From Bugula neritina (taxonomy: Eukaryota; Animalia; Bryozoa), in the NCBI GenBank assembly GCA_964035545.1, contig OZ037766.1, positions 20,448,767 through 20,512,766 of the forward strand: a stretch of DNA of 64,000 bases. Reading direction: 5' to 3'. Positions 1-64,000 of this stretch are shown piece by piece (within the stretch, counting starts at the first letter, position 1; the number at the start of each line of letters is the position of its first letter). The notes under the pieces are model-generated. The model was not told the DNA's origin and did no database searches. It saw only the letters and a program-made list of their open reading frames with translations. A program made the position numbers and the translations under genes.

Positions 1-120
1 TTAAGCACTTGCAATCACTACAATATAATTATTATTATAAATATTAATTAATTATCGTAAATTAATTTAGTTCAACATAAATAATTGACTATTATCATTA
101 TGGTAATTATACTAAATAGT

Positions 121-2715
121 AGTTACCTCCAGTTACCTCCAGATTACGATCATGCTAGACCACTAGGTAGCAGAAGCGGCATGCCTCATATGTTTATGGT
201 TGGTCAGAAAGTAAAATGCATACAATAGTCCATAAATTGGTTGCAGTGTGTGTTGCAATATTGTTTATTAGTACAGGTAAGTTAACCTGTCAATGTTTAG
301 ATTATTCTGTGTGTAAATTAGTCTTGCAAGGATTGTTCCCTTTAAGGTCACGGATTGTTCGTGGCAAGAAGCTGTTATAATAGCAGTTATTATTGGTGCT
401 GACTGATCTTGGCTGTCCTAGTGTTTGGGCCCTAGTTTGGATAAAACTTTCCGGGTGTTTATTAGTTCTTCATACGCGGCAGAGAGTGCTGGGTGATATT
501 CTTCCTTTTGGAGTATCCTCATAAGGAGTCTTAGCCGTTGAGTTCTTCTTCTTTCATCGAGGGCGGCCAGCTCCAGTCTTTCTTTTGCTTCTCGCACTCC
601 TCTTCTACCCTTGATGTTAGCTATGGCTCTTACTGCCCGTGTTTGTACCTCTTCGATGGAATTTATTTCTTTTGTAGTATAGGGGTCCCAAACAGCAGAA
701 GCATAGTCTAGGTGAGGAAGGCATAGGGATTTGTAAGCCATGAGTCTCACTTTTTCGGGTGCCCAGTGCAAAGCCCTTTTGATCATCCCCAGTTGTTTGT
801 TTGCTAGCAATATTTTGCTCTGGATATGATTATCAAACTTCAGGTTGGCCTGTAGAGTCACTCCGAGGTATGTTGATTTGTCCACCTGTTCTAGAACTGT
901 GCCATTTAACGTGTAGTGTGCTGGTATATCTTGCTCTTTGAATGCCATAATTTTGCTCTTTTTAACATTGAACTCCATACCCCACTTTGAAGCCCAACTT
1001 CCTGCTGCATCTATGTTCCTTTGAAACCTTAGTCTGTCTTGGTCATCTGAGACAGGCTGGTAGAGGAGGGTGTCATCTGCGAAGAGACCAACTTCACAAT
1101 CAACACAGTCAGGGAGATCATTTATGAACACGAGAAACAGTATGGGGCCGAGCACAGAGCCCTGAGGTACCCCAGACGTCACTGGCAGTGGTTCTGACTT
1201 TTTGCCATCGAGTACGACCCTCTGAGATCGGTTTAGGAGGAAGTTGTGTACCCATCCGAGCAGATAGTCTTCCATTGGTGCAATTGTTCGTAGTTTCTCC
1301 ATTAGAAGGGCATGGGGGACCCGGTCAAATGCTTTTGTAAAATCTAGGACTGCTGCGTGAACAGCCTTATGTTTATCGACATAGTTCAGTATCTGATGGA
1401 GAGTGGCGCATAATTGGGTCTCGCAGGACAAGCCCTGGCGGAAGCCGTGTTGTCTTGTGCTCAGTACATTGTCAACGTTGGCAAGTATTTTACGTAAGAT
1501 GAGATGTTCTGCCATTTTACATGGGATGCTAGTGAGTGAGATGGGTCGATAGTTTTGAGCACAATCCTCTGCACCGCTTTTATGGATGGGGGTCACATAC
1601 GCCTCTTTCCACTGGGTGGGGAGCTTCTGTTGATTCATAGAGGTTTTGTATATGATCGCAAGACAAGTGGATATTAGTGGGAGATCAACCATCAGATCTG
1701 CCTTCCTCAGGCCATCCGGACCTGGAGCTTTTCCAGGCTTGAGTTTCTGTATTAACTTGGCAATACCATTGCTGTCGATATCTGGTGGATTATCTATGTT
1801 TGTTGAGTTGGGACCAAGTGATGTCAGTTGGTGCCCTCTGTTGAACTGGGAGTGGAAGAATTTGTTGAAGGTTTCCGCACAGTTTTCTGGATCTGCATTA
1901 AGGGTACCATCAGTCATTTTGAGTTTTATGCGATTTTTGTTATTTGAGTTTCCTTTGAGGTGCCGGTAAAAGGGCTTACTGTTGCCTTCTAGGAGTGGTT
2001 GGATGATTTTATTGTGACCATATTCACTTTTTACCATCCTAAAGACTTTCTTAGCTGTTTTCCGGATTTCCTTGTATTTCGCATAACTGAATAAGTCCCG
2101 GTTTGTTTTGTAGTGATTATAGCTTTTCCTCTCTTTACGTGATATCCGTCTACACTCTTTGTTAAACCAAACAGGTTCATTTTTAAGCTTAGACGACAGT
2201 ACTTTCGTTGGGACATGGTCACATATAGCCTGTTGTAGACTAGATGAAAAATGATCCCACATTTCCTGTACATCTTCCAATTCATCTAGGTCATGTTTAG
2301 TTCTTTGCATATCTTCCCGGAATTTGTTGATATCTACTCTGTGGTAATCTTTGACAGTTTTGGAGGTTACTATATGGTGGTTTTTTGCTTTGTTCCATCG
2401 GATATTTGCTTTTATCATGGCGTGATCACTTAGCCCTGGGAAGATTACGTCTTGGGATGTTAAGTCTTGGGGGGAGTTGGTGCAAAGTAAGTCGAGCGTG
2501 TTGCCATGAATGTGGGTTGGTGAGGTTATTAGTTGACTTAGGTTATAGAAGTTCAACATACATAGGAATGAGTTATGAAGGACCTTATCCTGGGCCTTCA
2601 GTTTGGGTTGATACGTGTGCCAATTAATGTGAGGGAGATTGAAATCCCCGGCTAAGATGATGTGGTCATTGGGGAACTGTTGAGTTAATAATTCTAGGTT
2701 GCTACTCAAATAATA
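121..2715 (-). mobile_element. 5'-truncated non-LTR retrotransposon, CR1/L2 group (partial APE endonuclease + reverse transcriptase), frameshifted near its C-terminus
   Basis: ORF 418-2721 has APE motifs (GDFN, LDL, SDH) and RT motifs (QHGFR..SCETQL, LDFTKAFD, GVPQGSVLGP, FADD). After a 1-nt shift near 447 the C-terminus continues as IQTRAQ...YNSFLPRTIRDL to TAA at 302-304. The 3' tail is a short tandem repeat, (agttacctcc)2 at 121-142. The N-terminal part of the endonuclease is missing. Confidence 0.93.
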
Positions 2716-3187
2716 AAACATTAATTTTGATATAATAATTATAAATTAATTTTAAATCTAACAGTAATACTAATAGTTAGTATAATACTAATGCTAATAG
2801 TAATAGTAATATAATATTGTCATTGAATTTGAAACGGATATAAATATTAATAATTATAATGAATAATCAAACTTAAAATAAAAATCTAAAAGTGAAAATA
2901 AAAGCATAAGCTATGGGATTTACTTTTACGTTTAGCATTTGCACATACCTATGAGCATAAACAGAAGACCGAGATGAATTCATTTCAAATGACTTAGAAG
3001 TTGGTCCTGGGTTCAAATTGAAATTAGCCGCCATAACAATATACTTGGTACTTGATGGCCAACGATTTCAAATGGTCGCGTGCCCAAAGCGAAAACAGTC
3101 TTCAATTCGAAACTAGCGTGTGCTCGCGGGTCATCTGTTGTATTATTGGTCGGTGTAGAATTCGTAATTTCCTGAATAAAAATTTAA

Positions 3188-3229
3188 CCAATTATGTATC
3201 TTGCCACGTTAAGGCCGCAGCCTATAACT
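3188..3229 (+). promoter_or_regulatory. ER-stress-response-like promoter element (CCAAT-N11-CCACG) plus TATA-like motif upstream of PDI
   Basis: CCAAT at 3188-3192, CCACG at 3204-3208 (within GCCACGTTA, resembling an XBP1/ATF6 core), and cctataac at about 3221, roughly 150 nt upstream of the PDI ATG. Canonical ERSE spacing is N9, so this is a variant. Confidence 0.45.
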
Positions 3230-3356
3230 AGTCTAGCGGTTACCATTTTTTGTTTACTTTAACTGTGGTTCTTGAAAAAGTCATTCATTCATTCTGATTC
3301 AGCAACTTTTTGTTTAAAAATAAGCTGTTCCCGTTGAAATAGTACCTTTCTCAAAT

Positions 3357-6300
3357 ATGCTGAAGCAGTTTGTTTTAGCAGCAATATTATTTGTTGCTTG
3401 TTCTTATGCTGATGAAGCAGAAGTTGCGATTGAAGATGGAGTTCTTGTTTTGACAGAAACTAATTTTGACGAAGTTTTAAAATCTCACGAGTTTATCCTA
3501 GTTGAATTTTGTAAGTACATTTCTTCAGTTTTGAGTTTGTTCATTTTTTAAATCATAACCGAATGTATCTAAATGATAATAACTTTAATTTAGTATTAGT
3601 ATAATATAAATTATATCACAATCACAATGACAATGGGTATCACTATCAGTATGACATTCACATTGTCATTGTGATAGTGATTGACTATAGTTATAGTAAT
3701 ATCAGTAATAAGTATAAGTACAACTGTATAAGTTATTGACTTATCGGTATAGATATAGCTATAATATCAATATGTATAACTATAAGTATAAGTTTAGTAT
3801 AAGTACAACTCTAACAGTAACTATTTTACTAAACTTACTATCTCAGATAGTAAGTTTAGTAATATAGTTATAGTTGTACTTATACTAAACTTATACTTAT
3901 AGTTATACATATTATAGCTATATCTACTATACATAGTATCGGAATAGTGTATACTGTAAGTGTAACTATATCGTTATCAATATGCTTGAAGTTGAGCAAC
4001 TGCAAGTAAATAAGTTTTTGTTAGTGTTAGCCTTCGTAGTCTTATACTAATACTTATAGGCCATGTCTATAGTTAAATTTGATGACTTTGGTGTTACTCA
4101 CAGTCACTTACAGTTGCTGTTTTATAGTTATATTTAATAATTTAAGTCCAGCACTTAGTGTCTACTATTAGTAGTGGTGGTAGTACAGTGTACTAGTCGT
4201 TGTAGTTATACATAAATTTATTCTAATGTTTGGTCTTTTCATTTCTATGTTGAATTTAATAGTAATAATGGCACTCCTGATCGTTAAAACTTATTTTAAA
4301 ATTTAGATTAAGTCGTTAAATTTCTGCCTAGCTTCTTTACAGTGAAGATTTGGAGTGTAATTGAAAAAACTTACTTTTTTCTGCATATTGCTTAACGCTT
4401 TGGTTATGTAGAAAAAATCACTATAACAGTGTAGGATGTTTACTATCATTGTCGGAGTTTTTTGGTAACAGTTTATTTGAATACAAATTGTTTATTTTAA
4501 TGAATGCATTATTTATAAAAATACTTAAATATATTATGCCTGTTACTAAATATCTAGTTGGAAAGCTTCTTGATTCTAGATGACAGGCTTTGCTGCCATC
4601 AACCCTGTACCGAGTCTTTTGTAAATGAGTGTTTTTGCTAGCCAATCTTCTTACAAACATTTTCCTGTGTTTATTTGTTTCAAAACTACCCTTTATGACT
4701 TATCTTGTTCTTTATGGCAGTTTTCTGTTATATGAACAAAATTTTTGCTAGCTTATAATAATTTTCAGCATTTCATATCAATTAAAAATTAAAAAAAAAG
4801 GTAGCACTACATGAAGTTTTAAAAAGTTTGAAAAAATCTGCTCAGTGTAAGATATACTGAAATTTGTTTGACTTCTGCATTGAGTTGATATGAAAAGTCA
4901 ACCAAAACCACACATGGCTATCTTATCTCAGCTCATTTTTTGTTTTGGATGTTTGCAAAATGAAGGGTAACTTCCATTTGAAAATATATGCCCATTTTTT
5001 ATATTGTAGATGCTCCCTGGTGTGGACATTGTAAGAACTTGGCTCCAGAATATGCTAAAGCAGCCACTCGACTGGCTGAAGAGGAATCTGCTGTTAAACT
5101 AGGAAAAGTTGATGCTACTGTTGAAAAATCTTTGGGGTCACGGTTTGAGGTTCGAGGATATCCAACCCTGAAGTTTTTCAGAGATGGGAAACCTGCTGAT
5201 TATACAGGTATCCAATGGCAAAACCTATGTACTAGCCCCTGAAAATGTTTAAATACTGAATTTTACTTCTATTAGCTTATTTTTAACACCAAGTTTCCTT
5301 TCAGCTGGTCATAAATTAAATGTTGCAGGAAGTTCATTGATTTAGTAATAGGTTGCGCAGTGTGATTCAAGCAGTTACTCAATAAACCTTCCTTGAAGTT
5401 TGTTGCTACAGTGGTACCCTTGCCAGAAAGTAAATATTTGTCATAAATGCCTACGTGTACCACGCCATATTTACGTGCCAGTTTCTGGTTGGTGGAATCT
5501 CAAGCAGACATAAACCTTTCTGTAACTTTAATCTTAATATATGCTGGTTGTTGATTTCCCATTGAATGCACCTAAGTATTTTATACGTGGAGAGATTATC
5601 ACTTGTGACTACCATTAGCATATCTAATGGGATATTCTTATTGGATAGTTTAAAAAGGCTTAGATGATTATCAATTAGGCATAAAAATGTTGCAGTTTTA
5701 CCTTTGTTGCGAAACTACAATCTGTTTGCAAAATGTAGTTCAGATTAGACTTGGGTTCAACGATTTGTATTGTAGGTGGAAGAACTGCTGATACAATTGT
5801 GAGCTGGGTGAAAAAGAAGTCTGGACCACCAGCTATTACTATTTCCTCTAAAGAAGATGTAGAGAAACTAATGGAGAACACTGTTTCTGTTGTTGGCTTC
5901 TTTACTGTAAGCAGCAGTTGTGTAATGTAGTTTTAAGTCTTGTACTTTCTGCTTCCTTTCTGCTTTGTATTATAACACTTTATTTAAACTGATAATCCGA
6001 TTTGTTAGGATTTGGAATCAGAAGCAGTGAAAGCATTTAACAAAGTAGCTGCTGAGAATGATGAAATCATGTTTGGTATTTGTACTGACGAGGCTGTTAA
6101 GAAAGAATACAAGATGGAAAAAGATGGTATGCTTTCCTTTTCTTCTTTTAAGTCTTCAGAAAATATAGAGCAGAGGCATGAAGCAGTTCCTGTTGTTTGT
6201 CTGACAAACTGTGAAAACTTTATAGTAGATTATATAATATTGGTTCTTGCGTTGGCTCTGTGAGATAATGATAAGTTGAGTGTGTCTTGTGATAGGTGTG

Positions 6301-7721
6301 AGTCTATTTAAACACTTTGATGACAAGAGAGCAGACTTGACAGAGGATCTCACAGAAGAGTCTATTGCTGATTTCGTCAACAGAGAGTCTGTGGCTCTTC
6401 TCTCAGAGTTTAGTCAAGAGGTGAGCAAACCTTTATACTCTTGACTCCTATTCACCACCTGTCAATCACCACCTGTCAATCACCTGTTCAGCGGTTCACC
6501 TGTCAACTAGTTACCAGTCACCTGTCAGACTGGTTACCAGTCATCTGTTAATCATGCAGTTACCAGCCATTTGGTAATTGCATACCAGTAATAGTTACTA
6601 AGTTTTGTTGGGGGACAGTTACAATAAAGAACTGATCACACCAATAGTGACCTTTTGTTACTATTAAAAACATTAGGAATAGAATGAAAAAATAAAGCAA
6701 AAACTTAATTTTGTTAGCACTGCATGAACAGCCAATAAGGTCTTCAGCGGTTCAGTCAATGTCTGTTTGTACAACACCAGCTCAACCAAGATGCTATGAT
6801 TAACTAACAGTCCACCATTGTTGGTGTTTTGGCCCCATTCTTACCTGATTTACTATGACCTTAAAGTTAACAGCTGTCTGTTATTGCAAAATATTTTTGT
6901 TCTGGCAAAATATAAAATGTAACTGGTCCTACACCTGAGCTGTTTTATTAAATGCATATTATTATAATTTATATTGAAAAATGTAATTTAGGCTGTTTTC
7001 TAGGAATTTTTTTTATATTTTTCTAGTAAAATACCGGATTGCATCAATAATTAGATAATTTACAATTTGATAAGGAGTCGCCTTTCCAAGTGCTAAATTA
7101 TTGGTTTTGTTGCAATTTTACAACAGATGTCATTTTTAAACTGAATGGTGGACAAAGTTTTCATTAAATAAACAGGTTTACATGTGAGCAGCCAAAAAAT
7201 TCCAATACATTTGAATGATGAAAAAGAGTTCAATGGGAAGTTGCAAGATTACACAGAAAATTCACACTGGTGCTTTCTGTCTTCCTAATGCTGTATACAG
7301 CCATTTAATTGTAAGCTTTAATGTCATTATGTCGTTGCAGCAAATTTAAATTTGCAATAGATGTTGAAGATTTTAGTGTCTTATCAGAAATTTTATTAAG
7401 ATTCCTGATATATTTGTTGTAGGCAGCACAAAAACTGTTTTCCAAGAAAGGTGTTGCATTCTTTTTCCTGGCTATCGGGAAATCCAGTGATGATTATGAA
7501 GCTATCACTGACGCTACCCGTAAAGTAGCCAAGAAACATGCTGGAAAGGTTGTTGCTGTACTCTTGAATACGGAAGATAAGGAGGCCCTGAATGTTATAC
7601 AATACCTTGGCATTGAGGAGAAAGACTACCCAGCATACAGAATTTTCAACTTGGAAAAGGTCGGTACAACCAGTAGTTCTCTCTGTTTGTTGGTACTGCT
7701 GCTACTGCTACCACTACTGTT

Positions 7722-7760
<39 letters not shown>

Positions 7761-7782
7761 GCTACTACTACTGCTACTACTG

Positions 7783-7835
<53 letters not shown>

Positions 7836-9517
7836 GCTACTGCTACTGCTACTACTACTACTACTGCTACTACTACTACCATTATTACTACTACCATTAT
7901 TACTACCACTGCTATTACTCCTATCACTACTACCGCTACTACTGCTGCTGCTACTTAGTAAATTCAAATGTTTATGTGTCTTGATGACATGGTGTACATG
8001 TTTGTTTTTAGTGTTTAGTGTAAGAGCACTTTTGTATATTATTGAACATTGTATAATTTAATATAGAGTTGGTCATCTATTGTTTTATAACAAATCAGAC
8101 CCTGAAATACAGTCCAGAAGATCCGGGTGTCAGTGAAGAAAAAATTGATGCTTTCTTTACCTCATATGTCAATGGTGACCTCAAGCCATTCCTCAAGTCA
8201 GCTGATGTTCCCGACAACTGGGATGCCGAGCCGGTTAAAATTCTGACTGGAAAAAACTTCAAGGAAGTTGCCCTTGATGAGAGCAAGCACGTTTTTGTTG
8301 AATTTTGTGAGTGCAAAGAAGCATTATATAAATACAGACTGACTATACTTCAGAATATCTTCAGTTAGCAGTTCTGAGTTTTTATATTTACGATTTTTAG
8401 AATCCTTTCAAATACCTGTCAGCCGCTGTTGTATGTTTCCTTTAAACTTGTACATCGTGAGATATGTGGCATTTGTCTGTAGAAAATGCAACTCAAATTT
8501 TCTCTAACAAAAGTCCAACAAATGTTGCCTACATGACTTTACTTGCCCATCAACTGACCCAGTAGCTTTCTATGTGTAAAAAACCTTAAAAATTATATAG
8601 TTTGTTATTCTATAACTTTACTTGTGTCTAATTTGCAGATGCTCCCTGGTGTGGACATTGTAAGAAGTTGACCCCAATATGGGAGGACTTGGCCAAAAAG
8701 TTTGAGTCTGTAGAGAATTTGGTCATCGCTAAGATGGACTCCACAGAGAATGAGGTGGAAGAGGTTCAGGTTCAGGGTTTTCCAACTCTTAAATTCTTCC
8801 CTGCGAACTCCGAAGAGGTGATTGACTACCTCTGCAGTATTTAGTTATAATAAAGCAATGTGAAAATAAATTGAAATGACTTTACATATTTTGAGCTACT
8901 TGATAGCAGGAGTGAACTTTTTTAGACAGTTTGACTATGTAGTGATTCATATGAGAAAAATGTTGTTCTTTATCTGGTACCTATATGACTCTGGAACTTC
9001 TATAATGTATTACCTGTTTTTCATTGTTTATAAACAGATCATTGACTACGAAGGAGATCGCTCACTGGATGACTTAGTTAAATTTATTGGTAAGCACGTA
9101 GACCTTCCAGATGAGAAAGAACAAGAAGAAAAGCCCGAAGTACCAAAAGAAGCCACCAAAAAGGTATTTGTGTGATATTTTTGCTGTGTATGTGGATTAG
9201 GTTGCTTTTTCGAGGCATTAAAAATGGCGTTTCAAGGAAGCCAGGCTGTGATAGTTTGATGCTTGAAGTCTATGGACTCAGTAGTTAACAGTTGGAGTTA
9301 CGTGTATATAATAAGATTTATCTTCTCACAAGTGTTTTAACTGAATTAATGCCGGGTATGAGCTAAGAAGGGTAGCCCACACTCATTCCATCACTTATAA
9401 ACTCTGCAATGGCTCCTTAACTTCAGTGCTTATATGTGTAGAAGTTGTTGAAATCATTAACTTTTCTTGTAGGAGGAATCCAAGGAGAAGAAAGATCCCA
9501 AGAAAGATGAGCTGTAA
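3357..9517 (+). CDS. P4HB: Protein disulfide-isomerase (a-b-b'-a'-c), about 506 aa, 10 exons: 3357-3510, 5010-5207, 5776-5906, 6009-6126, 6296-6420, 7423-7659, 8099-8306, 8639-8817, 9038-9163, 9473-9517
   Basis: Signal peptide; two [12 protein letters not shown] active sites, both split by phase-1 introns; GYPTLKFF and GFPTLKFF motifs; acidic tail ending KDEL*. All junctions are GT-AG and the exons sum to 1521 nt, in frame. Confidence 0.95.
3751..3925. repeat. Long near-perfect palindrome (arms about 80-90 bp, 1-nt loop at 3844) in PDI intron 1
   Basis: Centre is tactaaacttactatct-c-agatagtaagtttagta. The outer arms agatatagctataatat...aagtacaact and agttgtactt...attatagctatatct match apart from two short insertions in the left arm. 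Confidence 0.85.
6452..6598. repeat. Degenerate tandem repeat (tcacctgtca / gttaccagtca units) in PDI intron 5
   Basis: Repeated cacctgtca, tcaccacctgtcaa and gttaccagtca motifs. Confidence 0.6.
7694..7953. repeat. (CTA/CTG)n trinucleotide microsatellite in PDI intron 6
   Basis: Directly visible; it produces the spurious poly-L/Y/S/V ORFs. Confidence 0.97.
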
Positions 9518-11838
9518 ACCCACCTGTAGAACATTACATTCTTGCTCTCTATTATTGAGCATCTGTCTTATAGGTCTACTTATTAATTTAAGTTTTTCGT
9601 TTTACTCTTATTCTGTCCACATCTCTCCTTTTCTGTACACTGCATTCGCTAGCATTTCTAGTTATTTTATTGGCTTCTATTTTGTATATAACACAGTCTG
9701 AAATATGACAATAATATTGATTACGCTACACATTTAACAGCATTTTGTGAAGGCAGTATTTTTGTAGATAATTTTGACCAAGTTTTATCTATACCAGATA
9801 TCTCAAAGTTACTTTTGTATTGCCAGTGTTCAAGTAATTATTCTAATACAAATATATCCTGTTTATCAACATGTTTTTACTAAAAGTAGTTGCTATTTCT
9901 GGTACATCATGTGATGTGTTTTTAAAGCCTAACTTCTAGAATCTAGATTTATGAAATAAAGAATCTTCAACAAAATTAATTGTATTTTTAATTAAAATTT
10001 AAAAATAGCAGTATTGCCTGATTCTTAATTTGATCGGAATAATTTTACAACTCACACAGCATAGACAATTTGCAGTTTAAAGAACCAAAAAACATCATTT
10101 TCTGACTCAATTGTTGATTTCTACAATGATTTGTTAAGAAGTTATATTTTTCTGTTGTAAAACATTTCAACAGCTCATTGGATACCGATCAATATTTTAA
10201 AGAAAAATCATGTAATATATCATACCTTAGGTTTTAGTTAACCCAAGTTAGCAAAGATATTTGATGAGTAATATCAAATGCCTGAAACAATTTGATATGG
10301 TATGAAATTGCTATACAGCCAGATTTCATTGCTGAAAAATAAATTGATGTGTCTAGTCTAGAATTGTCACTTGTAAGGTTATGTAGCCTCAGCTTTATTG
10401 CTCATACAAAATGAATATAAAACTGTCAGTAAGCAAAAAGTTGCGTTAATAATAGATTGTGAAAACAAACATTTGCAATGGCATTGAAATACTGTGGTGT
10501 CTGCTAATCAGGGTTAAGCAGTATTTTTGCCTAAATTTTACCCCATGTCCTTTATAGATGTTTGACCATACCTACTTTTAAAAAACTTTAGCAATGCTTT
10601 AAGAATGTGAGCTTTTTAGTCAAAGGATTTTATTGTAGTAGGTTACAGTTGAATTATGTTGTAACTCAACATTGCTTTATATATAACATGTAAGTAAAGA
10701 CCAGCAATAAAACCTGTAGTCATGTAAATGTTGTTGTCTTAGAACACGATAAGTCAGTGAAGTTGTGTTCTCACTTTTCTAGCAATTGGCATGAAGGTTA
10801 ATATTTAAATAGGTGTATTGTCAATGCATCAAGCCATATACTTTACACCAACACTCTTTATAGCAACTCAATTTTCTTTTTTGTACATGATTTGTGACCA
10901 ACATTATGCAAGGCATTGCAGGCTCCAAACTGAGTAACAGCATACAATAATATGCTGTTTATACCATTTAATCTAAGACCAATTACAATTTTATTGCACA
11001 GATGATGATGCAACTTATGAGCAGTTATTGTAGTCAGTGCATCACATATATGTCATTTTCCTTAGCTACAAAACTCCTTTTAGAAATTACACCCTTGATG
11101 CGGTTTTAGTGTACAGCAAGTGTTCTTTCTCATGTGATGTCAATACATCATGTTTGAAATTACATAATGCCATATTTGATCAAAAGCATTTACGATTTAA
11201 AAAGAGCTTTAGGCAACACACAAAAATACTTCAGTGAAAACCAATAAGTATTTATTGGAAAAACTTTTATGTTGATAAATGTATTAGTATTCAATAAAAA
11301 ATTTCTTGAGCAGTTTACTTTATTGCAGACTTTTCTTCCTTTTTCAATAGAAGACAACTCTGTTCAAGCTTTCACTTGATTAGTATTATATACAAAATAA
11401 AAAATGTTAGCTAACCATTGTTACTCCTTTGCTTTTATATAATGTGTTTATACAGTATTAATTCCAATTGATTAATAGTACCATTTTATTTCTCAGAAAG
11501 TAATAAAATGTTCTAGCATTGAACATGATCCCCAATTGATTTTATTTTTGTTGTAATAATAAGCAGCGAGTGCTGTTATTAGTATTCAAAGAACGATAAT
11601 AAATTGTAATTAGTTATTTGAAGGCTATCCAGCAGTGGGGTTAATTGCACTTGCATAACTATGCCTGAGGAACATTGAAATGTGTCAATCATCTATCAGT
11701 TGTAATAGTACAACAGCTACCGTGCTTTTGATGTAATTACATTCATGTCCTGTCATTGAACATGAAGAGAAATCATTTCACTCCCACCATTGGCAGGATA
11801 CACATGTGACTGAAGGATAGTACTTGGTATTAGTTACA

Positions 11839-14800
11839 ATGCAGGTAACGGCTAGCGGAGAGGGCTATTATGTTTAGTAGAGTGTAGTTTTCTGTATTGA
11901 CTAGATTTAAGCACTTTAACTGAGTTTTGGTTTCATTCTCTGATTTCTGGAATTTGTGGTGCATAGTTACAACAGGTATCTGTTAAATAAGTATGTATTA
12001 GCAGTAATTAGTATCAATTTCAAAATGTAATTTAGATTATGCTGTATTTTTATTCAAAAATTTTTAGGCTTGACTTCTGCAATATCAAAAATTCATTTAA
12101 ACAACAAACTTGTAAATGTTCCAAGTGTGTAGCCTATGCATATAGTTGGTAATCATATGTAAATTATCACTGTAGTATAATGAAACTATATATTGCTAAA
12201 ATTTTTATTTTTTAGAATGTGACTGCAACAGAAATTTTAGATCCCACATCAACAGCCACTGTTGGAAGACGCTGTGTTACATTTAGTTCCATAAATAGCA
12301 CTTCCGGTCTTGTAGATCAATTAGTGTATACCACCAGCTCCTACTCTCAACTCAGTCAGGCCTTGCAAGCTCTCTGGATATTCATTGCAATAGTCGGATT
12401 CATCTTCAACACAGCCCAGATATTCTGGATTATATCCAACTCAAGGAAATCAGTCATAGATGTGTTTATTGTCTCCCTATCAGTAAGTTCAAAGCAGCTA
12501 TTCTACTTCCAACTTAAATGAGGTGTTTTTATAAGTAGCTACAATTTAACATTGTTTATGAAGAAGCAGTTTCACATCACATATGTGGTTAGCATATAAA
12601 TAAACCAACCAATATTCATCATTTTATGGCTGGTCTTCTATGAAATACTAGTCTTAAGTTAAGTTCAAAATCAAGTCTTAAGTCAAGTCCAAGGACAAGT
12701 TTCAAGTAGCATTGAACAGTCCAAGTAGTTTAGAACGTCTGCATTTACTAAAATAATTGTAAAATGTATGTCCTAAAAGTCAGGTTGCTAGATTTTCATG
12801 AATGTCTTTCTTTCGGAAAAAGTAATAGTTTCTCCCCATTAAAACAATAATTGTTTCTTGATCGGGCTGCTTTGCAAGCTTGCAGGCCGCCTGAGTAATG
12901 TTAATTTTACTCCGGACAACCTCTGTAACCACAAAAAAATCAAATTGGTTTCAACCTGATTTATCAATGAAGCAAAGATGTATAAAGATAATTAAGCATA
13001 ATAGTGGTGAGCAGCCCATTGAGATTTGTAGAATTTCCTTGATTTCATTGCACAATCGTTTGCAGACTTGATATTTCAAACACATATGTAACCTCCCTTT
13101 CACGGGTGCAGATTGGGATTATTTGCTGTAGTTACAATTATCTTCCTAGTGACGCTGCTGAAGTATTATTTTATTCTGCCATTTTTCATTGCATCGAGTT
13201 GTGAAACCAACTGTCCCTAAACTGACCCTACTCTGCAATCCCATAGCTGCAACATGATGTTAGCAACTAGAAAGTTTACGTAAAGACAGAGCTGTACATG
13301 GAACTAATTAGATAATCTTGTAAAATTGTTAATTTAGTAAAGAGCGTAAAGTTACTAGGCCCATATTTGCTAATTTACTAATTTTAACTCTTCATTTAGG
13401 TTAGACTATGCAAGTTTGTTTACAGTTGCTAAGCGACAAACTACCTAACACATTCATCCTCCTACTGTTTGTAGCACCAACGCCTATACCTAGCAAATCT
13501 AATGGATAGCCTTAAGCCTTAGGACTTCTAATAATAGGGTGTTGAGGGCCCCAAGATAAATGACAGCTTTTCCGTACTTTGGCTCTGTTTATTAAGAAAA
13601 TTAAGTTAAAGTATCAGTTAGTACTGTGACTAGACACTTATTAGGTTATAGTGCTGAATTGAGCCAATCAGTGATTGTTTTGAGCTACAACTAAGACCGT
13701 GAGACAGCTTTTAATTTAAAAACTTTAGTCTGTTTTTCATAAAAGTTATTTTTCATTGTATCAAATGCACCAGACAAATCAATGGATATGAGTAAATATA
13801 TTACCTAAATTATATTTATTACATTTGCCTAATACATCATAGAATTAGTCCATAAGATAACCATGCACACTATACTCATAAGATATATAGCAATAATGCT
13901 ATACTAACGATAAACATATTATTTTGTTTGCTTGTTTTCCCAGTAATGATTTTAATATGTTTGAGATTAGTTCTTCTTCAATTGCGTTTTAGGGGGTAAA
14001 ATACAACTATATATAACTCTATAATCAAAATTTATTTGTTACATAAATTTCAGATGGAAAAGAAGAAAGTGCAGTATAGCCAGTGATATAGCTGCTTTAA
14101 CGCCACATCTATCAGTTTTCTATAATGCTTTTGAAGCTAAACTCTGCAATTTTATATGTAAAGACCAAACCATTGCTTCCAATCAATAATATAAATTCGA
14201 CTGAATAAGAAACTTCAGTAAACATTATTTCACATGCTTAGCATTATTATGGGTACAAATGAAATATTTTCAGGTAATAGACTTACATACCTGCTGCTTC
14301 AACATCCCATTTCAAGTAGCTGAATTAGTCAACAACTTTGATTGGTCAATATATGGAGATAAGGCTATATTGGCGTGCAAGTTTCATTGGTATTTCAGAC
14401 ACTTCAGCACCATCAGTGGCTCCGTGATGATAGCCCTGATTGCAGTTAGCAGGTAATTTTATAGAAGATATATCACACAATCAACACAGCTCATTACTGA
14501 ATCACTCATATGGTCCAGTAGCATAGCCAGTCTTCAACAATATAAATGTAACTCCCTCTCTGATAGCTGCATTTCTAGTACTAGATTTTATTGCTGCTAT
14601 TTAAGAAAGTTTAAAGGTCAAACACAGCAGAGGAGGGGTAGAGGGGGAAAGGGAGAATGGCTCAAAATCTCAGTCTTTTTTAAAGAATAAATTCAATTTA
14701 CAAAGGGAAAATTTTAATATTTTCACTCAACTTCTCAACTTTAATGAAGGTACAATAATGATGATTCAATCTAGCTGCTGGTTGCATCTATTTTCTTATT

Positions 14801-17800
14801 CAAGTGGTTGAACACTTTTATTGACATAATATACCTCTACCTGCAGGTACTTAGCAGTTTCCAACCCCATGAGCAAGTTGAAGGAGAGATATAGTCAGAT
14901 GTGTATCAACTCTGTACTGGCTATAATAGTCTGGGTTGCCACTATAGCCTTAACTGTACCTCTGGCTTCCATGTCAGCAACTGTCAACACCAAATACTAT
15001 CACAGTGAGTCTGCAAATACTATTATGCATTTCAAATACTAAAATAGATCATAATTAAGACTGCAACATACAATTAAACCCCATAACATGTTTGCAGTAG
15101 TTTTCTGTTCTTTTGTAACTTTGTAGCTTAAACTAAGTACTGTTATTGATGTTAAAAATTAAAAAAAATTCTAGTTGTCACAAGGTAATCATATTAAGGT
15201 ATGTATTTAGATTATAAATAATATTCACAGTTAGTGGTTGTTTATATTTAAAGGTTTATGTGGAGTGTACTCACAGTGTTTATATAATGCAATTTATTAC
15301 ATGCACAAATAATATCCTGTAAAACTTTATAAAAAATATCGTTTATTCAAACTTAATACTTGAAAAATGTACCAACAAGTGATCATAATTTTAGATATGA
15401 TCCAACTGCAAGCTGTCCTATTTTCAATTTTTAAGACAATAAATTTTAGTTTGTACCTATAAGGGAGTATTTTTAGTCACTGTGCACTGGTAAATACTCT
15501 TACATAACGAATTGGCTTGTTTATTTCCCTATGCCTATGTATGTTGCCAAGGGAAAACCATAATAAACCATAATTTTATTATCATATGTTTTCTAAAATA
15601 GAGACAATATTTAGCACAACCATCTAAATACATTAATTATATTATGTAACTCAACTGTCATTATTTCCATATCATTATCCCCATGCAGCAGCAATTGTCA
15701 AGAGTAATATGACAAGTCAGTTGTCTAATTGATGAGTGAATAAGGAAAGAGTTTTAACACCAAATTTAATTAGTCTCATGTAACCATATTTTTATGTAAT
15801 TGAGAAAAAGGAGGAAAAGTGAGCTTCCAACGTTAAGAGCTGGTCTTAGGCATTTTATTGTGGTGTTATCAATTACTTCATATTGATATTTCAACTAACA
15901 GATCAAATGTGCATAGCATGCTCAAATCATCACTCAAAATATTGAATAGTTTAATACGAATGCAGATGCTAGTATTTTACAACTTATTATGTAATAAAAA
16001 TGATTCTTAAGGTGATATACTGGAACCTGAGCTTTGTTAGTGTAAGTACTTTGGTTACTGCATAGCACTTGTAATATTAGAAAGTTGAAGCTTATTTATT
16101 TCATTCAGCCTAATTGCTTTGTTATTGGTTATACAGTATACTTAAACCACTCCAATATTGTATATTAGTGTATCTCTAGAATAGTGATTTCTATACTGGA
16201 GAGTGTGAACTTCATGTTTCACAACCTTTAAATTTTCAAAATAAAAACAAACCTAGTTATAGCCTAGAATCTAAATGGAAATTTGAATTCTGCAAACCAA
16301 AACTTTTTGGCCATGAACCAAGTTAAAGCAGGTTATTTATAGTCAGAAGTAAATATTAATAGGAATACAGCATCCTAAATATATTATTATGCTTATCTGT
16401 ACTAGGATTACTGACTGCCTTTAATAACCCTGTGTAGATAATTACTGTTTAGATATATTATATTACTGCTTTGCGGATCATGCCTGTGGTGTGAAACTGT
16501 GAGTAAGAAAATGTAGGGTAATACCATGCTGGGTCAATGACTGAGGAGATTTACTAACATTACATCACATGTTAGTATGGCTTTGTATATTGTCAATGCC
16601 TAAGTTTTACAATATTCTGTGCCTCAGCTAGTTTTTATTAATTATAATTAAAGTCTGTTGATGCACCAGAGTTTTGAAATGGCTCTAATATTTTGAGTGC
16701 ACCAAGAAAGTTGAAGCAGCACTTTAACACACCTGCATCATGTATTAACAGATATGACTGGTAATACACCCAATGACTCATCCATTTGCTATGAAGCTGT
16801 AGAGGTGTGTGAGGTGGTGGAAAACTCTCTGGCTCCTACCATCTATGGTTCTCTACTCTTCTTTGTGGTACCCCTGGCTGTACTAATTGTCTCCTACTCA
16901 TCTCTAATACGAATCCTGATCAAAAGGTAGTAATTATTCACCATCCTTATATATATGTTGCACCAAATGTTTGGCAATGCTACTTTTAAATTTGTCTATG
17001 TGCACGAAACAGATGAATTGAGTTGTTTGAAATATTTAAGCATTTATTGAATTTAATATAAATTATGCACCAGCTGAAAATTTACATAGAGAAAATATTT
17101 TTTTCTAAATTTCAATTAAATTTATATCAGAACTACCAAAATTTTAATTTAGTGTTTTAATTTAAATCATTTGGTATTCCGGCAAGTTTTTGCCTTGGAT
17201 GAAAACTACGTTAATGACATCAGTAGTGTCAGTTCGGAAGTGATTCTAGTCTGAAAGTTGGCAGCAAAGCGGCACCGCTGCCACGGAAGTCTCTTGCCAA
17301 CATCAGACTTGGAGCCAAGCACACTTCTTGTTGAAATGCAACTAGATTTTTGTTTACAGTTGAAAGTGTTGCAAAATACTAAGTTATGAATGAAACACTA
17401 AATTATTTTGATGTGCAATTCATATTTCCACTTCCACATAGCCAAGGCTGAGCCACGTGGTGTCGTTGGCATTCTTAAGCCAAATGGCCAAAAAATAATA
17501 CTAATATACAAACATGTTTACGGATTGGCTAAATATTACAACTGGCCTAACTTCTGTTTGACCTGAAAGAATCTAGTCTGTCAGGTATTCCGTTGTTATG
17601 ATTTCAGGAATCACAAGGATGAGCTAGCCTACAGTGGTAAGAAAAAACACTTTGTGAAGTCAATAGTAAACAGCATTCTTGGACTCTTTTACATAATCCT
17701 GGTGGCACCAAAAGGAATTTACAACATAATCAAAATCAGCAAGTTTCCGCGACATGAGAAGTTAACTGAAGATGAGAAATGGCTAGATTTGGGGCTCTAC

Positions 17801-18841
17801 GTTCTGGCGACTACAGTTGTGATTAGTAATCCAGTCATATATTCATTCCTTACCCCCAGGTTAGGACAATTCACTTACAAACTAATTTTTCAAAGACACA
17901 GCTGGCAACCTTCATCGCCATATATCCACTTTTGACAAGTTAGCTGGCTTGTTTATTAATAATTTACTTTTTTGGTTTCACATTAGCCATCAACAATTAA
18001 ATTTTTGGTATATTTATTCCGATGTTGGAAAAGAAATGGTTCGGTATTTAAAAGATTCAACAGTTTGGAGCCTCATTTTGGTAACGATGTTCTTGTTTTT
18101 ACATTTTCAAATCATTAACCTCAATCTTTAATAGACTGGTGGTAGTTGCAGAAGCTCTGAACTCTTTCTAGCTTTTGCACATCAGGTTTAGAGAGCATGA
18201 AAAGCTAAGATACTACTGGCCACTGCTACTTCTGTTTTTACTGTATTTATATATACACTATATATTATGTAATGGTGCATAATAAAAAATGTTGGCTTTT
18301 ATCATGTGGCATAATTTAAGTCATTGGTTTTAGATTTTTCAAGTACGTGAAGATCCAGTCTAGAAGGATGTCAAACATAGAGAATCCATTGAGAAGGAAC
18401 AGTGTTTTCTCAACACTGTCCACAATGGACTGGAACAGTATCAACAAACATCTACTCAAACGAAAATGCAGGTCACATGAGAGACTTTATTCAATATCAG
18501 AAAAGCCAGACTATTCAAGACAAGAAACTAGCAAAACAATACTATCAGTAACAAGTGAAGCTACTGAAAATACAGATGTTGTATTCGAAGAAGATGAAGT
18601 GGCCAAAGATCTCATTCCCATACAAACTAGTGTCCCTATGAGCAAGGATCATCAAGTGCTGCACAGGGCTAAAATACTAACTAAACAGAAATCTCTAGTC
18701 TACCAGAAACTGTTGGTGAGACAAGAGAGAGTGAAACCAATTCAAGCTGTAACCAGCAGCGCTTGGCTAACTACTAAAATGACAGAGACACTCTTGGCTA
18801 GTTTCTCAAAGCCTACCGACGTCCACTATGCTACTCTGTAG
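11839..18841 (+). CDS. Rhodopsin-like (class A) GPCR, peptide-receptor-like orphan; exons 11839-11844 (inferred start), 12216-12482, 14274-14452, 14847-15004, 16752-16926, 17608-17859, 18334-18841
   Basis: Seven hydrophobic segments: TM1 GFIFN, TM2 SLSVID, TM3 ACKF..IAVSRY (DRY variant), TM4 W..P, TM5 FFVVPL..SY, TM6 and TM7 SNPVIY. N-terminal NVT/NST glycosylation sites. Exon phases are consistent. The start exon ATGCAG|GT is inferred. Confidence 0.88.
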
Positions 18842-18900
18842 ACTGCCCTGTAGACTGCCCTGTAGACTGCCCTGTAGACTGCCCTGTAGACTCTAGACTC
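18836..18900. repeat. 12-bp tandem repeat (ctgtagactgcc) x4+ beginning at the GPCR stop codon
   Basis: Four full copies, then ctgtagact-ctagact. Confidence 0.9.
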
Positions 18901-19699
18901 TAAGGGTAACATATTTGAATTATGTTTCATATCATCTAGCTATTTGACATAATTCACTTGTACATATTTGCACAAATTGTACACTGTAAACAGTATTAGT
19001 GTAACATAATTATTTCAAGACTATCTATTATGTGTGAATAAATTATTTGAAAATAATAAATTATAATAATATGTTGAAAAATCCTACTGTGTCTTTATTA
19101 TTGCAAAATGTAAAACAGCTAATTTAATACTTTTAAAAATTATCCCTAACTTGAAAAATAGCAAAAGGTGGAAAATTATTGCAATTGTCAGAAATACAGT
19201 TTAATAAATTACAAAGAGCTCACACAGAAATATCACACAGCATACTAATATTTTGCATGACTGGATATGGAGCTGTGAGCCAACACCATTATCTTCAATG
19301 TGGCCTGTCATAGGAAATAGACCAAGTAACAGCTTGTCTTATTCAACATACTGTATTAATAGCTGTGTGGTATTTATATATAAAGAAATAGAAAACAACA
19401 CAATTAAAACAGTAAATGTACAAATATACATATGCTGCCAACTTTAAAAAAAATATCATCAATAATATTATTGATGGGGTGACCTCTCCCAAGGTCATTC
19501 AGAATATTGAACCTGTAGAATCATTGTGCATTAACAGAGTTGCACTTGAATGTCAAGTAGCTATTACATGCAGTTGAATCAGCCGCTAATCCCACTGAGC
19601 CTTAATCAAGACATGCATTTCCAATACAAGGAAATAACAGACAATCACATGGGGAGACAATGCCTGAGAAGTCGCTTACTGACTGTAGCCTTAAGTGAA

Positions 19700-22600
19700 C
19701 TAATCGCCAACACTCACACCGAATTGAAGTCCGTGTCTAATCTATAATGGAAATGAATGTTTGTAATTAGCAGTAATAACTCGCTTCAAAACAATAACAA
19801 CATTGAAGGTCATGATGCTGTCAAGGAAATTTTTGCATGCGCAAGTTTTATCCTAAACCATCATGTAAATTTTGACTTCATCCTTGCAGGACGCAAAATG
19901 TTATGAATACCCAGAGAACTGAATCACATATCTTAAAAATATGCAGAACCCCCACCCCCATAGCTCTTAATTAACAAGAAAGGAATTACAAGATTGTTTT
20001 GCCAACTCGACAAATTCAAAATGTAAGACGGCAGCTAATTTTTGACAGTTCTAAACTTCTGGAAGTTGAAAATTTGTGATTCACAATTTCTTCACAATGC
20101 TTAAGACAGTCTCTAACAGAGGTTGTAAACATGTTTGACATGTATCACCACGCATATGCTAATAGCCAAAACCATTAACAGAATAAAATTAAAAAAAATT
20201 TTTTACCAAATACTTCAGAAATAATTTTCAATCGCTACTACAATAGACTAAAGTGGCATAACACTGTTATGATTTTAATATTTCCATTCAAAATTATTAC
20301 CCGCTAGACTTCCGATTATAAATGAGAATGGATTGCTGACACAGTACCTTATCTTGAACTTGGAATTTGAAAGGGACGCAATAGTTGAGTTCCATTTTGA
20401 CCCCAACAAAATTGGTTACGATACCGGCACCGTAGCTAACCCTCATCATGTTGATATTGCGTCTAAGGTTATCTCTCAGTGGTTCTTCTATAATGTGAAT
20501 AGCAGAGGCTGAGCATAGCAGGGCAAACACTAACCAAACTACTAAATTATAACTTTTTCTAGTAAATATTCACAGGCGGGTCATAATTATTACAATAATA
20601 TTACATAACACCACCATATTATTAACCTTTCAGTTTTTGGGTATTTTGAGCTGTTATCAAAACAAAACAACAACATAACTGCAATAGCTAGCAGATGCAC
20701 ATAGAACACAGATGGAACAAATGATATCACTTCTAATTATTATAATTAAAGCATAGCTGAATATGCAATTAGTTTTTATACAACTTTAATATATTTTGAT
20801 AATACTCATTTTAGTTCCCCTTCATAAATACAATAGCATTGAAGTTATAACCCACTGCAGCAAACCAAATATTTAAAACATACTTTAGCATCAACACAAC
20901 AATGTTATCCATGCTTAACATCATACTTTATTCATACTCCTTTAATAATTCATTAATTGTTGTAGAGGAATGTTTGCTTGGCTTCTGTGGCCACTTCAAC
21001 TCAAGAGCTCAAGAAACTAAAACTACCCTTCAATAAAGCTCGGTTCATGTGATAACACAAGAACGTGAACTTGAAACAACACAAGGAATACAAAACAATC
21101 ACAAAAACAAAGAGGTGAACCAACAAAACAAAATAATTAATTAGATACACGCAACCAAACAAGTTTTGTTTACTACACGGACTAGCATAGAGAAGACAAC
21201 TTTTGCTTAACATGATGATAGCAACTATAGAGGAGACAACTTGCAAAGTTGGGATTTAATCAGTAATAAATACATCATATTCTGAATAACCGAACAGCAA
21301 AGTCTTAAAGAGATCAGGGCATTTCCATGATGAATAACACGAAATAAAACCTGAACTACGTAACTACAATGTTTAATTTAAGAAAATTTAAGAAACAAAT
21401 GCCATTATCCATTAGAATACCTACCTGTACTATAGTTAGTTGCATTTCCACAGTTGACAAAGAGCTGAGGTTTGAACTTGTCTAGTATGCCCCCTCTAAC
21501 ACCGGGGAGAGATAGGCGCAGGTGGGCAGACAACTGCCAAAACATGTCTGCTCCAAGGGCATTGTCTGAAACGAGCATGGAGGTTACAGAATAGTACTAA
21601 TTGCATTGGTAAATACATAATATTTTATTTACTTAAACTTGCATACTAGTATAATGATTAAACTTGCTATTTAAAGATGTTTTCATAGCTTATTAGTAAA
21701 AATTGAAATATTTAAAGATATTAAACTTTTTAATATAATTTTAAGTAAAGTTATTATTCCATTTAACTGTTACTTTGTATATAATATATATATATAATAT
21801 GAGTTATGGTGATTATCGCATAACAGAAAATGAAATTATGACAATGGTCAGATAGTTATTCTAACTGCTGAAAGATAATTTGAAAAATTGATGTCTACAC
21901 AGTACATACTAGAGTTCATTGTTAACGGGCAGACACCTTAGTCGCACCATGATTTTATTAACAAACATTTGGCATAGAACCACGATTCAACTATAAATTA
22001 GCTATACACAATGTCCATAAATATTAACAACTAGAGTTTAAAATTATCTGTCCATATTTGTAGATATTTAAATCTGGTAAATGAAAAATTGAAAAGTGCA
22101 ATAAATGGAAAAGTTTAAAGAAAGTTTGAAAACTAAAATACCTCTTTCACGTGGGCCAACTCCTTTATTCTGAAAACCCCTCAACGAAGTAGGTCCACCC
22201 AAATAAAACTTATCCATGATTGACACACCTTTTGAATTACTTTTAAATAAGTTTAATGGCTGAATGTGGCCAACATTAGCACCTAGCTGCACAACCTGCA
22301 AACAAGAGCATAATTTGAATAGTGAGTGGCTATCAAAGACAACACATCAAGTAAAAATTTTAGAATTTAAATACTCATATAATGATATTATAGTCCATTA
22401 TCTCAATTAAAAAAAGAAAACTTTGTGTAACACTTATAATAAAATATAGGTGACTATTTATACATCTGTAATACATAAATTATGATAAACTACATTATAT
22501 AAGTACTATGGATGCATATTAGTAAGCTTCCACCTATCTATGACAGGCTCAATCTGAACGATGGTCCATAATGCTCGAAATTAAGCTGAATAACCATGCA

Positions 22601-25600
22601 TCCAAAAGTTTTGTGAAGTTCAAGAATTATGTAAGATAGCAGAATTGCAAAGAAAAAAAAATAAAGATTCATTCCCATGCGGATGAATAAAGAGCTAACT
22701 TTTTTAAAAATACACACTAATTAGTAAACTGTAAAACAATTAATTCTTTAACAGTTTCAGAATATCTAAGCAGAGTCAAACTGCCAACCACTCTATTACA
22801 GATAAACTACTGGATATCTTGGTCCAGCTACTTACCACTCTATCGTCGTTGAAAAGCGACTTATTTAATTGTACGACGAGTTGCTTAGAGTAGAAGTTTG
22901 TGTCACCGCCAAAACCAGCCAGCTCTTGTGATAGTCGTAATAATTTCCCATTAGATGGCATTATAAAATCATCTCTATCATCATATACCAACTCATACTA
23001 CAAGACAAACATATTCACTTTCAATAACTTAATTAGCAAATAACTCGCTGTGACAAAACATTATTATTTTACCTTTTTGTGCAAAATAAACACTATAAAA
23101 AATTTGAAAGCATAAAAACTGTCAAAGCAATTTTGTCTTTAATTTGATATGAGAAACTAGATATTCAGAGCACTGCCATGTGGATTATACATTTAATGCG
23201 TTATTTATTAATCATTATGTAATGCAAAAACCAACTGTTTACAAACTAGGTTGAAGACCTGTGCAAACCAATTGTTGAAGCATGTTAAAGCACATCGCAT
23301 AGAGTCATAAACAAATAGCTGATGTACAGATAACTCCCGAACATCCCACATCAATGTTAAAATGGGCAGGAGAAAATATTAAACATTAAAAGTAAGAAAA
23401 CTTTGAAATTTTCATTATAAAGATGGTAAAGCGTGTTCAGTTTTCATAAGGTTTTAGTGTTGCTATTAAAAATGTTCTTAGTCTTTTTTAACTAAGAATG
23501 AGCATGAAATTTGCAGATCTGTCGTATTTTACTATGAAATTACTTGAATTTAGAGTTACAACCCAAGTGATTGCATGCAGTACATTATGAAAATAAACTT
23601 TATTAAAAGCACTTGGTTTACTGTTACCTTAAGACTAGATTTGAGAGAGTGCCCTGCTTGTTCACGCACAGCGAAACATGTTTGATTATTGAAAGGAAGG
23701 AGTCGTCGCCACACGCCCTGCCATGAGACTTTATGACTGAAGAATCCCCGTGGAACCTGTCACAACCAAATTACGCATAATACTTGATTAAGGTAATCAA
23801 ATCAGCAGCACAAACTAGAAAAAAAACAGAAAAAGGACAACAAGAAAAAATAAGTTGATAATTTAACTCAACTGGTAAATTAAGAAAGGGCATATTTAAA
23901 AAAAGTTTGCTAAAATATCTTTTAACAAAAATAGTATAGCAGTTTTTGTTTTAAAAAAAGTTAGTTTGCTGCAAAAAAGTTAGTTAAATTTAGCCCACAT
24001 TTCCTGTTCAAGCCCTTTTTAGACTAAACAAATTAATAAGAGTACAACAGTTAGAAGCTACAACTAGAGTTCCCTATTTTTCATTAGAACAGCCACTGCT
24101 CAGTGAGTAGAGGTGCCTATTTATCTCTGGTATAGAAACCTCAACATGGTCAATTCGTAATGTAAAGGGAAGTTAAAACTGCTTCTGTGCAACTGCAAAA
24201 CTCCTCAAGCAATATTTTCATAAGAAAGATTAGAGGCAAAATTCCATTTCAAGACTTAACCATATAGAATTAAAAAATGTGACAATCAGCAAAAAGAAAG
24301 CGTGAGAACTATATCTGTTTGAAAGTAGAGGAATAATAATAATAATAATAACATAATATAATTGACTCACTGTAAGATCTAGGGAAACACCGGAATTATT
24401 TTCTTTATAACCACTGAGTGTCACGTTTCCACTATAGTTGAATAAACTACCGCCTATACTGCAAATGCAAAAATATATTTCATAACACAACAGTATTAGA
24501 CTGTGTACCATAAAATACAAATGTACTAGTAGTAGACTGAGTATCATGTAAAGTCATAAAACAAAGGCATTTTGGGTTGCATAATACAACTTTGGAACTA
24601 ATATATACTTCAACAACTCCAAGTTTAACTGTACCTACTGGGCTTCAATTAGAATAAGGTAATCACTAGATATTGTGAATGCTTACTAGAAATTTATGAG
24701 AGAGCACCTAAACAGAAATAGGAGTGACATATTCCACCAGATATACCATGTAAACATACTACACTTACAAAGAAGAGAGGTGAGGTTGTATGGGTTTAGT
24801 GAAAACAAGCTCTTTCCTGTGATTGGTGAGAGCTTTAATCCAACAGCAAGATACTTTCTCTGCCCGTCCAAACAAATTTGGAAACAAACCATTGATATTC
24901 TGCAACACAGCACAATAAGACCATCACAGTAAAACAGATATAAGAATGTTTTCTTACAGCCTACAGTCCAATTTGCAGCATAAAATTACTTTACATTGAT
25001 AACATATACAGTTACTATAGGCAAAAATTTTATGCAGTAACATAGACTTTTATAATAACTTTGTGAAGACAAATCACAAATTGTATAGCTTGTTTCACAG
25101 CCACTGGTAAAACATTAATCAATTACAGAGAAGAGGTGTTTTAGATATTGAAAATCAGAACATTTAGTGTCATACAACTTTAAATGACTAGACGTTTACC
25201 AATCCTCCGCCCACACCCATTGTGGCATCCTGGTCATTTCCCAGAAACCCTTTGATACCGCCAGACCAGCGAGATCTTTCAGCCAACTTGACTTTTACAG
25301 ACAGAGTGGAATCACTCTCATCATCCAACAGAACCTGAACTCCTTTAGTCACACTGAGACCGTTGAGCAACGTCTGCACGTCTTGGGCTGTCTTTAAATA
25401 CTAGAACCACAGCACAGGGTACTTGAGGAAAACATATCGCAACATAAATAGTGTAAAATAACTGAAACTACAATCGCATTGAAAAGGAAAACTGGTTTAA
25501 ATTAAAACACACGAGTACTCTGAAATATTTTAAACACTGCATGTTACTTTTCTTTAAAAAGTGTGTAAGTATATAAGTATAAGTATGAGTAAGATTTTTA

Positions 25601-26144
25601 CTTATATATATTCCACTATAATTATTGAGTTATATCTCTAACAGCAGTTCATATAGGCCAAAAGTAAATGAGCTGATCACATAAGAATAATAATAGGAAA
25701 CAGCAAGTAGTAAAATAACACACAATGGGCAGACTCTCTATGTATACGGTGTAAAACAATAATTATTACTGTTACATGGGTGTCGGTTTTAGGCAGTAGG
25801 CTTTAGCAGCTTACACTTCAAAATTTTACTTTAAAACTGCAATAAGTGGACTCACCTCCTCACAAGTATGTATGTTGAAAAACTGAGTAAACACATCTTT
25901 AATCAGATCATCCTTAGTTCGACTGACTCCATCAACAACTACTTTTGATATGTGGATCTGCATAAAACGTAACATACTAACTGGCTACAAGTTGCATTCC
26001 AATAGAAAGTATAAATACACGCACACTCACAAACAACGTACGTATAAACTCAATTAATCAAAAATAAATTATAGACAACAAAAACATATAGTAACTTACT
26101 GGTCTTTTCAAAAATTCTTCTATTTCTTCTTCAGTAAAAGACAT
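19700..26144 (-). CDS. SAMM50: Sorting and assembly machinery component 50 (Omp85 family); exons 26144-26100, 25957-25856, 25400-25200, 24899-24769, 24458-24371, 23756-23628, ~22997-22814, ~22296-22142, ~21566-21426, ~20486-20348, 19741-19700
   Basis: POTRA start IHISKVVVDGVSRTKDDLI; PNLFGRAEKV; FAVREQAGHSLKSSL; DKFYLGGPTSLRGF..GVGP; RVSYGAGIV..ELNYCVP; final exon IRHGLQFGVSVGD*. Confidence 0.93.
20961..21368. mobile_element. Possible solo LTR in a SAMM50 intron
   Basis: 408-bp segment bounded by TGTAG...CTACA, with distinct composition and AATAAA at about 21032. Flanks ttgt/atgt form an imperfect 4-bp TSD. Confidence 0.3.
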
Positions 26145-29100
26145 TGGAATAATCGTTAGAAAAAACCTAAAACGAACACAGTATAACATTTAAATTTTTT
26201 TGCCAAACACTCATAAACCTGAACATCAAAAACTTTTGTTGTGAAAATATTCACTAATATCTGTATGAATTCATTATTAACTGTTTGACCAAAACTTGCC
26301 AAATACATTGGGGTTTAAACAAGAAATTGAAAATCAAAATTAAAACAATCAAGTAGCTGTAATGCTATTAGCAATAAACATTTATAGTTCAATAATTTAC
26401 ATAGTGATGATGCAATTCATATTATTAGTAATCCTTTTTAACTCAAGTTTTTCTCATCAACACTTACTTTTAGATCACTGTAAAAAACTGTCTCCATCAA
26501 ACCTCAAATTTCCAACTTGCAAGCCACCATGCTAACCATTAAACTATGACTATAGAGTATAGGCAATAGGGGCTCCGAATTATGATGGAATTTTAGTCAA
26601 AAGCCACAAACACAATAAATTAAAAAAAATAGTTAGCTACACCTCCAGTTACTTATTACTGTTAGATAATAAGTTAGACATACTCATTATCATCATGATT
26701 GTAATTAACAGTATGAGTATGAGCATCAGCCGAAGTATAAATATCACATTCACTATCAATATCAATTATTTATAGTGAATGTGACACTCAATCTCATCCC
26801 AGTACTAATAGCTAAACTTACACTTATACTTATAGTGGTAGTTAGCACAGTCACCCACTACTCTCATAAAGTGATGGACATAGTAAATGCAATAGTCTTA
26901 GCATGATAACAATTAACTCACATAGTGACGCATTATCATTATGATTATCACGGTCACTATTAGTATCAGAATTAAAGTTAAAGTAACACTAACTCTATCT
27001 GCCAAGCTATACTTTGTGAGTTTAAATTCCAATTCATTATTTTGTATTCACTTTCACTTAAATTAAATCCTTTAGTTTTACTGAACGTGAATACAGAATG
27101 AATAACTCTCATTTTAAGACTAAGAGGTACGTGCAGTAATGGAAAAATTGAGAAACGCCTGTGTTCTAAATTAGAAATGTAGCATAAGAAGCCATGTTCT
27201 TGTGAGAATTTCAGCCCGTGCCCTAAACTAAAAATAATTAATAGAATTAATTAAGGATATCTCAATTCCTCTACTACTGCTCCTAAATGAAGACTAATTC
27301 TGGACGTTACTGTGTAACTCACTTAAACTTAAAGTGTTAATAAGAATAACAAAATATATCTATTACAGTATGAGCATTATAGTTACTACTATAATAATAC
27401 TATCAGTATTAGACTTAGTTTAGTATTACTAAATTAGTATTACATTTACTATTAGTAATAGTAATAATAGTACTAAGCCTAATAGTAATACTAATAGTAG
27501 GCCTAATACTAATACTAATAGTAATAGTTATACTTATACCTGGTATACTTATAGTTATACTAATACTATAAGTTATAGTACTATAAAAATATTTATGTAT
27601 AATAATTAATTTTTACTTAATCAGTATTAATATGAGTGTCTTAATCTTTAAGTTTTACAATTACTTTATGATTATCTTAAAGATTTATCACAATCCCAGT
27701 CACTCACAGTCACTATGATGGTGATAATCATAATCATAATGATAATCATAACGGTAACCCTAACCGTATGTAATGCAAAGGGGTTTAACTTTAAGTTTAT
27801 GTTACCAGATATACTTATCCTGATATTTATATTAACTTATACTTATACTTATGGCTTAATCTTATAGTTATGCTTAGAGACAGACAAAAAACAAAAGAGT
27901 AAAATTTAAATTGAAATGCAACTATAATTGCAAGGGAATAATTATAAAGAAACTTTGGAACAGCTATGATATTCAATTAGAATTCTTCAACAGCTATAAG
28001 AGCCCGTGGCTCATATTCATGTTGATACTAATACTATTAGCTTAGTATTGCTTTCCTAATAGTAATACTAATAGTTATTTCATTTAATTTAATGATTTAT
28101 ATTTAAGTTTATGTTTCATTGCAATTGCATTTGCTTTTTTTTTCTTGATAGTTGGGGTTGTTGTCATAGCCGAGATCAAAGGTCTTTAATCTAATAATCA
28201 ATCAGTTTCCGTAATTGCACAGTCTCACAAACTACAATTACTTCTTAGTATTTTAAATTGAATGTTAAAACAAAAAATAATTTGATGTTCTTTTTTATTG
28301 CTGCAACAATAAATTAATGCTAGTTAAAACAGCGTGTATTCTTATTAACGGTAAACGAATTATTCGAATAATTTTTAATCGGGTGAAATAACTCCATGTG
28401 TCAAAAGCTCACGCATTTCAGAAGTTGTGTGTAGTTGGTTTCAAGATCCATGTAAACTTTTTTAATAAGATGTTGAGGCTAAATCTCAGCAACACCACTG
28501 GTGACGAATCTAAGAGTTAGTTTTATGTCACACTAAAGGTCAAAATATATCATATTTGATGGTATGTATATAGGGGAGGGATGTAGTCCATGTTTTGCCA
28601 AACAACTTTTACCTCAACAATTGTGACTTTTAAGATAAGCTTATATCTGTAACACTTGTTTCAGCCTTTTAATAATTTATAGTGCATAAATTAACTTTAT
28701 GAATTAATTAAAGAAATGGGATTAGAAAGAAAATTGCAGGGTTGTAGCAGAGTTCAGCATGTACTAAACATGCACCACCTGTATCACCACAGCATAGTTA
28801 AGGCTCAATATTACTTATGTTTATACAACTAGTATTTTCCCCTTCACATCTCAAAAACAACTATTATACATGACTGTAATCTGTCTGCAACTCACTGCAG
28901 ACTGTGAGTTACTGCTGTGATATACTTTTTCTGATGCCTTGTACGAGAGTGCTTTCTGAGACTTCCTTAGAATATTTTAGTTGTTGTTCATACAATGTAG
29001 TTACAAAAGCCGAGTGTCATGGACACAGCGCAGAATGTGCCAATTTCTTACTCTCAAAGTATTTACTGAATTTTTTTTTCCTATCTATAGTGATAATTTA

Positions 29101-29866
29101 TGTATATGTAACTACGCATTGGTAACGGGTTTTTAATTATCTTTACCAACTGATATGCACCAAATTTTGTTTTAAAACTATAAAATGTAAAGTATATGTG
29201 TGTGTGCAATAAAAGAACAATTTGAAGCTACCACAAAATAGAATTTATTCTATTGTTTTCCATTCAAGTTATTCAAAGTTTATTTGTCAACAATAAAAAT
29301 AGTAAGTTTTATTCTGTAGATGGACAGACAATGCTTTGTCAAAATGATTACATACAAGCATTCATAGTACTCGTTACCATTATAAGAATTCTTTTTAATA
29401 TTTATGGAAATATTTTTTCAATGCTGTTGCATAAGGCAATAAAATATTATGATCGTTTTACTTAGTTCAATATCATTTATGGTATTAACATATATTTTTC
29501 TTGCACCGCAAAACAGAAAAAAATTAAATTTAAAATATTATAATGAGCAAATAGAAATGATATTCTTCAAAATATTTCAATCATATAAATATACATTTAA
29601 AGTAATAAATATAGTATACTATCAATTATGCTTATGAAAAAATTGAGCAAAACACAGAAAATCACAGTCAACATGTAAAATAAAAATATCGTAAAAATGG
29701 CAAACATTCAACAGCCACAACATGTACAAGGTCGCAAAGGGGTGATTTATATGAATGGCACCCACAATGACAGATACTGTCTTATATTCTGTGGAGAAAT
29801 TGCATTTTAACCATTGAAGCTCACAGGTCATAAATATTTCTAGACTAGATGATATACAATCTGAGC

Positions 29867-32800
29867 CTATATCACCGCCATTGCTCTTCTAACCCGCTCA
29901 AGAACTCGAGTCAGATTCTGTTTATACAGTTTGTCATTATACATCTCAATGACATCCACGCATTTACTCAAGGTCTTCTTGATGCCCGGTGAAGCACCAT
30001 CTGGTGGCCAAGAGCAGAATCGTAAGAGAAGAGCAATGATAGGTTTCTCTAACGATTCAGCTAGTTTGAGATCGTTTTGACAATTGTCACTTTGAATATA
30101 CTTGGGAGTGATGCAGCAGATGACAAGTGATGCAGCTTTCATGTTTCTAAGAATGATACTTTGCAGGTTGTGTTGTGAATCATGTGACGTACTGCTATGA
30201 CTAGTAGATGACCTTGTACTCAGACTACTCCTACCTCTCATATGAGCCCCTGTATCAGCCCAGCACTCAATACCATTATTCTGAAACATGATCTTCATGT
30301 CCTCCACCTTCAAGTATAAATCAATTAAAATAATACTAATAGATTGGATGTATATATTATTGCTAAACTGGGCCCAGTAACTGTTGCTGGTATGATGGAA
30401 CTGAGAAAAATTGTGAGCTAGACAGATAAAATTGTAAGAATCACAACTGTATTTTAAACAAATGCTGTTATTGTTTGGATCAAATAAAAATAGAATATTA
30501 AACTTCTTCTTGGCTAGATCGAACAAAACTCATTGAGATGAAACACCATGTCATTGAGGTAGTGACTTTAGACTTTTGAGTCACCACCACAAAAGGACAT
30601 CATTTCTTATCTCAATGAGTTTGGAGCCTACTTTGTTCCCCATGACCTCATCACCAATATCTAAATATCAGCTAAAATTAGTAAAAACATATTTCAAGCC
30701 CCTTATTTCCTGTTTAATCTTAAGTTAGAGTCCATAATTGTTTGATCAAATTTTATTGCTGAGTTGATAACGTATTCATATTCATTTCCATGCTTTTTGA
30801 ATTTGTGAAATTAAATTATCATTTTTTATTTAAGTCTTTTTCTACTTTTTGCAGTTTTCACTTGTAACATAGTTATTTAGTAAGATCTCCCGTTATATCT
30901 TCATGGACCATTGTAACATATGGCAAAAATGTAGCAGCAAGGAAGTGCTTTTAGTGACTATTTTTAAACATAAAGTGAAATATCTATCTGACCAAGATAA
31001 ACGATTGAAAGAAAACAATGCAAAAATAAGTATCTGTGTAATGTCACTAATGAAATCACTGCCAAAGGAGGGGTGTTACTGAGAGAGGAGCTGCTAAGAG
31101 AGCAGCACCTAAGGGAGGTGCTACTGAGGAAGCAGCTACTGAGGGAGGAGCTACTGAGGGAGGGGCCACCTAGGGAGGAGCTGCTACTGAGGGAGGAGCT
31201 AGTGGGAGAGGAGCTATCAAGGGAAATGCTTTAGATAGAGGAGCTATTGAGGAAGAGGCATAGCCAAGCTTTATATGACAAGTCAATTCTAAAAAAAGTG
31301 ACAGAAGTAGGAAAATATACTAATAATTGTAATTATTCAATCAATGTGAAATGAGCTATTGTACAAATTGTGCAAATCATTATCTAACCTTAGAATGCAT
31401 GTCCCATTGAAAGCTAATAAAGATGTGTGGGCTAGCTTCACCTCTGCTATGGTGGAGTGCGACTAAATCTAAAACACAACTGATAAAAGTAAACAGTCAA
31501 ATGTGATGATGTGCTAAAATAAAATGCTCGTGACAAAAGTATAACTGAAATGATGATTCTTCACATGTAATGGTGTTTATAGTTGTTTTTTACTTTAAAT
31601 TGATAAACAGTTTACAAGATGCTGTGCTGCAAAGAGAATTTAAATCAAAAGCCAATTTATAAAGTTAGTGATGCATTTAATGAAATGTTCCTAATAAAAC
31701 ATGATAGTGAACAACATATAGGAAAATTACAGAGGAAGGAGTGCCAATTTGAAGAAATGTATTACAGAAATACTTAGACTAGCTTAACTGGGCTTATACT
31801 AATTAGCAAAGGAAGCAATTCTACTACATTCTAGCAAAAGTAAATTTAAAACATTAGGTTTTAAATTAGTAATGCTTTTAACACAGAGACTTGATTTTCT
31901 AGACTATTTTCCAAAATGAGTCACATGGGAAGAGCTATATCTGCTGGTAAAAACAGCATAGATATCCCGTTTGTCTGAGGTGTCAGACAAGGAGGGGGGT
32001 ATATAGCTCACTTTGGAAAATAGTCATGTGGAAGGTAATAACATATGTTTCATCTAGGCCAGATATAAATGATATACATTATTGTGTTGGAGTGATGATA
32101 AGCCAATGAAACATAATTCTGGAAAGATAACTCTAAACAACACAAATGGAGATGCAAAAATTAATCATCTACAGCTGAGACCACATACTGGCTACCAAAA
32201 CAATAAAGAAGTGGGCATATAAAATTACTACATAATATAAAATTATAAGCAAAAACATTAGAACAGTGAAGTAAACATATTATACACTAATAAGAAACAA
32301 AAGTTGATATCATACTTGATTCTAAGATGATGGGTAAACAACTCTAAAATGGCAGTAAAACAACAGGAAATATTAGTCACAACACCTCAGGCTAGAGAAA
32401 TTTTCGATCATAATTTAATTTCTATTATGTTTATATTACATGTAATCAAGGCAGTTAACTACATTTCATGTTTTGAAAGTTGGAATGTATACAATAATAG
32501 AAGCAAGTATATTACAAGAAATCACTCAATGTAGTAACATACATATCCTTAAAAAAATTTGTGAACTAAAACATCACTGTTGGCAAAGCCATTATAATGA
32601 TAATATTATACTCTATTAACAACGTATTACAACTAAATCAGTTGGCTATGCCTATGACATGCACCCACTAGAGCAAGATATATTGTTAAACTGTGAAGTT
32701 TGCACACATATTTAAAAATTAGGATTATTTTAAGAAGCGAACCAATGAGATTTTTATAGGCATAATTTTGAGCATCAGTATGTGTTGGATAGAAATATTC

Positions 32801-34715
32801 CTGTTATCATGAATATAATTTATTCACCTAAAGTACTACTTGAAAAACCTACCGGTATTGGCTGAGGCAATTTGAGCCAACGGCTTCAACCCTTCAGACA
32901 TTTTGTTTAGAAAAGATTGTTCTAGAACAACACCAGGTAAAGTTCGCACAGGTTTGAGATGGTGTTCCAGCACATCCATACCGTCTGAATACAACTTCCT
33001 TTCAAAATCCACTGCTAGACACTCACCTATAACAATGAGTTTGTTTGAAAACGGCATTTAGCAAATAATATTCAATAAATTTCAAAGGAGGATCAATAAA
33101 TGAGATTAGTCACTTCTACACCAAAGACAGTATTTTAAAGAACCTGTCAACCCAAGTAATAGCAAGGACAGTGGAGGCTAAACAATACCTATGACTGACT
33201 TCATAGAGGGTCTCAAGTTGCCCCAATCATTCTTGAAACAAGCAACAAGTATTTTCTTGCCAAGCCAATCGGCAAAAAGCATTTCATGATAGACAAAAGG
33301 AGAGTTGGTAGCGTGTTCAGTGAGCACTAGCAGGATGTGGGTACATGTTGCCATGAAGGGGCCGTTCAGGTGTAGAAACTCCTCTTTAGACTGGCCTAGT
33401 TTCTGATGATGTATCACCTACAATATAGTCCCATTAACTTAATAATATTATACTACTAGTATTACATTACATAAATTATAATGTTGCAGATAAACATTAA
33501 ATTCATACATAATTTAAATGTCATGGTATTGTTGAAGGGAGTTCTAATAGAAGGTGTCAGCATTTTAAAGTCATACTCAAGTTTGATCAATGGCTACAGA
33601 TCAATAAATCAATAGCATTTTAAAGTTGTTATTGATAATTAGACACAGCTATTTATTCACAGCACTTGAATTCTCATGAACCATTTCAGTTGGTTTGAAC
33701 AAGATGTTTGTATGGATTGAATATGCACAGGATGCTGTGAATATACAATATGAGTGTTGCATCTCTAATAAAGGTCAAACTTTACAAGTCTGTTTTGCTA
33801 AACTTATTCAACTAAATAGCAATGTTTAAAAAAATCTATGGTTTCTAACAGCCCAGGAAATCTACACTTCAAAACAGCTGATGCCTACAACTGACAGTAT
33901 ACGTCTAGTTTTTCCCTCCTTTACTGGGTAAAAATCAAGATGTCTGAAATAATTGTGTGTTTACTTTGAATGACGATATTATGTACTCTACCTGAAAACC
34001 CTTCTTGCCAAGGTCAGTTTTGAATGTCTGAGCCAACCTAACATCTGCTGGATCATATATTAAATAGAGAGTGCCAGGTTTAGCTCTAACAGATCTAGCT
34101 CTAAGATGCCAGCTATCAGCCAACTTCTGCTCCTTCTCCAGGTAGACTAGAATGTGCTGCATGATTTTCTTCCTCACTATTCTACTATCTATACCTACCA
34201 ACATTGAAAGCATGAACATACAATTCCTAGTTCAGGAGAGCTCTAAATCTTAGACAACACAAGATTTACTTCTTTAAAGGGTTATAAGCAATACAAATGT
34301 TTTACTATAATAATTCAATATTCCAAAACTACATGTATAGGAATTTTAAGTAATATATATGTATGTTTGAGGAACACCTCTTTGAAAGCGACATTCAATT
34401 TGATTTTCAAATATATAGATATATAGATATATAGATATATATATATATATATATATAATTATATTAGAAGAAATAAAATGAGATTTGATTAATATAATGG
34501 CATTTATTACTAGTAGTTTCGTACACAAGAACGATGTGCACTCGTCAGATAAATTAGCCACTATGATTGAAGGTAAAAGCAATCATAGTGGCTAATTTAT
34601 CTGACGAGTGCACATCGTTCTTGTGTACGAAACTACTATATATAATTATATATATATATATATATATATATTTGTATATATATATATATCTCAATCTGTG
34701 AACAGCAGCTGTCAT

Positions 34716-34746
<31 letters not shown>

Positions 34747-37700
34747 GGTGTAATTTATGCCTATGGGAATGTTTCTTTATTTTATACAAACCTAACATGT
34801 GTACTTTAAACAAGCGAAACGAACTCTTATCAACCTGCCGACACTCAAAAAAATTCTTACTGTGCAACCACAAAACCTAGAAACTCTGTAGCCTATTTAT
34901 ATTTTAAGTACTATAGTAAATAATATACAAATACCCATAGAGAATAGTCACCCAACAAAAACTTCATGCATCTGCTATAAATTATGTTTTTACATTACAT
35001 TATGGTTTTTATATATTAATTTACACCTACAAACCTATATAACAATACAGCCACTGCTACGTTTTCGTTACGTTTTACCTTGTGTTTAGCATTTTGATTT
35101 TCTTAATGTAAAAATTTAAATTTGTCAATATTGTGCCTGAGGAGTGCCGAAGAGGCATGAAACTATTAGTAGTACAATAAAACAACATCTATATAATTAA
35201 ATTGCTCTTTTCCTCAATAATATATATATATATATATATTTTTTTTTTAAATTTAATCTTTAAAAATATATAAACATCAAGCTAATGCACATCAACACCA
35301 AAAATATTAAATAATATAATATATATATAGAATATGATTAAGCCATGGTAAAGATGTTCAATCAAGTCAGCATACTATAATAAAAACATCAGACCAGCAA
35401 GTAGAGATGAGTGGAAACTGTAACTAAAGATATTTATTCTATAACTATGAAGTCTGGTCAAGAAATCTGTAACTTTTTCAACGGGTACATAACACCACAA
35501 ACCATGACACTACTGATGTAGTTCACATATAATATACATTCAGGAATACTTAAATGATTTGCTGAAAATGAATAAAAATGCTGAACTGTCCCAGACAGGT
35601 TTAAGTCACGGTTTACTGTGCAGCAATTTCCTTTGAATCTTATTCATGTAGGTAATTCTTTTCAGTAGACTTGGGAACAACACTATGTCCAACAGCGAGA
35701 CAACAAGATTTCATTGAGTGAAACAAGTCGACTTTTGGGTTTAACTGACAAAGCTTTACAGTGATTGAAGTATTTGAACACAAGTCAATGAATAATTGTT
35801 TTAGAATAAAAAATGTGTTTAGCCTTGAAATGAAAGACTTTAGGCAGACTATGCTGCATGTTAGCACCAGCATGCACAAAAAGCAAAACAAATTACACAA
35901 AGTTCAATTACTCACAACTTGAAATTTTATATTTAATCTAGATAATAGAGCTAAAAATGTTAACTGTGTGGGCAGAAAAAACTGTTATCAATGTCACACA
36001 AATTTGCCTACTTATTGCCTCAAATATACCAATAAACTATTATTATTCTATAAAGTATATTAATTATTTAATTAATGGTTATTTGGCAATTGAGAGCATT
36101 AGCAGATTTGCTCTGATTGATTACCCAAATAAATTAAATGACTTAATCTAAGTCCTCAAAACAAATTTCAATAATTGGTCAAAAACTATAGCTAAATATT
36201 TTAGATAGTTCTTCAGGGAAGCACTAGCTTAAAGTTTGATAAACTAAATTTTAACTGCTTCAGAAGTACTCCATTTTCATTGAAATGAACATTCTGATTT
36301 TCATCTGAATTAAGGAATAACTTTTAGTATTTTCACACTTCAATTGTTTATATATCAGCTTGATGTAACTGCTATTCACTTTGCCTGAGCACTACATCCT
36401 GAAATCCAACAAAATGAGTGACTTAAGTCTTAAGTCACAGTGCCTTTGAACATTTAGCTGGTAACTTGATAAAAAGTTGCCACCTCCTACAACTCACAAT
36501 AGTCAACAAAACATTACTTCCTTATATTGCAGACTTTTGCTAAAAAGTTAATACTCACAGCATGACTTTTTAGATGTGGCCTCCATATCATAGTTTTAAA
36601 ATTTCGTATTTAAAAAGAAAATAAATTTTGTCACCCAGATATTTTAATTTTACTATTTAATTATCTGGAATGCAAACATTTAAATTTTGGTACCAAAGCT
36701 TATATTTTCCAGTTTTTTGTCTGAGATATGTAAATGCTCATCACACTCTCCCTGTGTTGATTATTGTATATTGTTGTAATGTCAGACTAACTACAATTTC
36801 TCAGTCTTTGAATTAATAAACATGTACACCATCTTTCATTCTGTCAGCAATAAAAAACTGTGAATTCCATCGGTGAAAATTTGTCACCTTAGAATTACTC
36901 ACCTAAATGATTCACCATATCATCATCAGTCATGGACATGAGTAAAAATCCATCTACCATTCTTTCAGCCAGGCTCTGTCTGTAAAACTCCTTCACACCA
37001 AGACCGTGCAACCACTCTTGTAGGTTTGATACTGTCCACTGACATATTTTCTAAATGAAAAAGTCAGCTTAAACTCAGCTTTATTTTTCAACTACTAAAT
37101 GCCTACATCTAAAAAGTGAACTGTTAACACTAGAATAGAAGACAAAACAATAGCTGAGTTGATGAAATGACATTTAGCATATACCACTGCTCAGCACCAC
37201 TCCAATCACTATAAACCAGAATGCATTACAAGATAGTTTTTACCTTTTCTTTGTATTCACCATTAAACTGTGGTTCAACATCATCAATGGTGCTGGGAGG
37301 TGTGTTGATGACAGCAAACTTTTCCAAATTCTCCATTACACTACTGAGGACTACAGAGGTCTTCTCAGCAACGCTTAGCTTTCGAAGAGCAGGCAAAGTT
37401 AAATCTACAGTATCTTGTAACAGTTTCTGATGATAGTGCGCTGGAATCTCAGTTTTTACTAGTTCTGAATACAAAATACTAAACACAGTAACTGATTGTT
37501 GATCAATTTCCTGTCTGATATACAAAGTACGTGCTTCATACACGGACACTGGACATGTGAAGTATGTATCCGACAGCACTAATATAGCTGCTTGACATTT
37601 CTCTGCTGCTTCCATTCTTTGACTAAACCAGATTGGACTGTCCATGCAGCTTTCATCCTTATCAAACCAAATGTCATCAGCCATGTTGTTCTCTTTTAAC

Positions 37701-37972
37701 TGTCGCACCAAGTCACTGACAAAAGCTCTTTCTTTAAAACCAGCATCGGGAGAGTAGGATATAAAAATACCTTTTCTAATCTTTTTCAATGGTTTACTGG
37801 GCTTTTCAATCATTTGAATTGCCTGTTCAGGAGGAACTTCAATACCCTTTGTCGTAGAGCTAAACTTGATGCTTGATTTTGAAGATTTATTTTTGTCATG
37901 AGCACGATTTACACCAAAACTGTTTGCTATGTTCACCGTAATAACTCCGTTAGCTTCCGGAATGCTTTCCAT
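29867..37972 (-). CDS. TIR-SAM-TIR-TIR protein, 667 aa; exons 37972-37244, 37050-36903, 34194-33992, 33417-33189, 33026-32853, 31468-31389, 30307-29867
   Basis: TIR1: [34 protein letters not shown]: [16 protein letters not shown]...[32 protein letters not shown]2: [27 protein letters not shown]3: [38 protein letters not shown]. The exons sum to 2004 nt, in frame, with GT-AG junctions. Confidence 0.88.
31065..31260. repeat. G-rich minisatellite of about 17 bp (tgagggaggagctac-like), about 11 degenerate copies
   Basis: Repeated gagggaggagctact / agggaggtgctact units in the last intron of the TIR gene. Confidence 0.8.
34457..34638 (-). mobile_element. Penelope-like element pseudo-LTR remnant with inverted duplication, embedded in (TA)n
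   Basis: Perfect 59-bp inverted repeat (34511-34569 / 34580-34638) containing a hammerhead core; AT-rich tail; flanked by (TA)n on both sides. Confidence 0.75.
34498..34560 (-). ncRNA. Type I minimal hammerhead ribozyme
   Basis: Minus strand reads uggcua-auuuau CUGACGA gugcaca(ucguucu)uguguac GAAA cu-acu-ag UA^ auaaau-gcca. Stems I, II and a short stem III all pair; cleavage triplet is GUA. Confidence 0.85.
34746..35220 (+). mobile_element. 3' fragment of a second Penelope-like retroelement (GIY-YIG endonuclease C-terminus, 3' UTR and hammerhead), inserted in (TA)n
   Basis: 34746-34880 encodes [39 protein letters not shown], a CxLC..E..LNxRxE..CRH tail typical of PLE endonucleases. It is followed by a hammerhead and AATAAA, and bounded by (TA)n. 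Confidence 0.8.
35129..35179 (+). ncRNA. Type I minimal hammerhead ribozyme
   Basis: uauugugc CUGAGGA gugcc(gaaga)ggcau GAAA cu-auu-ag UA^ guacaaua: 8-bp stem I, 5-bp stem II, 3-bp stem III, cleavage after GUA (35171). Confidence 0.9.
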
Positions 37973-39523
37973 CTTTTAATTTGAAAATATCACTTTTTAT
38001 CCATAAATCTCTTTTCCTAATAAAATAGAATTACAAATCACACGTGTGCTAAATAGTCAAACAGCGCCTAAATGAGAATATATTCTTGGCAGAGCGTTAT
38101 AATTCAACCACAGAAAAGTTAAAAACTCCTGTACAACTATAGTCAGAATAATATAAGAGCAGTGAAAAAACTTTCAACCTAATTCAAGTTTTAATTCCTA
38201 TTCAAATGAAATCCCCCATCATGTGAAAAGTTGCATTCTACAAATTAGAACACTCTGGCAACACCTAACAGCACAAAATTTATGAACGCCTTCTGGGTTA
38301 TTTGCGCTTAAATTTATATGTTGAAATAAATCAATTACATTAACTAGGTTTTGATTTTAACTGAAATTTATAGGATTTTAATACATAGCTGAGCTGAGTT
38401 TGTGTTATTGAGGAAGCATCCTCAAATATTTAATACTTCAAGAAAAATAACTGTTGTGAAAGGTATGTGGAGATGTAGAAATACATAATATAGCAACATT
38501 GAAACTACCACAGCAATAATATTACATTTTAAAAAATAATTATCCTAAAATAATAGCTAGTAGCAGTAGTAGTAGAGATGACTACTAAAACTAAAAGCAA
38601 ATGCTAGTTTTAAATACCTATAAATAATAAAAGATTTATTATCATTATTATTAATATTATTATTATCTTTAGGGTATTAATTATGATTACCCTTAACTAT
38701 TAGTATTATGTTAATAATAAGTAATGAAATTATTTATATTATATTTATTATCCACATTAACAAATTATTAATGTAAATAAACTATTCATACTGAATCTTA
38801 CAGAGATGCTCACAGTCACTCTCAGTCTCATGCTGATGCATGATACTCATACTCACACTGAATGATATTCACTATGACTATTGTCGTACTCATGGTCATT
38901 GCCCATTGGCATTAGTCACATGAGACTTACTCTTAGTGATTAGACTTAGCCTTAGGCGTCATTATTATATTTAATTTTACAGCTTTTACTGATTACTCAA
39001 ACTCTAAGCAAAAGTTAAAGACAAATCAAATCACAATGACGAATGCCAAACTCAAAGTCATTAGAGTTAGACTTAGTCCAACTCAATCACAATGACATTG
39101 ACTGCTTGACAAACTCAAAGTCAAAGGAAGGCCAAAACGTATTAATACCCTATAACAGCAGAACTAGTAAAGTTGCCAATTAAAGTACATAAGCTAAAAG
39201 TAAAATATAAGTTGTATTCTTTGCAGTTTTAATCCCAATGGCAATAAATAAGACGACAACCAATGAACCATGCGGGCCATGCTCTCTTTTGCCTACACTT
39301 ATTATAGAAGGCTACTAGTATAACATTCATTCAGCGTTAATTTACACTGTCGCCAATTGCAACCAAACGTCACATCCGTAATTGAATGCCTCGATATAAA
39401 AGCATTAAAAATAAAATTTTGGTGTGCATTAAATAGTATAAATAAAAATTTATTTTATCTTTTATTTAACTTTTTTCATTTTTTTACAAAAGTTGATTTT
39501 TGCTGAAAGCTCGAACTATTGCT

Positions 39524-39559
39524 TACGCATGCGCTACATTCCAGGTTGCTTTGGCGAAC
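39524..39559 (+). promoter_or_regulatory. NRF1-like site and degenerate RFX X-box in the IFT57 / TIR-gene divergent promoter
   Basis: tACGCATGCGCt at 39524-39535 and GTTGCTTTGGCGAAC at 39545-39559, about 100 nt upstream of the IFT57 ATG. IFT genes are established RFX targets. Confidence 0.5.
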
Positions 39560-39659
39560 TGTATACAACTTCGTTTTCATTTAGAAGTAAATTTGCTAAT
39601 TTTCAGTGGTAAAATTGTACGCGTAGCTACGACTTTAACTTTAAGCACGCATAATCAAA

Positions 39660-42600
39660 ATGGGGGAAGAGATGGGAAAAGGTGACGACGTTGACGAATC
39701 AGTCGGACCCGGTGCAGCATATATGCAATTTGTGTTGATGGAGGGCATTATTGAAAAACTCAAACTTCTCGACTATGAAAAGTTATTTTGCCAAGAGTTG
39801 GGATTCAAGCCATTTTCACGGTTTGCAAATTTTTTCCTTTCACTTTCACTTTGCCATTTAAAACATACATTTCCTTTTTTTTACAATAATATTGTTAGTT
39901 GCTGTTATTAATATCTGCATTGACTTGTGGCTATTCGCCATTGCCCATTAGTATTAGTATTATTATTAAATGTGATGAATTTCAGTTGAATTTCGTTACT
40001 AAGTCAATATTATTGTGAAGTCTTAATTACTATGTCTATTGCCATTTGGTACTGTTTTGGCTGCATTTTAAAAATTATTTCAACATTGTTTTTTTTATTA
40101 ACTATAAAGAAAAAGGAATCAAAACAACTGATTTACTTTTTGATCTACTAAATGTCTGGATTACGTGCTTAATTATTTTGTACATAAAATTTAAATAGGT
40201 ATTAAAAGCTATTGATGTTTACAGAGAGAGTTGAATTAGTACAGTATTCAGTTTAATTTACCTGTATTTACCTGTATCCCACTGTTTTCGACGAGAAAAA
40301 ATGGGCTAAGGGGTGAAAAATAGTGGCTCATTTAACCGCAACAGTGTAGTATGTAAATGTATGCCTAACAGATTTTCAAAAGCAAGTACAGAATTTGCAT
40401 CAATTACTGCCTGCCTCTAAATATCAATTACTCTTTTGGAGAAAAACTGTTTTCTAATGTTTGTTTTTGAATACTGTTTACGGATCTTCAGTGAGTGTCC
40501 TCTGGTATGTGTAGCATTTGACAATGTGACAAGTTTTGTAGAATCAACTAAGTCATATCCTTTTATTATCTTGAAAGTTTGTATAAGGTTACACCTAATC
40601 CTTCTAAATTCTGGGATATCTAGTTTAAGTATTCTTCTGTTTAGATCATAGTTTTCCTCTTTGTTTGATGATACTAATTTTGTAAATCTTTTCTGAACTC
40701 TTTCAATGAGCTTGATGTCCTTTAACAAACTGGAAGACTAGGCAGCAACAGCATATTCTATGTGTGGTCGAACAAAAGATAATTTATAAAGTTTCAATTC
40801 AAAGTTTCTTGGCTTGAAACTTTTACAAAATTTGTCTAGCTATTTACTCAACCTAAATTTATTTATTTTTACAGAATAATGTTAAATATTAGATATTGTT
40901 TGGTTTGTCATAATATTTAATGGTATCATCATATTTTATACATATATGTTTAAAGCATATAATTGATAAAAATTATTGTAACTCGTTTCAAAACTATGTA
41001 CATTGAGCTTGAGTTGTATGCCATGTAAATTATCACATTATTGTGTTGTGTTTTTATAGACACTATTTTGCCATTCCTACAAACCCTGGTGAGCAATTTT
41101 ACAACTTCACATCTCTCTGTGCTTGGTTATTACGCCTTTGTGGCAAAAACTTTGACCCACCTCAAGAGGTATTTCTAAATTTATTCCTTTACAAAAGTTA
41201 TATTTTTATTTTGCTATGCGATTAATATTTTTTTTCAAATAATAAAAACTTATTTGCTTAATTATATCAATTTTTTTCCTTGTTGTGAACTTATAAAAAT
41301 GTAATGTTTTTGAATGTAGTATGATGACCCAAATGCAACCATATCTAGTATACTACTTGAACTCAAGTCCCTGGGTCAGAATGTCAACTTCCCACCATCA
41401 AAGTTGAAAACAGGATGCGGTGAACAGTGTATTGATGTAGTAAACAAGCTCTGTGATAGTGTGCTAGTGAACCGAGGGTTCACTTGGGCAAGGTATGGCT
41501 AACAGGTTTCTAGATAGTCAAGTTAGTATAAACTACACAATACTATGGCGTACGTTAATTACATCAGCAGTCAATATTTCAATGAGTTTGTAAATTCTTA
41601 TAGTAACTTCAACTTCAACACTTATGTTCAACTCTCAGCACTAAAATGTGTTTTTTATGAAAGATGTATTTTGTTAATCTGTAAATATTTAAACAGACCT
41701 GTCTACCCGGAAGAAGAAGACGACGTTGAAGATAATGCAATAGACGATGAAGCTGAATTAGATCTTAATAAGGTTGAGGAAGAAATGGCTGATGATTTTG
41801 ATGATGAGTTTGGAGAAGAGGAAAGTTTGCTTGACTTGAATGCTTTAAAAAACCAGAAACATGACAGCACTTCTAAACCTGAAAATATTATGGTCTCAAA
41901 TACAACTGCTGCAGAGTGGAAATTGGAACTAGAAAGAGTTTTACCACAACTTAAAGTTACCATCAGAACTGATAATAAAGTGAGAATTATACTTTATGGC
42001 TTTGTGAATATATTGAAATATAAAACCGTGTTTAGTAGCAAAAGTCTTATTAAACTATTAATAATTGGAGAAATGTATTATTTTGAAGAATAACTAAGCT
42101 TTGAGCACTTCTTTGTGCTAATAAAAATGATGGTAAAGTTGTCAAAGGATTTTTCTCTGGATTTACCTTTCAAACCTTAGTTCTGCTAAATACTTTGCAA
42201 ATATTTGTACAAGTAGCTTTTTTTTATCTACTTGTACTAAATTATTCAATACGGATTTGTAAATTTGTGCATTTATTTACTGCTTTTTTAAGCAAGAAGT
42301 CATTATCTTAACAAATCATAGGAGTCTGTTTGCTTCTGTTAGTTTTCAAGCAGATTTCATAGTATTGCTGCTAATTTTGGAGAATTTTTGTCGTAGGACT
42401 GGAGGCAACATGTGGAACAAATGCATTCACATTCAGAAGGCATAGAAAAGTCCTTGTCAGAAACAAAAACCTTACTCAACAGATTACACGAGGAAATAAC
42501 AAAAACTCTGGACAAAATTGCAACGAGAGAAAAGTACTTAAACGGGCAGCTTGAGCATCACCTTAACGAGTTTCGAGGAATGCAGGTTTAGTGATTAATA

Positions 42601-44694
42601 ACATTTTGTTTGAAGCATTATTTTGGTTGCACATATGCACATTACCAGTAAATGTGTATGCAATGTATTAAACATGCCTTGGGCGGTGTCTGGTAAAAAT
42701 GACACTAGTAAAAATGGCACAGGTAATAATGGCATAATTGGAAAGTGGGTAAAAATGGCACATTTTCAATATTGTGGTAGATTTATGTTGTGCGTGTGTG
42801 TCCTTGGTTGCCGAGATCGGCACTTCGGTCCTCCGAAACACCGATATGCCGATTTTCGGCATATCGGACTACCGAAGTGCCGAGATGCCAATTCGGCATT
42901 TCGGATTCCCGAAGTGCCGATATTCGGCATTTCGGATTCCCGAAGTGCCGATATTCGGCATTTTGGGCCTCCGATCTCGGCAAACAAAGGAATGTCTTTG
43001 TCCTGCGTGTATATAAAAGCCAGCGAGTTTCAGTGTAGATTCAGTCTACTACTGGAGCTCGCTGGATACGGACTACTGGATCATTCGACTACAATAAAGC
43101 TACCTTTTCTTCTACCTTATTTCTCGCCTTGTTCTTTGTAACAAGTATGTAAGGCACTAGTTGCATTCATAACCCACAGTTTATCACAATATTAAGGTTT
43201 GGGGTGATGGTTGGGGTTTTGGAATTGGGGTTTGAGTTTGGGGTTGTGGTTTAAGGGTTGGGGTTTAAGGGCTTAGGTGGAGGGTTTGATTTTGGAGAAA
43301 ATTTAACAGTGTGTCATTTTTACCTACTTTTCCATTTATGCCATTATTACCTGTGCCATTTCAACCTGTGCCATTTTTCTGGTGCTATTTTTACCTGTGC
43401 CATTTTTTCCTAAAATCGCCTTGAGCACATGTGTGATATTGTGAATTGTTTCAGTCTATAGATAGATATTTGTGACTTAAGCATTACTCAATCTACATTG
43501 CTGTTGCAAAGTCGTAAATTCACCTAACTTATTGAAAACTGCAACTTCGATTAAGCTATTTAATTTTGAAATTAGTGAAATATGTTTAACTAATAAATAT
43601 ATTGTTTTGTTACATTACACTAGTTAATAAATGAAATATTCTAAAGAAGAAAACTTCTAGTCTGCCTTCTTGTCATTAAGCTACATGCTCAAAATAACTT
43701 TCAAATTGTTAAATAATTAACTAATCATACTTGATATGTCTACAATATTATTATAACACAGATGTTTTAAAATTTAACAAATGGTCTTTTATAGGATCAA
43801 CTAGCGGAGATTAAAGAGAGGTACAAACAAGCCAGTGGAGGTGTCACAGATCGTACAAAGACACTAGCAGAAGTATGTAACTTCTGGTTTACTTGTGGTT
43901 ATGTATTCCATCTGAAGTCATTACCATTTCTAATAATACATCATTGTTTTCACTTAAAGTATTATCATATATATTTCAGTTGTAAACAATTGCCCAGCAC
44001 CTTCAATATTTTATTTCTATTATGAAATTACTTTAGATTGTGTACCATGTATTTATACTGCTTGTTGCCATTTGGGAATGTATAATAATGCTTGCAGATA
44101 ACAGAAGACTTGGAAAGGATAAAGTCAGAAATGGAGGAACGTGGTAGCAGCATGACTGATGGAGGTAACTATAGTTTTAAATAGGCTATAAAACTTGTTA
44201 CCTCTACATCACTTAGGTCTGAAGACATTACATGTATATGTATCAAGCACTTGTTTCTTTATGCCACTGTTGTCAAAAGTGAGTCATTGTATGTTTGCTC
44301 AACCACCTGTGCCACCGAGTATTAGAATCAGAAACGTAGGACATGCTTTTATTTCATGGCTTACTTAGTAGTTGATCTATTGTTGCTAGCTGTTTCGTAG
44401 TGGTGTTATGATGACTAATTCATTTTTATGATGAGTTGGTAAAATTTTCATTCAACTTGAAACTGTTGCATCAGTAAACAAGTTGAAGACCTGTTGATGA
44501 ATAAGCTACAATTTACTAAATATTTTTATATTGTAGCACCTCTTGTGAAGATAAAACAAGCGTTATTGAACATAAAGAAAGATATAACACAGATGGACAT
44601 AAGAACTGGGGTGTTAGAGCACCATCTCATGCAGGCTAAGTTGAAAGATAAAAGTAACAATGCACACAGCTCTGGTATAGAAGTGGAAGATTGA
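39660..44694 (+). CDS. IFT57: Intraflagellar transport protein 57; exons 39660-39820, 41060-41168, 41320-41492, 41697-41979, 42397-42585, 43795-43872, 44098-44164, 44537-44694
   Basis: [94 protein letters not shown]. Confidence 0.96.
40257..40830 (-). mobile_element. Degenerate 3' fragment of a CR1-clade LINE in IFT57 intron 1
   Basis: FVRPHIEYA..*, IERVQKRFTKL, RRIRCNLIQTFKIIKG, TRGHSLKI, FFSKRVI; tandem-repeat tail (tttacctgta)2 at about 40257-40277. Confidence 0.85.
42773..43188 (+). mobile_element. Solo LTR (416 bp) nested in the MITE
   Basis: TGTGGTAGA...TTTATCACA termini; 4-bp TSD ATAT (42769-42772 / 43189-43192); TATATAAAAG at about 43010 followed by AATAAA at about 43093. Confidence 0.78.
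42803..42991. repeat. CpG-rich palindromic tandem array within the solo LTR
   Basis: Outer IR ttgccgagatcgg / ccgatctcggcaa; internal 30-bp units attcggcatttcggattcccgaagtgccgat, each self-complementary. Confidence 0.9.
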
Positions 44695-45290
44695 ACTGAT
44701 TAAGATCAACTATAGAATAGAATATTTTCAACTAGTCTGAAATTACAGGACTTTCAAGTAATTGCTGAGGGGTTTCAGATATTTGATATCAAACTATTAA
44801 AGTAATTTACCTTATTATTGTAATAAGTTGCGTGAGTTTTAAATTTATATTTATTTGTCGAATAAACTTCATTTAGGTTTGTATCCACTAATTAATAGAA
44901 GCTTGCTCCATTACTTGGTTTTATTACTTGAAATTCCAGTATCATGATATCAGATCTCAAACTTATATAAGTTCATAGTTTTCAAAATAAGATATTGGCA
45001 CATCGAAACAGATTTTAAATTTTATCTTGTTCATGTCATAAAATTACTATATAGTTGTAATGAGGCTATCTATCTTGCCTAAAACTTTTTCAACAGAATT
45101 TGTAGCAATGGGGCATTTAAGCTGCAGATTTGGAAACAATGCAGAAAGTTTCCGAAACATCAAAATGTAAAAAATCAAAGTGTGTGTAACTAACTTGTAT
45201 TTTTTAAGGATATTAATTTTTTAAAAAGTACAGATAATTGCACTACTAAAATTAATTAAACAGCTAAAAAGCAGGTTGGCTGACTAAGGT

Positions 45291-50191
<4,901 letters not shown>

Positions 50192-52181
50192 GGTCTTGAC
50201 AGCAGCAAGTTTCTTGTTAAAATGTAGAATGGAGACATTTACTTTGCTGAGAATTAGCATAATGTTAAATAATTCTTATCATCTCAACAGATAGCTAATG
50301 CATGGGCTGGTTTGTGCAAGATACTTAGTGCATCCCGTGAGGTCCCACTAGGTGCCTGGTACTAACATCAGCTCACAGAACTTATTATACTGCGGTTCCA
50401 TGACTGAGCAAATGGATGCTCGGATGGATTAATTTGTGGTTGCAGTAACTTATGCTTTCATTCGATGCAACTGTTTCAAACATCGAATGAAAAATCTATA
50501 ATGCCAACGCAGTTAATATTAGAAATTAGCCGTACTGTCAGCAAAACTGTTATTTTAATTGCTTATTACTACAACTAACCGAAGCAAGCAGGTAGATTTA
50601 AAACATGTACTTTACTTGAGGGTTATCCAGTAAGTAATTTGCATTATATAAAATAAGCCTCAACTTCAACCAATTCCTTACATTTTTGGAATGTTGCCAC
50701 AATAGCCAATAGGCAATAACAGTTTTGTGTCAGGATCTTAATATATTATATACAGCAGTGTATCCTTTCCCTTTGGTTTGATCTTATCAACAACCATCAT
50801 GCAGAATGAGGCAAGTGATTTTGTAAACTTTCACATGATATTTGGTTTATTTGTTTATACATTATACTATCCAACAACAGCAAAAGCAACTAAAATTACC
50901 AAGTTATATAAAGGAAAACATCCTTTAGTGCTAAAACATAAAATTACTCTCCAGCCTAAGACAATATATTATTTAACTAACAACATGTTAGAAAAAAAGA
51001 AAAATCTATTTAAGCATCTCTATTATGATTGAAAGTCATACTAAGCTTAAGAAGCAAGCAGTGATTAGATAGAGGTAGGACTGATGTCAACCAGATGTAA
51101 GCAATAGACACAACAATGTTGAACATATAGATTTTGCTTAACACTTCAACTACTCAAAATAATGCTCATTTAAAAGAGCTCATGGTTTAAAACTCTGCTG
51201 TCATAATCTGCCAATGTGTTCTTAGCACCAAAATAGTAAGTCAGTGGAATTAAAATTATTGCTGATCCAAACTTCAATAAATTACAAGTTTTGTGCTACA
51301 AGTTCTTCCAGATAGAAAATAAATGTCTATTATATTCCGATTATAATCAGCAAAAGCTGGCAAAATAAATTCAGGTGATGGAAGAATTACATCCTTTACT
51401 CTTTAATGAAAACTGATAAAACTTTGTGTACTGAGATTGACTAGGAATGCACAAGCCATGTTTAACAGCAGCATGGCGAAAGTCTACTAAAAAGCACATC
51501 ATCAATGAATGATCACATACTTGATGCATCTTAAAACTGGATGCTTTTCCAACTGAATATGAATGCTTTGAGTATTTCCAGGTGTCTAACACCAAATAAC
51601 TGTTGGCGGCATAAAAATTCTTTTGGAAAATTCTTCACAAGGATTGGAAATATGTTTGACAGCACCTCATTTAGATGGTGTGGGGCCAAGTTGTTGAGCA
51701 CAAATAGTAGGCCAAGTTTTTTAACGTTTCAAAATACCTACTAGCAGGTTTTACAGCTGACCGAATATAGTTTCACTTGAATACAAAAATATAAATCTTT
51801 AGTATAACTCTGCGTCAGATCGTTTCCAGCAATAAGAATGACTAGTAATGGATGGAAAGAATCGTATAGCTGAAGATAAAACTTGATATAAAAATATGGC
51901 AGACTCTATTTGTGGAAGAGAGTTACCCCATGCAGTCAAGTATGAATTTTGGTGAGGAGATGATGCTCGTAAATAAAATGCCATCAGAGAACGTGTTTGC
52001 TTCATCACTACCACGTAGAAAAGAATACTACTGTTAGTATTTAATAATAACTATAAAAATAAAAGGTGGCAAGTTTGTTGGGAAACCTAAATGATAGGAA
52101 CTACCAAGGAATAAATCAGGTTATAAAATTGGCAGTACTAAAATATGGCAACTCAATGGTAGTGAGCTACCAGAAGAAGAG

Positions 52182-55100
52182 TTAGTGGATATTCAAAGGC
52201 AGTGCAGAGAGCTGGTCAGCCATAAGAATAGGGAGGTAGGCATTGCACTCTGGGGAATCATAGTACACCAGACAGTCATCCACCACGTCATCATCCAGTG
52301 TCAAGGGTAACCATTCTCTGGCAAGTGATGTGGATATCTACAGCAAATGTGGATATCTACAGCAAATGTGGATATCTACAGCAAATTATATGGATATCTA
52401 CAGCAAACGTAAATGTTCCAATACTACAGTCATTTCGAGGTTCAGCTTCAACAAATCTAACAAATCTGAAATCTTACAATTGTGTTGTCCCAAATGCTAC
52501 TAGTATTAACAACGCAATGCTCTCCTTAAAACATATTTTGTCTGTATTGACGTTTATCAAAAACCGACATTACTAGTTGATACGAGAAACAACAAACCTC
52601 TTCGCAGAAAGTCTCAAAAGACATGGCATAATCCTCCTCAAACTCTGAGTCATTGTTGTTGAAGGCAGTAATGCACTCTTCAAGAACTTCAAATTTTGTC
52701 AGCTGCATGCCTCGAAGTCTGGCGACAGCAAGGACATCGTGTTCCCTGAGAGCCACCCCTGTTGTGTAGAGGTGCGAGAGCTGTTGATGCTACTTTATAT
52801 TATGTGATGAACACAATACCGTGCACAAACAAGTTAACGTGACATATGATTGGGACACTGATTCTGACCAAACATTGCAAAAAGCAGAGTCTTGAAAACT
52901 GACTGAAAGCTTTTCTGTCACTTTTGTATCCCCAGACACCTTGAGGTTTACTTATTACCACTAAAATAGTTTTCTTTTTTAAACAGTGAAAACAATGTAT
53001 TCTGCAATGTAAAGACAGAAACTCAAAATGACTGTGGGATAACGAGAAAAAGCACAAACATAAAACAAGTGCTATAATCTACACACGCATGCACATATAA
53101 AATAATACGTAATGTAGTATAACAAACCTATAACAGAAAAGGAGGACAATTTCTTACACCTCCATGACATCATGACAAATGGATCCTGTTCATCAACTCC
53201 AATATCATAGAATATTGGACCTTCTCTCATGCCTACCAATAAAAAAACATTACTGACATCCAGTATCATTACAATACACTTTCAATATGTTTTAGCTATC
53301 AAGTTTTTGCAAAAAAAACATATTACCTAAAAGTACTACCTAGACTCTAAACTGTCTATTTCAGAATGACACATAATAATTACAACTCTATATCATACTA
53401 CATATACCCAGCGGTTGATACACTATAAACTCTAACCTACAGAAAATATGGTGTGCAGAGTGTATGCCCTAGGCAGTGAACAAAGCTGAGTAGTAGGTAA
53501 ATGCATCTCTGTTTCAGAAGAAATAGCAGTGCTTTTTGTAAATGTAATAAGTCAAAAAGATTGCTTTACATGCATTTAACCAACTCTTGAAAAGTCTATT
53601 TAAAAGAAATTGTCCTTTTGAGCAGATCGAAGCTTCTGGGTTTGATCAACAACATTTTACAAGGTAGCTACACAACACGACTAATCACACACAAAATAAG
53701 TAACATTGCAAAGTCTTGAATGGGCACATTACTCCAACATCAAAGAGTCATCCTTGCATTTGTTAGGTTAGCGCAGACTAGCTGTGACCTAGTAAACCAG
53801 TTTATGGTTCAGATCTTAGCCTTACTTTCAACAATTACAAGAGACTGAAGGGTGGAACACTGGTGACGCGCCACGTGATGCAACCCTGAAACATAGAGCT
53901 CATCACAGAAGAGCACTCTGAGATGAGTGAGAGGCATACTGGCATTCACCACTGTCATCATGTCACGCACAGCTTCGGCACACTTGATGAGATTGAGAGT
54001 CAAAGTCAAATCTGGACAGCTGCAATGAAAGTAAGACACTACGTAATCACATAAAGCAGTTGAACTGATAATATAACAGTCACAGCCTAGTCACAACTTT
54101 GATCAGTTTAGCTTCTTAAAGGTAAACACCAAAGACCATCATTCACACTGTAGGTCCAAGAAAAAATATGACGAAAATTGAAATTAAATATTCAAGTTCT
54201 TTGCAAATAGTAAATTTTTTCAACAGTTATAAAAATTTATACTATAATAACAGCGGTCACACACCTCTGGTGAACCAGGTTCCAAGTACGATCTCGAATT
54301 TGTCGAACACCTTCCTCGTGTGTGAATATGTTAATGTTGAGAGACACGAGTTTTGCTCTGCCTCCCTCAGTCAGACTGGTTAGCAGCAAGTCAGAAAGAT
54401 CAGCCATGTCGAGACTCAAGTACTGCAGACCTCTCAGCATCAACAGATCCTGTATACCTATGGGTTGGTACACACACACCTCTGATGATTGGCAACGGCT
54501 GTAAGCAAAGTGATAGAAAGTTACTCATCCATTTACATTAAGCTGTAAGCAGAGATATGAACCAACACCAGTCAAACATGTCCTATTAAAAGGATTTGTT
54601 TCGATAAATTTAGAAATAAAAAAGGAAGTGTCTCAAAATGATGTTCCATCTTTCGTAGTTTAGGCGATTTAGAGCATTACGTCATCGAGCAAGGCAGATA
54701 GCAGACTTACTAGCAAACCAGCATAAACTTTAAGACTTGGCCTAAATGAAGTGAATCATTCTACTCTATTAAGCTTTGGTTTCCCTAAATGCAATCCAGT
54801 AATTATTAAAATACTGACCTTATATGTAATGACTTTATGCTACTTGATTGATACTGACTCAGACATTCCACAATCTCATTGTTAAATTGTGTTAAACTTG
54901 GTAGATGTTGTGTTGTATAGATAAATACTGCAATGAATTACTACCAACTTTCTTACTGTCACTATACACTTTATTATCTCAAATCTCGAAGCTAACTGAC
55001 CCACTTGATAAACAAACAGTATGTCACAACAGTTACATAGCACTTTTAAAACCACAACATAATTACTTTGACAGCATAATTGTATAGCTATAACATTCCA

Positions 55101-58100
55101 CAATATAAGGCTACTAGCAGGTATAAGTCATGGGATAATATATACATAGCTTTAGTAAACAGATACAAACATTACATTTCCCCTTGATCTCAAGATCATA
55201 ATTGGTTTACAATTAATTAATATAAAAGTCTGCCATCCACTGAGGTGGTCTCCTGTCTCTTGTTATACGGCTTCCTTCTTCCTGGTTGGCCTCATCCACA
55301 ACTTCAGGATTGCCAATTCCCCAACTGCAAGTTTCACTGCCATCTAAATCACTGTTATTGCCATCACTTTCATCAGATACCTCCTCATTAATACCAAGAC
55401 CAGCATCACCACACAGTTCAATATCAACTTCAGTGCACAAATGACTGATAGCATCATTTTGATCACCTTCATTTTGTCGTGCAAGCCTCACATCAGCAAC
55501 ATGGCGGTTTACTCCATCTATTTCTACAACTTTGTCAGATATTAGCTTTGTGACAGTGCCTTGCTTCCATTTTGTATCACATCTAACCTTCCCCGGCTTA
55601 ACAAAAACATTATCTCCTACTTTGTAGGAATTAGTCCCTGTCTGTTTAGCAGGGAAATCTCTTTCTAATTCCTTTTCTACAGGCTCCCTTGGCAACCTCG
55701 GATGATAAGCATGAATAGCAGCAGCAGGTATGATACCAACAGAGTTAGGTGTATTGTTGTACCAAAACACCATGCATTCAGGGGTTTTTCCAGTTCTCGC
55801 CACCATCCTTTTTATTGTTCTATGGTTTCTCTCCACTATTCCATTTCCAGAGTGCTTGTATGCACAACAAAATATCAGTGAAACACCCCAGTCTTCTAAC
55901 AAGTTCTTGGTTTTACTGCTCTTAAAGCACGGTCCATAGTCACAAATCAGCTCTTGGGGAGGACCTCTCTCAAGAAAAATTCTGCACAAATGCTTGAGTG
56001 CTTGGTCTGCAGTCTCATTGCTCATAGCAACCCAAATTGCAAATCTACTCGGTCCACAGTCCACTACTGTAAGATATGGTTTACCAGAAACGAATGCTAC
56101 GTCAACTGCAACTCTCTGCCAGTTTTCCTCCACATCTAAACTTCCATGTTTCCACGCTATTGGAGCAGGATCTATTTGTTTGCACATTTGGCAAGATTTC
56201 ACAATTTCTGATACAACTCTTCTATCCACTGGTATCTTCATCCTACTTACAACATGCATTGTCCGATCTACACCTAAGTGATGCCTGTTGTGAAGCTCAA
56301 TAACTTTTCTACCACGCTTTGTCATCCCTAGCGCAACAACTTTTGAATCAGGCTTATTCTTTTGAACTTTCTGTAGCCACCTTTTGGGAACACGAGTTAG
56401 AATATCAGACAGGTTCTTTTCTGATGGAACCAGCTTGATAGACAGCATAAGTCCATATTCGTCAATTAGTTGATTAACAATCTCTAGTCTTCTTTTAACA
56501 ACCATCTCGCTCAACCCACTGACCTTGGGTCTTTTTGTGTTCTCTAAAATAGACCGAAGCCAACTATAAACAGTTGCAGAGTCTGTGACCAACACTAACT
56601 TCTTAATTTTCCACCTCAGGGCAAGATTTAGTCCTTTTATAGTTGCTTCCAGCTCTGCTACATTGATGTGAGCATCATCCTTTCTAAGCCATGCACAATC
56701 TTCCACCACATGACCATCTATTTGCAAACAACATCCCATTGACAAGCTACTTGCATCACACCACATAATGCCAGGCTTGTCTTTATCAACTTCCCAAATG
56801 CCTCTCACTGGGTCTTCTTTAGTGACTTTTTCCATTATTTCTTCAATGATGTCTTGTGAATAGCTCGGAATGCGTTCTTCCCAGGCAACATCATTGGCGC
56901 TTCTTTTGACAAAACTACATGACGTTCTCAACCACCCAGCCACAGGGTAATGTCCAACCAACTTGCCACAGAGTGAGAAAAGTTCTCTTTTGGTCATGTT
57001 TTCCTGCAGCATAGGAAGTTTGCCATCTCTACACCATGCAAAGTTTCCATTGCCTACATCTCTCACTCTCAATCCTAACACTCGAGCATCATTAAGGGGT
57101 TCTGGCTCCTTAGTCACTAACCCATACATTAACAGCAGCTGTCTCACTTTATCTACCCCTACTAAACTCTTGTTGACCCAGATATCATCTATGTAATGGT
57201 CAGTTCCTTGCTTGACCTCACTATCTTGTGCCAGTACTGTGCTAATTATCCTTGACATTATTTTTGGAGCAACACTTAATCCAAATCCCATTCGAGTCAT
57301 CACATACAAATTACCTTTATACTTTACAGTTTGAAATTTCTGTAAGCTCCTACTCACATGAATTTGCAGATATGCCTTTTTTAAGTCTAAAAGACAGGCT
57401 TCAGTCCCTTGCTTTCTCCACTCACGCACCTTTTCTTGGCAAATCGCAGTGTCCTGTCCTGGCATACTCTCAACATGGCTATTGAGCTCTCGATAATCCA
57501 TAACAGGTCGAACCTTTTTGGGTTTGTTTGGCTGACTTGCAGCCATCAATGGAATTACACCATCAACTTTGCCATGTTTCTGAACGTTATACGGCTCCAA
57601 CCACCCATCTGCTACCCACTGATCTAATTCTGCTTCATACTCGTTTATATGCTCTGGTGGCACTGCATACTGTGCACACTGGTTGCTTAACTGTGGCTCT
57701 CCTATCTGCCACTTCCACTCAACAGTCCACCTCTGCCCATCAAAGACAGCTATAAAATCTGTATCCTCAATTCTTAATTTTGAAGTTGTTGGTGATATAG
57801 GTGCGGCTAATGCACACATCTTAGAGTGCCAAGAAACTTTACCATCTTTGTCAAATGTTACTCCCCCCAACTTCTTAATAATGTCAAACCCTAAAATTAC
57901 ATCTGCACCACACACCAGACTTGGTGCAACTAAACAGCGGTTTCTTACCACTACCCCATCAACCACTAACTCTACTACCACCTCGCCACCACACACTGTT
58001 GTCTCTCCATTTAGCATTGTCACTACATGTTGAGGCCCGCGCAGCCACCCTCTGATTTCTTTACACAACTTTTCACTGATTACTGTTTGTTGACAGCCTG

Positions 58101-60416
58101 AATCCACTAATGTTTTTATACGACGAGTACATCCTGAATTATTTGTGTATACATATATGAAGGGTAGCACCTCATTAGCTACTGCAGCCTTGGGGAAACA
58201 CCCGGTGCTGATGGTTCCCCTTGCCCGTTTCCCAGCTTTTCTGGGCAATTTCTTGCTATATGTGATGTTTGATCACAAATAAAACATCTCCTGACATATC
58301 TTGGCTGATAATTTCTACGGGTTGACTTGGGACATTCACGAGCCATATGTGAAGTTGAGCCACAACTGAAGCAAGCTCCCTTTGCCTTTTGGTAGCCAGC
58401 TGCACACGCCATCTCACTTTCTCTTGTACTCAGCATTATTCTTGCTCTAGCCACCAGTTCGGGCAAACTCAATTTCTCTACAGAAGCCATGGACTTTAAC
58501 TGCAAGGACACATCACCTGGCAACCCTGCCATGAAAGCGCATTTTGAAATTGGCTCTGCATCCTTCTGTCCAATATGTGCCACTAACCTTTTTATGTCTG
58601 CTAAGTAGACATCAACTGGCTCTCCATCACGCAGCACACGCTTCTGTAGCTCATCGTATGCAGTATAGCAGTTTATTCCAAAAGCTGTTAGTAGTGCAGC
58701 TTTGAGCTTCCCATAATCCTCTTTGTCACTTTCTGGTAGCTGCTTATATACTGCAAACGCTGGACCAGCCAGGAACAGGGGCAAAAATGATTCTAGATCA
58801 GTTATTTTCTGCAGCTTTGCCACCAGCTCTAATTTATCAAGCCACTCACTGAATTCTCCACTGTTGCTGTCTTCATATTTACTTATTATGTCCGAGAGCT
58901 TGACTGATGCCATTGTAATATTGTAATATGCCGAAATAGCTTGTTGTGTTGTATAGATAAATACTGCAATGAATTACTACCAACTTTCTTACTGTCACTA
59001 TACACTTTATTATCTCAAATCTCGAAGCTAACTGACCCACTTGATAAACAAACAGTATGTCACAACAGTTACATAGCACTTTTAAAACCACAACATAATT
59101 ACTTTGACAGCATAATTGTATAGCTATAACATTCCACAATATAAGGCTACTAGCAGGTATAAGTCATGGGATAATATATACATAGCTTTAGTAAACAGAT
59201 ACAAACATTACAGTAGACACCCCAGAGACAAGTGCTGTATTGAGGTGGCAGAGGCAATGATTCTTTTCAGATAGTCAATAAATCTACAATAGAAATTACG
59301 GTTATCAACTATTGTAACCAAATTCTAATAGCACTGTTACAAATAATAATAGACAACATAATGTTTAGGCTTGACGACCTAAAATGTGAACATGGATTTT
59401 TTGTTATCGTAATTTTTAGCAACAACAAAAATCGAAATGATTAAGTCATGAATTGTGACTTGGTAAAAGAACTTGTCAAATTCAACACAGAGAAAAATCA
59501 ACTATTTTCATTTTGACATTTGTCCTACGCATTATTTTAATGTAACTTACTGAAGATTGGGTGCTGATTCGTCCTTGGAAAAATTTGCACGGAACTTAAT
59601 GGAAGTTTTCCTGTCATTAGCTACCTCATTAGCTAAGGTTGAGTTTCGATGAAATGCCACTGGTGGATATGAAGTATTAGTATAAATCATGTCTAAAGGT
59701 TGTTTCCAGCACGACGAATCTTGGTGATTTAGTTTATTTTCCAAAGAAGTTATTTTAGCGCTCACAAACTTACGATCACACAAACATTTATTTTGCAGTT
59801 GAGATAGTTCTATTTGGGGTTGAGCTTTTCCTATTCTCACTTTTTTTCTAGCTTCAGTTTGACTTTTACTTTTAGCTTTGCTCATAGAGCGAGTAACAAT
59901 ACCGACAGAAACAGCGGCTGAAGGTTCAGTCGGCACCTTTTGATCGTAGCAAAAACAATTTTGAGATCCATTAAGTGCACTCACAGAAGCTGCAGGTTGA
60001 GGTTCTATTGATTGTACTTCTAATTGTGGAGCCCGAGATTGCACAATTGTCAGCCGATTAATATTTTTGTTGTGGCACAAGTTATGAAGCAAACTTTCTA
60101 AATCAAAGTCCAAACTATTATTTTGTGAACTAAAATAGCCTTGATTGCAACCGTCACAGTTTTGAGTGAGTTCAGTATCTACAGGAACAAAAATAGAACA
60201 ACTACTCAAAAAATGAGAGATCATCGACTTCAAAAAATTCTCTCTACTTTTATCATGCTTAAGATACGAAAAGCTTATGTGTGACCAGTTCACTGGATGA
60301 AAGAAAAGTTCTCTCCAATGTTTGCAGGTTGCACTAGCCGAAATTTTATCCTTAAAAGAAAGATATGAATAGATGTGAAGAAGGAGAACATCTGGCACCT
60401 TCTTCCATCCTTCCAT
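52182..60416 (-). CDS. FBXO33: F-box only protein 33, disrupted in this haplotype by an LTR retrotransposon in exon 2; exons 60416-59551, 59283-59213 + 54900-54819 (split), 54498-54265, 54019-53826, 53232-53128, 52758-52598, 52337-52182
   Basis: N-terminal F-box (WKKVPDVLLLHIYSYLSFKDKISASATCKHWR). C-terminal DPFVMMSWRCKKL..G...VLAVARLRG..EV.EECI..EISTSLAREW matches the FBXO33 signature as I recall it. Removing the element and one TSD restores QHLSLGCLPSLTQF in frame. Confidence 0.85.
52328..52407. repeat. 19-bp tandem repeat (atgtggatatctacagcaa) x4 spanning the last FBXO33 splice acceptor
   Basis: Three exact copies plus one variant; the minus-strand unit is tttgctgtAG|atatccaca. Confidence 0.92.
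55213..58233 (-). CDS. pol: Pol (protease, RT, RNase H, integrase), reached by -1 frameshift
   Basis: LVDSG; LDLKKAYLQI, MGFGL, YIDD; DAS..AELEA..TDS; HxxHH..CxxC and D,D,E integrase triad; no internal stops. Confidence 0.95.
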   Translation of the reverse strand, partial: GKRARGTISTGCFPKAAVANEVLPFIYVYTNNSGCTRRIKTLVDSGCQQTVISEKLCKEIRGWLRGPQHVVTMLNGETTVCGGEVVVELVVDGVVVRNRCLVAPSLVCGADVILGFDIIKKLGGVTFDKDGKVSWHSKMCALAAPISPTTSKLRIEDTDFIAVFDGQRWTVEWKWQIGEPQLSNQCAQYAVPPEHINEYEAELDQWVADGWLEPYNVQKHGKVDGVIPLMAASQPNKPKKVRPVMDYRELNSHVESMPGQDTAICQEKVREWRKQGTEACLLDLKKAYLQIHVSRSLQKFQTVKYKGNLYVMTRMGFGLSVAPKIMSRIISTVLAQDSEVKQGTDHYIDDIWVNKSLVGVDKVRQLLLMYGLVTKEPEPLNDARVLGLRVRDVGNGNFAWCRDGKLPMLQENMTKRELFSLCGKLVGHYPVAGWLRTSCSFVKRSANDVAWEERIPSYSQDIIEEIMEKVTKEDPVRGIWEVDKDKPGIMWCDASSLSMGCCLQIDGHVVEDCAWLRKDDAHINVAELEATIKGLNLALRWKIKKLVLVTDSATVYSWLRSILENTKRPKVSGLSEMVVKRRLEIVNQLIDEYGLMLSIKLVPSEKNLSDILTRVPKRWLQKVQKNKPDSKVVALGMTKRGRKVIELHNRHHLGVDRTMHVVSRMKIPVDRRVVSEIVKSCQMCKQIDPAPIAWKHGSLDVEENWQRVAVDVAFVSGKPYLTVVDCGPSRFAIWVAMSNETADQALKHLCRIFLERGPPQELICDYGPCFKSSKTKNLLEDWGVSLIFCCAYKHSGNGIVERNHRTIKRMVARTGKTPECMVFWYNNTPNSVGIIPAAAIHAYHPRLPREPVEKELERDFPAKQTGTNSYKVGDNVFVKPGKVRCDTKWKQGTVTKLISDKVVEIDGVNRHVADVRLARQNEGDQNDAISHLCTEVDIELCGDAGLGINEEVSDESDGNNSDLDGSETCSWGIGNPEVVDEANQEEGSRITRDRRPPQWMADFYIN
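58179..58913 (-). CDS. gag: Gag with two CCHC zinc knuckles
   Basis: CFSCGSTSHMAREC and CFICDQTSHIARNC; ATG lies 28 nt inside the 5' LTR boundary. Confidence 0.93.
   Translation of the reverse strand: MASVKLSDIISKYEDSNSGEFSEWLDKLELVAKLQKITDLESFLPLFLAGPAFAVYKQLPESDKEDYGKLKAALLTAFGINCYTAYDELQKRVLRDGEPVDVYLADIKRLVAHIGQKDAEPISKCAFMAGLPGDVSLQLKSMASVEKLSLPELVARARIMLSTRESEMACAAGYQKAKGACFSCGSTSHMARECPKSTRRNYQPRYVRRCFICDQTSHIARNCPEKLGNGQGEPSAPGVSPRLQ
58183..58233 (-). other. -1 programmed ribosomal frameshift signal
   Basis: Slippery heptamer G GGA AAC (58233-58227) in the gag frame, 6-nt spacer, then stem ggggaac...gtttcccc whose loop cagc could pair with downstream gctg (possible pseudoknot). Confidence 0.85.
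58930..58941 (-). other. Non-canonical primer-binding site complementary to nt 1-12 of tRNA-Phe(GAA)
   Basis: The element strand reads AGCTATTTCGGC directly after the 5' LTR. Its complement, GCCGAAATAGCT, is the 5' end of metazoan tRNA-Phe. Confidence 0.75.
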
Positions 60417-61070
60417 ACTCTACTTTACTACTGTTCTAGTTAGCAATATTCATTACTAACATGTTTGTAAACTTTCCTACTTTTGCAAACGCACGACAAA
60501 ACGAAAATATGCAGTGAAAGTTAAGATTTTTATTGTTGTTTTAAATTATTAATTTTAGATTTTTAAAAACCATTTTTTATTTGTAATTACATTTTTTTGA
60601 ATAATTGTTTTATTTTAGTAGATCCTAAAATTGTAAACTTGTTTTACCGTAATTTTTTATAGAAAGGACAACTCCCTTTCGTTTTCAACTGTATAGCTGT
60701 AGTTGTTTATATTATATACAATCATTTCATACTTTTAATGAAGTTAACAATTTCTCCAGGTTTGACCCGATGCATTTCAAAACCACCCTATGGTCAACCT
60801 CAACTCCACACCAAGAAAAATAAATCTGGGTACAAAAATCAAGGCAATACGCAACAATTTGATGGAAAAACCACCCTGTAGATTTCATGCTTCATGCATG
60901 GTTCCACTAGCTTGATAACTTTTAGCTTAAAAATACTTTCAAACTTACATGTTGAAATTGAATCAGCTTGCTGTACAATGCAGCATTTCAACTACAGATC
61001 TAATAAATTTTTAACTCCCATTACTATTAGCAAAACCATTTTGCTTTGATTAAGTGCCGAAGTTTTTTTT

Positions 61071-62593
61071 CTTTAGGTGTAGCTTTTTTTGTTTACAGAA
61101 TGTTACTAACAGCCCTGCAGTTTTTGATTATACAGAAGATTAGAGTTTAGACTAAATTTCTCAAATGACAGCAGCTAGCTTATTAAATAACTGCAAAAAT
61201 GAAGACAGCATTTTTGATGCAAAATAAATAATATTATATTTCTAAGAGGAGGATTGTCATTCAAGCCAACATTTATTACGTAGGGTAGAAAATACTGTAT
61301 TCATTTAACAAATGACTATTATATGCCTGTGTATGTAATACTTTGTCTTATATATATATAAATAAAGCTTTTATAAATACAAAATTAATTAAACTAACGA
61401 GGGAATTAATTGATGAAATCATTTACTGCACCATATATCTTAATTGTTTATGTTCTTGTACCAAAGCTTAAATGTTCATAAAATTTAGAATGTTTTAGAG
61501 TTCAACTAAATGGTCATATTCATAGAATAATTTCTATGACTATATACATAGCATTTGTTTCTGTTGCATTGAGTAGTTGGAAAACTGAATATTAGTTTAT
61601 TAAACAAATTAAATGATTTATTTTCTAAAGAAAAATTCACAAACAGATCACATCACCAAAATATAGTATGTGCGTTGCTAGCATCAGTAAATTAACCCTG
61701 GTTGGCCCTTGTTTATATAATATGCTGGTGGTATAAAACAAGATAAGAATAGAAGCTATTAAGTTATAACAGGTGAGGACTTTCAACCACAAGTGATAAA
61801 ACATTTTCTATTGTAACTGCAAGGAACTCTACTAAAACCACCAATAAATACTCTTTGTTTGAGCTACCATTGAAATTTTAGATTTCTTATTTTTAGCTTA
61901 GGTACTATTGTTTTAACCTCATAGCAACTTTTCATGCCGCAGTTAGTTATGAAATAGCACTCCGGCCTGACTACAATCTTCGATTGACTCAACTTCAATT
62001 TTTAAAAGCATCACATATAATATGCCATATAATCGGCTTTTGTAGATGTAATTTTACTCAATTTTCAATTGACCTAGTAATTAAGGCAAGGTAAACGTCT
62101 CACAAGTAATTCACCAAGTGTAGGCTAAGCTGTGCTATACATACTAGTTTTGAGGACATTGCTTATATAATATAAGACATAAGTGATGAAGTCATGTAGT
62201 AAAAATACTAAGCCTTAAACAACGCAAGCTCGTCAGGAAAATAGAGGTATTGCTCTATATTATTATATTTCTTATTAATTTCAGCATTATACATTCATGT
62301 GCAATCATTCCTTGTTCTCACTACTGTGTGTATGTACTATGTATTGATTTGTTTCATTAATCATTACTATTGAAACTCTGTACGTCTTTAGGTGTAGCTT
62401 TTTTTGTCTAAAGAATGTTACCAACAGCCCTGCAGTTTTTGATTATACAGAAGATTAGAGTTTAGACTAAATTTCTCAAATGACAGCAGCTAGCTTATTA
62501 AATAACTGCAAAAATGAAGACAGCATTTTTGATGCAAAATAAATAAAACTATATAATTCAAAGAGGAGGATTGTCATTCAAGCCAACATTTAT
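61071..62593. repeat. Dispersed direct repeat of about 207 bp: 61071-61276 and 62386-62593
   Basis: Both copies run ctttaggtgtagc...ccaacatttat with few substitutions and lie 1315 bp apart. Confidence 0.92.
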
Positions 62594-64000
62594 ACCAGGT
62601 ATTATTTTATACATTGTTTGTGTCGCAATATTTACAGCTGGGAAATAATTAAATATTAAAGTGATATTTTATTAAAACAACTTCTTTTAATTTTGTGGGC
62701 TTTTCATTTTCTGTTTGACGAGACTTCTCCTTCTATATATCAAATATAAACGGCTGAGATATAGGTTACAATATCCATGACGCACAGCCTCAACAGAGTA
62801 TATAGTATTTACTTGGAGATGATGATCATCAATTTGTCATGTAAATTTATTCGGTTCGTTTCACTCACTAACACATGCTCTACATAATATAGGTATAGAC
62901 GTCAAAACGTTGCCTCAAGTTGCTGAAATGTTTTACAGGAATATACAATTACAGGCTCTTATAATATCATCCTATTCAGTCAATAATAATTATAATATTA
63001 TGCAATGGAGTATTCATGCCTATAAAATCAATAACAATAGGTTTTTTACTTGGTGTATTTTCATTGTTCAGCACCCTCTTCCCAATAATAGAATGTGTGT
63101 GTGTATTTGCTGATGAGAGATTGTTGGTGGTTGCTATGTATTCGTCTGCACACTAAGCCGTCTGCATGAATACTATTAGCACAAGTAGGTCTTCGGATAT
63201 CGTATGATACATTCCTTAGAGCCTTGGACTCAATAGATTAGGATAATTATAGTTGACTAGGTTAACTGGCTATACAGTGTGCAACACTTGATGGCAATAA
63301 TCGAAGTGATTTATTAGTCAGCCTGAGCTCTGCTCGTGACAACTTGAATTGACTGCTACTTATATAACTGGCAATGAGAAAAGATACTGGTATTTCGAGA
63401 TTAGATTATACTACAGGGCAACGGTACAGCCTCAACTACTAGTACTAGTAGCTTGCTACTAACAAGGTACTACTAGACCTAGGCTAAAGTCACTCACTTT
63501 AAAGATAGTCATAGTGTGCACCAGATATCACTTTAAATAATAATAATAAATATATTATTATGCTATAATCTTCACCTTGCTGACTCTCTTTTCATCATTC
63601 TATATGGTAAGTACATCCTAAATTTAAATAGTCTACTGCTCAATTGCCATTCACTTCATTTTCATCTTGGCAAAAATAGACAAAGTTCTACCTGGCATGC
63701 ATGTGTCTCATTATTGCTTAAGATTAAAATACAATGGATTAACATATTAGGTAATAACATGTTATCATAATTATTAACTTACTACAATTAAAGCTTTGCA
63801 GTATACAATTCTTAATATATTAGCCTCCAATGTTCATCTCAACAAGAAAGTGCTTTTCGCTTATATGTAACTAAGCAATATTATTATAGGAGTATTTTGC
63901 TATCAAAACTGTTGGTTTACTAAGTTTAAAATATGATATTGTGGCTGCAACCAACAGCACTGAAAATTGAGGTCCAGGTGAGCAGGGCACTGCAGAGAGA

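Follow-up and report, generated by a model that had tools for sequence, protein, structure and literature searches.

An intact, recently inserted LTR retrotransposon of Bugula neritina has a primer-binding site that pairs with the first 12 bases of the host's tRNA-Phe rather than with a tRNA 3' end, and dozens of related elements from several animal groups share this feature. It points to a way of starting reverse transcription for which we found no description in the searchable literature, although a prior description in subscription journals or in Repbase notes cannot be excluded. The element, of 4307 bp, lies on the minus strand at 54906-59212 of the window, the 64,000-nucleotide stretch of contig OZ037766.1 (assembly GCA_964035545.1, positions 20,448,767 to 20,512,766) that was analysed. 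Its features are collected in the table. On the plus strand the site reads GCCGAAATAGCT and the next base is the first base of the LTR copy. Read on the minus strand, the 5' LTR is followed at once by AGCTATTTCGGC, with no spacer and no TGG, and the gag ATG follows 16 nt later. The first TGG is in the gag start (ATGGCA) and has no tRNA-like continuation. The copy is young and probably active, as its LTRs are identical, there are three identical copies in the genome, and an empty-site allele is found in four other runs.

Table. Features of the element, in window coordinates.
Coordinates	Strand	Feature	Basis
59213..59217	-	Target-site duplication TCTAC, upstream copy	Same 5 nt follow the 3' LTR; the empty-site joint has a 5-nt overlap
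58942..59212	-	5' LTR, 271 bp, TG...CA, ends ...CAACACAACA	LTR pair 100% identical
58930..58941	-	Primer-binding site AGCTATTTCGGC, the complement of tRNA-Phe nt 1-12	Match to host tRNA-Phe genes; conservation across 36 lineages
58179..58913	-	gag ORF, 244 aa; two CCHC knuckles in the sequence, of which Pfam scores one	zf-CCHC, E 2.3e-09, one stretch
58227..58233	-	Candidate -1 frameshift heptamer G_GGA_AAC in the gag frame, inside the gag/pol overlap	Read from the sequence; the pol frame is -1 relative to gag
55213..58248	-	pol ORF, 1011 aa: protease, RT, three-helix thumb (Pfam DUF7047), one RNase H, integrase	Pfam; AlphaFold model; Foldseek; integrase matches
55177..55185	-	Polypurine tract AAGGGGAAA abutting the 3' LTR	Host family B has GGGGGAAA at the same place
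54906..55176	-	3' LTR, 271 bp	LTR pair 100% identical
54901..54905	-	Target-site duplication TCTAC, downstream copy	Read from the sequence; empty-site joint

Could the match to tRNA-Phe be fortuitous? The host genome has five tRNA-Phe(GAA) genes that begin GCCGAAATAGCTCAGTTGG, and the 12-mer is the exact complement of nt 1-12 of all five. For one tRNA at one fixed place the chance expectation is 1/4^12, about 6e-8, so about 3e-6 for roughly 50 tRNA species. Shuffles of the element give 0.015 complementary 12-mers anywhere in 4.3 kb against anywhere in the tRNA, and there is no other complementarity to tRNA-Phe beyond chance; a search for a second, bipartite contact turned up only one chance-level 8-mer. 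CAAGCTATTTCGGC occurs 103 times in the 216-Mb genome, against 0 for the reversed control. The Drosophila tRNA-Phe 5' probe in PMC7038984 contains the same 12-mer.

Two further host families, B (about 55% RT-RH identity) and C (46%), have unrelated LTR ends and leaders, yet carry ACA followed directly by AGCTATTTCGGC. The same holds for relatives in the insect Macrosteles and the bryozoan Watersipora, and about 30 metagenome contigs carry relatives with the site. The site is always 12 nt long and always abuts the LTR's terminal (T)ACA, and its variation lies at tRNA positions 4-7, where tRNA acceptor stems vary. In 36 lineages, information content is 2.0 bits at site positions 1-5 and 10, and 1.5-1.8 at positions 11-12. 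It is about 1 bit (0.9-1.5) at positions 6-9, which face tRNA nt 4-7, and falls to 0.8 and then 0.5 or less immediately after position 12. The RT-RH tree needs at least 7 changes of site variant, with variants nested inside the TTTC group, and two divergent elements from one assembly (JAAUYE01) share the rare CCTC variant. In the host, TTTC and its CpG-decay form TTTT are the commonest variants among the listed matches. It is interesting that one lineage carries AGCTAGCCGGGC, which appears to be the complement of the 5' end of animal tRNA-Lys(CTT), so that the tRNA would have changed while the 12-nt register was kept. A tRNA-Lys-type site, CAAGCCACCCGGGC, gave 0 hits in the present host. Covariation with host tRNA is shown directly only for this genome and is inferred elsewhere; ARAGORN found no tRNA genes on the metagenome and assembly loci examined.

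We propose that the 12 nt following the 5' LTR are the minus-strand primer-binding site, and that they anneal to nt 1-12 of mature cytoplasmic tRNA-Phe, that is, to the 5' strand of the acceptor stem, U8, A9, and G10-U12 of the D stem. Pairing cannot go further, because tRNA C13 would face the LTR's terminal A. A usable primer therefore needs a 3'-OH at or just before U12, which means that the tRNA must be cut in the D stem. The cut could be made on the annealed duplex by the element's own RT/RNase H, as Tf1 appears to do on its 11-bp self-duplex, or a host nuclease could make a short 5' fragment beforehand. Extension from that end would give minus-strand strong-stop DNA, and plus-strand strong-stop synthesis would later copy the RNA primer and run off at tRNA nt 1, which would fix the site at exactly 12 nt and let the host tRNA re-template it. 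We put the probability of this reading at about 0.7. That the tRNA piece is the physical primer, the position of the cut, the nuclease and the re-templating are all inferred, since no molecule has been observed: all 24 public runs were available only as contigs, so that starts of strong-stop DNA could not be seen. A 12-nt 5' fragment would also be shorter than the usual tRF-5a class, which is probably 14-16 nt, and no nuclease is known to cut at U12/C13. Nor does the region show significant conserved RNA structure that might direct a cut, as folds of three families were no better than shuffles (z-scores 0.1-0.7). The original prediction, that a very short 5' tRNA-Phe fragment cut in the D arm may prime minus-strand synthesis, is supported, and every sequence-level test it proposed came out in its favour, though the biochemistry remains inference.

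Might the site serve some other primer, or no primer at all? Sequence alone cannot tell apart different sources of the same 12 nt, and the genome holds more than 100 copies of the motif, so that a fragment of pre-tRNA-Phe, or a transcript of a tRNA-Phe-derived repeat, might be used instead of mature tRNA-Phe. We consider this unlikely. Complementarity stops exactly at tRNA nt 1 in all 36 lineages, as expected for a 5'-processed tRNA, and the base before nt 1 in the tRNA-Phe gene that was read would not pair with the base after the site. Apart from the tRNA genes, the other genomic copies looked at are the sites of the elements themselves, in the antisense orientation. It is similarly doubtful that uncut tRNA-Phe docks on the site only as a scaffold or packaging cofactor, with DNA synthesis starting from a 2'-OH, another RNA or a protein. 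The lack of a known enzyme cutting at U12 favors such a scheme, and retrons appear to show that an RT can prime from a 2'-OH. The site, however, occupies the canonical position and abuts U5 without a spacer, no alternative primer-binding site, TGG motif or self-primer exists, and this kind of priming is unknown in LTR elements.

One might also think of the 12-mer as a conserved cis element with another role, such as packaging, translation control just before the gag ATG, or mimicry or decoy of a tRNA strand, with priming happening elsewhere. Indeed, the site lies 0-40 nt upstream of the gag start codon in most lineages, and by necessity it resembles the tRNA's own 3' acceptor strand. But its distance to the ATG varies while its contact with the LTR end is invariant, and both the variation at tRNA nt 4-7 and the apparent switch to a Lys-like 5' end in the same register fit pairing with a tRNA and not a protein-binding or translation motif. 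With no other primer-binding candidate, we regard this role as improbable. Least likely is self-priming of the Tf1/sushi type, in which the 5' end of the element's own transcript folds back on the site and is cut to give the primer. The short site without a TGG is reminiscent of self-primed elements, but the explanation is refuted at the sequence level. The window LTR has no match to GCCGAAATAGCT with up to 4 mismatches, and none of 36 elements has the complement of its own site in up to 500 nt upstream (up to 2 mismatches) or anywhere (up to 1 mismatch). Moreover, the same 12-mer follows LTRs that share no sequence.

How does the proposed priming compare with the known modes? For copia, Ty5 and Candida Tca-type elements the primer is likewise a 5'-derived piece of a host tRNA and not its CCA end, so that the tRNA must be cut; sites matching internal regions of tRNA-Arg(UCU) and tRNAiMet are listed in PMC4139406. 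There the site pairs with the anticodon stem-loop region, roughly nt 25-39, and the cut is in the anticodon loop, whereas here the site pairs with nt 1-12 and the cut must be in the D stem. Those elements belong to the Ty1/copia group with integrase before RT, and the present clade has the order PR-RT-RH-IN. In Tf1 the primer duplex is also very short (11 against 12 bp) and directly follows U5, and the primer 3' end has to be created by an endonucleolytic cut at the end of the duplex, apparently by the element's RNase H (Levin 1995; Lin and Levin 1997, cited in PMC7472051). The Tf1 primer, however, is the first 11 nt of its own transcript, while here the partner is a host tRNA acting in trans. 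Canonical priming from a tRNA 3' end uses a site with the same position and presumed role, which also depends on a host tRNA species and switches between tRNAs during evolution. Here there is no TGG, the opposite end of the tRNA is used, the site is 12 nt rather than about 18, and the tRNA cannot prime unless it is cut.

A broader possibility, about as likely as not, is that a whole lineage of LTR retrotransposons spanning several animal phyla starts reverse transcription from a 12-nt 5'-terminal piece of a host tRNA, mostly Phe and sometimes a Lys-like tRNA, released by a cut in the D stem that the element directs on the annealed tRNA, with the host tRNA re-templating the site in each cycle. 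This would be a third fragment-priming mechanism, beside the copia half-tRNA and Tf1 self-cleavage, and would make these elements natural targets of 5' tRNA fragments. Priming is a defining step of retroviruses and LTR elements, and its known modes are few. A conserved site for tRNA nt 1-12 would add a mode needing a specific cut in the D stem, by either a new activity of an element RNase H or a host nuclease, and would link LTR elements to 5' tRNA fragments, as 3' fragments are already linked to canonical sites. A practical consequence is that annotation tools that look for primer-binding sites only with tRNA 3' ends would probably score this widespread clade, with more than 100 copies in this genome alone and relatives in an insect, a bryozoan and many environmental eukaryotes, as lacking one. 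Our literature search, which included the 12-mer itself, found only tRNA-Phe probes and the known priming modes.

What sort of element is this? Its LTR termini, target duplication, polypurine tract, CCHC-containing gag and pol order are those of an intact, autonomous Ty3/gypsy-like LTR retrotransposon, though its exact phylogenetic place was not resolved and its RT motifs (VRPVMDYRELN, LLDLKKAYLQ, YIDDI) are atypical. An RNase H domain with the DAS/AELEA/TDS motifs is present. Comparisons with a protein atlas, PDB sequences, PDB folds and viral folds gave only a general Gypsy/Caulimo/retrovirus-like answer, the best viral fold matches being Caulimoviridae RT-RH, followed by retroviruses, and DUF7047 is not mentioned in any searchable paper. 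The element is not Troyka, which has CG..CG termini and 3-bp duplications (PMC12440569), as it has TG..CA and 5 bp. It is also not Odin, which has a dual RNase H (tether plus acquired RNase H) and is reported only in sea anemones (PMC9040795); in the predicted model of the present element, a single RNase H follows the three-helix thumb directly and there is no connection domain.

The element is read on the minus strand, where the 5' LTR is followed by AGCTATTTCGGC without any spacer, and the gag ATG begins sixteen bases later. No TGG follows the LTR. The element starts TGTAATG and ends CAACACAACA, the pentamer TCTAC flanks it on both sides, and AAGGGGAAA lies directly before the 3' LTR. The gag frame (244 aa) shows two CCHC knuckles, of which Pfam scores one, and a 1011-aa pol frame is open. 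Pol is in the -1 frame, and the 70-nt gag/pol overlap holds a canonical -1 slippery heptamer, G_GGA_AAC, in the gag frame.

Positions of the element and of other features mentioned in the text. Positions without a prefix are those of the window; G000 is the window's own genome, C its contigs and L individual loci.
Feature	Position	Strand	Details
Element	59212 to 54906	minus	4307 bp
12-nt site directly after the 5' LTR	58930-58941	plus, as read here	GCCGAAATAGCT
Direct repeat (LTR), one copy	begins at 58942		271 nt
Direct repeat (LTR), partner	54906-55176		the two copies 100% identical
Slippery heptamer G_GGA_AAC	58227-58233	minus
Joint of the flanks in the empty site	54900/59213		5-nt overlap
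Tandem array	49317-49786		three copies, 147-bp period, 82-100% identical
Separate repeat pair	61070-61239 / 62385-62554		170 nt, 1.3 kb apart, 97%
Host tRNA-Phe gene that was read	L003:1501-1573
Host tRNA-Lys(CTT)	L003:238-311		begins GCCCGGGTGGCT
LTR followed by AGC and unrelated sequence (L015-L018, L020)	G000 C7:14061692, C8:2226218, C6:3735723, C3:16206683, C6:4922814		LTR 95-96% identical
LTR and intact site before a non-coding, unrelated internal sequence (L014, L022)	G000 C5:8360125 and C5:8190218
Region with LTR matches L019 and L023 and family B copy L044	G000 C1:3.00-3.10 Mb
tRNA-Phe gene L001 in that region	C1:3092273

The original prediction took it as established that metazoan tRNA-Phe(GAA) begins with the complement of this site, and for the present host this holds. 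A pattern search of the 216-Mb genome finds five places that read GCCGAAATAGCTCAGTTGG, and ARAGORN calls all five tRNA-Phe(GAA), with the match starting at tRNA position 1. For one tRNA at one fixed place, a 12-nt match has a probability of about 6e-8, and shuffles of the element give 0.015 complementary 12-mers when any place in the element is compared with any place in the tRNA.

Is the site conserved among related elements of the host? The element has three identical full copies, older copies and many solo LTRs. Decayed copies show CpG-type changes in the 12-mer, which says little either way. The informative comparison is with sister families found with the RT-RNase H protein. Family B, with about 55% identity and at least ten open copies, has an LTR ending ...TATAATACTATTACA and a different leader, yet AGCTATTTCGGC sits directly after the LTR. 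Family C, at 46%, has an LTR ending ...GCAGGTAACA and again continues AGCTATTTCGGC. In the genome, CAAGCTATTTCGGC occurs 103 times, against 0 for the control. With the four middle positions left free, TTTC and its CpG-decay form TTTT are the commonest variants among the listed matches. Two loci, L014 and L022, have the LTR plus an intact AGCTATTTCGGC followed by a non-coding, unrelated internal sequence, with no second LTR within 1.5 kb, and may be non-autonomous or rearranged derivatives that keep the primer-binding site. At five further loci the same LTR is followed by AGC and then a shared unrelated sequence (ATGATGTTTGGCACACC...) in place of the 12-mer, which may reflect an LTR caught inside another repeat or a chimeric derivative.

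The pol protein has hundreds of relatives at 40-73% identity, mostly on contigs of about 4 kb. A relative in the leafhopper Macrosteles (L073) and one in the bryozoan Watersipora (L074) carry ACA followed directly by AGCTATTTCGGC, and a 62%-identical relative in another assembly (L072) carries ACA followed directly by AGCTATCCCGGC after a clean 230-bp LTR. A scan of metagenome contigs returned 80 loci, and nearly every locus that extends far enough upstream shows a 12-mer of the form AGCTA-NNNN-GGC, 617-814 nt before the pol start and directly after (T)ACA; locus L125 was the exception, with no convincing site. Over 36 lineages, the information content is 2.0 bits at site positions 1-5 and 10, 1.5-1.8 bits at positions 11-12, and about 1 bit (0.9-1.5) at positions 6-9. 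It falls to 0.8 and then 0.5 or less immediately after position 12, and is low upstream of the terminal ACA. The variable positions face tRNA nt 4-7, the part of the acceptor stem that differs between species, whereas the constant parts face G1-C3 and U8-U12. It is interesting that one lineage, L111, carries AGCTAGCCGGGC, the complement of which, GCCCGGCTAGCT, appears to be the 5' end of animal tRNA-Lys(CTT), and that its sister L142 carries a related Lys-like form. The tRNA can therefore change while the register stays at nt 1 to nt 12. The tRNA-Lys(CTT) of the present host begins differently from the form matched by the L111 site, and no element in this host uses the host's Lys 5' end (0 hits).

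Does the site track the host? An RT-RH tree needs at least seven changes of site variant, and the common TTTC form is paraphyletic, with TCGC and TCCC nested inside it. Stops in translated relatives were replaced by X. Two divergent elements from one assembly project (L095 and L107, JAAUYE01) share the rare CCTC form. In the present host, three families that differ by about half their residues all use the form that equals the host tRNA-Phe, and the Drosophila tRNA-Phe 5' probe printed in PMC7038984 contains the same 12-mer, which agrees with the insect relative. No tRNA gene lies on the loci of the other elements that were retrieved, so that covariation is direct for one host and circumstantial for the rest.

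The site, then, is a conserved 12-nt sequence in the primer-binding position, complementary to the 5' terminus of a host tRNA, with no alternative primer encoded. From the established logic of reverse transcription, the primer's 3'-OH must lie opposite the first base of the site. That base pairs with tRNA U12, and C13 would face the LTR's terminal A, so that an intact tRNA cannot prime and a cut in the D stem is required. By analogy with Tf1, in which an 11-bp duplex is probably cut by the element's RNase H, the cut may be made on the annealed duplex by the element's own enzyme; the alternative is a short 5' fragment made by the host. We also infer that plus-strand strong-stop synthesis copying the primer must stop at tRNA nt 1, which would explain why complementarity ends exactly there in every lineage, and why the site can follow the host tRNA. 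Although neither the primer itself nor the cutting enzyme has been shown, the observation is confirmed, and the interpretation offered in the original prediction, that a very short 5' fragment of tRNA-Phe cut in the D arm may prime minus-strand synthesis, is supported at the sequence and comparative level.

Self-priming of the Tf1 type needs the complement of the site at the start of the transcript, but the window LTR has no match to GCCGAAATAGCT even with four mismatches, and none of 36 elements has one with up to two mismatches in up to 500 nt upstream. A second tRNA contact, as in Ty1 or Ty3, is not present, and folds of the leader in three families are no better than shuffles, giving no sign of an RNA structure at the site. 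The closest known systems are the copia/Ty5/Candida type, where a 5' half-tRNA cut in the anticodon loop primes from an internal site (PMC4139406), and Tf1/sushi self-priming. The present case shares fragment priming with the former and the very short duplex-end primer with the latter, but lacks the defining feature of each. Full-text searches, including searches for the 12-mer itself, found no description of a site for tRNA nt 1-12, although an older description cannot be excluded.

What kind of element carries this site? An AlphaFold model of pol residues 200-640 (mean pLDDT 89.6) shows predicted fingers and palm, a three-helix thumb that corresponds to Pfam DUF7047, and then RNase H directly, without a connection domain. 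The best solved matches are HIV-1 and foamy-virus RT, and the best viral models are Caulimoviridae RT-RH. The integrase is closest in sequence to MMTV, foamy-virus and avian retroviral integrases. The element is not Troyka, which has CG..CG termini and 3-bp duplications (PMC12440569), and it is not Odin, which has a dual RNase H and is known from sea anemones only (PMC9040795). We can only place it as a Ty3/gypsy-like lineage of unresolved position.

In contigs of four other public runs of the same organism label, or of its symbiont metagenome, the flanks are joined across the element with a single TCTAC. This is the empty site, so the insertion is polymorphic and recent. The flanks have high contig depth, which suggests that the element sits in a transcribed host region. 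Related copies (95-99%) are covered by contigs in runs that might be RNA, though the run type is only a guess and contigs cannot show molecule ends. Elsewhere in the genome, two LTR matches and a family B copy lie within about 90 kb of a tRNA-Phe gene on C1, which could be a repeat-rich region or a hint of targeting. The tandem array and the separate repeat pair in the window both appear unrelated to the element.
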